Part shown: piece by piece, positions 1 to 64,000 of the stretch
Position numbering within the stretch: position 1 is the stretch's first letter
Layout: each line of letters begins with the position of its first letter
Assembly: GCA_023244855.1 (NCBI GenBank)
Contig: JAHFLO010000001.1
Span: forward strand, 5,895 to 69,894
Direction of reading: 5' to 3'
Length of the DNA stretch: 64,000 nt
Source of the DNA: Candidatus Harrisonbacteria bacterium
GTDB taxonomy: Bacteria; Patescibacteriota; Minisyncoccia; UBA6257; UBA11618
Notes under the pieces: model-generated
Seen by the model: the letters and a program-made list of their open reading frames with translations, nothing else
Databases searched by the model: none
Told to the model about the DNA's origin: nothing
Translations under genes and position numbers: made by a program

Positions 1-1436
1 TTTATGGCGTCCGCATAGATTATCTGCCCCTTGGCATACGTGCCGATGCCCGTACCGCCGCGCGGCGTATCTAAAATGCCGCTCGTAATTTTCCCTGCGT
101 CCAAGTTCGGGATATCGGCTGCTGTAAGGGTTGGCAAACGAGCTGCATTAATAGTGCCGCTTGTAATTTTTCCGGCATCCAAATTAGGAATATCAGCAGC
201 CACGAGATTGCGGAACGTTGGTGCGCCTGCGGCCGTACCCGAAGAGGGACCTGCTAAAATATCGTTCGGCTGCTGCGTCTTCCATGCGAAGCTTAGCGTA
301 CCCGTATCCGTTACGGGTGACCCGGCAACGAGAAATTCTGCAGAGGGCGCCGAAAGACCCACGGAACTCACCGTCCCACCGCCGCCAGAGGACTTCGAAG
401 TCCAAGAAAGCGTGCCATCAGTATCCGTCGTGAGCACGAGCCCGTCGGCTGCGGGGGCAGCTACAGGGAAAGTGAAGGTGTTTGCGCCAAATTTTATCTG
501 CCGATTCGGAATGGAGACGAGCTTATCAAAAGAGGTATTTTCCAAAAAAGTCACATCAGAGGAAGTAAGACTCATAAGCGACTTAAGGTTGCTCGTAGGA
601 TTATTTAAGTCGGAAGTAAAGCCGACAAGTAATTTCGGGCGCGTAAACCGTATTAAGTCGTTCGTACCGTCACCAGTGGTACTAATACTGCCCCCTCTCG
701 TCCGGAAATCGTTCGCGTAAATAACACCCGCAACTTCGAGCTCGCTTTGGGGGTTTGTAATGCCGATACCAACCCTACCGTTATTTAAAATAGAAACGGA
801 TTCCGATCCGTCACCAGAATCAAGAATACTTAAACGATAATTCGATGCGTCCGTCGCCGTGGTACGCACCTTAAAACCCTTATTAGCTGCCGCCGAACCG
901 TTCCAGCCAGAGCCCTGAAGTAGAAGGCCTGCAGAATGGAAGCCCTGCGTGCCGGCAGTTGCCGTCCCTAATGGCTCACCCGTAAGGGTTCCCGCAGACG
1001 TATCGGATACGAAATTACCCACGCGGACGGCGTTCATAGCGTACGGCGCAGGGGCGAAAGCGACACGCGGCGAGGCTTCAGCGTCATTTTCAATCGTCAC
1101 GCCCAAGTAGAGCGGCGTCGTAAACGTAAGCGTACTTGGAAACGCCTCGCAACTACCCATCTGCACGGAGAAATAACCGTTCGAATCCGGCGTTACTTTG
1201 GCGCATGCGCCGGAAGACTGACTGTAGGATTCAGTCCATAGGGCCGTGCCGCCCGTTGCCGCGGAATAGAGGGAGAAGGATACTTTCGTCGCCGTGGTGA
1301 TTGCCGCGCCCGCCGTCGTCCGTAAGCGTGACTGGTAGTTTATAACGGCAGGGACGGCCGCTTGTGCGGAAAAAACCGCGCATAAAAGCGCCGCCGTTAT
1401 GGCCGCCCCGAATCCGTATGAGCGATTTCTTTTCAT
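1..1436 (-). CDS. Large secreted surface protein, N-terminal part (partial, continues beyond window start); tail-fibre-like repeats
   Basis: Absent from the ORF track because it is open at the window edge. The reverse strand has ATG at 1436 (MKRNRSYGFGAAITAALLCAVFSAQA, signal-peptide-like) and stays open to nt 1. It carries two AADIPNLDAGKITSG repeats and a GGTGIG motif. The + ORF 31..720 is its antisense shadow. Confidence 0.6.
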   Translation of the reverse strand, partial: MKRNRSYGFGAAITAALLCAVFSAQAAVPAVINYQSRLRTTAGAAITTATKVSFSLYSAATGGTALWTESYSQSSGACAKVTPDSNGYFSVQMGSCEAFPSTLTFTTPLYLGVTIENDAEASPRVAFAPAPYAMNAVRVGNFVSDTSAGTLTGEPLGTATAGTQGFHSAGLLLQGSGWNGSAAANKGFKVRTTATDASNYRLSILDSGDGSESVSILNNGRVGIGITNPQSELEVAGVIYANDFRTRGGSISTTGDGTNDLIRFTRPKLLVGFTSDLNNPTSNLKSLMSLTSSDVTFLENTSFDKLVSIPNRQIKFGANTFTFPVAAPAADGLVLTTDTDGTLSWTSKSSGGGGTVSSVGLSAPSAEFLVAGSPVTDTGTLSFAWKTQQPNDILAGPSSGTAAGAPTFRNLVAADIPNLDAGKITSGTINAARLPTLTAADIPNLDAGKITSGILDTPRGGTGIGTYAKGQIIYADAI

Positions 1437-1438
1437 TA

Positions 1439-2347
1439 TTAAATAGGGAGCGCGGGCGTAATAAATACTTTCACGGTAAGCACCTTTCGGCCGAAGCTAT
1501 CCGTAGCATTAACGACATGTACGCCAAGGGGTAAATCAACCATAAGCTTCTTAACAGCGGTATTAGCTTCGAGAACCGGTACGACGGCAATGGACGTTAT
1601 TGCCGCAGGGTCGATAGGGGTCGCGCGGTACGCGAACCGCACAACGATGCCCATAACGACGCCAGTAAGTATCAGCATACCCCCGATCCACAAAAGGTAA
1701 TCTTTCATTCCGCGCATAATCACAAAGCCGGCAATCGCCGCCGCACCGAGCAGGATAATCGCGAATGCAATCCATAGCGGCCACGGTACTATGCGCTTAA
1801 AAAGAACAATATTCAGCTCCCGTGTTACGCCCTTTTCGTCGACTAAACGAATAATTTGGGGTGTGGGCTGCGGATCTTCCAAAATGCGGTTAATCACCGT
1901 GGGCGCATCAGCTTGCTTCACTGCCGAGAACGTCGCTTTAGGCACCTCCGCAACCACCGCTGCTGCAGCCGGCGTATCCGTAAACGGTACGTCCACCTCC
2001 GGAGAAATACCCCCTACTCCGGGTTCCGCATTGCCACCAAACAATCTTTCGATCCACCCACTACCACTTGAAGCACCGGATCCTCCGCCGCCCGTCGGCG
2101 TTACCACGGGCGATGGCTGTGCCGGTACATCGTCGAACCACAGGGTTCCGTGGTCGTATACGTAATTAGCGCTTTGCGAAGTACCGACGCCCGGATCAGC
2201 CGCTGCCGTTTTTACCTGATAACCGGCTGAAGTTGTATCTCCTCCGCCACCGCCCGCCCCCTGCTGCACTTGATCCGCGTACGCGTACGAAAAGCAAACG
2301 CTTAACGTAATGACGACGAATAATGCAGTACGATGGACGGTCTTCAC
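1439..2347 (-). CDS. Hypothetical secreted/membrane protein (signal peptide, Gly-rich region, 2 C-terminal TM helices)
   Basis: 302-aa ORF. N-terminus MKTVHRTALFVVITLSVCFSYAYA, G-runs and hydrophobic WPLWIAFAIILLGAAAIAGFVIM segments. Its stop lies 2 nt before the ATG of the downstream gene at 1436. Confidence 0.55.
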   Translation of the reverse strand: MKTVHRTALFVVITLSVCFSYAYADQVQQGAGGGGGDTTSAGYQVKTAAADPGVGTSQSANYVYDHGTLWFDDVPAQPSPVVTPTGGGGSGASSGSGWIERLFGGNAEPGVGGISPEVDVPFTDTPAAAAVVAEVPKATFSAVKQADAPTVINRILEDPQPTPQIIRLVDEKGVTRELNIVLFKRIVPWPLWIAFAIILLGAAAIAGFVIMRGMKDYLLWIGGMLILTGVVMGIVVRFAYRATPIDPAAITSIAVVPVLEANTAVKKLMVDLPLGVHVVNATDSFGRKVLTVKVFITPALPI

Positions 2348-2480
2348 TTAAAACGTCACGCCTCACTTCGTGACTTCCTTAATACTATCATTATGTAAAC
2401 GAATACTATGTGTGGATAAGTATGGAAATGCGAACCCCTTCTAACCCATCCCCGTTCGATTCCGCCCACGGTCATCCAAG

Positions 2481-2518
2481 CATACGAAAATACCCCGATA
2501 TCGGGGTATTTTCGTATG
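2481..2518. terminator. Perfect 38-nt palindromic hairpin directly after tRNA-Ala (bidirectional terminator-like)
   Basis: catacgaaaataccccgata|tcggggtattttcgtatg, with A/T runs flanking the GC core on both strands. Confidence 0.7.
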
Positions 2519-2589
2519 TGGACCTAGGCGGAATCGAACCGCCGCCTCGTCAATGCGAATGACGCGTTCTGCCCCTGAACTATAGGCCC
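2519..2589 (-). tRNA. tRNA-Ala (anticodon CGC)
   Basis: Hand-folded cloverleaf: acceptor GGGCCTA/TAGGTCC with G3:U70, anticodon arm CGTCA-TTCGCAT-TGACG, T arm GGCGG-TTCGATT-CCGCC, discriminator A. Confidence 0.85.
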
Positions 2590-2600
2590 GCTTTTAAAGA

Positions 2601-2690
2601 TTAATACTGCCCCATGAAAAGGGGCGCGACGAACATGAATATCATGAGCGCCATCACTACGTAAAAACCGATCTTCTTAACCTGTTTCAT
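2601..2690 (-). CDS. Possible 29-aa hydrophobic micro-protein
   Basis: ATG..TAA on the reverse strand gives MKQVKKIGFYVVMALMIFMFVAPLFMGQY. It is below the track size cut-off and has no homology evidence. Confidence 0.25.
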   Translation of the reverse strand: MKQVKKIGFYVVMALMIFMFVAPLFMGQY

Positions 2691-2740
2691 CGTGCAAATA
2701 CGTTAGCAAAAATTCGCTGCGTAATCAATTGAGATATGTG

Positions 2741-3742
2741 CTAACGCCCAGCGTCGCGATGATACGCATTCAAAAGCGTGTAGAGCAAGCTTATCGCCAA
2801 AGGCCCCAGCACAAACCCCGTAGGGCCAAAGAGCGCCATGCCGCCCAAAACCGAAAGTAATATGACGAATGGATGTAACGATACCCCGCGCCCGATAAGC
2901 TTCGGCCCGATGAAGTTATCTATCATACCCACCACGAATACGCCGTACACAAAAAGCCCTGCGGCGAATGCCGATGACCCTTGCAAAAAGAGATATGCCA
3001 CAGCGGGTGCTACCGTAAGCGCCGTGCCAACCCCCGGAATTAAAGCGGTCACGACCGTCACACTCCCCCATAAGATGGCATTCGGTATGCCAAATATAAG
3101 GAAACCGATCATAGCAAGCAAACCCTGCACTAACGCCATCAAAAGCCGCCCCGTCACAATAGAATTCACTGCGCGGCCGAGCATACGCGCAATTTCTTCA
3201 TCGTCTTCGTCCATAAGAGGGCTCAGGGATATAAACGCGCGGCGAAACGCGGCACCATCTTTCAAAAAATAATACAGCGCCATAATAAAAAGAATTATAT
3301 CCACAAAAAACTTAGCGACACCCGAAACAACGACCCCTACGTTGCCCGCGAGCCAATTAAGCGCTTCTTTGGCGTAACTTCCTATATCAAACGGCAATGA
3401 ATCACCCACAAACCCCCGCACGGCGTCGAACACCGTCCCTGCCGTACCACTCGTTTCGAGCGCATGATAGACGCCTGCCGCCTCCCCTGCTACCTGCGTA
3501 CCAAGCAATGTAAGCGGAGCGACAATAACAAGAAGCACAAGCACGGTCGTTATTGCCGCAGCAATTCCCGCATGGTTACGTACTGCTCCTTTTATTTTTT
3601 TATACGGCGTCTGAAAGGCAACGGCAAAAACCGCAGCGAGCACAATCGGCGCAAAGAACGGCTTTAATATCAAAAAGGCGACGGTAAACATGGCGCCCAA
3701 AAGGGCGAGGAGGAAATAAAACGAAAGTGCTTTAGGCGGCAT
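2741..3742 (-). CDS. AI-2E family transporter (PerM/UPF0118-like permease)
   Basis: Multi-TM protein with the family-typical layout. I place the start at internal Met MPPKALSFYF (3742) because a terminator hairpin and a TATACT box lie inside the longer track ORF (to 3793). Confidence 0.8.
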   Translation of the reverse strand: MPPKALSFYFLLALLGAMFTVAFLILKPFFAPIVLAAVFAVAFQTPYKKIKGAVRNHAGIAAAITTVLVLLVIVAPLTLLGTQVAGEAAGVYHALETSGTAGTVFDAVRGFVGDSLPFDIGSYAKEALNWLAGNVGVVVSGVAKFFVDIILFIMALYYFLKDGAAFRRAFISLSPLMDEDDEEIARMLGRAVNSIVTGRLLMALVQGLLAMIGFLIFGIPNAILWGSVTVVTALIPGVGTALTVAPAVAYLFLQGSSAFAAGLFVYGVFVVGMIDNFIGPKLIGRGVSLHPFVILLSVLGGMALFGPTGFVLGPLAISLLYTLLNAYHRDAGR

Positions 3743-3844
3743 ATGCGGGAAGTATATAAAAAAAGAACCGTATGCACCACTAGGGATGCACACGGCTCAG
3801 GGTTAAGGAGTTCTTCGTACGACATGGGCACGGTGCCTGCCGGA

Positions 3845-4522
3845 CTAGATCTTCGATTGCGGCAACGGAATCGCATCCGGCTTCTGCTGTTCCTTGACGG
3901 ACAACTGGATCGCCTTCTGCTGCCGTTGGACCAACACCGGATCAAACATCACGTCGAAGGTGATCGATGTCTTCGTTTCTTCGATGATTTCAACGGTCGC
4001 CTCGGTCCGGTTCATGTGCTTCAACGGCAACCAATGCGCCCATTGCCCGAATTCGACGAGTTTCGCATCGAGCATGCGTCGCTCCGCACTATCCTTCTCT
4101 TTGAGCTTCGCGATGGCTTCTGCGGTTCCCGTTAAAATCATCGTCGTGTTGTAGTCGCAGCTCTTGCCGACGACGAACGTCTCGATGCCTTTCGGGAACA
4201 GGATCGGCGTCGCGGTCTCCGCGAGCTCGAGCTTGACCTCGAAAACGGCGTCCGGCTTCGACTTAATCGACGCCTCGAGCACCAAATCCTTCCGCATCAC
4301 CGCCTGCAAATGCCGCGACAATGCCTGCTGGACTTCCATCGCGCGAGTACTCGACTGGTCGCCGGCGACCTTCGCCGTCCACGTCTGGGCACCACCCTTG
4401 GCGGTCATGGATGCGGACCGGTAGTACGGCACCGCCGGATAGTCGTCAGCCGCTTGCGCCGCTGCGGCGAACACTCCGAACAAACAGGCCATCGCGGCCA
4501 CGCACTTGAACAAGCTCTTCAT
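3845..4522 (-). CDS. Hypothetical secreted protein (islet gene)
   Basis: 225 aa. Signal peptide MKSLFKCVAAMACLFGVFAAAAQA. SD GAGGAG 7 nt upstream of the ATG, and an upstream TTGACA-17-TACGAT promoter. G/C-rich third codon positions. Confidence 0.6.
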   Translation of the reverse strand: MKSLFKCVAAMACLFGVFAAAAQAADDYPAVPYYRSASMTAKGGAQTWTAKVAGDQSSTRAMEVQQALSRHLQAVMRKDLVLEASIKSKPDAVFEVKLELAETATPILFPKGIETFVVGKSCDYNTTMILTGTAEAIAKLKEKDSAERRMLDAKLVEFGQWAHWLPLKHMNRTEATVEIIEETKTSITFDVMFDPVLVQRQQKAIQLSVKEQQKPDAIPLPQSKI

Positions 4523-4650
4523 TCTCTCGCTCCTCTGTTAAATTGGGAAACAGCTGTCATGCCCGCGATCCACCATGGCCGCGAACCACCACACTCACAG
4601 TGCAGGCGCTTATCGTAACAGAGAGCCTTTAAGGTGTCAAGAGGGGTAAA

Positions 4651-4681
4651 GAAAAAGCCCAACCACCGGAGGTGATTGGGC
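4651..4681 (-). terminator. Rho-independent terminator after the 4713..5126 gene
   Basis: Reverse strand reads gcccaatcacctccggtggttgggc followed by ttttt. Confidence 0.65.
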
Positions 4682-4712
4682 CGTTTTTGTGACACGCGCC
4701 GTGATGATGACG

Positions 4713-5126
4713 TTAGGCGGCGGTCAGGGCGAAGGGTTGGAGATGAGCTGGCTTCAGCGCGACGTAGATGATCGATGACGTGATCGTCGTGGTTGCACTG
4801 GTTTCTTTGCCGGCGGTGTCGTCGAAGACGGCGACTTGCGCAATGGGCACGGATTGATCCGCACCCGGTTGAAAGCCTTCTTGACGGGCGACTTGTGCCG
4901 CCGTATCAGCCGCGATCGCCGCATCGGTGATCGCGAAACCCGCATCGTCGTCGAAGGCCGCAGCCTGAGCAAAGCCTTGCACTGCCGCCGCGGACGTACC
5001 AGTCGCGAGCGTCATTCCGCCGGAAGCAATCGTAATCGCCGTGATGAGCATGACCGCGCCCACGACACAAATCGGACCAGCAATCTCGCGAAACCAAATC
5101 CACCAAGCACGTTTTCGCCACTTCAT
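4713..5126 (-). CDS. Hypothetical membrane-anchored Ala/Asp-rich protein (islet gene)
   Basis: Start set at MKWRKRAWWIWF (5126), preceded by GAGGGAG. One TM helix. The track's longer start (5183) lacks an RBS. Confidence 0.5.
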   Translation of the reverse strand: MKWRKRAWWIWFREIAGPICVVGAVMLITAITIASGGMTLATGTSAAAVQGFAQAAAFDDDAGFAITDAAIAADTAAQVARQEGFQPGADQSVPIAQVAVFDDTAGKETSATTTITSSIIYVALKPAHLQPFALTAA

Positions 5127-5222
5127 GATTTCTTCTCCCTCTGCATGTGAAGAGCTGCAAATGTCGACTGACCTCGGACTCAATCCGAGATACCGGACAT
5201 TTTTATACTATCAAGTCCACCC

Positions 5223-5262
5223 AAAAGAAAACAAGTGGATAAATATCCACTTGTTTTCTTTT
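5223..5262 (-). terminator. Hairpin terminator after tRNA-Pro
   Basis: aaaagaaaacaagtggat-aaat-atccacttgttttctttt is a perfect stem with a T-run. The stem contains two near-DnaA-box words (GTGGATAA/TTATCCAC). Confidence 0.7.
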
Positions 5263-5280
5263 GTTTTATTTTCCGGCTAT

Positions 5281-5354
5281 TGGTCGGGGTGCCGGGAATC
5301 GAACCCGGTCTTTACGCACCCGAAGCGCACGTACTGCCGGTATACTACACCCCG
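5281..5354 (-). tRNA. tRNA-Pro (anticodon CGG), CCA encoded
   Basis: Acceptor CGGGGTG/CACCCCG (C1:G72, as in bacterial tRNA-Pro), anticodon loop TTCGGGT, T arm CCGGG-TTCGATT-CCCGG, ends ACCA. Confidence 0.85.
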
Positions 5355-5398
5355 ATATCTAGCGAATGATACAGCTCTTACCGCTTTTTGGAAAGCAT

Positions 5399-6874
5399 TT
5401 ATTTCACGTGGAACTTTTCCTTTATCTCCTCTTCCGCTCCCCGCTCGAATTCCTCTTTCTTGTCTTTCGCTTTCGCCGCGAGGGATTTTAGTTCCGCGTC
5501 CGGCAAGGCGTTCAATTCTTTTATGCGCGCAGTGAGCGCATCTTCTGCATTCTTTAGCGGGTCGTCCAAAACTTCTTCCAAGAGCACGGCTAAAATCCAG
5601 CCCACCTTCGGGCTCGGCTCTAATCCCCCGAGGCGCATGACGTCCGTGCCGTCGAGTGCCAGCATGCGCGTGTCTATCGCGTCCTGCGCAACCTTCTCGA
5701 TCATGAACATCAAGTGGCGCAACTTGTACGGCACGGCCTTCGGCACGCCACTACCAATACGGTCCGCCTCGCGGACTTTCAGCAAGTCAGCAATATGCTC
5801 CGGCCCTACTTTGCGTACGAATCTTCGCACGCCGGATTCCGTCACTTCGCCCACGTTATAGTAAAAGAGATGCCAGCGTACTAAGTGCGCTATTTTCTCA
5901 ACGGTTTTTTTAGGGAAATGCAGGCGGTCGAGCATAATGCACGCCATTTTTGCACCCACGACTTCGTGGTTATAAAACGTGCTGTCATGCCCGTCCCCGC
6001 GCTTCGTCGCGGGCTTGCCTACGTCGTGCAATAAACTGCCGAGTCGCACCTCAAACGAATACCCCTGCTTTGCCGTATATTCCAGTGCGCGTACGTTATG
6101 CTCGTACACGCTATATATATGATGCTTGTTTTGCCCGCAGTCCACGCCATCTAGAAGCTCGGGTAATACATGGCGCATAAGCCCCGTGTCCGTAAGCATA
6201 CGGATGCCAAGCCCTGCGCCGTCGCTTTCGATGATTTTAACGAGCTCGTCACGCACGCGTTCTTTAGCCACGGCTTCGAGCAAACCTGCGTGGCGCTTCA
6301 CGGCTTCCATAGTTTTTTCTTCAACGGCAAACCCCAGCTGCGCGGCAAAGCGCACCGCGCGCATAAGGCGCAAGGCATCTTCCGTAAAGCGCGCGTCGGG
6401 CTCGCCTACCGCCCTGATTATTTTCTTTTTTAAATCAGCTAATCCCCCGAAGGGGTCTATAACAGATGCATGATTCAAGATGCATGATTCATGAATACGA
6501 AACGCAAGCGCGTTCACGGTAAAGTCGCGACGCGCTAAATCCTCTTCGATGGTTTTAACAAACGAAACGTTATCAGGGTGACGCATGTCGCGGTACGCGC
6601 CTTCGGTGCGGTACGTCGTTACTTCTACTACCGCATAGAACGGATTTTCTGATCCGGTTTTAATCCCCACCGTACCGAACGCGTTTTCGTAAACGCTATC
6701 CGGAAACAATTTCTGCACATCCTCCGGCAACGCATTGGTCGCTATGTCCCAATCCTTCGGCTCCCTGCCGAGCAAAAAATCCCGCACGCACCCGCCTACC
6801 AAGTGCGCCTCGAAACCGGCTCCGTTTAAAACCGTACCAATCGCACCAATTTCTTCGGGGACCATAAGTGCCAT
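5399..6874 (-). CDS. cca: CCA-adding tRNA nucleotidyltransferase with HD domain
   Basis: 491 aa. HLVGGCVRDFLLGREPKDWDIAT nucleotidyltransferase motif and a C-terminal HD (LLHDVGKP). Confidence 0.9.
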   Translation of the reverse strand: MALMVPEEIGAIGTVLNGAGFEAHLVGGCVRDFLLGREPKDWDIATNALPEDVQKLFPDSVYENAFGTVGIKTGSENPFYAVVEVTTYRTEGAYRDMRHPDNVSFVKTIEEDLARRDFTVNALAFRIHESCILNHASVIDPFGGLADLKKKIIRAVGEPDARFTEDALRLMRAVRFAAQLGFAVEEKTMEAVKRHAGLLEAVAKERVRDELVKIIESDGAGLGIRMLTDTGLMRHVLPELLDGVDCGQNKHHIYSVYEHNVRALEYTAKQGYSFEVRLGSLLHDVGKPATKRGDGHDSTFYNHEVVGAKMACIMLDRLHFPKKTVEKIAHLVRWHLFYYNVGEVTESGVRRFVRKVGPEHIADLLKVREADRIGSGVPKAVPYKLRHLMFMIEKVAQDAIDTRMLALDGTDVMRLGGLEPSPKVGWILAVLLEEVLDDPLKNAEDALTARIKELNALPDAELKSLAAKAKDKKEEFERGAEEEIKEKFHVK

Positions 6875-6955
6875 ATAAATGTATCCCTATCGTATCAGAC
6901 GAATACCCGATTCGCCATTCAACGCATTCTTAGATAGAATCACGAGAAGTAAGAA

Positions 6956-7027
6956 GTCCTCGTGGTGAAATGGATATCACTACTGCCTTCGAAGCAGTCG
7001 TTGAAGGTTCGAGTCCTTCCGAGGGCA
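6956..7027 (+). tRNA. tRNA-Arg (anticodon UCG)
   Basis: Acceptor GTCCTCG/CGAGGGC, anticodon arm ACTGC-CTTCGAA-GCAGT, T arm GAAGG-TTCGAGT-CCTTC, discriminator A. 72 nt. Confidence 0.85.
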
Positions 7028-7069
7028 CAAAATAAAACCCCCTATAATAGGGGGTTTTATTTTGTGCCC
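7023..7069. terminator. Long palindromic terminator overlapping the tRNA-Arg 3' end
   Basis: gggcacaaaataaaaccccctat-a-atagggggttttattttgtgccc, with 23-bp arms. Confidence 0.7.
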
Positions 7070-7070
7070 A

Positions 7071-7175
7071 AGGACTCGAACCTATGGCGACGTTCGAATT
7101 CATCCAGAGCTTATGCGAGGTTAGAATTCGATAAGGAGTGCCAGAGGGAAGCGCAGCGACGAGGAAGGTCCTTAT
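7071..7175. repeat. Structured intergenic element, copy A (inverted pseudo-copy of the tRNA-Arg 3' half plus the two-hairpin module)
   Basis: aaggactcgaacct (7070-7083) is the reverse complement of the tRNA T arm (7005-7018). Hairpin 1: cgaattc[ATCCAGAGCTTATGCGAGGTTA]gaattcg (7095-7130). Hairpin 2: ataagga[..CAGAGGGAAGCGCAGCGACGAGGAAGG]tccttat (7131-7175). Confidence 0.7.
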
Positions 7176-7310
7176 ATCAGCAGCTTATATTATTTGACAT
7201 GATTGCTAATTCCGTGCCATAATAGGCACGCGTTGTTACACGCACGGAAACCTTGAAAACCGAATAGTTTAGAACCTGTTTTCCCTAACCCCTTTGGAGG
7301 AGACTCTGCG

Positions 7311-8129
7311 ATGAGTAAGCTGGTTTACGGAGGGAAAGGCACCGAAGTGCCGTCCCAAGAGCTGCTGCAGCTCGTGCAGCGCAACGGTATTGAATGCCCC
7401 CATGGCATCACTGCCCGCGAGCTTAATGACTTGTTGCAAAAACAATGGCTACGGACGACTGTCCGCGCGGAAGTCGAAAAAGCTCTTCCGCAAGACGAGG
7501 ACATCCACCTCTTGCGAGAGCTCGGTATGATCGACGAAGTGCGGCCGGCACGGGCGAATTACGTGGGTACGCTCGTTCTCGGCGGCTATGCCGCTGCCAT
7601 GCGCCGGCGGCTTGCGTTCGCCATCAGCGAATGGAACGCGAACGACGCGCTCGATACGGGGACCATCTGGTTCCTTACGGGCGAACGGCCGCGAAGGGAC
7701 GAAAACGAAAGCGCCGACCTCCTCTTTACGCAGGGCGAAATCCCCTTCAAGCCGGACTGGACGAAGCCCGAAACCATGCCCGCGACCGAGACGGAAATTG
7801 CCCGCATGATCTGGGGCCAATCGGCAATCCCCACGGGGATGATGGCTAATTTCGTCGATACGCGGCTCCAGCCGGACGGCAAGGGAGGATTGAAAAATCC
7901 CAATACGGCAGACACGTTTGCCGCCTTCCTCGCGATGGAGCCGGACTCAGGGAACTATCTCCTCGCTTCAAGCCAACCCTATGTGCAACGGCAAACGTTG
8001 AATGCGACGAACACGCTGCCTTTTCCCCAATTCAACATTTTCGAAATGGGGCCGGCGGCGCTACCCGAAACGCCGCTCAAGATCTTCCTGGACGAAACGG
8101 CCCGATTACTCTTCGAACTGCTCAAGTAA
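7311..8129 (+). CDS. Hypothetical protein (islet gene); weak DUF218/YdcF-like LVLGG...FLTGERP pattern
   Basis: 272-aa ORF. GGAGG 10 nt upstream, TTGACA-18-CATAAT promoter at about 7194-7223, terminator at 8162-8191. Confidence 0.55.
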   Translation: MSKLVYGGKGTEVPSQELLQLVQRNGIECPHGITARELNDLLQKQWLRTTVRAEVEKALPQDEDIHLLRELGMIDEVRPARANYVGTLVLGGYAAAMRRRLAFAISEWNANDALDTGTIWFLTGERPRRDENESADLLFTQGEIPFKPDWTKPETMPATETEIARMIWGQSAIPTGMMANFVDTRLQPDGKGGLKNPNTADTFAAFLAMEPDSGNYLLASSQPYVQRQTLNATNTLPFPQFNIFEMGPAALPETPLKIFLDETARLLFELLK

Positions 8130-8161
8130 CCGAAATCCCAAAACCGCATCAAAACCCAACG

Positions 8162-8191
8162 ACGCCGCTCTTGAGAAGAGCGGCGTTTTTT
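8162..8191 (+). terminator. Rho-independent terminator
   Basis: acgccgctcttgagaagagcggcgt followed by ttttt. Confidence 0.75.
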
Positions 8192-8294
8192 CTTGCCCAC
8201 GTCCCGTAACGGAGTTACAGTAAAAATAGCAGTTTGCCATATACGGACAGCGTCGTCCGCGTATATATCCCCGTCATGGAAAAAGGAGTTCTCC

Positions 8295-8465
8295 ATGTTC
8301 GATCTGTTCGACCCACTCGATTCATTTCATAGCCCACTATTCCCGCCACCAATTATGTATCCGGACGGAATTCCACTACCACCCCCACGCAAACCGAAAA
8401 GGAGTTCACCATGTCTTGGATCCACGTCCCGCAACAGGCCCTCAAGGTGCAAATCCGCTGGTTGA
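8295..8465 (+). CDS. Possible 56-aa Pro-rich small protein overlapping the GNAT gene start
   Basis: ATG preceded by aaaaggagttctcc, almost the same 17-mer that precedes the next gene. MFDLFDPLDSFHSPLFPPP... No homology evidence. Confidence 0.3.
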   Translation: MFDLFDPLDSFHSPLFPPPIMYPDGIPLPPPRKPKRSSPCLGSTSRNRPSRCKSAG

Positions 8466-8989
8466 TTCGCCGCGACATGCCGGAGGTTTTGGATATCGAA
8501 CGCCAGTCGTTCGAGTTCTCGTGGACCGAAGAAGATTTTCTGTGCTGTTTGCGCCAGCGAAATTGCATCGGCATGGTTGCCGAATACAACCACCGCATCG
8601 TGGGCTTCATGATCTATGAACTGCACAAGGCAAAGCTCCACGTCATAAACTTCGCCGTCGATCCGGAATTCCGTCGGCAGGCCATTGCAACACAAATGAT
8701 TGAAAAATTGGTGGATAAACTCAGCCAGCAACGCCGGCAGGAAATTGTACTCGAACTGCGCGAGTCGAACCTTCAAGCCCAGCTTTTCTTCAAACGCATG
8801 GACTTCAAGGCAGTGCTTGTACTCCGTAGCCACTACGACGACACGGACGAAGACTGCTATGTCATGCGCTTCGGCTTAGAGGAAGATCATCGGCCGGCAT
8901 TCCTGCCATTTCAAGTACCCTACTGCCCCATGCAATCCGCGCACGAATTCGCAGAATGCAACCGCATTAGCGAATACGACGCCGCTTAA
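8411..8989 (+). CDS. GNAT N-acetyltransferase, RimI-like, with a C-terminal extension
   Basis: VLDIERQSFEFSWTEEDF...IVGFMIYE...INFAVDPEFRRQAIATQMIEKL is the RimI/GNAT A-motif pattern. AAGGAG SD. Confidence 0.7.
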   Translation: MSWIHVPQQALKVQIRWLIRRDMPEVLDIERQSFEFSWTEEDFLCCLRQRNCIGMVAEYNHRIVGFMIYELHKAKLHVINFAVDPEFRRQAIATQMIEKLVDKLSQQRRQEIVLELRESNLQAQLFFKRMDFKAVLVLRSHYDDTDEDCYVMRFGLEEDHRPAFLPFQVPYCPMQSAHEFAECNRISEYDAA

Positions 8990-9010
8990 CGAGCGAGACA
9001 GAAAACCCGA

Positions 9011-9046
9011 GCCGTACCGGACACTTGTCCGCCGTACGGCTTTTTT
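9011..9046 (+). terminator. Rho-independent terminator
   Basis: gccgtac...gtacggc stem followed by tttttt. Confidence 0.7.
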
Positions 9047-9069
9047 GATATACTAGGCGCAGAAAACCA

Positions 9070-9140
9070 GCCCCTATAGCTTAATGGTAAAGCACTCGCC
9101 TCTTAAGCGATTGACCATGGTCCGATTCCATGTGGGGGCA
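9070..9140 (+). tRNA. tRNA-Lys (anticodon CUU)
   Basis: Acceptor GCCCCTA/TGGGGGC, anticodon loop CTCTTAA, T arm CATGG-TCCGATT-CCATG. 71 nt. The recG ATG starts 3 nt after its discriminator. Confidence 0.8.
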
Positions 9141-9142
9141 CA

Positions 9143-11272
9143 ATGCTAACGCTCAACACCGAGCTTGCGCACATACAGGGTATTAACAAGCGCCTTCAGG
9201 ACGGCCTGAAAAAACTCGGCCTTATTACCGTCCGCGACTTAGTGCTCCACCTGCCGAACCGCTACGACGATTTTTCGAACGCGGCGACGATTGCCGACCT
9301 CGCCGTCGGCCAGATCGCGAGCGTGCGCGCCCGCGTGGCCAAAATAGAAATGCGCCGATCCTTCCGCCGCAATATGGCAATAGTCGAAGCCGTACTTGAA
9401 GACCGTACCGGCTCCGTGCGCGCCGTATGGTTTAACCAGCCGTATATCCTCCGCTCCCTGCCAGTCGGCACCGTTGGCAACTTCGCCGGCAAGGCGACCG
9501 TTTCGCAGGGCGCACTCTATTTATCGAACCCTGTCTACGAACCGGCGTATGCGGAAACGAAGCACACCGAAGGCCTCGTGCCTATTTATCCCGAAACAAA
9601 AGGTATGACGAGCCGCGGCATCCGCTACCTTATGCGCCCCATACTCGACGCGTTGAAAGACGTTCCCGAATGCGTGCCGCATGACGTTTGCAAAAAACTT
9701 GACCTTCCGTCCTTCCTCGAAGCGCTTCGCATGGTACATATGCCGCAATCAGCGGAAGCGGCGGAGCCTGCTAAAAAACGCATCGCGCTCGAAGACCTGT
9801 TTTTACTACAGCTCACGAACCTGCAGGCGAAAATGAAGTTGGCGCAAGAACCGGCGCACCCCGTGCCATGGACGGATGCGGAACGCGACGCATTACTCGC
9901 GGAACTCCCCTTCGCCCTTACGGGGTCGCAACGAAGCTCGCTCGACGAAATTCTCGCGGATATACAGCGCCCGCACCCCATGAACCGCTTATTACAAGGC
10001 GACGTCGGCTCAGGCAAAACGGTCGTTATAGCGGTCGCCGCGCTTTTAGCCGCGCGGCACGGGTTTCAAACCGCTATCCTCGCCCCTACCGAAACTCTCG
10101 CCCGCCAGCATTACCGCACGTTCGAAAAGATTTTCAATCGAGCGGTGCACGACTGGAGCCTTAACTTCGCCCTCATGACTTCCGCGGAGTGCCGCGCCTC
10201 GTACGGCGAAGGCCTCGAAACGGACTTACCAAAGGCGCGCGTCGCATCTCGCATTAAGGACGGGCATTTAAAGATCGTCATCGGCACCCATGCTTTGCTG
10301 CAAAAGGGCGTTACCTTCCCCCGCCTCGCGCTCGTGGCTGTGGACGAACAGCACCGCTTCGGCGTAGAGCAACGCGCCGCGCTTACGAAGAGCGCAGGGC
10401 ATGGCGCGCGTGCGCTACCCCATTTTCTTTCCATGAGCGCCACCCCGATCCCCCGCACGCTCTCTCTCACCATCTTTGGCGACTTGGACCTTTCGATAAT
10501 CGACGAACTGCCGAGCGGCCGGAAGCCGATCATAACAAAAGTCGTCGCATCGACTGACCGGCCGAAGGCGCACGCCTTTATTCGGCAAGAAATAAAAAAA
10601 GGGCGGCAAGCGTTCGTAATTTGCCCGCGCATCGAGGAAAGCGAAGATTCAGACGATGCTACCGCAATCCCCAATGCATGGAGTGACGTAAAAGCCGTCA
10701 CGCAGGAATACGAAAAGCTGGCGAAGGAAATATTCCCCGACCTCAAGGTCGCCATGCTTCACGGCAAAATGAAAAGCGCTGAAAAAGCCGCGGTGATGGA
10801 CGCCTTCGCGAAAAACAAAACGAACATCTTGGTGGCAACGTCCGTGATCGAAGTGGGCGTGGACGTGCCGAACGCGACGATCATGGCGATAGAAGATGCG
10901 GATCGTTTCGGCCTCGCCCAGCTCTACCAATTCCGCGGGCGCGTAGGCCGTTCCAGCCACCAATCAGCATGCCTCTTATTTACTGCGAACAAGTCAGCGG
11001 TTTCGCGCGAACGGCTAAAGGCCCTTACGACCGCAAAGAACGGTTTTGAATTAGCGGAAAAAGATTTGGCGATGCGCGGCCCCGGCGAATTCTTGGGCCG
11101 CACGCAAACAGGTATGCCGGACATTGCCATGAACGCCTTAAACGATATGGAACTCGTGAAGGCCGCGCGCACGGCAGCAAGCGACGTATTGAAAAAAGAT
11201 AAAGACCTAAAACAAAACCCCCATCTTGAAGAGCGGCTTAACGCATTCCGAAAGGCTGTTCATCTCGAGTAA
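9143..11272 (+). CDS. recG: ATP-dependent DNA helicase RecG
   Basis: 709 aa. GDVGSGKT Walker A, DEQHRFG, wedge/OB N-terminus (LPNRYDD). Confidence 0.9.
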   Translation: MLTLNTELAHIQGINKRLQDGLKKLGLITVRDLVLHLPNRYDDFSNAATIADLAVGQIASVRARVAKIEMRRSFRRNMAIVEAVLEDRTGSVRAVWFNQPYILRSLPVGTVGNFAGKATVSQGALYLSNPVYEPAYAETKHTEGLVPIYPETKGMTSRGIRYLMRPILDALKDVPECVPHDVCKKLDLPSFLEALRMVHMPQSAEAAEPAKKRIALEDLFLLQLTNLQAKMKLAQEPAHPVPWTDAERDALLAELPFALTGSQRSSLDEILADIQRPHPMNRLLQGDVGSGKTVVIAVAALLAARHGFQTAILAPTETLARQHYRTFEKIFNRAVHDWSLNFALMTSAECRASYGEGLETDLPKARVASRIKDGHLKIVIGTHALLQKGVTFPRLALVAVDEQHRFGVEQRAALTKSAGHGARALPHFLSMSATPIPRTLSLTIFGDLDLSIIDELPSGRKPIITKVVASTDRPKAHAFIRQEIKKGRQAFVICPRIEESEDSDDATAIPNAWSDVKAVTQEYEKLAKEIFPDLKVAMLHGKMKSAEKAAVMDAFAKNKTNILVATSVIEVGVDVPNATIMAIEDADRFGLAQLYQFRGRVGRSSHQSACLLFTANKSAVSRERLKALTTAKNGFELAEKDLAMRGPGEFLGRTQTGMPDIAMNALNDMELVKAARTAASDVLKKDKDLKQNPHLEERLNAFRKAVHLE

Positions 11273-11284
11273 CGGAATACCCAC

Positions 11285-11309
11285 AAAAAAACCGCCGAAG
11301 CGGTTTTTT
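11285..11309. terminator. Bidirectional hairpin terminator between recG and the doxX-like gene
   Basis: aaaaaaaccgccgaagcggtttttt. Confidence 0.75.
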
Positions 11310-11326
11310 CGTTATTACTAAATCTA

Positions 11327-11710
11327 CTAATAGTAATACCCGCCGGTCATCGAATACGCGCCCGAATCCAAGAGCGTTATAACGACCATCGTCGCGAGCA
11401 ACAGGAGGTCGAGCTCATAGCCGCCTACCAAGCCCTGCCCTTTGCCGAGCTTCCAGAAGAGCGCCACGAGCATAACGATCGCAAGGGCGAATGCCGCCGG
11501 CTGCGCGAGGAAGCCAAGAATAAGGGCAATGCCGCCAATAAACTCAACAAGCGCTACCGCCGTGCCCCATACGTGCCCCGGCTTAAAGCCCATGGACTCG
11601 AAGTGCTGCGCCGTCATCTTCATCCCCCTTACCTTCGGCCATCCGTGCGCGATAAAAATAAAACCGGCCGCGAGGCGGAGAACGAGCATGCTGATGTCAA
11701 AATCCATCAT
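11327..11710 (-). CDS. DoxX family membrane protein
   Basis: MMDFDISMLVLRLAAGFIFIAHGWPK... is DoxX-typical with 4 TM helices. Start moved to the ATGATG at 11710. Confidence 0.75.
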   Translation of the reverse strand: MMDFDISMLVLRLAAGFIFIAHGWPKVRGMKMTAQHFESMGFKPGHVWGTAVALVEFIGGIALILGFLAQPAAFALAIVMLVALFWKLGKGQGLVGGYELDLLLLATMVVITLLDSGAYSMTGGYYY

Positions 11711-11845
11711 ATAAATTTGAATGTAATGTGTAACTGACGACCTTTTAAATCTTCTACTAATTGTAGCACACGTGATTATCCACAGTGCCGTCCGCAATAC
11801 CCCATCTTGCCGTAACGACAAAAAATAGGCATACTGGAACGCATC

Positions 11846-11917
11846 GCTCTCATCGTCTAACGGCTAGGACGTGCCCCTTTCACGGGCAAAATCGGAGTTC
11901 GATTCTCCGTGGGAGCA
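11846..11917 (+). tRNA. tRNA-Glu (anticodon UUC)
   Basis: Acceptor GCTCTCA/TGGGAGC, anticodon arm TGCCC-CTTTCAC-GGGCA, T arm CGGAG-TTCGATT-CTCCG. Upstream TTGCCG-17-CATACT promoter. Confidence 0.85.
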
Positions 11918-11956
11918 CAAAAACAATAACCCCAAACAGGGGTTATTGTTTTTGTG
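11916..11956. terminator. Palindromic terminator after tRNA-Glu
   Basis: cacaaaaacaataacccc-aaaca-ggggttattgtttttgtg. Confidence 0.75.
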
Positions 11957-12052
11957 CGACGAAGGAGGTTTTGCGATTTATCCCGAGCTTAAGCGAGGTT
12001 AAAATCGCAAAATTTCGTCAGAGGGAAACGAAGTGACGATGACGATCATTTT
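11957..12052. repeat. Structured intergenic element, copy B (two-hairpin module)
   Basis: Hairpin 1: gcgattt[ATCCCGAGCTTAAGCGAGGTTA]aaatcgc (11973-12008). Hairpin 2: aaaat.tcgtc[AGAGGGAAACGAAGTGACGAT]gacga.catttt (12009-12052). Confidence 0.7.
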
Positions 12053-12166
12053 TATCAACGATCGATGCCATGCATCGAGCCAGACACCAAGACTTTACTT
12101 TTTAATAAAAAGACGTATAATATCCCGCAGACCTTACCCATACAACCCTTTTGCACGAGGTATACC

Positions 12167-12625
12167 ATGCTCCGCATCGTTTACGTTTTTACGGACATCT
12201 ACCTGAGCCTCATTGGCGAAAGACGGCTCAACGAATTTCCACTCGGACTGCGCACCATGTGCGAACGAGCCTTCACCCTGACGAACGACTCGCTCGTAAA
12301 TCCCCACACACTCGTCTTCGGCAAGGAGCCTGATCCGGAGCTGCGCGCAAAAAACGGCGTCATGCAATGCGCCGGCAGAAACCAGCTAATCAAAGACTTG
12401 GGATCGGAAGACCTGACGAACGCATGGGCATCGTTTCTCCTATGGCACGATTGGTGGTCGGCTCCGCACTGGACAAACCGCGCCACGGACGACGGCGACT
12501 ACTTTGCCCAATGTACCGACTGCGGCAAAACGACAGAGGGTAAGACATGGCCTGAAAAATGCTCGAATGGCGATTGTCCATCCCACATGAACTGGCACAC
12601 CGTAAACGGCGTCGGGGCATCGTAA
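12167..12625 (+). CDS. Hypothetical protein with a C-terminal Cys-rich (zinc-ribbon-like) segment (islet gene)
   Basis: Start at MLRIVYVF after cacGAGGtatacc. A TATAAT box lies at about 12115. C-terminus reads QCTDCGKTTEGKTWPEKCSNGDCPSH. Confidence 0.5.
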   Translation: MLRIVYVFTDIYLSLIGERRLNEFPLGLRTMCERAFTLTNDSLVNPHTLVFGKEPDPELRAKNGVMQCAGRNQLIKDLGSEDLTNAWASFLLWHDWWSAPHWTNRATDDGDYFAQCTDCGKTTEGKTWPEKCSNGDCPSHMNWHTVNGVGAS

Positions 12626-12699
12626 CAACAACCCGAAAACCAAGGCTCGACCAGCATCCACGATGCAGGCCGGGCCTTTTCCATACCAATCAACCGCTA

Positions 12700-12728
12700 T
12701 TGACAAAACGCCCGTAAGGGACTATACT
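12700..12728 (+). promoter_or_regulatory. Sigma70-like promoter TTGACA-17-TATACT for the 3D-domain gene
   Basis: ttgaca aaacgcccgtaagggac tatact, read directly from the sequence. Confidence 0.6.
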
Positions 12729-12781
12729 AATAACAATGAAAATCCCGCTCAAAAGCGGGGTTTTTGTTGCATAAACCCCAC

Positions 12782-13195
12782 ATGAATACATTCATTTTCG
12801 CACTTGCACTAATGAACAGCGTTTCGACTCCTTTAGGGTCCACGGCGGCAACCGCCCCCCTAAAGGCCACTGAACCCGTAAAAATGACGGTTATCGCAAC
12901 AGCATACACTCCCCGCCCGGAGGAAACGGACTCGACCCCGTGGCTTACGGCAGCAGGCACAAAAACGCGCGAAGGCATCATAGCCGCTAACTGGCTGCCC
13001 TTCGGCACCAAGGTAAAAATCGACGGCAAAGTATATACGGTAGAAGACCGTATGAATAAGCGTTACACGGCGGCCTTCCCCCAACACATCGACATCGTCT
13101 TCCTTTCGTACGAAAAGGCGAAAAAGTTTGGTAGGCAGAAAATAGAAATAGAAATCTTGGCGGAAGAAACGAATCCCCTCGGTATAGTTTCTTAA
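12782..13195 (+). CDS. 3D-domain (MltA/RlpA-like) cell-wall-associated protein
   Basis: VIATAYTPRPEETDSTPWLTAAGTKTREGIIAANWLPFGTKVKIDGKVYTVEDRM..IDIVF matches the 3D-domain pattern. N-terminal signal sequence. ATG at 12782. Confidence 0.7.
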   Translation: MNTFIFALALMNSVSTPLGSTAATAPLKATEPVKMTVIATAYTPRPEETDSTPWLTAAGTKTREGIIAANWLPFGTKVKIDGKVYTVEDRMNKRYTAAFPQHIDIVFLSYEKAKKFGRQKIEIEILAEETNPLGIVS

Positions 13196-13204
13196 AGAAA
13201 TTTG

Positions 13205-13900
13205 CTAACCCGCTAACCCACTTACGAAGCCTTCCTCTATGGAAGGCTTTTTAAGTTCTTCGAAATCGCGGAGTACTGCAAAAGCAAGAAGTATCAAAAG
13301 CCCTGTGACGCGGAGCGACGGCCCCCATGCGACCATGAGGTAGTTGAAGATAGTATGGAAAACGGAAGCGATGAGAATGCCATACACAACGAACGTGCGA
13401 ACCTTATGCCGCACGATCCCCCGCGACCAGTAGTAGCCGACGAGCCCTGAAGCAAGCGCATGCAACAGCGTCGCACCGATAAACCGAAGCGTAAGAAGCT
13501 CAGGCGCGGACGTAGCGCGTAACACCGTGGCAACATTTTCTACCGTCGCGAAGCCTAAAGAAGCGACGACCATGTATACCATCGCGTCTATCGGCTCATC
13601 GAATTCCTTGCGGCCGGATATCCAGAAGTACACTGCGGCGAATTTAAGCACCTCCTCAACGGCCGCAAGTGCGAAGACGTGCAAAACGTTCCCGCTCATC
13701 ACACCACCCGCAAGCAAAAAATATTTTGCCGCAATCTGCAGCGGTAAAACCACAAACGTCGCCGCCCCGCCCCAGAAAAAAGTCGATGCGATAAGGCGCT
13801 TTGGCTCCGCGCGCTTGGAATCCTCCTGTAAGAAAAAGAACAGCCAAAAAATCCCCGGCAAGAATCCGAGGCTGCCGTACAAGATGTACGAAAAATCCAT
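13205..13900 (-). CDS. PrsW-family intramembrane metalloprotease
   Basis: 231 aa, multi-TM. AAVEEVLKFAAVYF (EExxK) and ATLLHALASG motifs. Confidence 0.7.
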   Translation of the reverse strand: MDFSYILYGSLGFLPGIFWLFFFLQEDSKRAEPKRLIASTFFWGGAATFVVLPLQIAAKYFLLAGGVMSGNVLHVFALAAVEEVLKFAAVYFWISGRKEFDEPIDAMVYMVVASLGFATVENVATVLRATSAPELLTLRFIGATLLHALASGLVGYYWSRGIVRHKVRTFVVYGILIASVFHTIFNYLMVAWGPSLRVTGLLILLAFAVLRDFEELKKPSIEEGFVSGLAG

Positions 13901-13924
13901 TATCTAACTATAGCACACGCACCA

Positions 13925-16090
13925 CTACCACTCCGCGACCATCAAAAGCGATTTTTCTTTATTAGGTAGCTCCTGCCAAACCGACTCGGTAACAAACGGC
14001 ATAAAAGGATGCAATAACTTTAAAGACCCTATAAGCAATGCATAGAGCACCGCATCCGTCTCGCTCGAAGGGCTATTTTTAGCCTCCTCGATATAGACGT
14101 CGCAATAGTCGTGCCAGAAGAAATCGTACAAGGCGTGGAGTGCCTGCCCGAACTCGTATACGGTGAGATGCGCCTCGACGGCTTTCTTCGTTTCGTCCGC
14201 CCGGCCGAGCACGAGAACGTCCGCTGCGCTCGCCTTACTCATATCAATCTGCACCGAAGGTGCTGTACCGACCCTACCCATTACGAACCGCGCGGCGTTA
14301 TATATTTTATTGGCAAACTTCCGCCCCGCGACAACGGCCGCTTCGTCGAAGCGGATGTCTTGCGTACCCATCGCCTGCCACACGATGCCGAACCGCGTTG
14401 CGTCCGCCCCATATTTTTCTACAAGCGTTAAGGGGTCAATACCTGTACCGAGGGACTTCGACATACGTTTACCATCTTTCGTAAGCACCGTTCCGTGGAT
14501 GAATACGTCCTTGAACGGAACCCCCTTCATAAACTCAAGGCCAGAGAAAACCATACGCCCCACCCAGAGGTTAATAATATCGCGCGCCGTAATAAGCACC
14601 TGCGACGGATAGAACCGTTTGATATCGCCGTGAGATAATCCCGCGAACGGCCATAATGCCGACGAAAACCATGTGTCGCACACATCCTCCGTCTGTTCCA
14701 TGGAACATTGCCTGCAAATAGGGCATATCTCGGGCTTCTCTTTTACCACAACATAGTTTCTCTCAACCCAATCTGTCGCACTACCGAAAACTCTCTGTTC
14801 AACGGGATTCCCTTTGCAAAACCAAACTGGCAAGCGGTGCCCCCACCATAACTGACGCGACACACACCAGTCGCGCGTGTTTTCGAGCCACGCCTTGTAG
14901 GGCGCCGCGAAGTTCTGCGGCACGATATTCGTCTCCCCTTTTTCTAAGGCACCGAGCGTCGCCTTCGCAAGCCGCTCCATTTTTAAAAACCATTGCCGCG
15001 AGGGCAACGGCTCGATAGCCGTACTGCACCGCGAACACACCGCTAAGTTACGGGTATATTTTTCTTCACGCTCTACGAGCCCCGCAGTACGGAGCTCCGC
15101 AACTACCTTCTCCCGCGCTTCGCTGGCTTTAAGCCCATCGAACCGGCCAGCGTTCATCATCTTGCCGCGTGCATCGATTACTTGGAGCATGGGGAGCTTA
15201 TGCCGCTCGCCTATTTCGAAATCCGCAATGTCGTGCGCAGGCGTAACTTTGATAATGCCGGTGCCAAATACCATGTCTGCCGCCTCGTCCCCTACTACGG
15301 GTAAACGTACTGTCACCGTCTTCCCCTCTTCCGCTGTATCAAGCGTCGTAATTTCGACTTCCGTGCCGATGTATTTTTTATAACGCTCGTCGGCTGGGTT
15401 CACCGCGAGCGCCGTGTCGCCAAACTTCGTCTCGGGTCGCGAAGTTGCTACGGTAAACGGCCCATACTTTAAGTAATATAAAACTCCCTCTTCCTCCTTA
15501 TAATCCACCTCCAAATCCGATATGCCCGTAGCGCACCGCGTACACCAGTTAATAGTGCGGTACGCACGGTAGAGCAGGTCTTGCTTGTGATAATGCACAA
15601 AGGCATCCGCCACCGCCTCCGCATACGCAGGGTCGAGCGTAAAACGCGTGCGCGAAATATCAAACGAAGCACCCATGGTTTTAAACTGCCCCATGATGAT
15701 GTCACCGTACTTCTGCTTCCATTCCCATACGCGCGCCATGAAAGCTTCGCGGCCCAGCTTATGGCGGGTGGTATCTTCTTTCTTTAATTCCTTCTCCACC
15801 ACGTTTTGCGCGGCGATTCCGGCATGATCCGTCCCTGGGAACCATACGGTGTCGAATCCTTTCATGCGGTGGTAACGGATTAAGATATCCGTCACCGCGG
15901 CGTTCAGGGCATGCCCCATGTGCAAATTACCCGTGATATTTGGGAGCGGCAAAAAAACCGCAAACGGCTTTCCGCTCTTCTTCGGCAGGTTATCAGGATT
16001 AAAAAAACCCGACTCCTCCCACAAGGCATACATCCGCGGCTCCGCCTCCTTTGCGTCGTACGGCTTCTTTTCTATTTTTTCGCCCTCCAT
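13925..16090 (-). CDS. valS: Valyl-tRNA synthetase (short form, no C-terminal coiled coil)
   Basis: 721 aa. PNITGNLHMGHALN (HIGH) and KMSKSLGTG (KMSKS). Confidence 0.9.
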   Translation of the reverse strand: MEGEKIEKKPYDAKEAEPRMYALWEESGFFNPDNLPKKSGKPFAVFLPLPNITGNLHMGHALNAAVTDILIRYHRMKGFDTVWFPGTDHAGIAAQNVVEKELKKEDTTRHKLGREAFMARVWEWKQKYGDIIMGQFKTMGASFDISRTRFTLDPAYAEAVADAFVHYHKQDLLYRAYRTINWCTRCATGISDLEVDYKEEEGVLYYLKYGPFTVATSRPETKFGDTALAVNPADERYKKYIGTEVEITTLDTAEEGKTVTVRLPVVGDEAADMVFGTGIIKVTPAHDIADFEIGERHKLPMLQVIDARGKMMNAGRFDGLKASEAREKVVAELRTAGLVEREEKYTRNLAVCSRCSTAIEPLPSRQWFLKMERLAKATLGALEKGETNIVPQNFAAPYKAWLENTRDWCVSRQLWWGHRLPVWFCKGNPVEQRVFGSATDWVERNYVVVKEKPEICPICRQCSMEQTEDVCDTWFSSALWPFAGLSHGDIKRFYPSQVLITARDIINLWVGRMVFSGLEFMKGVPFKDVFIHGTVLTKDGKRMSKSLGTGIDPLTLVEKYGADATRFGIVWQAMGTQDIRFDEAAVVAGRKFANKIYNAARFVMGRVGTAPSVQIDMSKASAADVLVLGRADETKKAVEAHLTVYEFGQALHALYDFFWHDYCDVYIEEAKNSPSSETDAVLYALLIGSLKLLHPFMPFVTESVWQELPNKEKSLLMVAEW

Positions 16091-16108
16091 AATCCCCAGA
16101 AGTCTATT

Positions 16109-17119
16109 TTAAATATTCAAATTGGGCAACGCCTTTTCCGTAGGGATACCAGCGCTTAAGTATGAGGCGGCGGCGATCATCACGGCGTTGTCGCCGTTGT
16201 ACTGCATCGCGGGAGCGAAGAATTCCATACCAGCGTCTTCTGCGCGTTTTTTGAGTTCTACGGACAAGGCTGCATTCGACGCCACTCCCCCGCACACTAA
16301 TACCGATTGCGTGCCATTTTCTTCCGCCGCGCGCATGGTTTTCGTTACGAGCACGTCTATCGCCGCTTTTTGGAACGAAGCGCAAACGTCGGGAACAGAT
16401 GCATCCGGATGCGCCTTCGTATGATATAAAACCGAAGTCTTTAATCCTGAGAAGCTGAAATTAAAATCGCCGGAGTGAAGCATAGGGCGCGGGAAGGCTA
16501 TAGCATCGGGATTACCTTCACGCGCTAATTTTTCTACTTCCGGCCCGCCGGGGTACGGAAGCCCCAACATCTTCGCTACTTTATCGAACGCTTCGCCTAC
16601 CGCGTCATCCTGCGTTTCGCCGAGCTTGCGCCACGATTGCATCGAATCCATTACGACAAGCGCCGTATGCCCACCGCTCACAAGAAGCACGACTGCGGGG
16701 AATTGTATTTTTTTCGCCAACTCCACGTCTAACCAATTGGAATACATATGGCCCTCGAGGTGGTTCACGCCAACTACCGGCACGCCCAATTTTTCTCCCA
16801 AGTCTTTCGCGAAATTAATACCCGTCCATAATGCAGGCTCAAGGCCGGGGCCGACGGTGACGGCAATACGGTCGAACTTCGCTTCGCACCCCGCGACTTT
16901 CAATTGTTCTAAAACTTCCGCATATGCGAGCGGCAAATTCAAAAGATGCTCACGTTTAGCTAAAGACGGCACCACTCCCCCGAACGGGCGGTGCGTGGCA
17001 ATCTGCGTAGCGACCACGTGCGCGCGCACGGAAAAAACTGGCGCTTCGGCGCCGCCGGAACAAACGACCACGGCAATTGCCGTTTCATCGCAACTCGTTT
17101 CTATGGAAAGTATGCGCAT
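16109..17119 (-). CDS. tsaD: tRNA N6-adenosine threonylcarbamoyltransferase TsaD
   Basis: MRILSIETSCDETAIAVV..GVNHLEGH. Start set at 17119, and a TATAGT box lies 9 nt upstream. Confidence 0.9.
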   Translation of the reverse strand: MRILSIETSCDETAIAVVVCSGGAEAPVFSVRAHVVATQIATHRPFGGVVPSLAKREHLLNLPLAYAEVLEQLKVAGCEAKFDRIAVTVGPGLEPALWTGINFAKDLGEKLGVPVVGVNHLEGHMYSNWLDVELAKKIQFPAVVLLVSGGHTALVVMDSMQSWRKLGETQDDAVGEAFDKVAKMLGLPYPGGPEVEKLAREGNPDAIAFPRPMLHSGDFNFSFSGLKTSVLYHTKAHPDASVPDVCASFQKAAIDVLVTKTMRAAEENGTQSVLVCGGVASNAALSVELKKRAEDAGMEFFAPAMQYNGDNAVMIAAASYLSAGIPTEKALPNLNI

Positions 17120-17318
17120 GATTAAAAAACTATAATGCCACGGAATAAATAATAACGGAAGATGAATCGTCCTCGTAGAAAGAACTTCCTTATTGCTTCG
17201 CTTCCCTCGGAAGAAATTTTGCAATTTCAACCTCGTAAACTCGGGATGAATTGCAAAACCTCCTCCGGACGTGATTCAAAAACTCTAACCTCGCTATGCT
17301 CGGGAGATTTTTTTCATC

Positions 17319-17363
17319 AAAAAAATACGGCGAGTCGCCCCAAACACTATGGGACGACTCGCC
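17319..17363 (-). terminator. Rho-independent terminator
   Basis: Reverse strand: ggcgagtcgtccc-atagtgttt-ggggcgactcgcc followed by a T-run. Confidence 0.75.
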
Positions 17364-17387
17364 TGCGTAACATTTCGAATCTCGCGA

Positions 17388-17543
17388 TCACTTGCCGCCG
17401 GAAGATGAACCAAAAGGATCACCTCCACGAGGCTTGGTTGTGGTCTCACCGGGAGGGCGTGGACCGCCAAGCGCCGAGGGGAAAATCTTTTCGTCATTCT
17501 TCCTGACGACGGACAATCGATCGCATAGCGCAAAGAGATTCAT
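17388..17543 (-). CDS. Possible 51-aa Gly/Pro-rich small protein (islet gene)
   Basis: ggaaaAGGAattgagcATG gives MNLFALCDRLSVVRKNDEKIFPSALGGPRPPGETTTKPRGGDPFGSSSGGK. Followed by a strong terminator (17319-17363). Confidence 0.4.
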   Translation of the reverse strand: MNLFALCDRLSVVRKNDEKIFPSALGGPRPPGETTTKPRGGDPFGSSSGGK

Positions 17544-17726
17544 GCTCAATTCCTTTTCCATCCAAGAAAACGAAACGTGATTTCAGAAACGAGACGTGAA
17601 AATCTGACGAGTCCCGCGCGGACAACTACTCCATTTCTCTGCGTCGGGGTTAGAGAACGTTAAAGAGCTGGAACGCATAACCACCATACCCCTTGCGGCG
17701 ACGGCGTGTCAAACGAAGAAAATCGC

Positions 17727-18149
17727 TCAGTAATACAGCGATCGGTCAATCGGAATATCGAGGCTCGTCATATTCCCAACCGCCGTCTTAAACGTACCAA
17801 CACCGCCGTTTTCGATAGGCAGTACTTCGTAACGGCTTTTATCCAGCTCGCACGAAGCGAGACACATGACGATACGCGCCTTTTGCTTGTTCCCGCTCCT
17901 GAAGCGGAGGAAAACAAAAGGATCTTCTTCGCCGATAGGCTTGCCCGTAAAAACGCACATCAGGGTTCCCGCATCCGGAAACTTAACACCCACCAATTGC
18001 CTATGCTCGACCCATTTACCGATCCGCTTAATCGTAGTGCTACTAGCACGGATAGTGCTCGCAGTCGGATTCGACTCTACGCCGAGCCCGATTTCATGAG
18101 AGGTAGGAACGAAGCCGGTCGCTAATTCACCACGACGATCCTTAAACAT
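17727..18149 (-). CDS. Hypothetical protein (islet gene)
   Basis: 140 aa. GGAGG 8 nt upstream of the ATG. TTGACA-17-TATCGT promoter and an upstream terminator at about 18225-18262. Confidence 0.55.
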   Translation of the reverse strand: MFKDRRGELATGFVPTSHEIGLGVESNPTASTIRASSTTIKRIGKWVEHRQLVGVKFPDAGTLMCVFTGKPIGEEDPFVFLRFRSGNKQKARIVMCLASCELDKSRYEVLPIENGGVGTFKTAVGNMTSLDIPIDRSLYY

Positions 18150-18334
18150 ACAGAATTCCTCCGTTAAAGAATCAAAGAGCTATTTGAACGCAAAAATACG
18201 ATACCCTTACTAAGAAAATATGTCAAATAAAAACGGGTTCGGCAGCCCCAATACCGCCGAACCCGCCTCTCTTAATCTTCGCTTCAACAAGTCTGAACGT
18301 TAGTCCTCCTTAAAAAGGAATGTGTGGAAATCCA

Positions 18335-18389
18335 CTCCCAGCATACGCAACGGAGTTTTTTGGATCACCTCCTTTCGAAAGACTGGGAG
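18335..18389. other. Hairpin containing a 16-nt copy of the 16S rRNA 3' tail (+ strand), equivalent to a 15-nt perfect SD on the - strand
   Basis: TGGATCACCTCCTTTC at 18361-18376 sits inside the stem ctcccag(18335-41)/ctgggag(18383-89). A second CCTCC lies at 18305-18309. Confidence 0.5.
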
Positions 18390-18430
18390 CTATATACATA
18401 GTACGCCCCCATAAAAATAAAAAGCAATTG

Positions 18431-18512
18431 TGCCCGGGGAGAGACTCGAACTCTCATGCCTTGCGGCGCGCGCTCTTAAGGCGCGTGCGTATAACCATTT
18501 CGCCACCCGGGC
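18431..18512 (-). tRNA. tRNA-Leu (anticodon UAA)
   Basis: Acceptor GCCCGGG/CCCGGGC, anticodon arm CGCGC-CTTAAGA-GCGCG, long variable arm, T arm GAGAG-TTCGAGT-CTCTC. 82 nt. Confidence 0.85.
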
Positions 18513-18527
18513 AATTTTCAGTTTCGG

Positions 18528-18599
18528 AGGCCATGATCGGAATCGAACCGATGTATAGGAGTTTTGCAGACTCCTGCCTTACCACTTGGCTACATGGCC
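18528..18599 (-). tRNA. tRNA-Cys (anticodon GCA)
   Basis: Acceptor GGCCATG/CATGGCC, anticodon loop CTGCAAA, discriminator U, T arm ATCGG-TTCGATT-CCGAT. Confidence 0.85.
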
Positions 18600-18606
18600 C
18601 TTCGAT

Positions 18607-18945
18607 TTATAACGAAGTATCGCTCCCCATGAGCTTTTTTTCAATAAGAGCGGCGCGCTGGGGACCTAAATCGAGCTCGAAGGCTATGCGTGGAATAGGC
18701 TTTATGTTCATCTGGCGCACGAGCATGCCCTGAAACCTACCCGCGAATTTAGAAAGTATACGTATTGCCTCCGGACCCTGCTCGTCTGGTAATACCGATA
18801 CGCGTACGCGCGCCTCGGATAAGTCCCCTGCCACGACTACTTCGGTGATAGTTGCGAGCATATCCTTTAATTCTAATTCCTCGCGGATCATGCGCGCCAA
18901 ATTCGTACGGACCTCCTCACCCATGCGCTCTTTGCGGAAGTTCAT
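18607..18945 (-). CDS. rbfA: Ribosome-binding factor A
   Basis: 112 aa. RMGEEVRTNLARMIREEL..ATITEVVVAGDLSEARVRVSV is the RbfA pattern. Lies directly downstream of infB. Confidence 0.85.
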   Translation of the reverse strand: MNFRKERMGEEVRTNLARMIREELELKDMLATITEVVVAGDLSEARVRVSVLPDEQGPEAIRILSKFAGRFQGMLVRQMNIKPIPRIAFELDLGPQRAALIEKKLMGSDTSL

Positions 18946-18946
18946 A

Positions 18947-20380
18947 CTACTTGATGACGATCCTGTCTCCTACGCGGATATCAGCGTCCGACTGTACTAA
19001 AAGCCCGCACTCGTTGCCGGCTTCAACGTGGCCGACTTCTTTCTTGCCCGTCTGCAAGTTATCTATCATACCCGTACCCACTTCGGCATCCGCGCGGATA
19101 ATAATAACCTTTGCGCCGTTCTTCATTTCGCCCGCGGTCACTTTGCCGCCGATCACGTGGTTCTTCGCGCCCTTGTTGCCGAATAAGGCTAATACTTCAA
19201 GGTCGCCTAAAATAGCACCGCCCGTCGCTCTCAACACGCACATCGCCATTGCGTCCGTTAAATCGTAAATAACTTTCGAGGTTGTGATTTCAATACGGTT
19301 CGCCTTTGCTAAATATTCCGCCTGCTTCGTAGCCGCTACGCCGAAGCCTAAGACTATACCCTGCTTCGTTTCGCTTGCCACGAACCACTGCACGTCGCCG
19401 TCCGTGACGTCGCCCACGCCGGTGAGCGCAATGCGTATTACACACCCCTCCGGCACGGCAACCGCTTTTATAGCAGATGCGAGCGCTTCTAAAGGCCCCT
19501 GTGCATCCGCCTTCAAAATCGCGTTGATTACGATTCCCTGCTCCTTAGCGGACGACCGACGCGTAACAACGGGCACGGCCCGAGCAGGCGGTGCTACCTT
19601 TTCGCCTTTCGCGAGTTCACGGAATGCAATGCCAACCGGCGGCACATCCTTAAAGCCTGTTACCGCACACGGCAAGCCTGCCGCGCATTCCGCAATGCGG
19701 TTGCCGGCCGAGTCTTCAAGCGCCTTCACTTTTGCCGTAACATCCCCTACCGCGATTTCCGCGCCAATTTTTAAAACGCCTTCGAGCACCACGACATACG
19801 CCGTGACCCCGCGCTTACTATCCTTCGTCGCCTCTATGCAGTAACCAAGAGCCGGTGCGGCTTCGTCATATTCCAAATTCGCCACGTCGGCCGTGAGCGT
19901 TATCAAATCAAGCAAATCATCCACCCCGTCACCGGTCTTTGCGGAAATCCCCGCCCAGCTGACGTTGCCGCCGAACCCTTCGAGCAATACGCCCGCCTGC
20001 ATGAGCTCGCTCTTAACTTTTTCAAGCGGCACATTCATGTCCGTTTTCGTAAGCGCCACGACATACGGGGTCTGCGTTTCTTCAAGTACGCGAATAGCTT
20101 CTTTCGTTTGGTCTTCCACGCCGTCCGTCGAGGCAACCACAAGTACGGCAACGTCTGCCACGCGAGCACCGCGCTCGCGCATGGCGCCGAAGGCTTCGTG
20201 ACCCGGCGTATCAATAAACGTAAGCGGATGCCCGCCGTGCATCACGGCGTAGGCGTGTGTCGCCTGCGTGATACCACCTGCTTCGCCCGCAACAACATTC
20301 GTCTTACGGACATAGTCCAGTAAGGTTGTTTTGCCATGGTCTACATGGCCGACAATCGCGATTATAGGCGGGCGTTTCAT
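18947..20380 (-). CDS. infB: Translation initiation factor IF-2 (short, lacks the N-terminal domains)
   Basis: 477 aa beginning at the G domain (IIAIVGHVDHGKTTLLDYVRK, DTPGHEAF). Confidence 0.9.
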   Translation of the reverse strand: MKRPPIIAIVGHVDHGKTTLLDYVRKTNVVAGEAGGITQATHAYAVMHGGHPLTFIDTPGHEAFGAMRERGARVADVAVLVVASTDGVEDQTKEAIRVLEETQTPYVVALTKTDMNVPLEKVKSELMQAGVLLEGFGGNVSWAGISAKTGDGVDDLLDLITLTADVANLEYDEAAPALGYCIEATKDSKRGVTAYVVVLEGVLKIGAEIAVGDVTAKVKALEDSAGNRIAECAAGLPCAVTGFKDVPPVGIAFRELAKGEKVAPPARAVPVVTRRSSAKEQGIVINAILKADAQGPLEALASAIKAVAVPEGCVIRIALTGVGDVTDGDVQWFVASETKQGIVLGFGVAATKQAEYLAKANRIEITTSKVIYDLTDAMAMCVLRATGGAILGDLEVLALFGNKGAKNHVIGGKVTAGEMKNGAKVIIIRADAEVGTGMIDNLQTGKKEVGHVEAGNECGLLVQSDADIRVGDRIVIK

Positions 20381-20515
20381 AGTTAAGTCCCCTTAAAATA
20401 CCACGATTCGCCACTTCGGGCAATTATATCGAACGCTTGACCGCGCGCCCGCGGGAATGCATCCTAACGGCGTTCATTCCCATACCCCTATACACCCTTT
20501 ACAAGGAGAGTTGCT

Positions 20516-21058
20516 ATGGCGATCAATGCCACAGGGCGCGCAAAACTCGTGCGCCGCCTCCTTGACGACGCGCGGCTTCTGAAAGAATGGGCCGCGAGCG
20601 AAGGGATCATACCGGACAATACGGATACGCTTTTCGACCTTGCTCTCACCGTGACCGAAAAAAAGAAAAAAACCGTCGTCAAGTATAAGAAGAAGAGAGG
20701 GAAAGCAAAACTCCTCAATGCTTTTTTGAAAAACGACGACTGGGCAGCAATAAAGCAAGCGATTAAGTTTTCCACGGCGGAAGCCCCGCTTGCCATCTTC
20801 GAATTTTTCAGAAGTCGAAAGAATAGGGCTCTGAGCGAGGAGGAATTGGACGAGCTTCCGTATCTCAAAGAAACCGGGCAAAGATTTACCCACAAGGAAA
20901 CGACGTACCTGAACGTCCTTCTGAGACAGGCTGGCCTTCCCTACAACCTGCGCAGTATCGGCCGCGGAGAACGAGCGTACCGGTTCTTCATCGTCGAAGC
21001 GGAAGAAGCCCCGCGAAAAAGCAACGAACGGCAACTCGACCTTTTCGAGAACCCGTAA
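20516..21058 (+). CDS. Hypothetical Lys-rich protein (islet-type gene)
   Basis: 180 aa. acAAGGAGagttgctATG. TTGACC-17-CATCCT promoter, terminator at 21061-21093. Confidence 0.55.
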   Translation: MAINATGRAKLVRRLLDDARLLKEWAASEGIIPDNTDTLFDLALTVTEKKKKTVVKYKKKRGKAKLLNAFLKNDDWAAIKQAIKFSTAEAPLAIFEFFRSRKNRALSEEELDELPYLKETGQRFTHKETTYLNVLLRQAGLPYNLRSIGRGERAYRFFIVEAEEAPRKSNERQLDLFENP

Positions 21059-21060
21059 CG

Positions 21061-21093
21061 GACGCGACAGCCACTTGGTCGTCGCGTCTTTTT
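21061..21093 (+). terminator. Rho-independent terminator
   Basis: gacgcgac-agccacttg-gtcgtcgcgtc followed by ttttt. Confidence 0.75.
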
Positions 21094-21098
21094 GATTT

Positions 21099-21189
21099 AA
21101 AAGTTATCCCGATCCGCCAGTGCGCGGAGAGGTTAAAACTTTTCAATCATGTCCGGAGGGAAGCGAAGCGACGAGGACGATTCATTGAA
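21099..21189. repeat. Structured intergenic element, copy C (two-hairpin module, not next to a tRNA)
   Basis: Hairpin 1: aaaagtt[ATCCCGAtccgccagtGCGcgGAGAGGTTAa]aactttt (21099-21143). Hairpin 2: ttcaatca[tgtcCGGAGGGAAGCGAAGCGACGAGGACGAt]tcattgaa (21142-21189). Confidence 0.65.
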
Positions 21190-21213
21190 ACTAACCCCTA
21201 AACCTGCTAGAAT
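21185..21213 (+). promoter_or_regulatory. Promoter TTGAAA-17-TAGAAT; the ATG lies 7 nt after the -10 box (leaderless mRNA predicted)
   Basis: ttgaaa ctaacccctaaacctgc tagaat acggct ATG(21220). Confidence 0.55.
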
Positions 21214-21219
21214 ACGGCT

Positions 21220-21732
21220 ATGATAATCACCGCAGGATCCGACGGGAGCTTCAAATTGCAGACAGGTGGTATCACCCTTATGACCGAGGGTGTGGGTAGC
21301 GACAAGAGCCGCATGAAGCCCGACATCTTCCTGCGCATGGCGCGTAACGATGCGGAAACGCCCGAGGCAGGGTTCACCGTAAAAGGCGCAGGTGAGTACG
21401 AAATACAAGGCGTCGAAATCCGCGGCACGGAACCTTTCACGTACTTTTTAAAAGCCGAAGAAATGCGCCTTGTAGTGCTTTCGTCTGCAGACGTAAAGGC
21501 GCTCGAAGGGCTTATTAATATAGATATCGCAATCATACCGGACGGCGTGGCAATAGAAGGCATCGGCCGATTCCTCCGCCAACTCGAACCGAAAATGATA
21601 ATCGCGGCAGAGAAAGTCGCCGAGCAGATCCATAAAGATTTAGGGCTCGCAATAGACCGTACGGAAAAAATAACGGTAAAACGGAAGGATATTCCGTCTA
21701 CCGGAATGACACTCGCATGCCTCACCGCCTAA
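21220..21732 (+). CDS. Hypothetical protein
   Basis: 170-aa ORF with coding-like composition and no motif I can name with confidence. Confidence 0.5.
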   Translation: MIITAGSDGSFKLQTGGITLMTEGVGSDKSRMKPDIFLRMARNDAETPEAGFTVKGAGEYEIQGVEIRGTEPFTYFLKAEEMRLVVLSSADVKALEGLINIDIAIIPDGVAIEGIGRFLRQLEPKMIIAAEKVAEQIHKDLGLAIDRTEKITVKRKDIPSTGMTLACLTA

Positions 21733-22004
21733 GAGAGAGCGAATCGAATAACATAAAGCGCCGCCAACTGATATGGCTCTCAGTGGCTTCATCCGCCCTC
21801 ATAATCATGGTGTGGATTTTTTATATCGAGCGCACCTTTACCGGGCTATCCGCAGAACCCGCGGCGCCGCAAACCGACTCCGTATCGGTATTCAAAACAG
21901 GTCTCTCAACCATAAGCGAAACAATCACGACCGGCCTCGTAAACTCGTACCTGTATTTCCATACGGTTGCGTCCGAGGGAAAAACGTTTACCATAACCAA
22001 ATAA
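21717..22004 (+). CDS. Hypothetical small membrane-anchored protein
   Basis: 95 aa. One TM helix (LIWLSVASSALIIMVWIFYI). 16-nt overlap with the upstream ORF. Confidence 0.4.
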   Translation: MPHRLRESESNNIKRRQLIWLSVASSALIIMVWIFYIERTFTGLSAEPAAPQTDSVSVFKTGLSTISETITTGLVNSYLYFHTVASEGKTFTITK

Positions 22005-22008
22005 CGCC

Positions 22009-24447
22009 ATGAAGAAGAAAGACGAAGAAAAAGAAATCGCCGTAACCGGCAAAGTAGAACAGCGCGAAATTACGCAAGAACTGCGCGAGGCGTACTTGGA
22101 CTACGCGATGTCCGTAATCGTTTCGCGCGCCTTGCCCGACGTACGCGACGGCTTAAAGCCGGTACAACGCCGTATTTTGTGGGCTATGTGGGATGCGAAC
22201 ATAACAGCCGGCACGAAGCCGCGCAAATCTGCCTACATCACCGGCGAAACAATGGGTAAGTTCCACCCGCACGGCGACATGGCCATTTACGACGCCCTCG
22301 CCCGCATGGCGCAAGATTTTTCCCTTCGTTACCCCTTAATCAACGGCCAAGGCAACTGGGGCTCGATAGACGGTGACTCCCCCGCCGCCCAGCGGTACAC
22401 CGAATGCAAACTCGCCGCTATCACCGAGGAGCTTTTAATAGACATAGATAAGGAAACTGTCGACTGGCAGCCCAACTACGACGCCACGCGCGAAGAACCG
22501 AAGTGCTTGCCAGGCAAATTACCGAACCTCTTGCTTAACGGCGCGCAGGGCATCGCGGTCGGCATGGCAACGAGTATTCCGCCACACAACCTAACTGAGG
22601 TCGCGGACGCCACGCTCCACTTGATAGAAAACCCGGATGCCTCGAGCGAAGACTTGATGCAGCACATCCAAGGGCCTGACTTTCCGGGGGGCGGCATCAT
22701 TTACGACAAGCGCGCCATCGTTAACGCCTACGTTACGGGCCACGGCCCTATCACCTGCCGCGGCGTGGCAACGGTGGAAGACGACGAGCGCATCGTTATC
22801 ACACAGATCCCCTATCAGGTAAACAAGGCGGAAATGATCGTTAAGTTTGCCGAACTCGTAACCGAAAAGAAGGTGGAGGGTATTCGCGATATCCGCGACG
22901 AATCGGATAAAGATATCCGCATCGTGATCGAACTCAAAAAAGACGCCTCCGGCGAAAAAATCTTAAACCAGCTCTACCAGTACACGGATTTACAAAAGAA
23001 CTTTAACGTAAACTTACTCGCCCTCCGCGACGGCTTGCAGCCGGAGGTCATGTCTATTAAAGACATTATCGAGTGCTACATCGCCCACCGCAACGTGATC
23101 GTACGCCGCCGCGCGGAATTCGACCTGAAGAAGGCGCGCGAACGGGCACACATATTAGAAGGCTTAAAGAAAGCGCTCGAAGAGATCGACGCCGTTATCA
23201 ATACCATCAAGAAGTCGAAGGACCGCGCGGACGCCTTCGTAAACTTAATGAAGAAGTTCGCCTTTACAGACCTGCAGACGAACGCCATCCTCGACATGCG
23301 TTTACAAACGCTTGCCGCACTCGAAACGAAAAAGATCGAAGACGAGCTCGCAGAAAAGCGCGCTATTATCGCTGATCTCGAAGCACTCTTAAAAAGCGCC
23401 GCGCGTATTCTTACCGTTATTAAAAAAGAACTCGCCGACGTTAAGGCGCGCTTCGGCGACGCCCGCCGCACGAAGGTCGTGACGCACGGCTTAAAGGACT
23501 TTAACGAAGCGGACTTAATACCCGCCGAAGACGCCCTTATCACCTTCTCCGCAAGCGGGTACATCAAGCGCGCCCAGCCTAATATCATCAAGAGCCAGCA
23601 CCGTGGCGGCAAGGGCTTGATAGGCGCGGACGTGGGCGACGAAGACTTCTTGCAGCAGATCATGACGGCTAACACGCACGACAACGTCCTCTTCTTCACC
23701 ACGCGCGGCCGCGCCTTCCAGACGAAAGCATGGGACATACCCGTCGGCTCGCGCACCTCGAAGGGCAAGCTCGTGCAGAACTTCTTGGATATCGCGCCGG
23801 AAGAAAAAATAAGCGCCATCGTAAGCTACCCCGCAAAGCAGGGTGGCTATCTCGTAATGGTGACGAAGGACGGCATTATCAAAAAAACGCCGCTCAAGGA
23901 TTTTGAGAACGTCCGCAAGAACGGCATCATCGCGATAGGCCTTAAGAAAGAAGACGGGCTCGTATGGGCGGCCCTCTCTTCCGGCAAGGACGATATATTA
24001 GTAACAACCGCGCAGGGGCAAGCAATCCGCTTTAAGGAATCACAGATACGCGGCATGGGCCGCACGGCCGCAGGCGTCATCGCCATCCGCCACAAAGCGA
24101 ACGACCCGATCAATTCGTTAAACATTATCTCCCCCGAGAACGTAAAGACCACCCGCCTTTTGGTAGTCATGGAGCGCGGCTACGGCAAGCAGACGAAAAT
24201 CGGCGAATACAAAACGCAGGCACGTGGCGGCAGCGGTATCAAAACTGCTAAGATTACTCCTAAGACCGGCGTGGTAGTTTCGGCGCACGCGGTAAGCGAC
24301 GAAGAAGAGCTGTTCGTGCTTTCGGCCAAGGGCCAGATAATCCGCACGACGATTGCTTCCGTCCGTACCGCAAGCCGTGCCACGCAGGGCGTTAAAATTA
24401 TGAACTTAAACGCCGGCGACAAGATTATCGGCACGATATGCCTCTAG
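22009..24447 (+). CDS. gyrA: DNA gyrase subunit A
   Basis: 812 aa. [32 protein letters not shown]-terminal beta-pinwheel repeats. Confidence 0.95.
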
Positions 24448-25661
24448 AAAAAAAGACCGTCTGGATAGCGGCGGGGTTTTGCGTACTGTTAGTCGTCGCT
24501 ATTTTAATCGCCACGGGCGCAATTAACCTCACTAAAAAGACTGCGAAGACGGAGCTTACGGTATGGGGGTTCGACAGCCCCTCTGTTTGGGAAAAATTGA
24601 CCGCAGAGTACCACGCAGACCACCCCACGGTTACCGTAACGTACCGCAGCCTCTCCCCCGCAACGTATGAAACTGATTTATTGAACGGCCTCGCAACCGG
24701 CAAGGGGCCGGATATCTTTATGATCATGAATCCGTGGCTTTCGCGGCACGGTAACAAAATGGTGCCGGCGCCGATCGAATTCGCAAGCGCGGCGATGGTA
24801 GACGCCACGTTCCCCACGGCCGCAACACAAGAACTGACGAATAGCGGCGCCGCGTACGCGCTCCCTTTATACATGGATACGTATGCCCTTATTTACAATA
24901 AGGATCTCTTCGATAAAGCAGGCGTTACGCTGCCGCCCGTAAACTGGCTCGCATTCCAAGACCTCGCAAAGAAGCTCGGTAAGAATTCCGTGGCATTTGG
25001 TGGATCCGAATCGACTATCGAAGGCGCTTCGGACATAGTAGCCCTTCTCATGATGCAAGACGGCGTGCCAATGACAGATAAAGACGGCAAGACACGCTTA
25101 ACCGGCGGCGAGGGCGCACTTTCTTTCTATACTAAATTCACCAACCCCAAGGGCGGCTACTACGCATGGGATAATAAACTCCCCACCGCATTCGAGCGCT
25201 TTGCCCGCGGCACACTCCCCGTACTTCTCGGTACGCACGCCGAAGTTGTGGCGCTCCGTAAGGCAAACCCAGCACTCCGCGTAGGTATAGCTCCCCTGCC
25301 GCAGGCGCCCCAAGCGCCGGTAAACTTCGCCACGTATGCGGCGCTCTCCGTATGGGTAGGTAGCGCACACCCCGTGGAAGCGTGGCAATTTATAAGCGAT
25401 ATTGCAGCAAATCCCACAAACGCCCTCTCATACGCCGCCGCAGCGAACGTGCCGCCTGCCCACCGCGCTCTTATTGGACAATTTGAAAACGATCCGGACG
25501 TAGGCGTATTCGTACGTGGGTCCCTTACCGCACGGCCGTGGTACCGGCTAAACGAAGCAACGGCGCGCGAAGCATTCTCTACCATGATAGAATCAGTGGT
25601 AAGCGGCGCAGCAACTCCACAGGCGGCTCTACGCGCAACTGAAGATTATTTAAACCGATAA
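24438..25661 (+). CDS. Extracellular solute-binding protein (ABC family 1-like), orphan
   Basis: 407 aa. N-terminal TM anchor. ELTVWGFDS...PDIFMIMNPWL pattern. No permease or ATPase gene nearby. Confidence 0.65.
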   Translation: MPLEKKTVWIAAGFCVLLVVAILIATGAINLTKKTAKTELTVWGFDSPSVWEKLTAEYHADHPTVTVTYRSLSPATYETDLLNGLATGKGPDIFMIMNPWLSRHGNKMVPAPIEFASAAMVDATFPTAATQELTNSGAAYALPLYMDTYALIYNKDLFDKAGVTLPPVNWLAFQDLAKKLGKNSVAFGGSESTIEGASDIVALLMMQDGVPMTDKDGKTRLTGGEGALSFYTKFTNPKGGYYAWDNKLPTAFERFARGTLPVLLGTHAEVVALRKANPALRVGIAPLPQAPQAPVNFATYAALSVWVGSAHPVEAWQFISDIAANPTNALSYAAAANVPPAHRALIGQFENDPDVGVFVRGSLTARPWYRLNEATAREAFSTMIESVVSGAATPQAALRATEDYLNR

Positions 25662-26038
25662 TGAATAACTTACTCGCACAGGCAACGTCCTTTTTCATCC
25701 AGTGCAAGGGGGACAAAAAATATTATGGGTCGGAGGAATCCATCTGCACCTTCGGGGACTTTCTCGACCTTCTCTACCGCATACTCCACCTTTCGATAAC
25801 TGTCCTCGCTCCCCTCGTCGTCGTGGCCGCCTGCATGTACGGATCCTTCCTCGTAATACTCTACGGGCAGGATCCGAAAAATCTCGTAAAAGGAAAAGCT
25901 GTTATAACGAACGCCGTCGTTGGCCTCCTGATAGTCTGGGGCGCATGGGCGGCCCTTAATACTTTTTTCTACGTCTTTAATATAACGCTCCCCTGCGGAG
26001 CCGTGTGGTACTCCATAACACCCTCATGCCGATACTAA
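25661..26038 (+). CDS. Small 2-TM protein, T4SS-pilin-like (TrbC/VirB2-type), paralog 1
   Basis: 125 aa. Central and C-terminal hydrophobic helices (ITNAVVGLLIVWGAWAALNTFF). Confidence 0.45.
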   Translation: MNNLLAQATSFFIQCKGDKKYYGSEESICTFGDFLDLLYRILHLSITVLAPLVVVAACMYGSFLVILYGQDPKNLVKGKAVITNAVVGLLIVWGAWAALNTFFYVFNITLPCGAVWYSITPSCRY

Positions 26039-26433
26039 TAACTCTACTAGCGCGCGGGGCGCCCGCCTCGATGTTCCCCTACCAAGGACCAGAAACCTCC
26101 GTCACGGACGAAGTGCGTGGTATGAGCCGTTTTTTACAAAACAAAGCCTTCAATAACGGCTACGAATCGGACGGCGGCATGAACAGCCTCCCTAACCCCT
26201 TAGGCGTAACGAACTTGCAAGATATCGTGGATAAGGTCATAAGCGCGCTTACGGTACTTGCCGTACCCGTCGTGCTCGCTATGGTTCTTTATGGCACCTT
26301 TAAAATAATCACCTCCGGCGGCGATCCGGCGAAGGCGGCAGAGGGCGGCAAAACCATACTCTACGCCGCAGCCGGCTTCGGCTTACTCCTTATATCAAAC
26401 GGTATCGTGTCGATAGTTCAGTCGCTCTTTTAA
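26005..26433 (+). CDS. T4SS-pilin-like small membrane protein, paralog 2
   Basis: ALTVLAVPVVLAMVLYGTFKIITSGGDPAKAAEGGKTILYAAAGFGLLLISNGIV is the TrbC/VirB2-like layout. True start uncertain (overlaps the upstream ORF). Confidence 0.5.
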   Translation: MVLHNTLMPILITLLARGAPASMFPYQGPETSVTDEVRGMSRFLQNKAFNNGYESDGGMNSLPNPLGVTNLQDIVDKVISALTVLAVPVVLAMVLYGTFKIITSGGDPAKAAEGGKTILYAAAGFGLLLISNGIVSIVQSLF

Positions 26434-26585
26434 TAGGAAGACGGAAAGGGGTGCGTGCTTTTTTAGAGGGTAAGACTTGGCCTAGCGGCCCGGAGCGCAC
26501 TCTAAAAAGGCACGTACCCCTTGTAGTTAAGAGTTATCCACAGACACACCGCGTAATACGTGATACTATTAACCTAAACATACCT

Positions 26586-27014
26586 ATGAAACATATCCGC
26601 ACTATTTACGGAGCATTCATCGCAAGCATTGTAATGCCCCTCTTCGCGTTCGCGCAGCCGTATCTCCCCGAATACGGGGGGTACCAAATAAATCCCCAAT
26701 TCGGTGGCGGCTTTGGCGGGAACAACTTCGGCGGTAGCTACTACGGCCAAACGCGCGGCCTGCAAGTAACGAACTTCTCGTCGGTTCTCGGCATTATCAA
26801 TACCCTCTTGGGCTATATGCAGGTTGGTATTTTCCTCGTTGCACTCTTTTACTTCCTTTGGGGAGCATACCTCATGGTAACGGGAGACGTTTCAGGCGGA
26901 GCCAAAAAAATGGGGTACGCCGCAGTAGGTATCGGTGCAGCCATTCTCGCCTTTAGCATTATCCCCTTCGTCTGCTTCGTGGTTGGATCGCAGGGACCGG
27001 CATGTCGGCTCTAA
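26586..27014 (+). CDS. T4SS-pilin-like small membrane protein, paralog 3 (Gly-rich N-terminal region)
   Basis: Start at MKHIRTIYGAF (signal-like). LVALFYFLWGAYLMVTGDVSGGAKKMGYAAVGIGAAILAF. Confidence 0.5.
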   Translation: MKHIRTIYGAFIASIVMPLFAFAQPYLPEYGGYQINPQFGGGFGGNNFGGSYYGQTRGLQVTNFSSVLGIINTLLGYMQVGIFLVALFYFLWGAYLMVTGDVSGGAKKMGYAAVGIGAAILAFSIIPFVCFVVGSQGPACRL

Positions 27015-27039
27015 CGGATCGAGATATATTTCAAAATCA

Positions 27040-27073
27040 AAAAAGCCGGATGCAAAACTGCATCCGGCTTTCG
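27040..27073. terminator. Bidirectional hairpin terminator
   Basis: aaaaagccggatgcaaaactgcatccggcttt. Confidence 0.75.
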
Positions 27074-27098
27074 TTTCAACTCGAATCCCTTTCACGAC

Positions 27099-27575
27099 TC
27101 ACCGATTAGAGCAATCCCGCTCTTGCTCGGCCGCCCACTGATCGTAGAACTGAAACGGCGGAGGGTCTTTTCTTTGGGAAAGTGGACCGTGCCAAGGCTT
27201 AGGCCGCCACTCCATATCCTCCGTGTACTGCGGAACCGACTTCAGTCCGTTCTGCAAGTTCACTTCGACGTTGCGTAATACCCGCCCCAATAGGTTTGGC
27301 TGCACTACCTGCCTCTCCTCTTGCGGCTTCTCCCATGCCCGCAAATCCCAAACCCCCGGAACTTGAGACATTTTGTGGGGGTTGAAGGGTTCGGCTCCGG
27401 ATCCCCCGCAGAAGAAACAACCCTTCAAGAAGAAGCCGAGGAAGAAGAGGCAGGTGAACCACTTGCAGATATTACCGAAAGTGAGTTCGAATATGTCTGC
27501 CGCCTTTTTCTTTTTTTTCTTTTTCTTGGCTTTCGGGGTGGAAGTTGACGCGGGCGCCGGTGTTGCGGTGCTCAT
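27099..27575 (-). CDS. Hypothetical membrane protein with an N-terminal poly-Lys tract (islet gene)
   Basis: 158 aa. PKAKKKKKKKKAAD is encoded by an A-rich tract. One Cys/Phe-rich TM helix. Strong promoter upstream. Confidence 0.5.
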   Translation of the reverse strand: MSTATPAPASTSTPKAKKKKKKKKAADIFELTFGNICKWFTCLFFLGFFLKGCFFCGGSGAEPFNPHKMSQVPGVWDLRAWEKPQEERQVVQPNLLGRVLRNVEVNLQNGLKSVPQYTEDMEWRPKPWHGPLSQRKDPPPFQFYDQWAAEQERDCSNR

Positions 27576-27655
27576 AATGACCTCTTCTATGCCCTCTGGG
27601 CGTATGGGAAAATCGGTGAATTCAGTTGAGATTTCAGTTACAAACTGCTAGTATT

Positions 27656-27684
27656 AGTATACAATATCATATCGATATTGTCAA
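27656..27684 (-). promoter_or_regulatory. Consensus-like promoter TTGACA-17-TATACT
   Basis: Reverse strand: ttgaca atatcgatatgatattg tatact. Confidence 0.6.
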
Positions 27685-27706
27685 TAGTCCCCTTCTGGAG
27701 ACTACT

Positions 27707-27787
27707 GCCCCTGTGGCGAAATGGCAGACGCGCATGGTTTAGGACCATGTTCCGCAAGGAGTGGAGGTTCAAGTCCTCTCGGGGGCA
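27707..27787 (+). tRNA. tRNA-Leu (anticodon UAG)
   Basis: Acceptor GCCCCTG/CGGGGGC, anticodon arm CATGG-TTTAGGA-CCATG, long variable arm, T arm GGAGG-TTCAAGT-CCTCT. Confidence 0.85.
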
Positions 27788-27895
27788 CACAATCATTGAC
27801 TTTTATATATAAAAGACTTATTATAGCCTTGTTCAATTAGAACCGTTACAGCCCCTTTCCATCACCCATATCCACCCCCCCAAGGAACTCCGATC

Positions 27896-28318
27896 ATGAC
27901 GAAAAACGATTTCTACTGCGTAGCCCTGCACCGCGGCAAAAGGATTACGCAAGCACTACGCGAAAGCCTGCTCGTCGAAGCATGGTATCTCGCGAAATCG
28001 CACAAGAAGAGCAAAAGAATAAAGGGAAAAGAACACGAAGGGTCTATTCGAATCAAACAAGATTCGATCTACTACAATGGAATGACCGGCTGGCTTTTCG
28101 AGGCGCGATTCGTAACGGAGGCAGACGACGTCACGGTAGACTTCCTCGTCTCCCATAATGCCTTCAAAGAGCTTGAGAACGCAGACGAAGACAGAGATTA
28201 CGCATGGGATGAAGGTGTTTTCAGAATCAAGGATGGAGATGCGGAACTCGAAGAATCAAAATCCACCCCCTCCGACAACCCCATCCTTAAAGCGATGCGT
28301 GGCTGCGCCGCAAACTAA
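27896..28318 (+). CDS. Hypothetical protein (islet gene)
   Basis: 140 aa. TTGACT-17-TATTAT promoter, AAGGAA RBS, terminator at 28340-28383. Confidence 0.5.
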   Translation: MTKNDFYCVALHRGKRITQALRESLLVEAWYLAKSHKKSKRIKGKEHEGSIRIKQDSIYYNGMTGWLFEARFVTEADDVTVDFLVSHNAFKELENADEDRDYAWDEGVFRIKDGDAELEESKSTPSDNPILKAMRGCAAN

Positions 28319-28339
28319 AGACCCGCCAACAACCCGCGA

Positions 28340-28383
28340 GAACCCCCTCACTCCCCCGAGTGAGCCGAGGGTTCTTTTTTTTA
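28340..28383 (+). terminator. Rho-independent terminator
   Basis: gaaccc..ctcac..gtgag..gggttc followed by tttttttt. Confidence 0.65.
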
Positions 28384-28419
28384 TTTGAAAACTGCCGTGT
28401 GGTGCGCTATACATTGCTT

Positions 28420-29616
28420 ATGAATAAATCCCTTACCATAAGAGTACTCGCTATTATCGCTATCGGCATCGGCTATTACGCGTATATGCAGAAAACGCCG
28501 CAGCAAGAGCTGGTAACGCAGCCGGACGGCCAAGTAGCCACTTCAACGGCGTCGACTACCGCAGATACCACCCCTCTTAAAAAAGAAACCGTAAACATCG
28601 GCGTTATCGTCCCCTTAACCGGCGCGCAGGCGGCGTACGGGCAAGGTATTAAAGAAGGCTTAGATCTTTCTGCGGACGGTATCAATAACACTCCCCGCTT
28701 CGGCATCCGTATCAACCTTATATACGAAGACACGCAGAGCGACATAAAAAACGCTCCCGCTGCGGCACGCAAGCTCACGAGCAAAAATAACGTGGTGGCG
28801 CTCGTAACCGTGCTCTCCCCTATCTCCCTTTCCGTCGCGCCTATTGCCGAAGAAACGAAAACCGTCTTACTTACCATGGCGTCGCTTTCGGCAAAGCTTA
28901 ATACCGCTGGCCCCTACGTCTTCAAGAATGATGACCTCGCGGCAGGTATCGGTATCACACTCGCCGATGAGGCGATCAAGCGTGATCTTAAATCCGCAGC
29001 AACGATATTTGCGCAGTACAACGACGGCGTAATCGAATACCACGACGCATTTCTCAAAGAATACAAAGCCAAGGGCGGCGCAATTACCGGCACCGAAGGA
29101 TTCAACGGCGACATGACGGATTTCCGCACGCCGCTCCAAAAGCTACTCACGGGCAAGCCTACCGCCATTACCGTAATGGGCTTACAGCGCGACTGCGCGC
29201 TTATCGCGAAGCAAGCACGCGAGCTCGGCTACAAAGGCCAGCTCTTGGGGTCGCTCTGCTTCGACGACCCGACGGTGGTCGCCGCCGCGGGCGCGGCAAT
29301 AGAAGGCGCCATCATGACGAGTACGAACGGCACGCCATCCGGAAAATTCAACGAACTCGTTATGAAAAAATACGGTCACGACCCACTCCGCTGGAGCGCG
29401 GAAGCCTTCGACGGCCTGCGCTTCTTAGCGCTCGGGCTCTCCCGCGCCTACGACGGCAAAAACCCCGTTACCGGATACACCCTGCAAAACGCCCTTTCCC
29501 TTATCACGAGCTTTAACGGCGAAGCGGGCGAAGCGACATTCGATAAGGACGGTAATGCCCATAGGCCACTGCACATAAAAGAAGTGAAGAACGGCGAAAT
29601 AATAGAAATTAAATAA
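28420..29616 (+). CDS. Periplasmic-binding-protein type 1 (LivK-like amino-acid binding), orphan
   Basis: Start at MNKSLTIRVLAIIAIG. NIGVIVPLTGAQAAYGQGIKEGLDLS is the LivK/ABC substrate-binding pattern. Confidence 0.7.
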   Translation: MNKSLTIRVLAIIAIGIGYYAYMQKTPQQELVTQPDGQVATSTASTTADTTPLKKETVNIGVIVPLTGAQAAYGQGIKEGLDLSADGINNTPRFGIRINLIYEDTQSDIKNAPAAARKLTSKNNVVALVTVLSPISLSVAPIAEETKTVLLTMASLSAKLNTAGPYVFKNDDLAAGIGITLADEAIKRDLKSAATIFAQYNDGVIEYHDAFLKEYKAKGGAITGTEGFNGDMTDFRTPLQKLLTGKPTAITVMGLQRDCALIAKQARELGYKGQLLGSLCFDDPTVVAAAGAAIEGAIMTSTNGTPSGKFNELVMKKYGHDPLRWSAEAFDGLRFLALGLSRAYDGKNPVTGYTLQNALSLITSFNGEAGEATFDKDGNAHRPLHIKEVKNGEIIEIK

Positions 29617-29629
29617 AGCTACCGAATAT

Positions 29630-29659
29630 AAAAACGCCGGATATCGATCCGGCGTTTTT
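29630..29659. terminator. Bidirectional hairpin terminator
   Basis: aaaaacgccggatatcgatccggcgttttt. Confidence 0.8.
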
Positions 29660-30548
29660 ATTCTTCCTCACTCCTCCTTTTGCCGTGGAACGCCTTATAA
29701 ACTTCGCGGAGATGCTTGTTGGTGACATGGGTATAAATCTGCGTGGTGGCTATGGAGGCATGGCCGAGCATTTCTTGCACCGAACGAATATCCGCGCCAT
29801 TCGCAAGTAAGTCCGTGGCGAAGCAGTGGCGGAGGGTATGCGGCGAAAGCTTCTTACCTATAATCCCGGCTTGCACCCCATACCGCCCTATCATACGCTC
29901 CACCGCGCGCGGGGTTATACGCCCAATTATCTTTCCCTTCAGGATACTCACGAACAAAGGGATCTCCGCATCCGTGCGCCTGTCCATATATGCCGCCACC
30001 GCCTTGCACGCCGTAGGCGATAAGAATACCAGCCGCACCTTCCCTCCCTTCCCCCGCACCGTAAGCTCGCCTTTTTTTAAATCAATAAAACGGTCGAGTG
30101 CGCACAGTTCCGAAAGCCGTAAACCGGTACAAAAAAATAATTCGAGCATCGCCTTGTCACGCACGCCTGCGAGCGTCTTAGTATCCGGCGCGTCGAGCAG
30201 TCGTTCTAATTCAACGTGACTTATAATCTCCACTTGCCGCGCCGGCGCCTTTAATAATTCAATACGCTCGGGTGGGACGGTTTCATGCCCGCGCTTCGCT
30301 AAATATTTTAAAAAACTACGGAGGGCTATTACATACTGACTCTGCGTCGCCTTCTTTAAGTCCTCGCGCGCGAGAGCGAGACGGAAATCACGAATACCCT
30401 GCTCCGTAATATCGCTCACATCGGTAATTTTTGCGGCCGTAAGGAACCGCTCGAGGTAATGGGCGTACGCGCGCCGCGTGACCACCGCCCGCCCCCGCTC
30501 CACCTCTAAGTAGTCAAGATATTCCTTCAGAACCGTCAAAGCTTTCAT
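29658..30548 (-). CDS. Tyrosine recombinase XerC/XerD-type
   Basis: HTLRHCFATDLL..GADIRSVQEMLGHASIATTQIYTHV catalytic region. Start at MKALTVLKEY (30548), with a TATATT box 6 nt upstream. Confidence 0.85.
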   Translation of the reverse strand: MKALTVLKEYLDYLEVERGRAVVTRRAYAHYLERFLTAAKITDVSDITEQGIRDFRLALAREDLKKATQSQYVIALRSFLKYLAKRGHETVPPERIELLKAPARQVEIISHVELERLLDAPDTKTLAGVRDKAMLELFFCTGLRLSELCALDRFIDLKKGELTVRGKGGKVRLVFLSPTACKAVAAYMDRRTDAEIPLFVSILKGKIIGRITPRAVERMIGRYGVQAGIIGKKLSPHTLRHCFATDLLANGADIRSVQEMLGHASIATTQIYTHVTNKHLREVYKAFHGKRRSEEE

Positions 30549-30599
30549 GGTTTGAATATACCGCAAAAAGCGTGATATGCTCTAAATCTTCTAAAGACT

Positions 30600-32435
30600 A
30601 TGAAATTACTCTACAAAAACATCGCGTGGACCATTCTCGCCCTTGTCATGCTTTCCTTCGTATTCTCCCTTTTCGCGGACTACGCAGCAGCACCAAAGGC
30701 GCTTTCTCTTAACGATTTAGTGGCTAAGATCAACGCGAACGAAGTCGCCTCGATCATCGTCCACGACAATACGCTCGACATTATACTTACGGACAAAACA
30801 GAACTAACAGCCCAAAAAGAATCCGAAGCGGGTCTTACCGAAACCCTCAAAAACTACGGTGTGGAGCCCGAAGCACTTGCAGCAGTGCCGATTACGGTAG
30901 AAGACCGTACAGGCGGCAGGTTCTGGGCAAGCGTCTTAATCCCCACGCTATTGCCGGTAATCGCCATGATTGCCATCTTCTGGTTCATCTTTCGCCAAGC
31001 AAAGGGCGGGCAAAACCAAGCATTCTCCTTCGGCAAATCGAGCGTGAAGCTTTTCGCGAGCGATAAAGACAGCGTAACCTTCGCGGATGTTGCCGGCCTG
31101 AAGGAGACGAAGCAAGAACTCGAAGAGATCGTAGACTTTTTGAAAAACCCTAAGAAGTTTATCGACATGGGCGCGCGCATTCCCCGCGGCGTGCTTTTAA
31201 TGGGTGCCCCCGGAACGGGTAAGACATTGCTTGCGCGTGCGGTCGCAGGCGAAAGCCATGTCCCCTTCTTCCATATCTCGGCGTCCGAATTCGTGGAGAT
31301 GTTCGTGGGCGTGGGCGCGAGCCGCACGCGCGATGCGTTCGCAACAGCAAAAAAATCCGCGCCCTCGATTTTATTCATAGATGAAATAGATGCTATCGGC
31401 CGCCAACGCGGCACGGGCATGGGCGGCGGGCACGACGAGCGCGAGCAGACCTTAAACCAGATCTTAGTCGAGATGGACGGCTTCGAGCGCGACACGCAGG
31501 TAATAGTCCTCGCGGCCACAAACAGGGCTGACGTTTTAGACGAAGCGCTCCTGCGCCCCGGCCGGTTCGACCGCCGCATCACCTTAGACAACCCCGACAT
31601 AAACGACCGCGAAGCGATTTTGAAAATCCACAGCAAAGACAAGCCGCTCGAAAAGACGGTTGATTTGCGTAAGGTCGCGACCCGCACCCCCGGCTTTTCG
31701 GGCGCTGACCTCGCAAACCTCATGAACGAAGCTGCCATATACGCAGCGCGCAACAACCGCCAATCCATTATCCAAGGCGACATCTATAACTCCATAGAGA
31801 AGGTCCTCATGGGGCCGGAACGCAAAGGCAAAGCGGTCTCGAAAAAAGAGCGCGAAATAACGGCATACCATGAGGCAGGCCACGCTTTGGTTGCAGCGTC
31901 CTTAAAGAACTCAGACCCCGTGCACAAGGTATCTATTGTAAGCCGCGGCTATGCGGGCGGCTACACCATGAAACTCCCGCTGGAAGACGAACACCTCCGC
32001 ACGCGTTCGCAGTTCATGGCGGACTTGGCGATGATGCTCGGCGGCTATGCGGCAGAGCAAGAAATGTTCGGCGAAATGTCTACGGGCGCTTCGAACGACC
32101 TGCAAAAAGTATCGGAACTCGCGCGCCGGCTCGTAACCCACTACGGCATGAGCGAAAAGCTCGGCCCTATCACCTTCGGTAAATCTAACGACATGCTCTT
32201 CCTCGGCCGCGAATTCGGCGGGGACAAAAACTACTCGGAGACGGTAGCGACGCAGATTGACGAAGAGGTGAAGGGATTCATCGCCCGCGGGTATGGGGTG
32301 GCGCAGAAGGTTGTAAGTACCCGCAAAAAAGCCCTCGAAGCAATCGCGAAGGCCCTGCTCGAAAAGGAAGTATTAGAACAAGAAGAGTTTAACGAAGTGA
32401 TCGCGCCGTTTAAGTTGAAGCCGCTTTTGGCTTAA
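30600..32435 (+). CDS. ftsH: ATP-dependent zinc metalloprotease FtsH
   Basis: 611 aa. GAPGTGKTLLARAVAGE, HEAGHALV. Confidence 0.95.
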   Translation: MKLLYKNIAWTILALVMLSFVFSLFADYAAAPKALSLNDLVAKINANEVASIIVHDNTLDIILTDKTELTAQKESEAGLTETLKNYGVEPEALAAVPITVEDRTGGRFWASVLIPTLLPVIAMIAIFWFIFRQAKGGQNQAFSFGKSSVKLFASDKDSVTFADVAGLKETKQELEEIVDFLKNPKKFIDMGARIPRGVLLMGAPGTGKTLLARAVAGESHVPFFHISASEFVEMFVGVGASRTRDAFATAKKSAPSILFIDEIDAIGRQRGTGMGGGHDEREQTLNQILVEMDGFERDTQVIVLAATNRADVLDEALLRPGRFDRRITLDNPDINDREAILKIHSKDKPLEKTVDLRKVATRTPGFSGADLANLMNEAAIYAARNNRQSIIQGDIYNSIEKVLMGPERKGKAVSKKEREITAYHEAGHALVAASLKNSDPVHKVSIVSRGYAGGYTMKLPLEDEHLRTRSQFMADLAMMLGGYAAEQEMFGEMSTGASNDLQKVSELARRLVTHYGMSEKLGPITFGKSNDMLFLGREFGGDKNYSETVATQIDEEVKGFIARGYGVAQKVVSTRKKALEAIAKALLEKEVLEQEEFNEVIAPFKLKPLLA

Positions 32436-32449
32436 ATCAAACAGACATG

Positions 32450-32484
32450 AAAAAACGGCGCCATCTCCCATGGCGCCGTTTTTA
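32450..32484. terminator. Bidirectional hairpin terminator
   Basis: aaaaaacggcgccatctcccatggcgccgttttt. Confidence 0.8.
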
Positions 32485-32490
32485 TTTCTA

Positions 32491-33069
32491 TCAGAGTAGA
32501 AGCTTTAATGCCTCGTCCCACGAATGGACGCGGTCGATGCGCCCGTTGCACACCATCTCTCCCCTGTTCCACGGCTGGTCGAAAAGAAGTACGCGGATGC
32601 CTGCATTCGCGCAACTTACGACATGGTCGGGAACGTCTTCAATTATGATCTCCGCGCCGATTTCGCGACACACATCCGCCTTCGACTGCGCCACGCGCGC
32701 ATGCGTAAAAAAGTTAGTATGGTACACCTCGCGAAACAATCCCGTAAATTCCCTATCAAGTAAGGCTCGAGTCACATCACGCAGTTCGTCCGGCCTACCC
32801 GTTACGGCAACGAGCGTATACTGCTCGGCAAGACGCACAAGGGCTTCGTAAGCCCCCTCCATAACCGGCAAAAACGCGAACTCCCTACTAGCACAGAAGA
32901 TATTCATCTTGTCGATCATCTCCTCGCGCGTACCACCCCATACTTCCCATGCACGATGCGAAGTAAAATCCTCCTTCCGCAAGGACGTGCCGTACCGCTC
33001 GTTATGGAATGCCGCTACGGCCGAACAAAGATCAACCAAAACGTCGTCTATGTCGCAGGCGATTATCAT
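32491..33069 (-). CDS. HAD-superfamily 5'(3')-deoxyribonucleotidase-like hydrolase
   Basis: MIIACDIDDVLVD (DxDxV motif I). The 192-aa size and layout match NT5C/YorS-type enzymes. Confidence 0.6.
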   Translation of the reverse strand: MIIACDIDDVLVDLCSAVAAFHNERYGTSLRKEDFTSHRAWEVWGGTREEMIDKMNIFCASREFAFLPVMEGAYEALVRLAEQYTLVAVTGRPDELRDVTRALLDREFTGLFREVYHTNFFTHARVAQSKADVCREIGAEIIIEDVPDHVVSCANAGIRVLLFDQPWNRGEMVCNGRIDRVHSWDEALKLLL

Positions 33070-33152
33070 GAAAATACTATATACGCCCCCCGTAAGAAAT
33101 AAAGTCCTGATTGACCCACCCCCCTCCCCTGCCTTAGAGTGTGTGGATAGTG

Positions 33153-33226
33153 GGGCCAGTAGCTTAGAGGCCTAAAGCATCGAGCTTATACCTCGAGGAT
33201 CGATGGTTCGAATCCATCCTGGCCCA
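33153..33226 (+). tRNA. tRNA-Ile (anticodon UAU)
   Basis: Acceptor GGGCCAG/CTGGCCC, anticodon arm TCGAG-CTTATAC-CTCGA, T arm GATGG-TTCGAAT-CCATC. 74 nt. Confidence 0.8.
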
Positions 33227-33248
33227 CAAATAAATATAAAAAATAAAG

Positions 33249-33286
33249 CAGCATGCACGGGAGCACTCCCATGCATGCTGTCTTTT
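33249..33286 (+). terminator. Hairpin terminator after tRNA-Ile
   Basis: cagcatgca-cgggagcactccca-tgcatgctg followed by tctttt. Confidence 0.65.
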
Positions 33287-33307
33287 GTGTCCCCCGCCGA
33301 AGGACTT

Positions 33308-33703
33308 TTAAGCCATCGCGGAAAGGCAGTCTTCCCATGTAACTCCGCGGCATTCCCGACTCATCCTGCGGAAGGAAATGCGCGAGAGAAACAGGCCGAA
33401 GTCGACTGCGCGCCGGATACCGGCAAGCATATCGATCGGTGTTTTTCCGGCGAACGTACGGCCGTGCGACTCAGTGCCGTCGGCGTACAAAATTTCATCC
33501 GGTTCAACATCGCCCTCATCCCAATAACAATTGGGATTGAACGATCCGAGACAATAGTCACCGGAGCGGTATTCGCGACCCAGCCCCCTAACCAAGACTC
33601 TCTCCAAAAAATCCGGAGCAGCCAGTTTATGGCCCTCCGCCCCGCAACGACGCGAAGCAGCAAAACCCAAAACTCTCCGACTCATCCTTGAAAGCTTTCT
33701 CAT
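33308..33703 (-). CDS. Hypothetical protein (islet gene)
   Basis: 131-aa ORF. Upstream TTGACA promoter at about 33790-33820, preceded by a terminator. No recognizable domain. Confidence 0.45.
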   Translation of the reverse strand: MRKLSRMSRRVLGFAASRRCGAEGHKLAAPDFLERVLVRGLGREYRSGDYCLGSFNPNCYWDEGDVEPDEILYADGTESHGRTFAGKTPIDMLAGIRRAVDFGLFLSRISFRRMSRECRGVTWEDCLSAMA

Positions 33704-33874
33704 GACGATACCCCATTACCATGTACTCGAAACGGCAGCGGAAGCGCGCGACGTTACGCCCTCCCCGACTGCGTAGCTGATTATTAAAATACCTATATAA
33801 TCCTAATTTGTCAATAAAAACTGCCGCACGAACGCCCGTGCGGCAGAAATAAATATGCAGGACGGAGGGACTTC

Positions 33875-34057
33875 CTATTCCACTCCCCCTCTGCGTCGAC
33901 TACGAACCATTTCCGCGAGACTCAAAGGCTTTCTCGGAGCCACCGCAAGGGGCTCGTCATCGGTATTCTCCGATGATTGCCTCTTCCGCGAAGACAGAAA
34001 GCGCCCCAAAATGACTTTGGTTCGCTGCCGTTTCGGGCTATTCGTCCATGAACGCAT
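33875..34057 (-). CDS. Hypothetical 60-aa basic protein (islet gene)
   Basis: agAAAGGtgcgtacATG gives MRSWTNSPKRQRTKVILGRF... Own promoter (34137-34164) and terminator (about 33812-33842). Confidence 0.45.
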   Translation of the reverse strand: MRSWTNSPKRQRTKVILGRFLSSRKRQSSENTDDEPLAVAPRKPLSLAEMVRSRRRGGVE

Positions 34058-34136
34058 GTACGCACCTTTCTCTATTTCTAGAACCCGCAGTGGAACGGCT
34101 ACGCTAGCCGCATCCGCACTGCTTTGACTGTTTGCT

Positions 34137-34164
34137 ATTATACGCTTATTGCGGGATTTGTCAA
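34137..34164 (-). promoter_or_regulatory. Consensus promoter TTGACA-16-TATAAT
   Basis: Reverse strand: ttgaca aatcccgcaataagcg tataat. Confidence 0.6.
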
Positions 34165-34279
34165 TCCCCTACAATAATTCAATAGCTTGGAATACCCAGC
34201 ACCACCACTGCATAAAAAATAACCGCGGCCGCGAACGAAATGTTCGCGCCGCGATACCCCAGGAAGAACAATCCCTACC

Positions 34280-34357
34280 TCAACCGAACCCGTACCAATC
34301 CCCAATTGTCTCACGCATCAGGGCAAGCCACATCGCGACTTCATCCGAATGACTCAT
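34280..34357 (-). CDS. Possible 25-aa micro-protein (islet gene)
   Basis: GAGGGAGtagcgaactATG gives MSHSDEVAMWLALMRETIGDWYGFG. Followed by the cgcggcgcgaac..gttcgcggccgcg plus T-run terminator. Confidence 0.3.
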   Translation of the reverse strand: MSHSDEVAMWLALMRETIGDWYGFG

Positions 34358-34512
34358 AGTTCGCTACTCCCTCAACTACGTACATTGGACTTGGAAAAGA
34401 AAGAGGTGCGACGCTGCGCCTCTCGCCGAGTGTATCTTAAAATAATCCTATAACCGGCGTTTTTCAAGTATGCGTTGCCATAATCCCCTGTCGTTGCTAT
34501 ATTCACAGCCAT

Positions 34513-34587
34513 GGGCGCCTAGCTCAGTGGTAGAGCGCTTCTTTTACACAGAAGATGTCGGGGGTTCGATTCCCTTGGCGCCCACCA
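34513..34587 (+). tRNA. tRNA-Val (anticodon UAC), CCA encoded
   Basis: Acceptor GGGCGCC/GGCGCCC, anticodon arm CTTCT-TTTACAC-AGAAG, T arm GGGGG-TTCGATT-CCCTT, ends ACCA. Confidence 0.85.
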
Positions 34588-34625
34588 ATAATAAAAGCCC
34601 TTATTTGGGGCTTTTATTATTGGTG
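34583..34625. terminator. Palindromic terminator overlapping the tRNA-Val 3' end
   Basis: caccaataataaaagccc-ttatttg-gggcttttattattggtg. Confidence 0.75.
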
Positions 34626-34743
34626 ATTGCACTAGGGGGAATCGAACCCGGAGGGGCGAGAGTTTTTAATGAGCTCGCGAAGCGAGCGATTATAAAAACC
34701 GATGTCTCGACCGCAGGAAGAGGCGATTCCCTTGGCGCCCACC
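34626..34743. repeat. Structured intergenic element, copy F (inverted pseudo T arm, core, direct copy of the tRNA-Val 3' end)
   Basis: gggggaatcgaacccgg (34635-51) is inverted relative to the tRNA T arm. The core GGCGAGaGTTTTT..hairpin..AAAAAC..GTCTCGACCG is shared with copy G. gattcccttggcgcccacc (34725-43) is identical to 34568-86. Confidence 0.7.
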
Positions 34744-34834
34744 TTCCTTTTTCTTATTGACGCTCCCCCGCCGCTACGGTATATATATCCCCAGCACCGA
34801 CCCATTCGTAGGACTTTTTAAACGGAGCCACACC

Positions 34835-34990
34835 ATGACCAGCTTTCAAGAAGAAGGCTTATTCACTGAACGAGAAGGACAAGGAACCACGGAAAAAGAA
34901 GAACGCGACGAGGACAGAAAAAAGGATGGTCCGTCGCTCCCACCTGCCGTTCTCGAGTACGTCGAAACGCACGGGGGCGCCAATGATTAA
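34835..34990 (+). CDS. Possible 51-aa acidic small protein
   Basis: MTSFQEEGLFTEREGQGTTEKEERDEDRKKDG... Followed by the terminator cccgcc..ggcgggtttttt (about 35016-35052). Confidence 0.35.
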   Translation: MTSFQEEGLFTEREGQGTTEKEERDEDRKKDGPSLPPAVLEYVETHGGAND

Positions 34991-35126
34991 ACCGTATGGC
35001 ACCCCCCCACCCCAAACCCGCCCCTGCATCGCAGGAATAGGCGGGTTTTTTGATTTTCCCGATTTTTCCGCTATACTCTCCCCCGTTAGCACCCCACAAC
35101 CGAATACTCGAAAAAGGAATTTCAAA

Positions 35127-35777
35127 GTGGCCCTACGGCATCTCTTAACCCAGCAAGTCCTTACGCCTGAGATAGAAACAGAACAACAGCCTTCGATCGT
35201 CGTCCTCCACGGATACGAAACGTACGCCGGCGGCCGGCTCGGCCCCCTCGCCCTTGCCGTATGCGTTGCCGCGCTCGCGATCTACCGCGCGGAACGCAAC
35301 GTGCTTTTCATCCTCGTGGGCGGCTGGCACCTAAAAGAAGCTGGAGCCTCAAACACCATCGCGGATGCCATGGCATTATGGCTTATGGAAAACGGCGTAC
35401 CGAAGGAACGCGTCATCACCCAACGGGGCATGAGCCTAATGCATTTCCGGCCCCCGCGCGATACCCACGAAGAACTAGCACTTCTCCGCATGATCCGGCG
35501 CATGCTCGGACTCTATGGCATGAATCCGTTCCGCTTCATTGCGTGGGAGAAGCATGTACCGCGTATAGAAGCAGTCCAACGCACGTGGAAAATGCGTTCC
35601 ACCAAAGCCGTTCCCGTTACCCCTATCCCCCACCAATGGCTATGGAAACGGCGCGCCACCGAGCTCTGCGCACGGATAGCGCAAGCGTTCGACCCGCAGG
35701 GATACGGAAGAATTTTTACCCGCATCCGCCGCGGACGGACTATCGCAAGTGAAGGAATTCCCCTCCTCGAGACATAG
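35127..35777 (+). CDS. DUF218/YdcF(ElyC/SanA)-like protein
   Basis: GTG start after aaAAGGAAtttcaaa and downstream of a TATACT box. PSIVVLHGYE..ILVGGWH pattern. The upstream part of the track ORF spans a terminator. Confidence 0.55.
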   Translation: MALRHLLTQQVLTPEIETEQQPSIVVLHGYETYAGGRLGPLALAVCVAALAIYRAERNVLFILVGGWHLKEAGASNTIADAMALWLMENGVPKERVITQRGMSLMHFRPPRDTHEELALLRMIRRMLGLYGMNPFRFIAWEKHVPRIEAVQRTWKMRSTKAVPVTPIPHQWLWKRRATELCARIAQAFDPQGYGRIFTRIRRGRTIASEGIPLLET

Positions 35778-35859
35778 GTAGTCTCCCCCGCCTCCCAGCA
35801 ACCAAAACCTCAACCCGCTGTCTCCCCGACTGCGGGTTTTTTGTTGACCACTCACCCAC

Positions 35860-36310
35860 CCTGATAAACAAATTGTTTACCGGCAAACACTTTATATTTT
35901 TTGTAAAACACTTTTGTTTTACAAAGTGTTAAACATCGCTGTTAAACAAAATTTTGTTTAACACCCAAAAAAGATAATAGCAAAGCGCCCGCCCGCTTGT
36001 TTTACAAACATGGCATTGACTTACTTTGTTTAACAGTGTGAAACATATCGTTTTGTAAAACAATCCGATACGCTCATGGATATTAGATTTTATTAAAAAA
36101 TGCATAATTGAGTGTTTAGCGTTTTTCACGAAAAAACGATTTTATTTTGTAAATCAACCAACACTCGACCGCATTTGTAAAACAATTTGTTTGCTGACAA
36201 GCATTGATTTACATAATTTAGAGTGTTGGTTGATTTACAAATCAAATCACTTGTTGGTCAACCAACAGTGATTTGCTGATGTAATTGAGTGTTGGTTGAT
36301 TTACAATCAA
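35860..36310. repeat. A+T-rich block dense in iterons and palindromes
   Basis: 20-mer GAGTGTTGGTTGATTTACAA at 36221-40 and 36287-306, inverted at 36147-66. 22-nt perfect palindrome at 35941-62. IR TTGTAAAACA-cttt-TGTTTTACAA at 35901-24. More than 10 copies of TGTTT(T/A)ACA-type words. Confidence 0.8.
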
Positions 36311-36314
36311 ACAC

Positions 36315-36677
36315 ATGACCCCGAAGCAAAAACGCGGAAACAGGGGAGAGGATATCGCCGCCGAATACCTTATCGCAAAAGGACATACAATAATCGACCG
36401 CCAACACCGTAAGCCGTGGGGCGAACTAGATATCATAGCGAAGGCAGGGGATGACACGCTCGTCTTCGTGGAGGTGAAAGCCATAGGGGCGGGCAGCGGG
36501 GCTTTTACGCCCGAGGGGAATATGACCTCTACCAAGATTATGAAAACCAAGCGGGCCGCCCTAACCTACGCGAACGCCAACCCAAAGCTTTCGGCCAAGG
36601 GGTGGCGCATAGACGTCATCGCCATAGACCTCGCAGGGGATACGGCGCGCGCCCTCCGGCACTACGAAAATATCTAA
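36315..36677 (+). CDS. yraN: YraN-family (UPF0102) endonuclease-like protein
   Basis: GEDIAAEYLIAKGHTIIDRQHRKPWGELDIIAK..LVFVEVK is the UPF0102 pattern. TACAAT lies 7 nt upstream of the ATG. Confidence 0.8.
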   Translation: MTPKQKRGNRGEDIAAEYLIAKGHTIIDRQHRKPWGELDIIAKAGDDTLVFVEVKAIGAGSGAFTPEGNMTSTKIMKTKRAALTYANANPKLSAKGWRIDVIAIDLAGDTARALRHYENI

Positions 36678-36824
36678 CGAGGGTGGGGGATGGACTTGAC
36701 AAGAAGCCCTGAAAAGAATATCCTTTTAGAGTAAGTGCTGTGATTGACTGGCCGCCCGTGGGGTGGCCATTACTGTTTTTAAATACCATTCTCATCACTA
36801 AAATAATTAATAAAAAATAAAAAT

Positions 36825-38084
36825 ATGTTCGACCTGAAAGTCATCGCGCGCGCCATCGAGCAGCTCGCGGAAGAGAAGCACATAGAAACCGGCAAAGTAG
36901 TCGAGGCTGTTGAAGCCGCACTCGCCGCTGCGTACAAAAAAGAATACGAAAAGAGGGGAGAGGTCGTGCGCGCGAAATTCGATTTAAAAACCGGCAACGT
37001 TACCTTCGCGCAAATCAAAACCGTAGCGGATGAAACGACCGTCGACATGACACCGCCATCCGAAGAAGAAATCGCAGCGGAAAAAGCACCCGCCGAAATG
37101 GACTACCGCAACTCGCGCTACGAAGCGCCGGAGCCCGTACTCGAAGAAGGCAAATTACCGCGCTACAATCCCGACCGTTACATCTTGATCAAGGAAGCGC
37201 AGAAGATTAAAGCCGACGTACTGCTCGGCGAAGAATTGGAATTCCCGCTCGAAACGAAAATCGACTTCGGCCGTATTGCCTCGCAAACGGCGAAGCAAAA
37301 TATTTTACAGAAACTCCGCGAAGCGGAACGCGACTCGATCATGTCCGAATTCAAGAATAAAGAAGGTGAGATTGTTAACGGCGTGATACAGCGCTTTGAG
37401 CGGGGGACTACGTACGTCGACATCGGCCGCGCAACGGGCGTGATGTTCTACAACGAATCCATCCCTGGCGAGCACTACCGCATCGGCGACCGCATGAAGT
37501 TCTACGTGACGGCAATCCAGAACGACACGAAGGGTCCCGGTATTATTCTTTCGCGCGCGCACCCGCGCCTCGTCGTAAAACTCTTTGCGCTCGAGTCGCC
37601 CGAAATTGCGGATGGCTCGGTAGAGATCCAAGCCATCGCGCGCGAAGCCGGCAACCGCACAAAGATTGCGGTGGTATCGCACATGAAAGGCGTTGACCCC
37701 GTTGGCTGTTGCGTCGGCCAGCGCGGCACCCGCGTAATGGCGGTAAGCGGCGAACTCGGCCAAGAGAAAATAGACATCATAGAATTCTCCGAAGACCCCG
37801 CGGACTTTATTGCGCACGCATTGTCGCCCGCAAAAGTCGCGCGCGTGGAGATTATGCCGCGCCGCGAAGCCCGCGCCTTTATTCCTGACGACCAGCTCTC
37901 TTTAGCTATCGGCAAGGGCGGCCAGAACGTGCGCTTGGCGCACCGGCTGACTGGCTGGAAGATAGACATCCGCGCCGAGTCCTCGCCGGAAACCGCCGTA
38001 CTGAAAGATGAAGAAATGCCGCAAGCGGAGGGAGCTGAGGAAACAGCGACGGACGCATCCACTGAACCGAAGACTGAAGCGTAA
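36825..38084 (+). CDS. nusA: Transcription termination/antitermination factor NusA
   Basis: 419 aa. N-terminal domain, S1 (GEIVNGVIQRFERGTTYVDIG) and two KH domains (VGCCVGQRGTRV, AIGKGGQNVRLA). Confidence 0.9.
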   Translation: MFDLKVIARAIEQLAEEKHIETGKVVEAVEAALAAAYKKEYEKRGEVVRAKFDLKTGNVTFAQIKTVADETTVDMTPPSEEEIAAEKAPAEMDYRNSRYEAPEPVLEEGKLPRYNPDRYILIKEAQKIKADVLLGEELEFPLETKIDFGRIASQTAKQNILQKLREAERDSIMSEFKNKEGEIVNGVIQRFERGTTYVDIGRATGVMFYNESIPGEHYRIGDRMKFYVTAIQNDTKGPGIILSRAHPRLVVKLFALESPEIADGSVEIQAIAREAGNRTKIAVVSHMKGVDPVGCCVGQRGTRVMAVSGELGQEKIDIIEFSEDPADFIAHALSPAKVARVEIMPRREARAFIPDDQLSLAIGKGGQNVRLAHRLTGWKIDIRAESSPETAVLKDEEMPQAEGAEETATDASTEPKTEA

Positions 38085-38118
38085 AATCTACCCACTAACC
38101 ACTACCCACTAAAAACAT

Positions 38119-38631
38119 ATGGACATGATGAAATTGACGGCAGGGGACAACGCACCGGAAGAAATAAACGTCTTCGTGGAGATCCCGCAGGGATCGTCTA
38201 TTAAGTACGAAGTAGACAAAGATTCGGGCCTGCTTTTCGTGGACCGCTTCTTGCACACCGCAATGAGCTACCCCTTTAACTACGGCTTCGTGCCGCAAAC
38301 GGACGCAGAAGACGGCGACGCCGTTGACGTACTTCTCATATCCTCGATGCCGGTAACACCGGGATCCGTCGTACGTGCGCGGCCCATCGGTATGCTCGAA
38401 ATGGAAGACGAAGCCGGCATGGATAACAAAATCCTCGCAGTACCCATTAAAAAAATCGACCCCGACTATACAGACATCGAAGATATTACTGACATTAGCG
38501 AACACACGAAAAACAAAATTAAGCACTTCTTCGAAAACATGAAGTCGCTCGAGAAAGGGAAGTGGGTAAAGCTCAAAAACTTTTTGGGGAAGGATGCCGC
38601 GATGGAAGAGATTAGGAAGTGCATGAAGTAA
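38119..38631 (+). CDS. ppa: Inorganic pyrophosphatase (family I)
   Basis: [25 protein letters not shown]. Confidence 0.9.
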
Positions 38632-38640
38632 AAACCAACC

Positions 38641-39819
38641 ATGAAATCAACGTTCAAAAAACTGCCGGCATCGGCCGTAGAACTCACGGTCGACATGGAC
38701 CTCGTCGAGTTCAAGGACTACTACGCGCGCGCATTCCAAGCGGCGAAGGCGGGTATTGAGATTAAAGGGTTCCGTAAGGGTATGGCGCCGGACGCTGTAC
38801 TCGAAGGGGCGATAGACCCGAAGAAACTTTTTGACGACGCTGCGGAGCGCGCGATAAAAACCACGCTCACGGACGAAACGGAAAAAAACGCGTGGACGAT
38901 AATCGACCGCCCCGTGATTGAAATAAAAGATACGGATAAATCCTTCTCGTACGTCGCGAAGTTTTCGATCTTCCCCGAAGTAAATATCGAAGGGTTCGAC
39001 GCGATAGCCGAAAAAGAGCGTGCCACGCTCGAAAAGAAAAAGGAGAAAATAACCGTAAAAGAAGACGAAACAAAAGAGGCGCTTACGTGGCTCCAAAACG
39101 CCCGCGCGGAAAATAAAGAAACGGCAGAACCTGCCGCACTCGGCCGCGTAATCGAAATCACGGTAAAGAGTTCGTTCGCGAAAGAAGCTCACGACGACCG
39201 CTTCGTAGTTGGCAAGGGCCGCTTCATGGCGGGCTTCGAAGACAAGCTGATAGGGAAGATTGCAGGGGAGACTGTGGCGTTTTCCATCAAAGGACCCGCC
39301 GACTACTGGAACGAAGAACTGCGCAATAAGGACGTTGATTTTTCCGTGACTATTAACAAAGTCTACGACCAAGTCCTGCCGGAACTCGACGATGCCTTCG
39401 CCGAAAAGGCAGGGAAATTCAAAACCCTCGTAGAGCTAAAGGAAAGTATCATGACGGGTATACGCGAAGAGAAAGTCCACCACGAAGAAGAAGCGGCGTG
39501 TATTGCGGCGCTCGAAGCTGCAGTAACGAAGGCGAATATCGACGTGCCGCGTCCGATGATAGAAAAACTCCGCGAGCAAGATAAAGAGATGACGGAAGAA
39601 GTCGCGAAACGGAAAATCGCGACGCACCTCGTGATTTACGCAATTGCAGATAAAGCCGGCATCCGCCCCACAGAAGAAGAAATCCAAACGGAAATCGCCA
39701 AGTACGGCGCGGGTGCTATGCGTGGCGAAAACGGACCGATTGACGCTAAAAAAATCCATGGTTATATTTACGAGAGGCTCCAGCAGAAGAAAGTCTACGA
39801 TTACATCCTCAAAAAATAA
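38641..39819 (+). CDS. tig: Trigger factor (short form)
   Basis: [10 protein letters not shown] motif at the N-terminus. FKBP-like middle region. Located upstream of clpP. Confidence 0.8.
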
Positions 39820-40409
39820 TGAATAACTACCTCGTCCCTACGGTTATAGAGAAGTCCTCGCAAGGGGAGCGCGCGTACGACATCTACTCGCGGCTTCTTA
39901 AGGAGCGCATTATCTTCCTCTCCGGCCCTGTGACGGACGCTTTGGCGAACACCGTTATCGCGCAGCTACTCTTCCTCGAAAACGAGGATTCGAAGAAAGA
40001 CATTACGATTTATATAAACACCCCTGGCGGGTCCGTAAGCGCCGGCCTCGCAATATACGACACGATGCAATACGTTAAGCCGCACGTATCGACCGTCTGT
40101 GTAGGCATCGCCGCATCCATGGGCGCGGTACTACTCGCCGCCGGCACGAAAGGCAAGCGCTTTTCGCTACCTAATTCCGAGATACTTTTACACCAAGTAA
40201 TGGGCGGCGCGCAGGGGCAGGCAAGCGAGATAGAAATCACCGCCCGCCAGATATTGAAGATTAAAGACCGCCTCAACAAAATCCTCGTAAAGCACACGGG
40301 GCAGACAGCTGGTAAAATAGAAAAAGACACCGACCGCGACTTCTACCTCTCGGCACCCGAGGCGAAGGACTACGGCGTCATCGACGCGATAATCGAAAAC
40401 CGCAAATAA
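39819..40409 (+). CDS. clpP: ATP-dependent Clp protease proteolytic subunit
   Basis: [44 protein letters not shown] overlap with tig. Confidence 0.95.
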
Positions 40410-40912
40410 TGCGCTTTCATTTCTGGGAATACGTTTTCTTCGTAAGCGCCTTCGGGACGGTGGTATTTTTCCCCGCCGCGCAGGATTTAATGCCGCTCCT
40501 TGCCGTACCGGCATATGCCTTCAACGCCGCGCTCGCGGGTATCGCAGCACTCGCGGGCCTTACGCTTTACGAAACGAGCCGCGGTAACAGAACGCGCAAG
40601 CGGTCGCTCATAATCGCAGCCCTCGCTGGATGCACGGCAGTACTCATAAGCACTGGCGGGTACGCCTCATCGCCGGAATTCGCACTATGGTCGCTTAATG
40701 CGGCCGTCGCCGTATGCACATTCGGGTCAATTCTCGCTCGCCGCTTTTTCCGCCGCGTGGAGCGCGATTTCCGCCGGAATGCAGCGCACGTTCTCGCACT
40801 TGGCCTCGCAATGAATGCCGTAGGGCTCCTCGGAGCGCATCTTTTAGTACTCTTCCCGCCCGTAATAATCGGAGTACTTTTCGCCACCCTAACCTTCGCT
40901 GCGCTTTTATAA
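40409..40912 (+). CDS. Hypothetical multi-TM membrane protein
   Basis: 167 aa, 4-5 hydrophobic helices. Translationally coupled (TAATG) to clpP. Confidence 0.5.
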   Translation: MRFHFWEYVFFVSAFGTVVFFPAAQDLMPLLAVPAYAFNAALAGIAALAGLTLYETSRGNRTRKRSLIIAALAGCTAVLISTGGYASSPEFALWSLNAAVAVCTFGSILARRFFRRVERDFRRNAAHVLALGLAMNAVGLLGAHLLVLFPPVIIGVLFATLTFAALL

Positions 40913-42052
40913 ATGCAATCACGTAATCTTTTAGATAACGCTGTAGATATTGCGGATAAGGCGCATCTCGAGGCAGCGCTCGCCTCCGGTAAAAAACTCC
41001 GCGTAAAGTTCGGCATTGACCCCACCGCACCAGACCTCCACCTAGGACATGCCGTCGTACTCCGCAAACTGCGCGCCTTCCAAGACGCCGGACATCAAGC
41101 GGTTTTAATAATAGGGGACTTTACGGCAATGATCGGCGACCCAACGGGCAAATCAACCACGCGCCCCACGCTCACGAAGGAGCAAGTGAAGGCTAATCTC
41201 GATACGTATCTCGCCCAAGCGGGCGCTATCCTTGATATAAAAACTACCGAAATACGACATAACAGCGAATGGCTAAATGAATCTCTCCCTAAGCTTATTG
41301 AGCTTATGGGCAAGGTGAGTATCCAACAAGTGCTTCATCGCGCGGACTTCAAGAAACGAATGGGGGAGGAAGTCGACATAAGCATGCTCGAAATAATGTA
41401 TCCATTACTCCAAGGTTACGACTCGGTTGCCGTGCGTGCTGATGTAGAGCTCGGAGGAACAGACCAGACATTTAACATGCTTATGGGCAGGCGCGTACAA
41501 CGCGCGTTTAATACACCCGAGCAAGACGTTATGACACTTCCACTCATCGAGGGGACGGACGGAGAACATAAAATGTCCAAGAGTCTCGGCAACTACATAG
41601 CGCTTAAAGATGTGCCTGAAGACATGTTTGGCAAAATAATGTCCCTGCCGGATAACCTCATGCCTAAGTACTTCGCGCTCTTGACCGATATCGCGATGCC
41701 CGCGGATATGAAGCCGCGCGATACAAAGGCCTTACTTGCACGCACTATCGTAGCAGACTACCACGGAGCAAAAGCAGGGGAGAATGCCGAGCAGGAATTT
41801 ATGCGCGTTCACGGCAAAAAAGAAATGCCGGCAGACATGCCGGAGCTTTATATAACGAGTAGCGAGGTAAACATTATCGATCTGCTTCTTTTAGCCGAAG
41901 TTAAAAGTAAGGCAGAGGCGCGGCGGCTTATCGAGCAGGGGGGTGTAAAAATCGACGGGGCGACTATTACGCAAGCTGAGACACCTATTGCTGCTGCGGA
42001 CGGAACTGTGCTCCAGATAGGCAAGTTGAAGTTTTTTAGGATTAAGAAATAA
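40913..42052 (+). CDS. tyrS: Tyrosyl-tRNA synthetase
   Basis: PDLHLGHAVV (HIGH), KMSKSLGN, C-terminal S4-like domain. Confidence 0.9.
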   Translation: MQSRNLLDNAVDIADKAHLEAALASGKKLRVKFGIDPTAPDLHLGHAVVLRKLRAFQDAGHQAVLIIGDFTAMIGDPTGKSTTRPTLTKEQVKANLDTYLAQAGAILDIKTTEIRHNSEWLNESLPKLIELMGKVSIQQVLHRADFKKRMGEEVDISMLEIMYPLLQGYDSVAVRADVELGGTDQTFNMLMGRRVQRAFNTPEQDVMTLPLIEGTDGEHKMSKSLGNYIALKDVPEDMFGKIMSLPDNLMPKYFALLTDIAMPADMKPRDTKALLARTIVADYHGAKAGENAEQEFMRVHGKKEMPADMPELYITSSEVNIIDLLLLAEVKSKAEARRLIEQGGVKIDGATITQAETPIAAADGTVLQIGKLKFFRIKK

Positions 42053-42105
42053 AAAAACGTCCATTAAGAGAAGCGATCGGGCATATTTGGTATACTTGCT
42101 ATGAT

Positions 42106-43434
42106 ATGCGAAATGCACGGATATTTACCGGCCTCTTATTTTTAGTAATCGTTTCTTTTGCGCAGGCCCAAGAGTTCTCATCGGCAGAAAATACCGCATG
42201 CACGAAATTAGGAGGCGCGGTGCGGCATCAGCTACGCAAGGATAACGGCAAGCAATCGACTGTCGACATATGCGATTGCGGGAACGGTAAATCCCTTTTA
42301 AAAGCCGACCTTCAAAAAAAAGAAGCCTCATGCGATCTCATAAGCAAGCCGCCGCCGCGCGTAACGCCCCCTAACGCTCAAAAAAACTGCTACGCATGCT
42401 TCTATCAAAAAGTTCCCGAATGCGGAGTCCATACTAACGCGGCTGAATGCGAGAGTGCAGTACCAAAAGAAACAGGAATACGGGATTGCGATTGGGTAAA
42501 AGACGCGTGCATCAGCAGGTTCGAAAATTATTGCCGCAACGAGTGGCAATCAACGCTCGACCTTAAGAATAATCCGGGGCCGCTCATAATCCAAGATCGC
42601 TCGATATTCACCGACCCCGCCCAGAAGAATAATCCCATATTTCAGGCGCTTTCCTGCACGAACCCCGTAATAACCGTCGACGGGCACGGGGAGGGACACT
42701 CAACGCTTTTTGCGCGGGCAGAACGATGCATGGCACACGCCTCGACGGAAAAAATAACTATATGCGATCTCGGCTGCTCCGTCGCCCAAAGCAGGGAGCA
42801 GATGATGAAGCAAGCCGAAGAATTGCGGAAGGCGCTCGCGGGAACGAATATGGAAGTAACCCTCGAAGCCAATCAGGCGGATGCTAACACAAGATGCCCT
42901 TCAACGATGCGAATCGTCATCAAGCCTAAAGCGCTCGCGGTGACCTTCGGGCTATGCAGCGCCCTCGGCGGCGACGATCACCGATGTTATAGGGCGCAGA
43001 CTGCCATGTGCACTGATGACACGACGAAAAAAGAACGAATGGCAATATGCTGCCCCCAAAAACCCGAATGGGGGCCAACGGGGCCATGGCAAAATATTTT
43101 CGGGGGACCGGCAGGAAAATGGATTTTCAACGATAATGGTAAAGGATGCCCTGACAAGCCCCTTACTGACGGCATGACAATGCCTAAACCATTAGCGTGC
43201 TTCGAAGCGAAAGACGATAAAGCGAAGAACGCCTATAATGCCTGCAAGGCCGCTTTTACGGCAATAAAAAAAGATGACGAAACAAGAATATCCAAATTAT
43301 TCGCGGCGAGCGAAAGCAAGGACTGCCAGACGTTTTACTGGCATCTAGCGAAGCCTGATAAAAAAATCGCCTGTGCGGTGGAAGAAAAAGAACTCGACCG
43401 AATCGTAAAAAACGTCGTATCTTCATTACCATAA
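42106..43434 (+). CDS. Cys-rich secreted hypothetical protein
   Basis: 442 aa. Signal peptide MRNARIFTGLLFLVIVSFAQAQ, about 30 Cys. TATACT lies 9 nt upstream of the ATG. Terminator at 43433-43472. Confidence 0.6.
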   Translation: MRNARIFTGLLFLVIVSFAQAQEFSSAENTACTKLGGAVRHQLRKDNGKQSTVDICDCGNGKSLLKADLQKKEASCDLISKPPPRVTPPNAQKNCYACFYQKVPECGVHTNAAECESAVPKETGIRDCDWVKDACISRFENYCRNEWQSTLDLKNNPGPLIIQDRSIFTDPAQKNNPIFQALSCTNPVITVDGHGEGHSTLFARAERCMAHASTEKITICDLGCSVAQSREQMMKQAEELRKALAGTNMEVTLEANQADANTRCPSTMRIVIKPKALAVTFGLCSALGGDDHRCYRAQTAMCTDDTTKKERMAICCPQKPEWGPTGPWQNIFGGPAGKWIFNDNGKGCPDKPLTDGMTMPKPLACFEAKDDKAKNAYNACKAAFTAIKKDDETRISKLFAASESKDCQTFYWHLAKPDKKIACAVEEKELDRIVKNVVSSLP

Positions 43435-43481
43435 AAAACACCCGACGAGAGAAATCTCGTCGGGGTTTTGATTGTGTGCGC

Positions 43482-43811
43482 TTAGCGCGGCTTGTTGATG
43501 GGGGAGCGACGGAATGAAATGCTTGGCTCAGGCGGATCGAACGAAAATTGGCCGTCATCGTCCGTTCCGACATCGGGGTCGTTCCGCCACATGAGGCGGA
43601 TCAACCCATAGGTAAGTCCCGATGCGAGGAGAATGACCATGCAAATTGCCAGCACAATTCCAAGTACATGCATCAGCCCGATTCGCGCATGGGAATACGC
43701 ATCATGCTGAATTTGCCCGTCAATCAAAGGAATAGCGAGACCGCATAAGACATAACCAATCAGGATCGCCAGAGCCGCAACCCACCACATCACATTTTTC
43801 AACCGATTCAT
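43482..43811 (-). CDS. Hypothetical 2-TM membrane protein (islet gene)
   Basis: 109 aa. ccAAGGAGttaggtcATG. TM helices VMWWVAALAILIGYVLCGLAI and LMHVLGIVLAICMVILLA. Confidence 0.55.
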   Translation of the reverse strand: MNRLKNVMWWVAALAILIGYVLCGLAIPLIDGQIQHDAYSHARIGLMHVLGIVLAICMVILLASGLTYGLIRLMWRNDPDVGTDDDGQFSFDPPEPSISFRRSPINKPR

Positions 43812-43942
43812 GACCTAACTCCTTGGTTTTTTGAGAACATCCGCACACCGCGGATACTTGTATTACAGTACTATATTAGCGGCTATTTGTCAAGTATATT
43901 TGATTTGTCGAGTAAAAAAATATAGTATAATCCATATAGAAA

Positions 43943-44013
43943 GCAGGTATAGTACAATGGTAGTACGTTTGGTTGCCAATCAAAATACACGGGTTCGATT
44001 CCCGTTACCTGCT
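43943..44013 (+). tRNA. tRNA-Gly (anticodon GCC)
   Basis: Acceptor GCAGGTA/TACCTGC, anticodon loop TTGCCAA, discriminator U, T arm ACGGG-TTCGATT-CCCGT. Confidence 0.85.
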
Positions 44014-44022
44014 CAGTCCAAC

Positions 44023-44051
44023 AAAAAGACTCCCTATAAGGGAGTCTTTTT
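44023..44051. terminator. Bidirectional terminator shared by the convergent tRNA-Gly and tRNA-Arg
   Basis: aaaaagactccc-tataa-gggagtcttttt. Confidence 0.8.
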
Positions 44052-44066
44052 GTTTGCTTTAGACAG

Positions 44067-44138
44067 TGCGCCCACGAGGAATCGAACCTCGATTAGAGGA
44101 TCCGCAATCCTCCGTTCTATCCATTAAACTATGGGCGC
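44067..44138 (-). tRNA. tRNA-Arg (anticodon GCG)
   Basis: Acceptor GCGCCCA/TGGGCGC, anticodon arm GAGGA-TTGCGGA-TCCTC, T arm CGAGG-TTCGATT-CCTCG. Confidence 0.8.
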
Positions 44139-44140
44139 CC

Positions 44141-44578
44141 TCAGAAGCGAAGCCAATGGCCCAATGCCTCTACGAACGATTCAGTATACTCCGTTTCGTG
44201 CAGAAAATCCAAGAGATGCTCGCGAATCTCCCGCTCGCGGGCGGGAGGGGTAATTATCTCAATACGAGGGCGAATGGAGCTTTTAGGGATAAAATGGAGC
44301 GAATTATCAGACAAGGCGAAGCTCGTAAACTCGCGATAGCGGTACATTTTACCGTCTATCACAAGCCCCGTATCGTTAATCTCAAACTCGAAATGGCGCG
44401 GCTTGCGCCCTCCCCACGTAATAATAAGGCCGGTCGCGATAAGCGTAAAAACGAAGAAGAGAAAATTGTGCTGCCATAAGGCATACGACGCAAACGCAGC
44501 GCCGCCGAGCGCGATGAATACAGGCCATGCCTCGTCCTTTTCGTGGTAATGGAATTCCGGTGACATCCAGCTGATCAT
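44141..44578 (-). CDS. Hypothetical membrane protein (2 N-terminal TM helices plus a soluble domain)
   Basis: 145 aa. ATGA overlap with the upstream ATP-grasp gene. Confidence 0.5.
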   Translation of the reverse strand: MISWMSPEFHYHEKDEAWPVFIALGGAAFASYALWQHNFLFFVFTLIATGLIITWGGRKPRHFEFEINDTGLVIDGKMYRYREFTSFALSDNSLHFIPKSSIRPRIEIITPPAREREIREHLLDFLHETEYTESFVEALGHWLRF

Positions 44579-45156
44579 AGTATTGATTCTGTAATTTCTT
44601 CCTCAGTTAACCCTGTAAGCTTAGCACTCCGCATAAAAAGACTCGTGCGAGCGAGGGATGGATGAAACTCCACACCCGTAACGAACGGGACTGTACCATT
44701 AACTACCATACGCACGCACGAATGACCTTTTGCGCCTAAGGCTATATGCGCGGCTTTAGCCACTGCCTGCACGGCATCCTGCACAGCAGGTTTTAAATGC
44801 CACGCACCGCTTTCATGGAGCGGGCGGGGTATTGCCTCCACCGGCACAAGCGGCAGAACCTTCCGGCCGTCCATTATCACCCCGCAGGCGACTTCGTGGC
44901 CGGTTACGTGCCGTTGCATAAAAAACCCTCCGGCTTTTACCGCCTGTGCGAAAGCAGGGACGACATCCTCATACTTTGCGACCATGGTGCGCGTAGCTGG
45001 CATATTCTCGTGCCGCGCAACAACAACGGCGGGGAGACCAATACCAGCAACATCTTCTAGCGTTGTCGCGAAAGGCGCAACGGCAACGCCATGCTCCGCG
45101 AGCATTTCAAAAATCGCGTATTCGTCTTTAGGCGCAACGCGCCGTGTCACTGGCAT
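44575..45156 (-). CDS. ATP-grasp domain protein, D-Ala-D-Ala-ligase C-terminal-like (short)
   Basis: 193 aa. GLPAVVVARHENMPATRTMVAKYEDV...VACGVI..GKVLPLVPVE resembles a Ddl ATP-grasp core with no N-terminal domain. Confidence 0.5.
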   Translation of the reverse strand: MPVTRRVAPKDEYAIFEMLAEHGVAVAPFATTLEDVAGIGLPAVVVARHENMPATRTMVAKYEDVVPAFAQAVKAGGFFMQRHVTGHEVACGVIMDGRKVLPLVPVEAIPRPLHESGAWHLKPAVQDAVQAVAKAAHIALGAKGHSCVRMVVNGTVPFVTGVEFHPSLARTSLFMRSAKLTGLTEEEITESIL

Positions 45157-45175
45157 TACCTAAAGTATATACCAA

Positions 45176-46771
45176 CTACATCCGCTCCGGCACTTCAATG
45201 CCTAAAAGCCAGAGGCCGTTCTTCAAAACTTGGGCAGATGCGGCCACGAGCGCTAAGCGCAATGCACGAGCCGCACCCTCTTCGAGTACCGGCACGGCAT
45301 CGTAAAAGCGACTAAACTCCTGCGCGAACTCGTTAAGGAATGTGGCTATGATATGCGGCGCGTCAAGTGTATATGCCTGCCGGACTACCTGAGGGAACTC
45401 TGCGATGCGCTTTAATAAATACGCCTCGCGCGATCCGGCAAGGATAGGGGAATATGCATCAGCAGGGGATTGCGTACCCGCCTTTTCCAGAATCGCCTTT
45501 GCGCGGACATACGCGTACTGAATATACGGCGCGCTATTACCTTGTATAGAAAGCGCCGCCTCCCACGAAAAGGCGATGTCGTGTTCACGGCCCATAGAAA
45601 GCATGTTGTATAAAATAGCGCCCACGCCGACCTCCTTAATACCCTTCGTTTTCGCAATAGCCTCTTTTAAGCCGTCTTCCAAAAAGACTATCCCGCCTTC
45701 GCGCGTGGAGATCTTTTTACCGTCGAGCGTCACCACGCCGTAGCTCACGTGTTTAAACTTCTCTTCGGGGTAACCCATAAGGCCAAGCGTTTTGAAAATC
45801 TGCCGCAAGTACAATTCCTGCTCGTGGCCCACGACGTATATAATCTTTTCCGCCTGCGGGTATTCTTTTAGCCGCCAGCGGCCCACCGCAATGTCGCGCG
45901 CGCTATAAAGCGATGCACCGTCTGACTTCACTAATAAGAAAGAGGGGAGCTTGAAGGCGTCGAGATTCACGACGACAGGCTTACCACCTTTTTCATCAGG
46001 CTCGCCGTATGCAGCCGCTCCTTTCGTAAGCGCTTCGTCTATAGCTTCTTTTATAAACGGTTCGTAAAAACTCTCGCCGTGCCATAGGTCGAAGTTGATA
46101 CCAAATAAGGCATATACCCGCTCGAAGTTCTTAACGCTTATATCGCGAAACTCCTGCCACAGAGCGCGTAGCGTGAGATCGCCCCCTTCGAGCTTGCGGA
46201 AGAGCTCGCGCGCTTCGTCTTCCAATTCTGGCGCAGTCTTTATCTCTTTCGTCATGCGCACGTAAAGCCCTAGCAGGGTGCGAATAGGGTCTTTTTCGAA
46301 TTCAGCTCTATCACCCCATTTTTGGAACGCGAGCATGATCTTCGCCAAAGACATTCCCCAGTCGCCGAAGTGGTTTGTGGTGATTACCGTATAGCCGTTC
46401 GCTTTGTAGATGTTTGCGAGCGCGTGACCGATAGCGTTATTGCGCGCGTGGCCCATGTGCATGGGCTTCGCAATATTGGGGGCGGAGTATTCAAGCATGA
46501 TGGTTTTTCCCGCGCCATCCGCGTTCCAGCCGTACTTCGCTTTTGTTTCCGCGACTTCGCCTAGTACTACAGAGGCGAGCGCATTAAGATCAAACGAAAT
46601 GTTTACGTACCTACCCACTACAGCGACGCTGGCGAATAAAGGGTTCTTGAGCCCGCGGATTTTTTCGGCAACCTCTTCCGGCTTCTCGCGGAAACAGGGG
46701 ATAGCCAAATCCGCCCCTATGCCCTCAGGCGGGATTTCTATCTTTGAGGCGATTTTTTCGAGGCCGAACAT
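45176..46771 (-). CDS. argS: Arginyl-tRNA synthetase
   Basis: 531 aa. SAPNIAKPMHMGHARNNAIG (HIGH). C-terminal anticodon-binding DALR domain ending ..VPERM. Confidence 0.9.
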   Translation of the reverse strand: MFGLEKIASKIEIPPEGIGADLAIPCFREKPEEVAEKIRGLKNPLFASVAVVGRYVNISFDLNALASVVLGEVAETKAKYGWNADGAGKTIMLEYSAPNIAKPMHMGHARNNAIGHALANIYKANGYTVITTNHFGDWGMSLAKIMLAFQKWGDRAEFEKDPIRTLLGLYVRMTKEIKTAPELEDEARELFRKLEGGDLTLRALWQEFRDISVKNFERVYALFGINFDLWHGESFYEPFIKEAIDEALTKGAAAYGEPDEKGGKPVVVNLDAFKLPSFLLVKSDGASLYSARDIAVGRWRLKEYPQAEKIIYVVGHEQELYLRQIFKTLGLMGYPEEKFKHVSYGVVTLDGKKISTREGGIVFLEDGLKEAIAKTKGIKEVGVGAILYNMLSMGREHDIAFSWEAALSIQGNSAPYIQYAYVRAKAILEKAGTQSPADAYSPILAGSREAYLLKRIAEFPQVVRQAYTLDAPHIIATFLNEFAQEFSRFYDAVPVLEEGAARALRLALVAASAQVLKNGLWLLGIEVPERM

Positions 46772-46778
46772 TATACCG

Positions 46779-47261
46779 CTATGGTAGCCGATACTTGGCG
46801 ATTTCGAAAGCGATTATGCCAAAGGCCACCGCGACGTTAAGCGATTCTTTTTTACCGTGCATGGGGATGCTAATAACGGAATCGCATTTATCGAGTACTG
46901 TCTTCGGTACGCCATCCACTTCGTGCCCCACGATGAACGCAAGCTTATCCGTATTCTTTTTTAAGCAATCGGCGTCGTAATAGGGGATAGCACCGTCAAT
47001 TAATTCCACGGCACACACAAAATATCCATCAGCTTTAAGCCTACGTATGCAATCCGCCGTGCGGGCGCACTTTTCCCACGGCACGGTTTTTTCCGCCCCC
47101 AAGGCAGTCTTTTGCAGACTCTTTGTAGCACTACCAAGCATGTCCGCAGGACCTGCTGTTATGCCGCACAAATACAGCCGCTTAAGCCCTGCGGCGTCTG
47201 CAGTGCGGAACATTGACCCCACGTTATGCGCGCTGCGTATGTTATGTAATATTCCCACCAT
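46779..47261 (-). CDS. SpoU/TrmH-family RNA 2'-O-methyltransferase
   Basis: NIRSAHNVGSMFRTADAAG..IPMHGKKESLNVAVAFGIIAFE. Confidence 0.8.
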   Translation of the reverse strand: MVGILHNIRSAHNVGSMFRTADAAGLKRLYLCGITAGPADMLGSATKSLQKTALGAEKTVPWEKCARTADCIRRLKADGYFVCAVELIDGAIPYYDADCLKKNTDKLAFIVGHEVDGVPKTVLDKCDSVISIPMHGKKESLNVAVAFGIIAFEIAKYRLP

Positions 47262-47498
47262 ATCTTCGTCGTACTATATAAGGACCTGTAGCAACAGCAG
47301 GCCCGATGATAAACAGGGGACGCCTTCAGGCTTCACTCTCCTTAGCCGCACAACCGGCGCCCCCTGTATTTTTATACTTTTTTCGCGCCCTACAAAACCT
47401 TGACAGTATAATGGAAAAAGCGCATGGTGCAACTAGCAACGCACCCACCGCGGACGCGCATCCAAAACCCATTTTTCTTAACGAAAGGGAACGCACCT

Positions 47499-47810
47499 AT
47501 GGCAACGACGCTGTCAGCGATTCCCCACGGAACGGGAATCGTGGAAGAGCTGGCTATGCAGAGCATCGCGGTTATCCAACAAGAAATGTCCTTATGGACG
47601 CGACGCTACGAACTCGGCAGATGCCCGGCAACCGGCGGACGGATACAGCAATGCGCCGGATGCCAAAGCGGCGAAACGCATGAAATTGATATCGAAAATC
47701 CCCAACCGCCTCATCTGCAAGACTACCCGGCAACGCTGCACTCCCTCTACGACATAATCGCCGCGCAATGGGAAAAAGCCGGACTTGCAACGGATTTTCC
47801 GACACGCTGA
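47499..47810 (+). CDS. Hypothetical protein (islet gene) with a CxxxxxxxxCxxC segment
   Basis: Start at MATTLSAIPHG after cgAAAGGGAacgcacct. TATAAT at about 47407. Terminator at about 47843-47903. Confidence 0.45.
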   Translation: MATTLSAIPHGTGIVEELAMQSIAVIQQEMSLWTRRYELGRCPATGGRIQQCAGCQSGETHEIDIENPQPPHLQDYPATLHSLYDIIAAQWEKAGLATDFPTR

Positions 47811-47943
47811 AGAACGGGGCGGATAAGACGCAGTCCCTTCGAAGACGGGGAAGAGCATAACGCACAATCCACCTCGTGCGACTCTCTCCCGTCTTTTTAT
47901 TTGAAAACGACGCCGAAAAAGAATAGTATGCCTATACCCGCAA

Positions 47944-48027
47944 GGAGGGATAGCCTAGCGGTTAAGGCAAGGGATTGCTAATCCCTGGCTCGAAAGGGCC
48001 TCGTGGGTTCGAATCCCACTCCCTCCG
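47944..48027 (+). tRNA. tRNA-Ser (anticodon GCU)
   Basis: Acceptor GGAGGGA/TCCCTCC, anticodon arm AGGGA-TTGCTAA-TCCCT, long variable arm, T arm GTGGG-TTCGAAT-CCCAC, discriminator G. Confidence 0.85.
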
Positions 48028-48031
48028 CAGA

Positions 48032-48071
48032 ACAAACAAAAATACCCCCTATGTGGGGTATTTTTGTTTGT
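48032..48071. terminator. Palindromic terminator after tRNA-Ser
   Basis: acaaacaaaaatacccc-ctatgt-ggggtatttttgtttgt. Confidence 0.75.
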
Positions 48072-48232
48072 CTTGTGAAAGAGTGGAATTCGAACCGAAG
48101 GCGAGCGTTTTTCCCCAAGCGCTAAAGCGCTTGGTCGAAAAACGCGAAGTCTCGACCGAGCTTGCGAGGGAGAGGCGAATCCCACTCTTCCATTGCGTGC
48201 GTAATCGAAAAACGGCAGGCGAATCCCACTCC
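48072..48232. repeat. Structured intergenic element, copy G (homologous to F), with two extra direct copies of the tRNA-Ser T-loop/acceptor segment
   Basis: gagtggaattcgaacc (48081-96) is inverted relative to the tRNA. Core GGCGAGcGTTTTT..ccaagcgc-taaa-gcgcttgg..AAAAACGCG..GTCTCGACCGAGCTTGCGAGG. gaatcccactc recurs at 48177 and 48221 (tRNA copy at 48011). Confidence 0.7.
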
Positions 48233-48703
48233 TCAGTCGCTCTCGCTCTTCACATCCACCCCGCTCCGTAAAACCCCCACAAGCACATCCGCCCCAGCAG
48301 CAACCACAAGAGAGACAAAAATAACCATAAGGCCCATAGCAACGCCACCCGCAATGTCGTCGCCAGGCCGAACTATCATTAAGTAGGCCTCCGGCAGCGC
48401 GACGAGACCAACGAGCAACAGCGCACAGCGCCGTATCGTCCGCATGGCTTTCACAGTTACCCGTGAGAACGCCTTACCCTGTCCTACGCACCCCAACGCC
48501 TTGAATGCGTTATAAACCGCGACGAAAAACGGAATAGACGCCGCATACGCATACGCTAAGAACAAATCGTTGAAGTAAACCTGGAAGAACGTGGCGTCCA
48601 CATTTCTACCCTCGAAGTGAGGCTCCCATAGCATGAAGGTAAGGACACCTATACCGATAAGCACGACGACCGCCTGAAGGAATACTAAGGAGATTCTTTT
48701 CAT
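48233..48703 (-). CDS. Hypothetical 4-TM membrane protein (DUF2975-like, tentative)
   Basis: 156 aa with four hydrophobic helices. Its stop abuts the last tRNA-Ser-like repeat. Confidence 0.5.
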   Translation of the reverse strand: MKRISLVFLQAVVVLIGIGVLTFMLWEPHFEGRNVDATFFQVYFNDLFLAYAYAASIPFFVAVYNAFKALGCVGQGKAFSRVTVKAMRTIRRCALLLVGLVALPEAYLMIVRPGDDIAGGVAMGLMVIFVSLVVAAGADVLVGVLRSGVDVKSESD

Positions 48704-48791
48704 ATGTAATAGCTTGACTGAAACCCTAAAAATAAGCTATATATCTAACGTTGTAACCAACCCGCACACCTCCAACTGAAAAGGATTTGTC

Positions 48792-49313
48792 ATGGAATTC
48801 TCGTTATGGCTCGTGCCGGCGCGCGGATCGCCTGCCGACAAAGCGCTACGCACGACTATGGAAAAGATAGCAGAGATCTACACAACGCCTGCTTTCCCGC
48901 CGCACGTCACGCTCGTCGGGGGAGTCGAAGGCAATGCGCAAGATATCAAGGCAAAAACTATCGCGATCGTGAAACGACTCACTCCATACGAAATCCAATT
49001 CGGCATCATCGGCTCGGAAACCGACTACTATCGAAAGCTATTCCTGAGCGTCGCGCAAAGTCAGCAAGTCATGAAAGCGAACGCGATCGCGCAAGAAATG
49101 CTCGGGGTGCGGCAAGGCCCGTACCTACCGCACTGCAGTCTCGCGTACGGAGATCTCGTGCCTTCGGAAATTACCGAAATCAAAGACGAATACATCCCCG
49201 AAGGCCTCGCGAGCAAAGCCGGCTTCACCGCAAGCGGCATCCAACTTTGGAACACGAGCGAGGCAGTGAAAGATTGGCGACCCGTTGCATGGTTCGCGTT
49301 CGGCGAAACATAA
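48792..49313 (+). CDS. 2H-phosphoesterase superfamily protein (cyclic phosphodiesterase/LigT-like)
   Basis: Two HxT/S motifs: PPHVTLVGG and LPHCSLAYG. AAAGGA RBS. TTGACT promoter. Confidence 0.65.
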   Translation: MEFSLWLVPARGSPADKALRTTMEKIAEIYTTPAFPPHVTLVGGVEGNAQDIKAKTIAIVKRLTPYEIQFGIIGSETDYYRKLFLSVAQSQQVMKANAIAQEMLGVRQGPYLPHCSLAYGDLVPSEITEIKDEYIPEGLASKAGFTASGIQLWNTSEAVKDWRPVAWFAFGET

Positions 49314-49418
49314 AGCGCATAACCGATTCAATGCAAACCCGAAGCGGCACGTATTCTCCCGTGCCGCTTTTTTCTTTCTTCACAAATTCATAGCAGAGGA
49401 CTATACTCTTTTTTACCT

Positions 49419-50696
49419 ATGAAAATATCATCCATTAAAGGCAGGCAGATTATTGATTCACGCGGTAACCCCACAGTTGAAGCTGATGTTATTTTAGAAA
49501 ACGGCGCGATCGGCCGCGCGGCGGTACCAAGCGGCGCCTCGACCGGCAGCCACGAAGCAATAGAACTACGTGATGGCGACAAAAAAATATACGGCGGCAA
49601 AAGCGTCTTGAAGGCCGTCGGCCATATCAATACTGAAATCGCAAACGCCCTCCGTGGCATGAACGCTATGGACCAGAGGGGTATCGACACGGCGCTCATG
49701 GCCTTGGACGGCACGGCGAACAAATCGAAGCTCGGTGCAAATGCGATACTCGCCGTTTCACTCGCAACGGCAAAAGCCGCGGCCACAGCTAAAGGCGTTT
49801 CGCTCTTCCGCTACGTGGGAGAGCTCGAAGGTATTACGGACCCGCGCCTTCTCCCCATGCCGATGATGAATATTATTAACGGCGGTAAACACGCGGCAGG
49901 CTCGACAGACATTCAAGAGTTCATGGTGGTGCCGATAGGCGCGAAATCCTTCTCCGAGGCACTCCATATGGGCACGACCATCTTCCACGCGCTCGGTAAA
50001 ATCCTCCACGAAAAAGGATACGGCACAACGGTAGGGGACGAAGGTGGCTACGCGCCCGCGGTGAAAAACGGCAATGAAGAAGCTCTCGCGCTTGTAGGTG
50101 AAGCGGCAAAAAAAGCCGGCTATGAGCTCGGAAAAGACATCGGCCTTGCGCTCGACGTAGCGGCATCCGAATTATATAAAGACGGTAAGTACCGACTCGC
50201 AACGGAAAATAAAACCTTGTCCTCCGGCGAAATGATCGCATGGTACAAAGGCCTTATAGAGCGGCACCATGTCATATCGATAGAAGACGGCCTCGCCGAA
50301 GACGACTGGGCGGGATGGATAGAAATGACAAAAACGCTCCCTATACAAATCGTCGGGGACGATCTCCTCGTAACGAACCCCGCGTTCGTAAAGAAAGGCA
50401 TTGAGCAGAAAGCCGCGAACGCCGTACTCGTGAAGGTTAACCAGATCGGCACGCTTACGGAAACTATGGAAACCGTCCGCATGGCGAAAGCCGCCGGATG
50501 GCGCTCGATTATCTCGCACCGCTCGGGCGAAACGGAAGATACGACTATCGCGCACCTCGCAGTCGCCTTGGGCGCCGGCCAAATTAAAACCGGCTCGCTC
50601 TGCCGCACGGACCGCGTGGCTAAATACAACGAACTCTTACGCATAGAAGAAGAACTGGATGGTCGCGCCCAGTACCCATCTGCACTTTTTTCCTAA
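49419..50696 (+). CDS. eno: Enolase
   Basis: 425 aa. [31 protein letters not shown]. Confidence 0.95.
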
Positions 50697-50697
50697 C

Positions 50698-51297
50698 ATG
50701 AGCCATCTCTTTTTCGTACGGCATGGAGAAAGCGAATGGAACAGCACGGGGCAGTGGACTGGCTGGACAGACGTCTCGCTTTCACAGAAGGGTGTGGAAG
50801 AAGCAAAGGCGACGGGAGCTAGGCTTACAGAGCACGAAATCCATTCCGCCCACACGTCGCTTTTAAAGCGCACGCACGAAACACTTGCGGGGATAGAAGA
50901 GACGTACGGCAAAAAAATCCCCGCGCGCTCTTCGCGCGAATTAAACGAGCGGCACTACGGCGTCTACACCGGCAAAAACAAGTGGCAGATAAAAGAGGAG
51001 ATAGGGGACGAAGCCTTTACGGCGATACGCCGCGGCTGGGACGTACCGATCCCCGACGGCGAAACGCTAAAGGCGGTGCATGACCGCGCCGTACCGTACT
51101 ACAAGCGCGAAATCCTTCCGGAGCTTGCGGCAGGCAAGAACGTACTCGTCGTCGGGCACGGCAACACCATCCGCGCCCTTATGAAGCATATCGAGAATAT
51201 CCACGAAAACGACGTAGCGGGCGTAGAAGTAGCGACAGGCGAAATCGTAATGTATAAAATGGAGCCGCACGGCATGGTGCGCGTAAAGGCGGAATAA
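50698..51297 (+). CDS. gpmA: 2,3-bisphosphoglycerate-dependent phosphoglycerate mutase
   Basis: Start at MSHLFFVRHGESEWN (RHGE motif), 1 nt after the eno stop. Confidence 0.85.
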   Translation: MSHLFFVRHGESEWNSTGQWTGWTDVSLSQKGVEEAKATGARLTEHEIHSAHTSLLKRTHETLAGIEETYGKKIPARSSRELNERHYGVYTGKNKWQIKEEIGDEAFTAIRRGWDVPIPDGETLKAVHDRAVPYYKREILPELAAGKNVLVVGHGNTIRALMKHIENIHENDVAGVEVATGEIVMYKMEPHGMVRVKAE

Positions 51298-51384
51298 GAG
51301 CTTGATTGGGCAGGGTTATTCGGCTATGCTCATCCGGTACTAACCGGCTCGTTGATTTACCCATACCCATAAAGGAGTGCGCTC

Positions 51385-51873
51385 ATGGCTTTCGGGATTT
51401 ACCCGACTTATTCAGACCGTCGTTCCAAAACCAATAGAAAGGGCAAAAGATCGAAATTCCCGGACCCCGCAATCGACCGCGATACGGGGCGTATCGTGCG
51501 TTTCATGAACGTACGGGCAATCGGATGGGCGCCTGCGCCAAAAAATATCCGTGCTTTGAACGGCATCCTGAGCGTCGGACAAGAATGGGTACAGTGGCAA
51601 TGGGAAACGACCGTTTCCATCGCCGGCAATCATCCGTGCAAATGGGGCGATATCGTCATCCGACCTCCCGCCACGCTCGGAAAAAAACGGACATTTTCCA
51701 AACGGCGTCTTATCCGTATCGGCGCAAAATCGAAACGGAAAGAAAGACTTACGGAAAGCGAAAAGATTGCTCTATTCGTTTCACGCTCCCTCACTGCGCT
51801 CGGAAACAGGAATAAGTCCGCACTGAAAAAGAACATGGCATTCGTTCCACCCAAAGAACCATGCCCCGATTAG
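51385..51873 (+). CDS. Hypothetical basic protein (islet gene)
   Basis: 162 aa. taAAGGAGtgcgctcATG. Terminator gccgccggac..gtccggcggc plus T-run at about 51897-51940. Confidence 0.5.
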   Translation: MAFGIYPTYSDRRSKTNRKGKRSKFPDPAIDRDTGRIVRFMNVRAIGWAPAPKNIRALNGILSVGQEWVQWQWETTVSIAGNHPCKWGDIVIRPPATLGKKRTFSKRRLIRIGAKSKRKERLTESEKIALFVSRSLTALGNRNKSALKKNMAFVPPKEPCPD

Positions 51874-51951
51874 CCGCATCTCCCAGCAAACCCCCGACCG
51901 CCGGACACCCTTCGTCCGGCGGCCTTTTTTATTCGCCGCAAAAACGGTACT

Positions 51952-52350
51952 ATGCGGAATATGCAATTATTTATAAAAATGTATTTCGCGGCGCTTGTGC
52001 CATTCGCTTTACTCGACGCTACGTGGATTAGCTTCATTGCCCGAGGATTTTACGAACGACAAATTGGTTTCGTTATCAATACGTTTAAAGTTCCGCCCGC
52101 AATCGCTTTCTACATCATCTACGTTTTGGGAATTGTTTATTTTGCCGTACGCCCTACGGCAGGGGAGCCGCTTCTTAAAACATTCTTAGCTGGAGCGCTG
52201 TTCGGCTTATGCGCGTACGCCTCATACGATCTCACGAACCAAGCGACGATAGCGGGCTGGCCGACGGCCGTAACACTTGCCGATATGGCATGGGGCGCGT
52301 TCGCCTCGGGCACCGCGGCAACCGTAGCTGGTTTCTTGACCCGCGCGTAA
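51952..52350 (+). CDS. DUF2177-like membrane protein
   Basis: 132 aa. ALVPFALLDATWISFIARGFY pattern, 4 TM helices. Confidence 0.55.
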   Translation: MRNMQLFIKMYFAALVPFALLDATWISFIARGFYERQIGFVINTFKVPPAIAFYIIYVLGIVYFAVRPTAGEPLLKTFLAGALFGLCAYASYDLTNQATIAGWPTAVTLADMAWGAFASGTAATVAGFLTRA

Positions 52351-52392
52351 TATCATTGACAAGTCGGTCTTAACGGAAGATATATACATCAT

Positions 52393-52632
52393 ATGATGTA
52401 CGGCTTTTACGGTGACAACTTCATAGGGTCTGGATTTATGGGCTTTTTCGGATTTATTATCATGATCGCCTTTTGGGCGGCGGTTATATGGGTAATCATC
52501 CGAATCGTGCAAGAGGCGTCGGGCAGCCGTAAAACGGGCAAGTCCGCAATCCGCATTCTTGAAGAACGATACGCGAAAGGGGAAATAGACAAGGAAGAAT
52601 TCAAATCAAGAAAGCACGACCTCGAATCTTAA
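52393..52632 (+). CDS. SHOCT-domain small membrane protein
   Basis: N-terminal TM helix plus SAIRILEERYAKGEIDKEEFKSRKHDL (SHOCT motif). Confidence 0.7.
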   Translation: MMYGFYGDNFIGSGFMGFFGFIIMIAFWAAVIWVIIRIVQEASGSRKTGKSAIRILEERYAKGEIDKEEFKSRKHDLES

Positions 52633-52715
52633 GAAAAATATCCCCGACACTACGTCGGGGATATTTTTATTTGACACCGTTATAACCATATCCTATGGTA
52701 GAGGTATACACCCCT

Positions 52716-52979
52716 ATGAAAATAGCAACAAATAAAACGAAATCGCTTAAGTGCGTAAAACAGGCACAGGGAACGATTGCGAAAGTCATGGCAATGATCG
52801 AAGAGGGTCGCTACTGCCCCGAGATAATTCAACAAGCGGACAGCGCGATCGGTCTCCTAAAAACCGCGAAGCGCGAACTACTCGCTGGCCACTTAGATAC
52901 ATGCGTCGCCGCGCGTATGAAAGAAAACAAGAAAGCGGCGATCGACGAACTTATAAAAATCTACAACCTTTCCGCATAA
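52716..52979 (+). CDS. csoR: CsoR/RcnR-family metal-sensing repressor
   Basis: RYCPEIIQQ...GHLDTC gives the C..H-x3-C ligand pattern. Upstream TTGACA-17-TATGGT promoter with the inverted repeat ACCATAtccTATGGT over the -10 box. Confidence 0.75.
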   Translation: MKIATNKTKSLKCVKQAQGTIAKVMAMIEEGRYCPEIIQQADSAIGLLKTAKRELLAGHLDTCVAARMKENKKAAIDELIKIYNLSA

Positions 52980-52982
52980 CGT

Positions 52983-55286
52983 ATGGAACAGAAAGTCGTA
53001 TTCACCGTAAAAGGGATGCACTGCGCCTCATGCTCGGCGATCATCGAAAAGGCGCTTAAGAAAATCGACGGTGTGGCGTCAGCGGAAGTTAGCTATGCCG
53101 TGGGAACGGCACGGGTATCTTTTGATGAGACGAAGACGGACAGTACTGCATTCTCGAAGGCGGTCGAACATCTTGGTTATTCGCTGACTACCTCTCAAGC
53201 GGAAACAGCGGAGTCTATGGATATGTCTGCAAGCGAACACGCGGCGCATACGGGACTTGGTCAATCGAAACAAGAAAAGCTTGCGGAGCTCGCAAGCATG
53301 AAGCGTATGGTTATCGCGTCTATTCCACTTACTACATTCAGCATCTTCGTTATGGGGTGGGACATGCTCGCCGCATTCGAATTCATCGCCCCACCCGCAG
53401 AAATCACAAAAGAATTCTTTCATCACCTCCTGCCCTTAATGGCGACGTATATGCTCTTCGTCGTCGGCACGCCGTACCTTTTAGGCGTATGGCGATTTAT
53501 GCGCTATGGGGCGGCGAATATGGATACCTTAATCGGCATCGGCACATCCGTCGCATATCTCTATAGCTTTATTCTCTCTGCATTCGAGGAGTCACTTAAA
53601 GGCCTTATCGATACAGACCAAACCTACTATGACGTCACTATCGTTGTTATCGCTTTCATAACCCTCGGTAAATATCTCGAAGCACGGGCGAAATTAAAAA
53701 CCGGCGCAGCACTCGAAAAACTATTAAACCTTCAAGCAAAAACCGCACTCGTAATCCGTGGCGGCAAAGAACTAGAACTACCCGTAGGCGAAGTAGTCCA
53801 CGGCGACCGTATAATCGTAAAACCAGGAGCGCGTATTCCTGTAGACGGTACGGTTACGGAAGGGGAGTCGTTCGTAGACGAATCGATGGTGACCGGCGAA
53901 CCAATGCCCGTAAAAAAGAAAATGGGCGACGCGGTCGTTGCCGGCACTATTAACACCACAGGGTCATTTACGTTTACGGCAACCAAAGTCGGTAAGGAAA
54001 CGTTACTCGCCCGCATCGTCACGATGGTACAAGAAGCGCAGGGGAGCCGCGCGCCCATTCAGGCGCTTGCGGACAAAATCTCCGGCATCTTCGTACCGAT
54101 AACTCTCGGTATAGCATTCGTTTCGCTTGCCGCATGGATCAGTATTGGGACGCCTATGCTCGGCGGAGCGCTCGCACTTTCGTACGGCCTCGCATCGTTT
54201 GTTGGCGTTCTCGTTATTGCCTGCCCCTGTGCCTTAGGGCTCGCGACGCCGACCGCGATAATCGTGGGTGTAGGCAAGGGCGCAGAAGAAGGCATCTTAA
54301 TAAAAGATGCGGCAACACTCGAAACACTCCATAAGGCAAACACCGTCGTCATGGATAAAACCGGCACCATCACGAAAGGCAAGCCAGAGCTCACGGATAT
54401 CCGCATATATGGGAACGTTGAAAAAAATGAATTAATCGCCATCCTCGCATCGCTCGAAGCGAAGTCCGAACATCCGATAGCCCACGCCATAACGGAATAC
54501 GCGAAAACGAACGGTATCCAGCTACGAGACGTTACGAATTTCGAAGCCTTAAAAGGCAAAGGACTTACGGGAAGTAGTAATGGCACGCGCTACTTTGCCG
54601 GCAATACCGCTCTTATGAACGAGCATGCAATTTCTTTCGACGCGAGCTATATCGAAACGGAAACGCAAAAAGGATCAACGCCAATACTACTCGCAAACGA
54701 AAAAGAGGTACTCGTAATTGTAATGATTGCGGATAGCGTAAAAGCAGAAGCAGTTGAGGCAGTGCAGAGCCTCCACGAGATGGGCATAAAAACCATCATG
54801 CTTACCGGTGATAACAAAAATACTGCCGCGGCAATCGCGCGCGCCGTGGGTATTGATGAAGTAATTGCCGAAGTCTTGCCAGACGAAAAACTTAAAAAAA
54901 TAAAAGAGCTACAAAAAGCAGGGCGCATTGTCGCAATGGTGGGGGACGGCGTAAACGACGCACCAGCACTTGCGCAGGCGAACGTCGGCATCGCCATGGG
55001 AACGGGCACGGACGTGGCAATCGAGACGGCCGGCATCACCCTCCTCCACGGTGATATCAGCAAGCTCGTGAAGGCACTACGCCTTTCACGGCTCACTATG
55101 CGCGGCATCCGCCAAAACCTCTTCTCCGCATTCGCGTACAACGTAGTAGGTATTCCGCTTGCCGCGGGCGCATTATACCCCGCCTTCGGATTAACGCTCT
55201 CGCCGGTATTCGCTGGCGCAGCCATGGCGCTTTCGTCCGTCTCCGTGGTCGCCAACTCACTTCGATTAAAAGCTAAGAAACTATAA
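52983..55286 (+). CDS. copA: Copper-translocating P1B-type ATPase
   Basis: N-terminal HMA GMHCASC, TM CPC ([11 protein letters not shown]), [17 protein letters not shown]. Confidence 0.95.
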
Positions 55287-55290
55287 GCCC

Positions 55291-56310
55291 ATGAAAACAT
55301 ACCTATTTCACATAAGCGGTATGCACTGTGCCTCGTGCGTTCTTATAACCGAAGGCGAACTCACGGGCGTGCGGGGGATACTAAAAGCACGGGCGTCACT
55401 CGCCGCACACACCCTCGAAGTTACAGGTGACTTTGGGGATGCAAAGCCCGCAGAGCTCGCGCACGAACTTACCACCATACTCGCGCCCCACGGCTATTCA
55501 GTTTCGATAGAACGCCAAAAGCACGGCGCACGGTGGCGCGACTTTATAATTGCCGCACCTGCCGCCGGCGCATTCATCGCATTCTTCATTGCTCTCCAAA
55601 AGCTCGGCATCGTTAACCTCATCACCGCGTCGCAGGTAACATACGGCACGGCGTTCGCAATCGGGCTCGTCGCCTCCGTCTCCACCTGCATGGCGGTCGT
55701 GGGCGGACTTACGCTTTCCATAAGCGCCAACTTCGCGAAGGCGGGGGACCGCATCCGGCCGCAAATTTTCTTCCACACGGCGCGCCTTATTTCATTCTTC
55801 ATCTTAGGCGGAATAATCGGCACACTCGGTGCAACGTTTCAAATCGGCGCAACCGGCGCATTCATACTAGGAATCGCCGTCGTAATCGTCTTATTAATTC
55901 TCGGTATCAATCTGCTTGATATCTTCCCGTGGATAAAAAAATTTCAACTTGTCACGCCACGCTTTATAAGTAGGCGCGCTCATGCACTTAAAGACATTAA
56001 CCACTCATTAACACCCGCACTCCTCGGTGTCGCCACATTTTTCTTACCCTGCGGATTCACGCAATCAATGCAACTCTATTCGCTTACAACCGGCAGCTTT
56101 TCTACGGGCGCGCTCACCATGCTCTCATTCGCGCTCGGCACGTTACCCGTGCTCGCACTCCTTTCTTTCGGCGCACTTGGGCTACACACAAAAGCGCAAT
56201 CGGGAATATTCTTTAAAACCGCAGGGCTCGTTGTTATCTTCTTCGCTCTATTCAACCTGATAAGTGCCCTCGTTGCATTCGGCGTCATTCCGCCTATTCT
56301 TACTATATGA
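55291..56310 (+). CDS. HMA-domain protein fused to a DsbD_2/TauE-like multi-TM domain
   Basis: MKTYLFHISGMHCASCVL followed by about 6 TM helices. Confidence 0.6.
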   Translation: MKTYLFHISGMHCASCVLITEGELTGVRGILKARASLAAHTLEVTGDFGDAKPAELAHELTTILAPHGYSVSIERQKHGARWRDFIIAAPAAGAFIAFFIALQKLGIVNLITASQVTYGTAFAIGLVASVSTCMAVVGGLTLSISANFAKAGDRIRPQIFFHTARLISFFILGGIIGTLGATFQIGATGAFILGIAVVIVLLILGINLLDIFPWIKKFQLVTPRFISRRAHALKDINHSLTPALLGVATFFLPCGFTQSMQLYSLTTGSFSTGALTMLSFALGTLPVLALLSFGALGLHTKAQSGIFFKTAGLVVIFFALFNLISALVAFGVIPPILTI

Positions 56311-56699
56311 AAACCATTCTCCTTTCTATCGGTATCGCTATCGTCCTTATTGTAGGAACAATTCTTTTCGCACGCACAACAAATAATCCGAACGACCTTT
56401 TAGCGGGATTAAATAATGTAAGCATCGTAGACGGCACGCAAATAATCGAAATCAGCGCGAAGGGGGGGTATGCGCCGCAAACGACACGAGCCAAAGCCGG
56501 TGTGCCAACAATCATCCGCGTGAGCACGAACAGCACATTTGACTGCTCGTCGTCACTTGTAATCCCTGCTATCGGCTACCGCGGAAGCCTCCCGATAACT
56601 GGCACTATAGATATTCCCGTACCGCCACAAACGGCAGGGGCAGAGCTCCAAGGCCTGTGCGGCATGGGTATGTATAACTTCTTAATTACATTCAACTAA
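56307..56699 (+). CDS. Cupredoxin-like (EfeO N-terminal-type) membrane-anchored protein
   Basis: TM anchor plus QIIEISAKGGYAPQTTRAKAGVPTIIRV...CGMGMY pattern. Lies in the copper cluster. Confidence 0.55.
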   Translation: MKTILLSIGIAIVLIVGTILFARTTNNPNDLLAGLNNVSIVDGTQIIEISAKGGYAPQTTRAKAGVPTIIRVSTNSTFDCSSSLVIPAIGYRGSLPITGTIDIPVPPQTAGAELQGLCGMGMYNFLITFN

Positions 56700-57548
56700 G
56701 TGTCTGTCTATTACACCGCCAAACGAACCAAGGGAACGTACGAACCGGCTTCGCGCGAAGCCTTCAAGTTGTCGCGCTCGAAGATCGACCTCTTCATGCA
56801 ATGCCCGCGGTGCTTTTACCTCGACCGGCGCATAGGCATTGGCCGGCCGCCCGGATTCCCATTCGCGCTCAACTCCGCCGTAGACCACCTCCTTAAAAAG
56901 GAATTCGATATTCACCGCGCGGCGGGCAATAAGCACCCGCTTATGGAAAAGTACGGAATAGATGCCGTGCCCGCACAGCACGAAAAACTCGACGAGTGGC
57001 GCCACAACTTTACGGGCGTGGGGACTTTACACGCAGCCACCAACTTTTACGTCTTCGGCGCGATAGACGACCTATGGCTTAATGCGAAAGGGGAATACAT
57101 GGTGGTGGACTATAAGGCGACCGCAAAAGAAGAAGATATTAATGCCTTAGATAAAGACTGGCACGACGGCTACAAGCGCCAAATGGAAATATACCAATGG
57201 CTCCTACGGCAAAACGGATTCACGGTTTCAAGTACCGGCTACTTTGTGTACTGCAACGGCAAGACAGACAGAAAAGCCTTCGACGGCAAGCTTGACTTCG
57301 ACGTGACGCTCATCGCCTATACGGGAGACTCCGGCTGGGTAGATAAGGCGCTCGTAGACGCGAAAGCCTGCCTCGATAAAAATGAAATCCCGAAAGCGGA
57401 CGCCGCCTGCGACTACTGTGCGTACGTCGCCGCCGTAGAAAAAGATACGCGCCCCGCACCAGATGCCGTTTCACGCATAACCGTAAGCAACCTACCCCCG
57501 CAACGCGCAGCCACACCAAAAAAGAAAACCCCGCCGACGCTTTTCTAG
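56700..57548 (+). CDS. PD-(D/E)XK nuclease-family protein with Cas4-like Cys cluster
   Basis: GTG start. N-terminal LFMQCPRCFYL, core GAIDDLW...VVDYK, C-terminal CDYC (C-x2-C...C-x2-C). Confidence 0.6.
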   Translation: MSVYYTAKRTKGTYEPASREAFKLSRSKIDLFMQCPRCFYLDRRIGIGRPPGFPFALNSAVDHLLKKEFDIHRAAGNKHPLMEKYGIDAVPAQHEKLDEWRHNFTGVGTLHAATNFYVFGAIDDLWLNAKGEYMVVDYKATAKEEDINALDKDWHDGYKRQMEIYQWLLRQNGFTVSSTGYFVYCNGKTDRKAFDGKLDFDVTLIAYTGDSGWVDKALVDAKACLDKNEIPKADAACDYCAYVAAVEKDTRPAPDAVSRITVSNLPPQRAATPKKKTPPTLF

Positions 57549-57554
57549 GGCTCG

Positions 57555-57707
57555 TTTTAAAATAGGCCGCAAGCAGTTTCGAGGGATTTTCGAGCGAGAA
57601 CCGCGATCTTTCGACGAGGAATACCGAGGTATTCCGAGGAGAAAATCGCGATTCGTAGCCGGAAATAACCGAAAATGATGCGGATGGCATCCTAAACTAT
57701 TTTAAGA
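57555..57707. repeat. Nested-hairpin, long imperfect palindromic element (copy D)
   Basis: Outer stem ttttaaaatag/ctattttaaga, inner stem cgcgat/atcgcg, apex ggaatac-CGAG-gtattcc. Five (T)TCGA(G/C)GAG-type words. Confidence 0.6.
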
Positions 57708-57729
57708 TGAGTCCTATATTTGCTATACT
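57701..57729 (+). promoter_or_regulatory. Promoter with TATACT -10 box; the ATG lies 7 nt downstream (leaderless)
   Basis: ttaaga-16-tatact ctatct ATG(57736). Confidence 0.5.
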
Positions 57730-57735
57730 CTATCT

Positions 57736-58218
57736 ATGGCAGCACAAAATGATTTTGCTAAATTTTCCGCAGGGCAGATTGCGGACTTGATAAAGCAGGC
57801 GGACGCGAAGGCAGTTTCTACTTTATATGTTTTAGGTATCTCGACCGCCGCACTCCTTACGCGCATCAACACTATCAAGGCGAGCGGGGGAGCGACGCCT
57901 ATGTGGGGCGCGGTATTCGCCGTCGCCGTACTTTTAATACTCATTGCATTAAAGAGCGTCATCACCGTAATCTACCCGCGCGGCGGCAAGCCCGAGAAAG
58001 GGGATATGACATATTTCGAAAGCATCGCTGCAAACAAAAAAGAAACGTATATCAAAGCCGGCATGGCGCTTACGGACGACGATGTCGCGAAAGCCCTCTA
58101 TAGTAATGCTTATAACTTAGCGAAAGTAGCACATAACAAGTACCACGCCCTCCGCATAGCCCTCGCCCTTACGGCAACCTCGATCGTAACGACTATCCTC
58201 ATTCTCTTTTTAGCCTGA
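57736..58218 (+). CDS. 2-3 TM protein resembling DUF5706/PycTM- or SLATT-type effector modules (tentative)
   Basis: 160 aa. N-terminal amphipathic IADLIKQADAKAVSTLYVLGISTAALL, a second TM helix MWGAVFAVAVLLILIAL, a soluble helix and a C-terminal TM helix. Confidence 0.4.
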   Translation: MAAQNDFAKFSAGQIADLIKQADAKAVSTLYVLGISTAALLTRINTIKASGGATPMWGAVFAVAVLLILIALKSVITVIYPRGGKPEKGDMTYFESIAANKKETYIKAGMALTDDDVAKALYSNAYNLAKVAHNKYHALRIALALTATSIVTTILILFLA

Positions 58219-58306
58219 TCTAGCACGAATCTTGCCATTTTTAAGAAACCCTGCTATTATATGGGCATAGTTAGTCGTAAGAGGCACATATAATTAACCA
58301 ACACTT

Positions 58307-59401
58307 ATGCCGCATATCGTAAAAGCAAATTCGCCGCTCACGGCCCTTTTTAAGGAACCGGGGGCATTCGCACCCTTGAAAAACGGGGAGCTTATCAATG
58401 CATCGTATATCGGGAAGACCCAGCACGCACATTTCTTCGACCTCGGTCGCGCAGGCACGGGCATCGTGTACGGCCTAGAGCTCATGAACGCATACGACGT
58501 AATCAAGGTCATTAAACCCGGTGATACTATCCTCGCGAAGATCGTGGATGCCGAAAACGAGGAAGGGTACGCCGAACTTTCCATCAACGAAACCGGCAAG
58601 CACAAGGCGTGGCAGGAAATCCAAGACATGCAAGACCAAGGTCTGCCGATCAAGCTCATGATTGTGAGCGCAAACACCGGCGGGCTCGTGGGCATGATTA
58701 ACGACATCAAGGCGTTCTTGCCCGTGTCGCAATTGACCCCCGACCACTACCCGCGCGTGACAGACGGTGACCGCATTAAAATTTTGGATGAACTTAAGAA
58801 GTTCGTCGGCACGGAACTTACCGTCAAGGTTATCGACTTTAATGCCCGCACCAGCAAGCTCATCGTCTCCGAGCGCGGTGTACTCGACGAAAACATGAAG
58901 GAGCAACTCGCCAAGTACACACCAGGGCAGACCGTGCAGGTTGTCGTCTCGGGCGTCGCGGACTTCGGGGTGTTCGTGAAGTTCGCGGATAACATGAACG
59001 TCGAAGGCTTGATCCATATTTCGGAGCTTGATCACCGCCTCATCGAAGACCCGCGCGAAGCGGTCGCGGTAGGCGACGTGCTCAAAGCCCAGATCGTCGA
59101 AATAAAAGATGGGCGGGTATCCTTGTCGCTGAAGGCGCTTAAGGCCAATCCGTGGGATAGCGTTGAAGAAAAGTACAAGGAAGGGCAGGAAGTGCAGGGG
59201 ACAGTACACCGCTTCAACCAGCTCGGTGCGGTGGTTAAAATCGACTCCGACTTCCAAGGGTTAATCCGCGCCGCCGACTTCGGCGGAACGGATGAAATGG
59301 AAAAGGCAGTGACCGTAGGCCAAGCGGGCACGTTCATTATCGAAGCGATCAAGCCCGCGGAAAAGCGGATTATGCTTAAAATGGCGGAATTAAAAAAATA
59401 A
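58307..59401 (+). CDS. rpsA: 30S ribosomal protein S1 (4 S1 domains)
   Basis: 364 aa with repeated S1 OB motifs ([10 protein letters not shown].., [10 protein letters not shown].., [40 protein letters not shown]). Confidence 0.85.
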
Positions 59402-59406
59402 AACAT

Positions 59407-59634
59407 ATGCTCACAGTCAGACAGAAAAAAACAGTAGTCAACGCGACAAAGAAGCACGAAACGGACACCGGTTCGACTAAAGTACAGATCGCACTTCTTA
59501 CGAAGCAGATCGAGGAACTTACCGCGCACTTGAAGAAGCACGCGAAAGATCACCACTCGCGCCGCGGCCTCCTGCAGATGGTTGGCAAGCGCCGCCGTCT
59601 CATAAAGTACGCAGCACGCCATGACGCGCAATAA
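59407..59634 (+). CDS. rpsO: 30S ribosomal protein S15 (C-terminally short, 75 aa)
   Basis: [46 protein letters not shown]. Ends about 13 aa earlier than typical S15. Confidence 0.85.
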
Positions 59635-60235
59635 GGAGCACCGCGTCGGCATTTTTATAGACGTACAGAACCTGTACCACTCCGCCAAGAACCTCTTCCA
59701 GTCCCGCGTAAACTACAAGGAGCTCGTGAAGGAGGTGACGGCAGGTCGCAAGCTGATCCGCGTTATCGGCTACGTTGTTAAAACGGAAACCACCGAAGGG
59801 GAGGCTGCATTTTTCGACGCGCTCACGAAAGCGGGCGTAGAGCTGCGCGTAAAAGACATTCAGATATTCGCCGGCGGCGCAAAGAAAGCGGACTGGGATG
59901 TAGGCATGGCAGTAGACGCTATCCGCATGGCGGATTCGTTCGATGCCATTGTACTTGTGACAGGCGACGGCGACTTCTGCCCGCTCGTAGAGTACTTAAA
60001 GTGGGGATTGGGAAAGACGGTAGAGGTCGCAGCGTTCTCGCGCAGCACTTCAAGTAAGTTGAAAGAAGTCGCTGATACGTTCGTCACGCTCGACGAATTC
60101 CCAGCCGTGATATTAGGAGCTGGCCGCGTACGGCGCACCACAGCACGCACGTCCGCGAAGCGCGCAGGCATGCCGATGCCGGAAGCGCCTACTACGCCCA
60201 CCTCGCCCGAAGACCGCGAAACCTACGGAGAATAA
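59621..60235 (+). CDS. NYN-domain (LabA/DUF88, PIN-like) putative RNase
   Basis: [40 protein letters not shown]. Overlaps the rpsO 3' end by 14 nt. Confidence 0.7.
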
Positions 60236-60253
60236 TTTTTAAATAAAAACTAC

Positions 60254-62308
60254 ATGGATCTGAACAGGAAGAAATTCGAAACGGAAATAGACGGAAAGAA
60301 GCTCATCATCGAAACCTCACGCCTTGCCGAGCAAGCAAACGCCGCGGTAATCGGAACATGGGGCGGCACCACCGTACTCGCAACAGCCGTAATGACGGGC
60401 GAAGATTCGCCGCGCGACTATTTACCACTCTCCGTAGAATTCGAGGAGCGTTTTTATGCTGCGGGTAAAATACTTGGCGGCAGATACATGCGCCGCGAGG
60501 GGAGAGCGAGCGAAAACGCTATTTTATCTGCCCGTATCATCGACCGCACGATACGTCCGCTTTTTGACCAGCGCGTTCGACGCGACATACAGGTAGTTAT
60601 CACCGTGCTTTCGTACGAAGAGGATTCCAGCCCCGTTACGTTAGGGCTCGTAGCCGCCTCCGCGGCGCTCGCTATGTCTGATATCCCGTGGAACGGGCCG
60701 GTTGCCGGCGTACAAATCAAGAAAGATAACTGGACGGCATTCGTCGCAGGCACCGCAGACAAAATCAACATGATTGAGCTCGAAGGGATCGACGTACCCG
60801 AAGCAGAAATCGTCGGCGATTTTACTGCCGCGATGGCGGAGATCAAGAAGCTCGTCGAATTCCAAAAAACGATCGTCGCGCAAATCGGCAAGTCGAAGGC
60901 GGAGGTTATGTTAAAGACTCCGTCACCGGAGCTCGTAGCAAAGGTGCGCGGCTTTCTCGCAGATAAGCTGGAACCCGCAATGTACGTCGTCTCTAAAATA
61001 GACCGCGTGGCGAACGTATCGCATATCCAAAAGGACTTGATGACGTTCTTAAAGGAATCCGAAGCGACGCAAGGCGATTTGGACGACGCGGGCCGCGTCT
61101 TCGAAGATTATGTAGACGAAATCGTCCATAAAAATATCTGTAGCGCGAAAGACGGCGAAGAAAAGCGCCCCGACCACCGCAAACTCGACGAAGTGCGCGA
61201 CCTGCACGCCGAAGTAGGAGTATTAGAACGTATTCATGGCTCGGCATTATTCATCCGCGGTAACACGCAGGCACTCGCGACAGTAACCCTCGCGCCGCCG
61301 GACACGAACCAGCTCGTCGAAAATATTTTCTTCACGGGCGAAAAGAATTTCATGCTCCACTATAACTTCCCGCCGTACTGCACGGGGGAGACGGGTAGCT
61401 TCCGCGGGCCAGGCAGACGCGAAATCGGCCACGGCAACTTGGCGGAAAAGGCGCTTGCACGGTTAATCCCCACACAAGACGAATTCCCGTACACGGTACG
61501 TATCGTTTCCGAAATTCTGTCGTCTAACGGATCATCTTCCATGGCATCCGTCTGCGGCGGCTGCCTAGCACTCATGGACGCGGGCGTGCCTATTAAGAAA
61601 ATGGCAGCCGGTATTGCCATGGGCATGATGAGCGACGAAAAGAAGGGAGTCTATAAAATATTAACGGACATCCAAGGCCCCGAAGACCACTACGGCGACA
61701 TGGACTTCAAGGTAGCGGGAACGAAAGACGGCGTAAACGCCGTGCAGATGGACGTAAAGGTAGACGGCGTAACGCCCGAAATTATTGGCCGCACGCTCGA
61801 GCAAGCGAAGCGCGCCCGCCTCCACATAATGGGCGCAATGGAAAAAGCGATTACCGCTCCGCGCACGGACATTTCGAAATACGCACCGGTAGTCATGAAA
61901 ATAACGATCAACCCCGAGCAGATTGGCGACATTATCGGCCCTGGCGGAAAGATCATTAAAGGCATTATCGAAGCGACGGGCATTATCAATATGGATATCC
62001 GCCAAACAGGCGACGTCTTCATCTACGCGCATGATAAAGATTCGGCGCTTGCGGCAAAGAACTGTGTGGACGATATTGCTCACGAGTACAAGGTGGGGGA
62101 CATCATCGAAGGCACGGTTGAACGCATTTTGGAATTCGGCGCGATTATCGAATGGGGTAACGGCCGGAGCGGCATGATCCACGTCTCGGAGCTGAAGAAC
62201 GGCTACGTGAAGAGCGTGGAAGAAGTCGTCCACTTGGGCGACGTAGTGCAAGCAAAAATCATCCGCCTCGAAGACGGCAAAGTAGGGTTAAGCTTGAAGG
62301 GACTGTAG
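60254..62308 (+). CDS. pnp: Polyribonucleotide nucleotidyltransferase (PNPase)
   Basis: 684 aa. Two RNase PH domains, KH (IGPGGKIIKGI) and S1 (GDIIEGTVERILEFGAIIEW). Confidence 0.95.
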   Translation: MDLNRKKFETEIDGKKLIIETSRLAEQANAAVIGTWGGTTVLATAVMTGEDSPRDYLPLSVEFEERFYAAGKILGGRYMRREGRASENAILSARIIDRTIRPLFDQRVRRDIQVVITVLSYEEDSSPVTLGLVAASAALAMSDIPWNGPVAGVQIKKDNWTAFVAGTADKINMIELEGIDVPEAEIVGDFTAAMAEIKKLVEFQKTIVAQIGKSKAEVMLKTPSPELVAKVRGFLADKLEPAMYVVSKIDRVANVSHIQKDLMTFLKESEATQGDLDDAGRVFEDYVDEIVHKNICSAKDGEEKRPDHRKLDEVRDLHAEVGVLERIHGSALFIRGNTQALATVTLAPPDTNQLVENIFFTGEKNFMLHYNFPPYCTGETGSFRGPGRREIGHGNLAEKALARLIPTQDEFPYTVRIVSEILSSNGSSSMASVCGGCLALMDAGVPIKKMAAGIAMGMMSDEKKGVYKILTDIQGPEDHYGDMDFKVAGTKDGVNAVQMDVKVDGVTPEIIGRTLEQAKRARLHIMGAMEKAITAPRTDISKYAPVVMKITINPEQIGDIIGPGGKIIKGIIEATGIINMDIRQTGDVFIYAHDKDSALAAKNCVDDIAHEYKVGDIIEGTVERILEFGAIIEWGNGRSGMIHVSELKNGYVKSVEEVVHLGDVVQAKIIRLEDGKVGLSLKGL

Positions 62309-62333
62309 AGCTACGACATTTTCGAGGGCGAGT

Positions 62334-62541
62334 AAACCTTTCGTGCTAAGGCAACCTAAGTGGAGGCGGATAGCAAATCCCCGAAGGAGGAAATAAAAGC
62401 CGATGAAAAATCGCTGTATGAATCCCAAAATACCCGCCTTTCGCGGGTTTTTGGTTGAGTTCGATTTTTACTGTCGGCTTTTACGACGAGAGAGGTTGGA
62501 TTTGCATACGCCGTAACGGGTTGCCGAGGCACGAAGGGTTT
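62334..62541. repeat. 208-nt long imperfect palindrome (copy E) with the pnp terminator at its apex
   Basis: Paired layers: aaacctttcgtgc/gcacgaagggttt, ggcaacc/gggttgcc, gcaaatcc/ggatttgc, aaaagccga..aaaaatcg/cgattttt..tcggctttt. Apex acccgc-ctttc-gcgggttttt (62432-62453). Confidence 0.7.
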
Positions 62542-62593
62542 GCGAGTAATTTAGTTATCCACAGCCATACATAATGCTATACTTTTAAAAACT

Positions 62594-63688
62594 ATGGATG
62601 AATTAAACCCCGCAACATTACCGCAAAATAATAACGTGCCGCCGAGCGTGCCAATGCCGCAGCCGACACCCCAGTCGAATATCGTACCGCCTCCGCCGAC
62701 TACGCCGGAGGTTATGGTACGCACTATGGAAAGCGACATCCGCTCCGTGCAGGCCACGGGCGAAGCCGTAGCGCAGCCAGTTACTCCGCCGCCGCCAATG
62801 GCGACACCTCCGCAGCCAATACAATCCGCACCCATGGCCGCGCCCGTACAGTTCCCCGTACAGACTGCACCAGCCCCTGCGCCGATGCCCGACGTGCGCG
62901 AAATGAAATCCGGCAGGCTTCTCTTATGGCTCTTTATGCTCATCCTCGTGGTCGGCATTGGCTGGGTAACGTACAAGTACGGCCTGCCCGCATACCGCGC
63001 CATGATGCCGAGCGAGTCCGCACCAGCTGCGGAAGTACAGCCAACAGCAACCGAGCCTAGTTCGGCTGGCCTCGCGCCCACAGCGCCAGTAGTACCACCC
63101 GCACCCGCGGCACCCGCAATAACTCCGCTCGGGGGAGCGCAAACAAGTTTAACGAAGATTGAAACCGACGGCACCGCAACCTCCATCACCGCAGCGCTTG
63201 CAGCGGAGGCGGCAAAAACGAAATCCGCAAGCGGCACCCTTACGGAAGTCTCGATACTTAATGCTGGTGCGCCCATGAGCTTCGCCACCGTTATGGGAGC
63301 CTTATTGCCGGAAGCGAAAACGAACGGCTTAGACGGCATTCTTACCGCCGCATTCGACCCTGTCTTTTCCGCCTACCTCTTTTACGACGACCGCGGCGCA
63401 TGGCCCGGCTATATCGCGAAAATCAACCCCGCGTCCCAAATAGACGCCGCAACTCTCGCGAGCCGCTTGCAAGCAATCGAAACGAGCTCCTATAAAAACC
63501 TCTTTCTCGCGGACCCCGGCGCCCCCGCCACGTTCCGCACCGGCCAAGCGCGCGACAAATACATCGACCGCTTCGTTTCCCTTGCGACGGACGGCGCGCT
63601 CTTTAGCTATGGTATCTTCGGCGACTATGTGATAATCAACACCTCGAATAACGGCCTCGTAAAAGCCCTCGATTTACTAAAACTGTAA
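62594..63688 (+). CDS. Hypothetical Pro-rich, single-pass membrane protein
   Basis: 364 aa. Pro-rich N-terminus, TM helix LLLWLFMLILVVGIGWV, globular C-terminal domain. Confidence 0.55.
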   Translation: MDELNPATLPQNNNVPPSVPMPQPTPQSNIVPPPPTTPEVMVRTMESDIRSVQATGEAVAQPVTPPPPMATPPQPIQSAPMAAPVQFPVQTAPAPAPMPDVREMKSGRLLLWLFMLILVVGIGWVTYKYGLPAYRAMMPSESAPAAEVQPTATEPSSAGLAPTAPVVPPAPAAPAITPLGGAQTSLTKIETDGTATSITAALAAEAAKTKSASGTLTEVSILNAGAPMSFATVMGALLPEAKTNGLDGILTAAFDPVFSAYLFYDDRGAWPGYIAKINPASQIDAATLASRLQAIETSSYKNLFLADPGAPATFRTGQARDKYIDRFVSLATDGALFSYGIFGDYVIINTSNNGLVKALDLLKL

Positions 63689-63725
63689 GCGAAGAAATAT
63701 AGCAGAGGATTAGATTAATACGCAT

Positions 63726-63757
63726 AAAAAATACCGGATGAATATCCGGTATTTTTT
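63726..63757 (+). terminator. Rho-independent terminator
   Basis: aaaaaataccggatgaatatccggtatttttt. Confidence 0.8.
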
Positions 63758-63857
63758 ATGTTTAAAGTCTGATTTTTTACACCAAAAGCAATTTACTATT
63801 AATATGCCGACCGGCATATTCATAGTAAATTATGATGCGTAAACTGCCCTTAACGCA

Positions 63858-64000
63858 TTATTTCTCTCGCAGGCGGTAGGTGAAGGCTTCGGCTACATGA
63901 GCTTCGGAAACAGACGGTGCGCCTTCGATATCTGCTATAGTGCGTGCGACTTTCAATAAGCGGTAGTACCCGCGCGCGGAGAGCGTAGCGCTTTTCCACA
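63858..64000 (-). CDS. YifB/ComM-family Mg-chelatase-like ATPase, C-terminal end (partial)
   Basis: Reverse strand reads ..SARGYYRLLKVARTIADIEGAPSVSEAHVAEAFTYRLREK*. Followed by an 18-bp inverted-repeat hairpin at 63783-63820. Confidence 0.65.
   Translation of the reverse strand, partial: WKSATLSARGYYRLLKVARTIADIEGAPSVSEAHVAEAFTYRLREK

Follow-up and report, generated by a model that had tools for sequence, protein, structure and literature searches.

Genes and features at the yraN-nusA locus

The window analysed here, that is the whole 64-kb stretch of DNA, contains upstream of yraN and nusA a block (35860-36310) with a G+C content of 31%; the ORFs on either side have 58% and 56%, and the whole window has 53%. 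An earlier note, written from the letters of this stretch, had described a sharp drop in composition at this place, and the drop is indeed sharp: in 200-bp windows, the G+C fraction is 0.30-0.33 over 35900-36299 and 0.57-0.61 in the flanks. On the left, the block is bordered by a terminator-like hairpin followed by a T6 run and, on the right, by the start codon of yraN (Table 1). The genes that follow are, in order, yraN, nusA, the genes for inorganic pyrophosphatase and trigger factor, clpP and tyrS. Because the block is base-identical in three independent assemblies (ENA ERZ27279977, Logan SRR14366791 and ENA ERZ27280176), it is no assembly artefact. A promoter and terminator consensus scan called nothing within 35600-36500, the hairpin having been missed because its loop is 13 nt long. 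Rfam at gathering thresholds returned only tRNAs in the window and no structured RNA for the block.

Table 1. Features of the block and its surroundings, in window coordinates
Feature	Position	Strand	Remark
XerC-like integrase gene	29658-30566		nearest integrase
DUF218 protein gene	34926-35777		upstream of the block; assigned via homologues carrying PF02698
Terminator-like hairpin (CCCGC...GCGGG) and T6	35814-35842	+	ends the upstream DUF218 gene; read from the sequence
Half-site TGTTTATC	35863-35870	-
TAAACAAATTGTTTA	35865-35879
16-mer TGTTTACCGGCAAACA	35874-35889		pattern TGTTT-N6-AAACA
Inverted repeat TTTGTAAAACA/TGTTTTACAAA	35900-35925
Five half-sites	35903-35963		12-14 bp pitch
Everted pair GTAAAACA-CTTT-TGTTTTAC	35903-35922		within the group of five half-sites
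Half-site GTTAAACA	35928-35935
Perfect 24-nt palindrome TGTTAAACAAAATTTTGTTTAACA	35940-35963
TGTTTTACA	35998-36006
19-bp quasi-palindrome TGTTTAACA-G-TGTGAAACA	36027-36045		parS order with 3 extra central bp
TGTAAAACA	36054-36062
Most A+T-rich stretch	36063-36146		27% G+C
Isolated half-site TGTTTAGC	36113-36120		within the A+T-rich stretch
Lineage-specific repeat region	36147-36310		adjoins yraN; three 20-mers, imperfect palindrome, TACAAT
20-mer GAGTGTTGGTTGATTTACAA, first copy	36147-36166	-
Box TGTAAAACA	36176-36184
Box TGATTTACA	36205-36213
20-mer GAGTGTTGGTTGATTTACAA, second copy	36221-36240	+
Imperfect 31-bp palindrome	36244-36274
20-mer GAGTGTTGGTTGATTTACAA, third copy	36287-36306	+
-10-like TACAAT	36302-36307
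yraN (UPF0102, PD-(D/E)XK nuclease)	36315-36677	+	Pfam PF02021
nusA	36825-38084	+	Pfam; anchor for collecting 80 related loci

The 283-aa ORF upstream of the block has no Pfam or PDB match of its own; through its homologues, it is predicted to be a diverged DUF218/YdcF protein, neither a Rep nor an HTH protein. The XerC-like integrase stands in conserved synteny with FtsH. A Pfam scan of 44 longer ORFs found no parA, parB, rep, dnaA or dnaN in the 64-kb window, and tblastn searches with Spo0J, Soj and DnaA gave no match there, so that neither approach yielded a rep, parB or HTH gene within the window. Using B. subtilis DnaA as the tblastn query, nothing was found in the window or in the 80 related loci. 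Extension of the sequence in search of dnaA or parB led to a single long public contig (46 kb) encoding the same proteins, which ends at the right edge of the window.

The block is packed with parS-type half-sites

Every repeat listed in the earlier note was found in the block, with inverted-repeat coordinates correct to within one base (TAAACAAATTGTTTA is shifted by one base from the start given there). The 20-mer GAGTGTTGGTTGATTTACAA is present in three exact copies, two direct and one inverted as described, and had zero matches in any shuffle even when three mismatches were allowed. The palindrome placed at 35941 with a length of 22 nt is indeed perfect, though it is really a 24-mer starting one base earlier.

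Nearly all palindromes of the block turn out to be combinations of one 8-9-mer, TGTTTNAC(A), and its complement. The half-site TGTTTNNC is the parS half-site, and GTGAAACA is among the forms found in the block; the resemblance to parS half-sites that had been pointed out from the letters was correct. It occurs in 14 copies in the 450-bp block, compared to 1.05 +/- 1.0 expected from 2000 dinucleotide shuffles of the block (shuffle maximum 5). All 10 window copies of the 9-mer TGTTTNACA fall in the block, leaving 63.5 kb without any, and 14 of the 21 window matches to TGTTTTACA with at most one mismatch fall within 35902-36305. Such confinement to the spacer fits a function at a single locus rather than a regulon. 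A transcription-factor regulon is not supported over this range, given the lack of TGTTTNACA copies in the 63.5 kb outside the block and the boxes of relatives L002-L004, where all 8-mer boxes of the 13 kb fall in the spacer.

Overall, the block holds one full 16-mer and about 10-12 half-sites, the latter in conserved everted and expanded pairings. The 16-mer TGTTTACCGGCAAACA is the only contiguous 16-bp parS-format site of the window. Compared to parS (TGTTNCACGTGAAACA), its outer TGTTT/AAACA and central CG match and its inner bases differ, the centre being ACCGGC and not CACGTG. Centres of the ACCGGY/GCCGGC type recur in full sites of seven relatives (L002, L009, L015, L028, L031, L050 and L079).

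Related genomes carry parS arrays in the same spacer

The organism of the window is itself a Harrisonbacteria-like member of the Parcubacteria/Paceibacteria. For comparison, 80 NusA-anchored loci were collected from Parcubacteria/Paceibacteria MAGs (labelled Harrisonbacteria, Liptonbacteria, Wolfebacteria and, wrongly, "Saccharibacteria"), with NusA identities from 54% to 96%. In about 45 of them, yraN is immediately preceded by a long A+T-rich spacer packed with xxxAAACA words. An array upstream of yraN/nusA was recorded in 42 of the 80 relatives: 20 loci have at least three full TGTTTNNCGNNAAACA sites within 700 bp, 6 have one or two full sites together with at least six half-sites, and 16 have at least six half-sites only. 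The array spacers are A+T-rich, 450-880 bp long and 5' of yraN, and in the first type they hold 3-10 full 16-mers per locus. The array stays tied to yraN in L050 and L067, where the gene is inverted, and in L077 and L062, where several kb separate it from nusA. In L066, which lacks yraN at this place, the array stands directly ahead of nusA.

Many of these sites are the universal parS itself. Six perfect canonical copies of TGTTTCACGTGAAACA, preceded by direct TGTGAAACA half-sites, are found in L032 at a spacing of about 49 bp, a spacing also seen in L043 and L018; the number of parS-format sites reaches ten in both L040 and L072 and nine in L043. In other clades, the full sites read TGTTTGCCGGCAAACA, TGTTTAGCGCTAAACA or TGTTTGTCGACAAACA, and hybrids such as TGTTTGCCGTGAAACA are common, showing that each arm is read independently. 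CACGTG is the commonest centre (28 of the 161 pattern matches); the relatives have 28 perfect sites centred on CACGTG and 123 that fit TGTTTNNCGNNAAACA. Taken together, the sites of the family fit the consensus TGTTT-NN-CG-NN-AAACA, in which either arm may carry any base at positions 6-7. As a control, we used 80 ParB-anchored metagenome loci (690 kb, mostly from other phyla), in which at most two full sites per locus were found; a dense array is thus not typical of bacteria. As judged by sequence comparison, the block of the window is orthologous to the relatives' tandem arrays of full 16-bp parS-format palindromes.

Pairs of half-sites follow a limited set of geometries. Contiguous pairs in parS order (gap 0) number 124 across the loci, the everted pair GNNAAACA-N4-TGTTTNNC occurs 26 times in 16 loci, including 35903-35922 of the window, and direct repeats with gaps of 4-5 bp are also common. 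Both site classes are present in L013, L023, L032, L045 and L071, with 9-mers (half-site plus A) distal to yraN and full palindromes proximal. The clade of the window (the window and L001-L004; similarly L077) is dominated by the 9-mers, and the module TGTTTNACA-N-TGTNAAACA, in parS order with three extra central bases, is found in the window, L001, L003 and L004.

Two further observations concern the array and its surroundings. In relatives, the array is also linked to the gene comM. A DNA-uptake sequence, an idea that came from yraN and comM, was rejected because the word does not occur elsewhere in the 64 kb. Two of the related contigs, L001 and L164, end inside the spacer array, and the array may explain such short-read contig breaks at the yraN spacer.

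The boxes are better conserved than the sequence between them

In an alignment of the window with L001 and L002, 55 of 64 box columns are invariant, compared to 46 of 92 non-box columns (Fisher p = 3e-6), and the boxes of 35903-35963 are invariant across all three. With box columns more invariant than spacer columns, the boxes are under purifying selection among close relatives.

This conservation bears on the idea that the block is a decaying relic of a parS array, left behind after parAB was lost or moved, and that its present function is only that of a yraN promoter. The clade of the window is nearly devoid of contiguous palindromes, whereas relatives have 3-10; parAB lies in the syntenic interval of L012 and L165 and is absent from the window; and the yraN-proximal part of the block has been replaced by unrelated repeats. 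We nevertheless consider a relic very improbable, in view of boxes that are far better conserved than the spacers, of module order, orientation and spacing that are kept in L003 and L004 (NusA identity 74-79%), and of at least one full or near-full 16-mer retained in each genome of the clade.

A replication origin at the block is not supported

With its high A+T content and its numerous 9-mers on both strands, the spacer could also be the chromosomal oriC, the 9-mers being lineage-specific DnaA boxes and 36063-36146 the unwinding element. One form, TGTTTCACA, is a single mismatch away from TTWTNCACA. However, canonical DnaA boxes are clearly in use in the lineage: perfect TTATCCACA boxes number 32 over 900 kb compared to 6.9 expected, and 22 of the 32 are intergenic. 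Four perfect boxes are found in the window, at or near 5' regions and none in the block; no box with up to two mismatches occurs in 35778-36900, and the window has at most two DnaA boxes per 600 bp. Furthermore, the variable bases of the 9-mer change by lineage (CA/TA/AA versus AT/GT), unlike those of DnaA boxes. The stretch 36063-36146, with its 27% G+C, is only partly conserved in L001 and L002 and has no DnaA box.

To analyse GC skew, the contributions of replication and transcription were separated, in the window as well as in 29 loci with controls. The skew of the window turns less negative across the block. In 24 of 26 array loci, the replication component increases towards the right (mean shift +0.096, compared to +0.042 in array-free controls), and 10 of 29 loci have a flip from negative to positive. 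About half of the shift is also seen in the array-free controls, where the skew rises because the same purine-rich genes stand on the right; skew shifts across the relatives' arrays are suggestive but confounded by gene content. In the window itself, the replication skew ranges from -0.10 to -0.12 left of the block and from -0.04 to -0.06 to its right, the plus strand being C-rich on both sides. The sign does not change, and the cumulative skew has no minimum at the block and keeps falling to 64 kb.

One relative differs. L071 is the only locus that combines an array, four canonical DnaA boxes adjoining it and a skew sign flip, and its array probably adjoins oriC. For the block of the window, with no canonical DnaA box in it, no dnaA or dnaN in the 64 kb and no sign change of the skew, a replication origin is not supported by the usual criteria, and oriC is an improbable reading. 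The replication origin or iteron array envisaged in the earlier note was thus not borne out: DnaA box, rep and dnaA were all missing and the skew is negative on both sides. An iteron-type plasmid or integrated replicon is not supported either, the neighbour being a DUF218 gene with no rep, and the 20-mer consisting of two direct copies 66 bp apart and one inverted copy that are not kept in L002.

A ParB-family protein as the candidate reader of the sites

We favour, with a probability of roughly 0.55, the reading that the block is a partly degenerate local version of a centromere-like array of ParB-family sites, located ahead of yraN/nusA and shared by a large group of Paceibacteria. More specifically, an HTH protein of the ParB type, with its gene elsewhere in the genome, would nucleate on the single full 16-mer (35874-35889) and would be concentrated by the about 12 flanking half-sites, which form everted, direct and 3-bp-expanded pairs at a pitch of ~12-13 bp. 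A partition complex, possibly one that loads SMC, would be built on the spacer and, adjoining the yraN promoter, may damp or time yraN-nusA transcription. A ParB/centromere-like loading site was among the roles proposed in the earlier note, and the comparative evidence, namely the full parS arrays of the relatives, favours it; a cognate ParB was not found in the window.

Patescibacteria have hundreds of ParB proteins with ParB_N, HTH_ParB and ParB_C domains. In L012, soj-spo0J lies directly upstream of nusA. L165 shares the XerC-FtsH...NusA-Tig-ClpP-TyrRS synteny of the window, and there parA-parB-relA fill the interval that holds the DUF218 gene, the block and yraN in the window. The loci with parB (L012 and L165-L167) lack parS-format sites over 6-10 kb, and parB is missing from the 6 kb around the arrays; no examined locus has both parB and an array. 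Chromosomal ParBs of P. aeruginosa and others bind single parS arms (GTTCCAC/GTTTCAC) in vivo (PMC5961200, PMC7022226).

Several features of the block count against a ParB array. The window has only one contiguous 16-mer, with the centre ACCGGC, and most boxes are followed by A (TGTTTNACA) and are paired with a 3-bp insertion or in everted order; a rigid ParB dimer of the parS type would not be expected to fit such an arrangement. In the dominant variants GTTTTAC and GTTTAAC, a position is altered that is strict for half-site binding by P. aeruginosa ParB. In addition, the variable bases of the 9-mers may differ from the full-site centres of the same genome (CA versus GC in L028; AT versus GT/AG in L045), which suggests that a second protein could read the 9-mers.

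Such a protein could be a ParB paralogue, a small HTH/RHH regulator or a nucleoid protein; it would read the TGTTTNACA 9-mers and the everted pairs and would organise or repress the yraN(-nusA) promoter region, leaving only the full 16-mers to ParB. The 9-mers do form a class of their own, with A after the half-site and near-symmetric TGT...ACA ends; their everted gap-4 and direct gap-4/5 geometry is distinct from that of parS; in L013, L023, L032, L045 and L071, full sites stand nearer to yraN than they do; and their variable bases are sometimes unlike those of the full sites in the same genome. The 20-mers overlap the yraN -10 box, and in relatives the array is flanked by small DNA-binding genes, which are TrpR-like in 7 loci and of the DksA/TraR zinc finger type in 10. 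On the other hand, no such gene adjoins the block in the window, where the neighbour encodes DUF218; the invariant TGTTT/AAACA core is common to the 9-mers and the full sites, making a shared reader the simpler solution; the 9-mer is absent upstream of roughly 60 other genes of the window; and 10-19 sites are far above what a promoter operator usually needs. We regard a separate reader as rather unlikely, though the unusual pair geometries and the A-extended 9-mers keep it a serious alternative.

The array of ParB-family sites that we favour can be taken one step further, tentatively, to a two-part Paceibacteria centromere at the fixed yraN/nusA locus. It would consist of a sopC-like relaxed parS array (TGTTT-NN-CG-NN-AAACA) and a second class of sites, the TGTTTNACA 9-mers, paired either in everted order 4 bp apart or with an expansion of 3 bp. 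Their reader would be either ParB, binding in a novel geometry, or a novel partner protein. In the clade of the window, the 9-mers would largely have taken over from the palindromes, possibly after parAB had left the interval.

The yraN-proximal repeats are probably a recent addition

The nearest relative whose spacer is intact does not share the 20-mer region: the yraN-proximal 170 bp are absent from L002, and L001 keeps only one 16-nt core, TGTTGGTTGATTTACA. A variant of the 9-mer, TGATTTACA, is embedded in each 20-mer, and the last copy overlaps and supplies the -10-like TACAAT of yraN, which was rightly placed 7 nt ahead of the ATG in the earlier note. The transcription start predicted for yraN, at about 36314, would make its mRNA leaderless. 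The 20-mer repeats would be a recent lineage-specific addition and, because of the embedded half-site and the overlapped -10 box, most likely act as promoter or operator elements. The multi-operator control region that the same note had considered for the whole block is possible for this part only.

Comparison with known systems

One close counterpart is the chromosomal ParABS system, in which parS is bound by ParB/Spo0J: the block has the same half-site, its relatives hold perfect parS, and ParB is present in the lineage. Usual chromosomes, however, have a few dispersed sites, often inside genes, and the control ParB loci had no more than 2 per 20 kb, whereas the relatives pack up to 10 sites, with the inner bases of each arm free, into one spacer of at most 600 bp at a fixed locus. 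In the window, the palindromes are mostly replaced by half-sites.

In their density, the arrays are similar to the type-I centromeres of plasmids. In F, sopC is made up of 12 units of 43 bp in tandem that each contain an inverted repeat of 16 bp; the parS of P1 has box A heptamers (ATTTCAC) in mixed orientation. The dense tandem ParB-family sites with regular spacing of the relatives resemble such centromeres, and the mixed-orientation half-sites of the window recall the P1 box A. Unlike them, the locus is chromosomal, the spacers between sites are not repeated units, no equivalent of an IHF site or box B was identified and no parAB operon is adjacent. With a bacterial oriC, defined by a DnaA-box cluster and a DUE, the block shares A+T-rich intergenic 9-mers in both orientations, and in L071 DnaA boxes adjoin the array; the block of the window differs in lacking DnaA boxes, a skew sign change and a dnaA gene.

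KorB of RK2 is a ParB-family protein that acts as a repressor at promoters, with the operator TTTAGCSGCTAAA. The TTTAGC-GCTAAA core of TGTTTAGCGCTAAACA in some relatives is similar and differs in spacing by one central base; no evidence of a KorB-like gene was found. Repression of the KorB type would provide a model for an effect on yraN.

Half-parS heptamers are genuine ParB targets in vivo that do not lead to spreading, and this binding is a precedent for the isolated half-sites of the window (PMC5961200, PMC7022226). Half-sites of the P. aeruginosa type are scattered genome-wide in hundreds, whereas those of the window are clustered in one spacer, are absent from the other 63.5 kb and have preferred pair geometries.

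Significance

parS, ParB and half-parS binding are already known. In a full-text literature search, no paper dealing with parS or ParB of Patescibacteria turned up, and we found no description of a chromosomal array that is dense, sopC-like and fixed at yraN/nusA in bacteria of the candidate phyla radiation, nor of free inner arm bases, a conserved class of everted-pair sites or a clade, such as that of the window, in which half-sites largely replace palindromes.

Chromosome segregation in the ultrasmall, mostly uncultured bacteria of the candidate phyla radiation is essentially unstudied. The array provides a concrete and easily recognised cis element, and a marker for the partition locus in metagenome-assembled genomes. 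Relaxed central bases and everted pairs would extend the current view of how the HTH of ParB-family proteins reads DNA. Finally, the link to yraN, and to comM in relatives, is an unexplained tie of partition sites with genes of natural transformation.

Variable gene content between FtsH and NusA

In some Patescibacteria the variable interval between FtsH and NusA holds parA-parB, and exactly there the window carries DUF218, the A+T-rich block of parS-type half-sites and yraN. Around the parB genes of L012, a NusA-anchored relative, and L165, a parB-bearing contig, no parS-format sites (16-bp TGTTT-N6-AAACA palindromes) were found within 6-10 kb.

To the left of the block, the poorly conserved interval that includes tRNA-Ile and tRNA-Val is occupied around both tRNAs by short ORFs without Pfam matches. 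The assignment to DUF218 (PF02698) comes from homologues of the 283-aa ORF, as Pfam and PDB searches gave no match for the ORF itself; the public gene call places its start 57 nt later, resulting in 264 aa. Elsewhere in the window, a PD-(D/E)XK nuclease ORF precedes one that carries a PycTM domain (PF18967), the effector type of Pycsar defence systems; no cyclase was noted.

Coordinates of features in the window and in related loci (L-handles, each locus in its own coordinates)
Feature	Window	Related loci
parA-parB, variable FtsH...NusA interval		L012 2556-4457; L165 9217-10942
LAGLIDADG homing-endonuclease ORF, ~150 aa (PF00961)		L062 1590-2051 (-); L001 296-790 (-); 12 other loci
comM + DksA/TraR zinc-finger ORF		L045 2839-4737 (-); L071 1574-3449 (-); 8 other loci
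TrpR-like HTH ORF, ~96-131 aa (PF01371)		L072 4408-4698 (-); 6 other loci; L167 2399-2794 (-)
Repeat family TTCGGCAA(T)/CCGGCAA		L071 3760-3910; L079 2490-2515; L077 1650-1680; L032 1645-1670
Perfect DnaA boxes TTATCCACA	2411, 11776, 26534, 62555	L014 1103; L018 1131; L034 639; L045 5938
tRNA-Ile, anticodon UAU	33153-33227	
tRNA-Val(UAC)	34513-34587	
283-aa ORF, homologues with DUF218	34926-35777	
PD-(D/E)XK nuclease ORF, then PycTM-domain ORF	56700-58218	

Neighbours and edges of the array

Among the relatives, 14 carry a LAGLIDADG homing-endonuclease ORF between the array of parS-type sites and yraN, apparently a mobile element that inserts at a constant site. In some relatives the array separates yraN from divergently transcribed genes. 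One such neighbour is the oppositely oriented comM, encoding a Mg-chelatase-like helicase, together with a DksA/TraR zinc-finger ORF; ComM and YraN are reported to form a helicase/nuclease pair in natural transformation (bioRxiv 10.1101/2024.02.06.579203). In 7 relatives the divergent neighbour is a TrpR-like HTH ORF, and an ORF of the same type lies 7 kb from parB in the Wolfebacteria contig L167.

Several arrays also carry, at their yraN-distal edge, a second repeat family, of which the palindrome TTCGGCAATTGCCGAA is a member. Two independent short-read contigs end within the block, L001 at its position 1 and L164 at its position 1 (window 36160), so assembly of these genomes is interrupted by this array of repeats.

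DnaA boxes

Perfect DnaA boxes are enriched about 5-fold in this lineage and are for the most part intergenic. Several of them lie directly 3' of yraN, a placement suggesting that DnaA acts there as a transcription factor or is titrated.

Follow-up and report, generated by a model that had tools for sequence, protein, structure and literature searches.

The window, the whole 64,000-nucleotide stretch of DNA analysed here, comes from a host in the CPR/Patescibacteria with Paceibacteria/Parcubacteria-like proteins. It contains a tRNA-Ser(GCT) gene followed by a hairpin terminator, a structured core and several copies of the 3' part of the tRNA itself. The features of this reference locus are given below, where X is the segment from T-loop C56 to the tRNA 3' end and X' is its inverted copy.

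47901–47929, plus strand: promoter-like site of tRNA-Ser (TTGAAA-17-TAGTAT)
47944–48028, plus strand: tRNA-Ser(GCT), with X from 48010
48032–48071, no strand assigned: tRNA-Ser terminator hairpin, perfect 17-bp arms at 48032–48048 and 48055–48071
48076–48096, plus strand: X' of the Ser element (TGAAAGAGTGGAATTCGAACC), inverted tRNA-Ser acceptor 3' strand, T-stem and T-loop
48097–48175, plus strand: type-1 core of the Ser element, about 79 nt, structured
48176–48192, plus strand: direct copy 1 of the tRNA-Ser 3' part (CGAATCCCACTCTTCCA), from C56, closing the element by pairing with X'
48193–48219, plus strand: remnant of a second unit, in which TCGAAAAACG at 48205–48214 repeats 48135–48144 and ..GGCAGG is the right frame
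48220–48234, plus strand: direct copy 2 (CGAATCCCACTCCTC), holding the stop codon (48233–48235) of the convergent DUF2975 gene

A repeat search at this locus returned CGAATCCCACTC(C/T) at 48010, 48176 and 48220, which confirms an earlier sequence-only reading of a tRNA-Ser T-loop/acceptor segment present once inverted and three times direct. The second and third copies have AGGCGAATCCCACTC in common, within an 18-nt repeat of 94% identity. The inverted copy, placed by that reading at 48081–48096, is the inverted T-arm GAGTGGAATTCGAACC. The 16-bp closing stem that it described does pair, as 48076–48092 (TGAAAGAGTGGAATTCG) with 48176–48192 (17 nt, 88%, two A:C mismatches), but the quoted 16-mer begins at 48077, so that its coordinate was off by 4.

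X' terminates in TCGAACC, the left frame of the family. The core then runs from a GAAGG linker through a long hairpin, GTTTTT-(variable tip)-AAAAAC, and the word GTCTCGACCG to a CCGAGC..GCGAGG hairpin containing a tandem G.A, and its right end is GGGAGAGG. The terminator has an A-run on its 5' side and a T-run on its 3' side, giving it a bidirectional appearance, and it is the centre of an imperfect palindrome (48006–48041 and 48061–48096, 36-nt arms, 72%) in which the tRNA 3' part and its inverted copy enclose the terminator stem. The inverted copy belongs to this palindrome, and the direct-inverted-direct triplet of the tRNA 3' part both closes the element into a long stem and enlarges the terminator into a big palindrome.

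A second element of the same kind follows tRNA-Val.

34513–34587, plus strand: tRNA-Val(TAC), with its own promoter-like site at 34475–34503
34583–34625, no strand assigned: tRNA-Val terminator hairpin, 18-bp perfect arms, the stem beginning inside the tRNA 3' end (CACCA)
34621–34649, plus strand: X' of the Val element, in which GGGAATCGAACCC (34637–34649) is a perfect inverted T-arm and the outer part a diverged acceptor complement
34650–34723, plus strand: type-1 core of the Val element, homologous to the Ser core, with Val-specific ends
34724–34743, plus strand: direct copy of the tRNA-Val 3' part, 20 nt, perfect, from C56

At this locus a perfect direct repeat of 20 nt lies at 34567 and 34724, and a perfect inverted repeat of 13 nt at 34562 and 34637. 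The interior blocks said to be common to both elements are borne out by an nhmmer profile, which at E<1e-20 matched only the Ser and Val elements in the window, and by GTCTCGACCG, whose two exact occurrences in the 64 kb fall one in each; GGCGAGNGTTTTT occurs three times in the 64 kb, twice within these elements. Both elements, on either strand, fold better than dinucleotide shuffles (z −2.4 to −5.0). The repeat pattern at the two loci exceeds chance.

The repeat family in the window and in related genomes

Further copies in the window, most of them with a second type of core, are as follows.

2454–2466, minus strand: inverted 13-nt copy of the tRNA-Ala T-arm, 3' of the tRNA-Ala terminator and followed by an apparent decayed core
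7070–7173, plus strand: inverted T-arm copy AAGGACTCGAACCT (7070–7083) and type-2 core, downstream of tRNA-Arg(TCG) (copy A)
11955–12050, plus strand: type-2 core downstream of tRNA-Glu, without tRNA-derived arms (copy B)
17164–17268, minus strand: type-2 core away from tRNA genes, after the terminator hairpin of a protein gene, with the generic right end ..ACGAGGACGATTCAT
21097–21185, plus strand: type-2 core away from tRNA genes, after the terminator of the upstream gene

The copy number is low (7 in 64 kb), and no ORF was found in the units. The type-2 core at 7070–7173 has a stem with compensatory changes and the loop ATCCNGAGCTTANGCGAGGTTA, followed by GGAGGGAAGCG. Copies A and B are of this second type, which is also found away from tRNAs without tRNA-derived ends; the word CGAGCTTGCGAGG that had been read into both is there, with one or two extra bases (GAGCTTATGCGAGG at 7107 and GAGCTTAAGCGAGG at 11985). 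A partial second unit of approximate limits lies directly upstream of the 17164–17268 copy on the minus strand. The mini-hairpin GCGAAGC occurs 36 times in the window against 21.6 expected, a count reached in 0 of 100 shuffles; its matches are spread over the whole window, mostly far from the elements, and it was set aside as a clue. DnaA boxes near tRNA-Ala and tRNA-Pro were likewise set aside, being without clustering.

The Ser region is one copy of a non-coding, hairpin-structured family of extragenic repeats resembling REP, BIME and MITE elements, which we surveyed in seven related CPR genomes beside the window and which has at least three core types. Units are 75–190 nt long, with a structured core of about 75 nt that recurs at at least five tRNA species per genome; profile matches reach E values of 1e-20 to 1e-32, and the same architecture is present at eight loci in independent assemblies. 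When a profile search was run over 191.6 kb (nine non-redundant loci, 43 tRNAs) and matches were counted in a window of 600 nt downstream of each tRNA, 35 of the 38 lay behind a same-strand tRNA, at 37–377 nt, where about 7% would be expected from the share of sequence. The first unit stands 37–64 nt beyond the tRNA end, and arrays of two or three units keep a shared orientation. All copies are intergenic and behind hairpin terminators, with each unit a few bases 3' of a GC-rich stem-loop and always in one orientation relative to it. Since each tRNA gene is its own transcription unit with a hairpin terminator, tRNA 3' flanks form the main habitat of the family, and the shared blocks are not common words without association with tRNA genes. 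Elements are retained at the same tRNA loci in genomes whose TyrRS is 71–90% identical to that of the window, with an analogous structure at 58%; some genomes have lost the units at Ile, Gly and Arg, and a loss is also seen inside one population.

The stems covary. Paired cells make up 89.7% of the stem alignment, and double changes occur in 9 of 22 pairs, a degree of covariation reached by 0 of 500 shuffles, and slid controls scored much lower. Two extrahelical A's form a constant AA bulge, and reading of the alignments shows tandem G.A motifs that recur in the cores along with compensatory changes from G:C to A:T.

Scans of genome and metagenome collections with type-1 patterns gave many chance or unrelated matches, including a proteobacterial repeat (L008, L011, L014, L019). 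At gathering scores Rfam 15 recognized only the tRNAs, and the matches of the elements at E up to 10 were to generic long hairpins and terminators; as ARAGORN was also negative, we discarded the idea that either strand encodes a tRNA, a tmRNA or another known RNA. The opposite strand can be drawn by eye with an acceptor, a 'D-arm', a long arm and a T-arm, the T-stem and acceptor being unpaired in most copies. Three patterns found no match in 2.9 million viral contigs, the type-2 word had two viral-contig matches, both within coding sequence, and phage BLAST matched the tRNA alone; an origin from phage or plasmid was rejected on these grounds. We found no description of tRNA-tailored repeats in the literature.

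Arms matched to the neighbouring tRNA

From 5' to 3', one unit consists of an inverted T-arm, with or without the acceptor strand, ending in ..TCGAACC; a short linker, CC-NNN-GG; a long hairpin whose tip varies; a small hairpin ending in RGG; and a direct copy from C56. A right-frame scan of eight related loci gave 32 flanks, of which two are re-scored Gly units, leaving 30 distinct. The right junction is RGG|CGA in all 32 flanks, and the left junctions found read TCGAA(C/G)C. T54-T55 is kept in the inverted copy and is always missing from the direct copy. One distant relative (L032) differs, its direct copy beginning in the T-stem rather than at C56.

Tailoring was scored as the run of exact identity to a tRNA counted from T-loop C56. 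This run averages 12.6 nt for the adjacent tRNA and 7.7 nt for the best non-adjacent tRNA (32 rows), and, scored on the 30 distinct units, the adjacent tRNA is ahead in 23, level in 5 and behind in 2. Flank matches reach into tRNA-specific stems and acceptor strands, and arm identity to the tRNA is as high as 19/19. The same 67-nt core is found on the L018/L023 contig at tRNA-Val with Val ends and at tRNA-Ile with Ile ends, and in one MAG (L006) Ser ends flank a Val-like core. These data support the proposal of one family with ends tailored to the adjoining tRNA and make it general across related loci. Most likely, we infer, the ends are copied from the neighbouring tRNA and are not carried by the element. 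The direct repeats extend from 8 to about 100 nt with a variable right end; direct-copy identity stops at the tRNA 3' end at several loci, among them L031 Arg, L027 Arg, L022 Val, L009 Ser and L032 Ser.

Low-complexity coincidence, or the ordinary similarity of T-arms among tRNAs, has next to no probability left as an explanation. T-loops are alike in all tRNAs, convergent Gly and Arg genes give 11-nt inverted matches, and GTCTCGACCG with one mismatch allowed is no more frequent in the window than expected by chance; but this reading is refuted by the tRNA-specific matches, the profile E values, the architecture common to eight loci and the covarying stems.

The pairing of the two arms extends to different depths. 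A helix of acceptor plus T-stem forms in L031 Arg (19 bp, with the inverted copy beginning exactly at the complement of position 72/73), in L022 Val (15 bp) and at tRNA-Ser of the window (16–17 bp with 2 mismatches), whereas at tRNA-Val of the window, L023 Val and Ile, L006 Ser and others the T-stem/T-loop half alone pairs (6–10 bp) and the acceptor part is mismatched. The tRNA-sense strand gives the better fold in 18 of 22 units, conserved U:G pairs are valid on the plus strand only, and the closing stems hold 25 G:T and 9 A:C mismatches. An RNA role would fit these strand preferences. The tRNA-sense X'-core-X would then be a minihelix mimic of the acceptor and T stems of the adjoining tRNA, ending in the genuine 3' strand, and by analogy it might be recognized by RNase P, RNase Z or the CCA-adding enzyme (encoded at 5399–6874 of the window) so as to process or tag read-through or neighbouring transcripts. 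The 19-bp helix of L031 Arg, the stop of direct-copy identity at the tRNA 3' end at several loci, the recurrent tandem G.A motifs with their compensatory changes and the conservation of position over deep divergence all point the same way. We nevertheless consider a functional RNA unlikely: the units lie between a strong intrinsic terminator and the next promoter, where little transcription is expected, and no promoter-like site was found for them; many pair through the T-stem/T-loop half only; the losses described above show that they are dispensable; G:T is also the least destabilising mismatch in ssDNA hairpins; and Rfam has no match. It is doubtful, too, that the units are selected, locus-specific 'top half' mimics of the adjacent tRNA across a CPR clade, handled as RNA by RNase P/Z and the CCA-adding enzyme. 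If they were, they would mark, trim or protect read-through or neighbouring transcripts and constitute a bacterial counterpart of organellar t-elements, with the signal cloned from their own tRNA neighbour.

Rearrangements and the origin of the arms

The direct repeats drive exact deletions and tandem duplications. In one population an exact presence/absence difference of 157 nt separates L023 and L024 from L025 and L026; a perfect 33-nt repeat from C56 bounds it, and the flanks are otherwise identical. An orthologous element in the more distant L031 marks the filled state as ancestral, which makes the 157-nt variant a repeat-mediated deletion. The Val array of L018/L023 consists of two tandem units that are 2 changes apart, each including the tRNA 3' end and the terminator, and in the Ile array the repeated block is made up of X, the terminator, X' and the left half of the core. 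Locus-specific linkers (CCAGYATGG at Ile, TGAMAGGCCGCC at Arg) are kept from one genome to another even where the core bodies are different or have changed type, and the Val and Ile cores become identical only past the linker rather than from the T-loop onward. Exchange of cores among loci makes the copies within a genome evolve in concert. A type-2 unit of about 95 nt is confined to L022, 3' of a hairpin kept in six genomes, and is a lineage-specific insertion with no obvious target duplication. A tRNA-Gly inversion in the lineage of the window was considered as evidence of T-loop recombination and rejected by reasoning, as its breakpoints do not map to T-loops.

Another reading takes the units as folded-strand recombination cassettes, in which an X'-core-X hairpin of single-stranded DNA would rebuild the duplex T-arm half-site, with two extrahelical A's in its stem, and be recombined at or near the tRNA T-loop by a tyrosine recombinase, perhaps of Xer type. 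The manner would be that of integron attC or CTX-phage attP, and units could move from locus to locus as Xer-dependent dif modules do. Tyrosine integrases classically use tRNA T-arms as core sites, and the T-loop sequence GTTCGAT is one base off the integron core GTTRRRY. The invariant junctions (..TCGAACC and RGG|CGA) and constant AA bulge fit this reading, as do a structure kept while sequence varies, the length range of 75–190 nt, arrays in one orientation, tolerance of G:T on one strand only, the excision-like exactness of the 157-nt variant from C56 and the swapping of cores with the outer arms left in place. A single Xer-type gene (29658–30566), syntenic in relatives, is the sole recombinase among the ORFs examined, but Xer is universal and its presence uninformative. 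Integration of a circle at the T-loop would also leave a chimeric tRNA unless the circle carried the 3' end of that tRNA, the Val/Ile core identity begins after the linker, the L032 direct copy starts in the T-stem and not at C56, type-2 insertions lie away from any T-loop, and homologous deletion between the 33-nt repeats explains the 157-nt variant equally well. We assign the cassette reading a low probability.

A repeat from the T-loop to the tRNA end is also the typical identity block of T-loop-targeting integrases, and the direct repeats here, which run from the T-loop to or past the tRNA end (19–69 nt), could be attL/attR of phages or islands in tRNA genes whose remainder was internally deleted. 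The exact deletion between repeats and the occurrence of several copies in series agree with such scars. Independent remnants would not, however, share a covarying core of about 75 nt at five or more tRNA species per genome; no integrase or phage genes lie nearby, the viral contigs gave no match, att scars show neither an inverted copy nor a missing T54-T55, and type 2 also occupies non-tRNA sites. The scar reading is already largely refuted and very improbable.

The explanation that we favor, at roughly even odds, is that these are REP/MITE-like extragenic hairpin repeats 3' of terminator hairpins, whose arms are copied from the neighbouring tRNA and kept identical to it by local DNA recombination. 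Copying would take place at the DNA level, by recombination or template switching seeded by the near-palindromic T-loop (GGTTCGAWTCC), which is universally conserved, and by the T-loop-like terminus of the element itself (in type 2, GG(A)CGATTC), and repeated gene conversion from the tRNA would hold the arms identical to it. The host may gain from the units, for instance through bidirectional termination or insulation of its tRNA genes. No freshly made arm set was caught, and the only clean indel is a deletion, not an insertion. About 30 window ORFs and the Pfam lists of about 120 genes from related loci (about 190 kb) contain no RAYT/Y1, IS200/605 or IS110 transposase and no reverse transcriptase.

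Several observations sit uneasily with local recombination as the full account. Among the loci examined we found no tRNA locus with arms and without a core, which couples arm formation to the presence of the core in a way that this model does not fully explain; insertion of the core into a pre-existing arm-only palindrome was rejected, as no GAATCGATTC-type junction occurs at any locus. The precise loss of T54-T55 in the direct copy fits a site-specific enzyme better than sloppy template switching, and persistence at the same tRNA loci, together with arms of up to 19/19 identity, hints at selection for function. On paper, a simple ODIRA-type inverted triplication and the joining of an excised circle to the T-loop both lead to a chimeric tRNA or to parts in the wrong order, and both were rejected. 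Fixed ends of the IS200/IS605 type were rejected, since what lies between the repeats starts with sequence specific to the tRNA. A link to group I or group II introns was rejected on published grounds: in Patescibacteria the tRNA introns described interrupt the anticodon loop, and the phylum is reported to lack group II introns (PMC13011429).

The tie of this family to tRNA genes is unusual and, as far as the literature that we found goes, so far undescribed, and arms copied from the neighbouring tRNA have no described precedent that we found. In CPR/Patescibacteria, whose genomes are tiny and tightly packed and contain few recognised mobile elements, repeats 3' of a large share of the tRNA genes are notable. 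The family is ancient and constrained in structure, and it still yields deletions, duplications and core swaps within populations. Should recombination be seeded by T-loops, the most conserved palindrome-like sequence in any genome could nucleate local rearrangements; should an enzyme make the arms, it would recognise the T-arms of tRNA genes in a new way; and should the units be active as RNA, they would be self-updating tRNA mimics. On the practical side, the repeats break metagenome assemblies at tRNA genes, with several contigs ending inside them, and can mislead the calling of integration sites.

Comparison with known systems

The imitation of an acceptor and T-stem beside other transcripts recalls plant-mitochondrial t-elements and the tRNA-like domain of tmRNA; many copies here are without the acceptor part of the helix, and any transcription or processing of the units is hypothetical. 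Attachment sites in tRNA genes likewise have a direct repeat of the tRNA 3' part from the T-loop, an intact tRNA upstream and precise loss between repeats, but the insert here is a gene-free structured repeat of 75–125 nt, found at many tRNAs and with an extra inverted copy. ODIRA and quasi-palindrome template switching share the direct-inverted-direct order and hairpin-capable sequence (terminator and core) at both junctions. The scale here is tens of bases rather than kilobases, and the second junction is a dispersed repeat absent from the reference position, so a simple ODIRA model does not give the observed order.

Integron attC and the folded attP of CTX phage are similarly defined by structure, with pairing end boxes, extrahelical bases, variable length and arrays in one orientation. 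Set against the R'' and R' boxes of attC (RYYYAAC ... G|TTRRRY), the left box here, ATCGAAC, matches at 6/7 positions and the right one, GG-CGAWTCC, is without TT, a likeness that stems from the T-loop sequence itself. The junction here is GG|CGA, with TT missing, rather than G|TT, and the end boxes vary with the adjoining tRNA. Unlike integrons, the loci have no integron integrase, attI or cassette ORFs; the Xer-like enzyme scores 125 bits against an integron-integrase cut-off of 265 and lies 4–18 kb from the elements.

Bacterial MITEs (Neisseria Correia, RUP, BOX) are also non-autonomous, intergenic, hairpin-forming and about 100 nt long, and lineage-specific insertion and presence/absence polymorphism are MITE-like traits of this family. 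The element-borne terminal inverted repeats of MITEs are absent: the outer arms follow the neighbouring tRNA, and no clear ones are seen in the type-2 copies that lie away from tRNAs. Absent, too, is a fixed short target duplication, in place of which there are repeats of 8–100 nt that invariably begin at T-loop C56, and no related IS was found.

REP, BIME and REPIN sequences (GTAG- or CGTC-tagged; Di Nocera et al. 2013, PMC3733652) are, like this family, short non-coding imperfect palindromes that are extragenic and mostly just 3' of genes or terminators, that form clusters, that hold G:T pairs in their stems and that fall into several sequence families per genome. Some REP-type families have been described within larger 'target palindromes' that are never found empty (PMC3733652). 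In REPs each palindrome of 20–40 nt ends in an unpaired, conserved GTAG or CGTC tag. The words GTAG and CGTC occur here in small hairpins and stems (CCGTAGGGG; GACG..CGTC): GTAG is in the small-hairpin loops of several copies (CCCGTAGGGG, CCGTAGG), where others have GCAGG, GTTGG or GAAGG, and defines no terminus, and CGTC is in type-2 stems. Unlike REPs, the family has a low copy number and no RAYT in the sequence examined (about 190 kb); its units are longer (75–110 nt), multi-helix and tied to tRNA genes, and the outer stem reproduces the neighbouring tRNA and so differs from locus to locus.

Layout of the tRNA-Ser and tRNA-Val elements

The tRNA-Ser gene is followed by a terminator and then by one inverted and two direct copies of its own 3' part, copies that the sequence-only reading had described correctly.

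Features of the tRNA-Ser and tRNA-Val elements (window coordinates)
47944-48028: tRNA-Ser gene
48032-48071: terminator with perfect 17-bp arms
48076-48096: inverted copy of the tRNA-Ser acceptor 3' strand, T-stem and T-loop, ending TCGAACC
48097-48175: 79-nt core, ending GGGAGAGG
48176-48192: first direct copy of tRNA-Ser, from T-loop position C56
48220-48234: second direct copy of tRNA-Ser
48233-48703 (-): convergent DUF2975 gene, stop codon at 48233-48235
34637: inverted T-arm of tRNA-Val, 13-nt perfect
34724: direct copy of tRNA-Val, 20-nt perfect

Between the two direct Ser copies lies the remnant of a second unit, TCGAAAAACG...GGCAGG, which repeats 48135-48144. The DUF2975 stop codon falls within the second of these copies (the third tRNA-Ser-like copy), so that a protein-coding gene takes its end from the repeat. 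The closing stem previously quoted as a 16-mer is real, with the inverted copy pairing with the first direct copy over 17 nt (88%), and only its quoted start was off, by 4 nt. A palindrome whose arms are 36 nt long is made up of the tRNA-Ser 3' part, the terminator and the inverted copy. The tRNA-Val element has the same layout and a homologous core, which bears out the proposed homology, and both elements fold more stably than shuffled sequence on both strands.

Units of the family consist of a left arm (X'), a core of one of three sequence classes (type 1 behind tRNA-Ser and tRNA-Val) and a right arm (X). X' repeats the tRNA T-arm in inverted orientation and ends ..TCGAACC(C); outward it often continues into the acceptor strand, fusing with the right terminator arm. 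A linker, CC-NNN-GG, is followed by a long hairpin, which in type 1 is GTTTTT-tip-AAAAAC with a tip that varies by compensatory change, and by a second small hairpin, TCTC..GAGA, which ends RGG and sometimes contains a CCGAGC-loop-GCGAGG insert with tandem G.A. X is a direct tRNA copy that starts exactly at C56; this junction, RGG|CGA, is present in every one of the 32 flanks that a right-frame scan returned (30 distinct, the other two being re-scored Gly units). T54-T55 is missing from the direct copy and kept as AA in the inverted copy, which leaves the closing stem with an invariant AA bulge and then CC:GG. In a 15-copy alignment, 89.7% of cells are paired and 9 of 22 pairs show double changes, a covariation reached by none of 500 shuffles, with slid controls far lower.

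Occupancy and tailoring of tRNA flanks

Thirteen tRNA genes lie in the 64-kb window, a piece of bacterial chromosome that also encodes the housekeeping proteins FtsH, NusA, trigger factor, ClpP, TyrRS, ArgRS, enolase, GyrA, IF-2, RecG, a class-I aminoacyl-tRNA synthetase and a CCA-adding enzyme (PolyA_pol head plus HD; 5399-6874, minus strand, between tRNA-Pro and tRNA-Arg(TCG)). Most of these tRNA genes end in ..CAC, and CCA is encoded only by Val and Pro. Both tRNA-Ser and tRNA-Val have a promoter-like site of their own and a 3' hairpin with a T-run; the hairpin 3' of tRNA-Arg(TCG) gives weak Rfam matches, all to terminator parts of leader or sRNA families.

Pattern scanning of species-representative genomes returned one true relative, L006, in which tRNA-Ser is followed by a terminator and then by an element whose core is Val-like and whose ends are Ser-specific. 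A metagenome scan yielded element-bearing tRNA-Val, tRNA-Ile and tRNA-Ser loci (L016, L018, L009 and L020), along with a chance catch, an unrelated GC-rich repeat (AAAAACCCCGTCGTCTCGACCG.AGCC..GCG.AGCGAGGCGAAG.GGAGAGAC, then an inverted copy) directly after stop codons in high-GC contigs (L008 1690-1776, L011 4086-4167, L014 9-90, L019 10344-10431). Syntenic 15-21-kb loci were obtained through homologues of the window TyrRS, the nearest of which are from MAGs labelled Pacebacteria, Parcubacteria or Patescibacteria, at identities of 88% (L022), 82% (L023-26), 76% (L027/28), 72% (L029/30), 71% (L031) and 58% (L032). The labels of those nearest MAGs place the organism among the small-genome CPR bacteria.

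Profiles of the three core types gave 38 matches in 191.6 kb containing 43 tRNAs, and 35 of these lie within 600 nt downstream of a same-strand tRNA gene (tabulated distances 37-377 nt). The first unit starts 37-64 nt past the tRNA end, and two or three different units commonly stand in an array. Occupancy differs among genomes: the Ile locus has no unit in the window but is filled in three relatives, the Gly and Arg(GCG) loci are each filled in some genomes and empty in others, and the Val and Ser loci are filled in all genomes compared. L032, at 58% identity, has an analogous structure 3' of tRNA-Ser, where the direct copy begins in the T-stem and stops at the tRNA 3' end. Several metagenome contigs end in or just after repeats (L016 at its start, L023 15758-15842, L024 1-60, L031 16008-16052), and the tRNA-flank repeats appear to be assembly break points.

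The earlier claim that the ends are tailored to the neighbouring tRNA holds across this set. Over 32 rows, the exact identity run from C56 averages 12.6 nt to the adjacent tRNA (maximum 19-21 nt) versus 7.7 nt to the best non-adjacent one, and the neighbour is favoured in 23 of 30 distinct units, with five ties. Of the two exceptions, the L029 unit has a Ser-like flank although its neighbour is tRNA-Val, and the L009 unit carries the flank of a different tRNA-Ser allele; they show that whole flanks can also move or stay behind. One 67-nt core occurs in identical form at tRNA-Val and tRNA-Ile of L018/L023, with locus-specific arms and linkers. At orthologous loci the linkers are conserved between genomes (CCAGYATGG at Ile, TGAMAGGCCGCC at Arg) while the core bodies are divergent, agree with paralogues in their own genome or change from type 1 to type 2; cores have therefore been exchanged between loci, in concerted evolution.

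At tRNA-Arg(GCG), a difference of exactly 157 nt separates contigs whose TyrRS is identical: X, terminator, X' and core are present in L023/L024 and absent from L025/L026. The variant is bounded by a 33-nt perfect repeat from C56, and all else is identical. As the empty allele retains only the terminator's left arm and the more distant L031 has an orthologous element, this is a precise deletion between repeats. At the L018/L023 Val locus, two tandem units differ at two positions, each with a full tRNA 3' end copy and terminator, and at the Ile locus X, terminator, X' and the core left half are repeated. A separate rearrangement lies at window 43943-44138, where convergent tRNA-Gly (+) and tRNA-Arg(GCG) (-) surround one common bidirectional terminator. 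Relatives in which both were found (L022, L023, L027, L029, L031, L032) have Arg then Gly in tandem on one strand, often with units between or after them; thus the ~200-bp Gly gene with its promoter was inverted in the window lineage and the units were lost. The full inverted tRNA-Arg occupies the exact place of X' in L022 (after GCTTTAG).

Type-2 cores and copies away from tRNAs

Copies A and B, the repeats after tRNA-Arg(TCG) and tRNA-Glu, are related to the Ser and Val elements as had been suggested, but carry a different core, type 2. This core has a stem with compensatory changes and a conserved 22-nt loop, ATCCNGAGCTTANGCGAGGTTA, then GGAGGGAARCG..GACGAGGACGATTCAT; beside tRNAs it usually has X' on the left and a generic right end. 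Three type-2 copies lie away from tRNAs.

Type-2 copies at non-tRNA sites
Window 17164-17268 (-)
Window 21097-21185 (+)
L022 5743-5826 (-)

All three directly follow a GC-rich hairpin on its 3' side and lack tRNA-derived arms. Five other genomes do not have the L022 copy in the orthologous spacer, and it is therefore a lineage-specific insertion of ~95 nt, with no obvious target duplication. The family overall thus behaves as hairpin-adjacent extragenic repeats, with tRNA-derived arms belonging to the tRNA context.

Nested insertions inside units occur at L029 19305-19520, 3' of tRNA-Ser, where a type-3 unit is split by an insert bounded by 13-nt inverted repeats (TGATTTTAAAATT ... AATTTTAAAATCA) and a type-2-like right half comes next. 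In the window, a ~700-nt stretch (17706-18430) separates a type-2 repeat from tRNA-Leu(TAA)/tRNA-Cys; it contains GTCGGATTCGACTC at 18068, which recalls the tmRNA 5' region, ARAGORN and Rfam make no call over it, and Pfam matches nothing in its 140-aa ORF (17727-18149, minus strand). Four perfect DnaA-box-like words (TTATCCACA; 2411, 11776, 26534 and 62555), one of them in a decayed repeat after tRNA-Ala, do not cluster, and cumulative GC skew has no turning point in the window.

Origin of the arms and comparison with known repeats

We are fairly confident that these units form a REP/MITE-like, structure-constrained family of extragenic hairpin repeats in a CPR clade, lodged 3' of terminator hairpins and chiefly in tRNA 3' flanks; integrative-element scars and chance are effectively excluded. 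Less certain is how the ends come to be tailored: we infer that the adjacent tRNA gene is the template from which DNA-level recombination or template switching makes the arms. The T-loop, universal and nearly palindromic around TCGA, may seed the copying together with the repeats' own T-loop-like terminus; gene conversion would then hold the arms identical to the tRNA, and the direct repeats that result drive the deletions and tandem duplications seen.

The tRNA-sense strand is the more stable in 18 of 22 units (sum -984 vs -902 kcal/mol), one helix has a conserved U:G whose one-sided changes all lead to U:G, and closing stems contain 25 G:T versus 9 A:C. These biases are compatible with a tRNA-sense RNA and equally with single-stranded DNA of the top strand. 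The latter would suit integron/CTX-like recombination of a folded strand at the T-arm by a tyrosine recombinase, which we consider improbable; the former would suit an RNA that mimics the acceptor/T helix of the neighbouring tRNA, to which we give equally little weight. Both account better than sloppy copying for the fixed right junction, the unchanging AA bulge and conservation over the long term, but neither sits well with repeats whose right ends vary, identity tracts starting elsewhere than the T-loop, the different L032 junction or the type-2 copies away from tRNAs. An RNA role is further opposed by the position of the units, since strong terminators precede them and the next promoter lies downstream, and by scans in which the Ser and Val regions gave no promoter-like site for them. 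The ~30 window ORFs and the related loci's gene lists contain no transposase or reverse transcriptase, and their sole recombinase is a single Xer-type tyrosine recombinase (window 29658-30566, minus strand) beside ftsH, syntenic in L022 and L023, which scores 220.7 bits against the archaeal XerA cut-off of 220 and falls under the bacterial XerC/XerD cut-offs.

Copying from the adjacent gene remains our preferred origin for the arms. The units contain no ORFs and match no Rfam family or viral contig, and no arm-only palindrome exists in the loci examined. We found no description of such tRNA-tailored repeats in the literature; the nearest is a survey of GTAG/CGTC-tagged REPs, which describes some REP families that lie inside larger palindromes never found empty, as well as G:T-rich stems and a position 3' of genes (PMC3733652).
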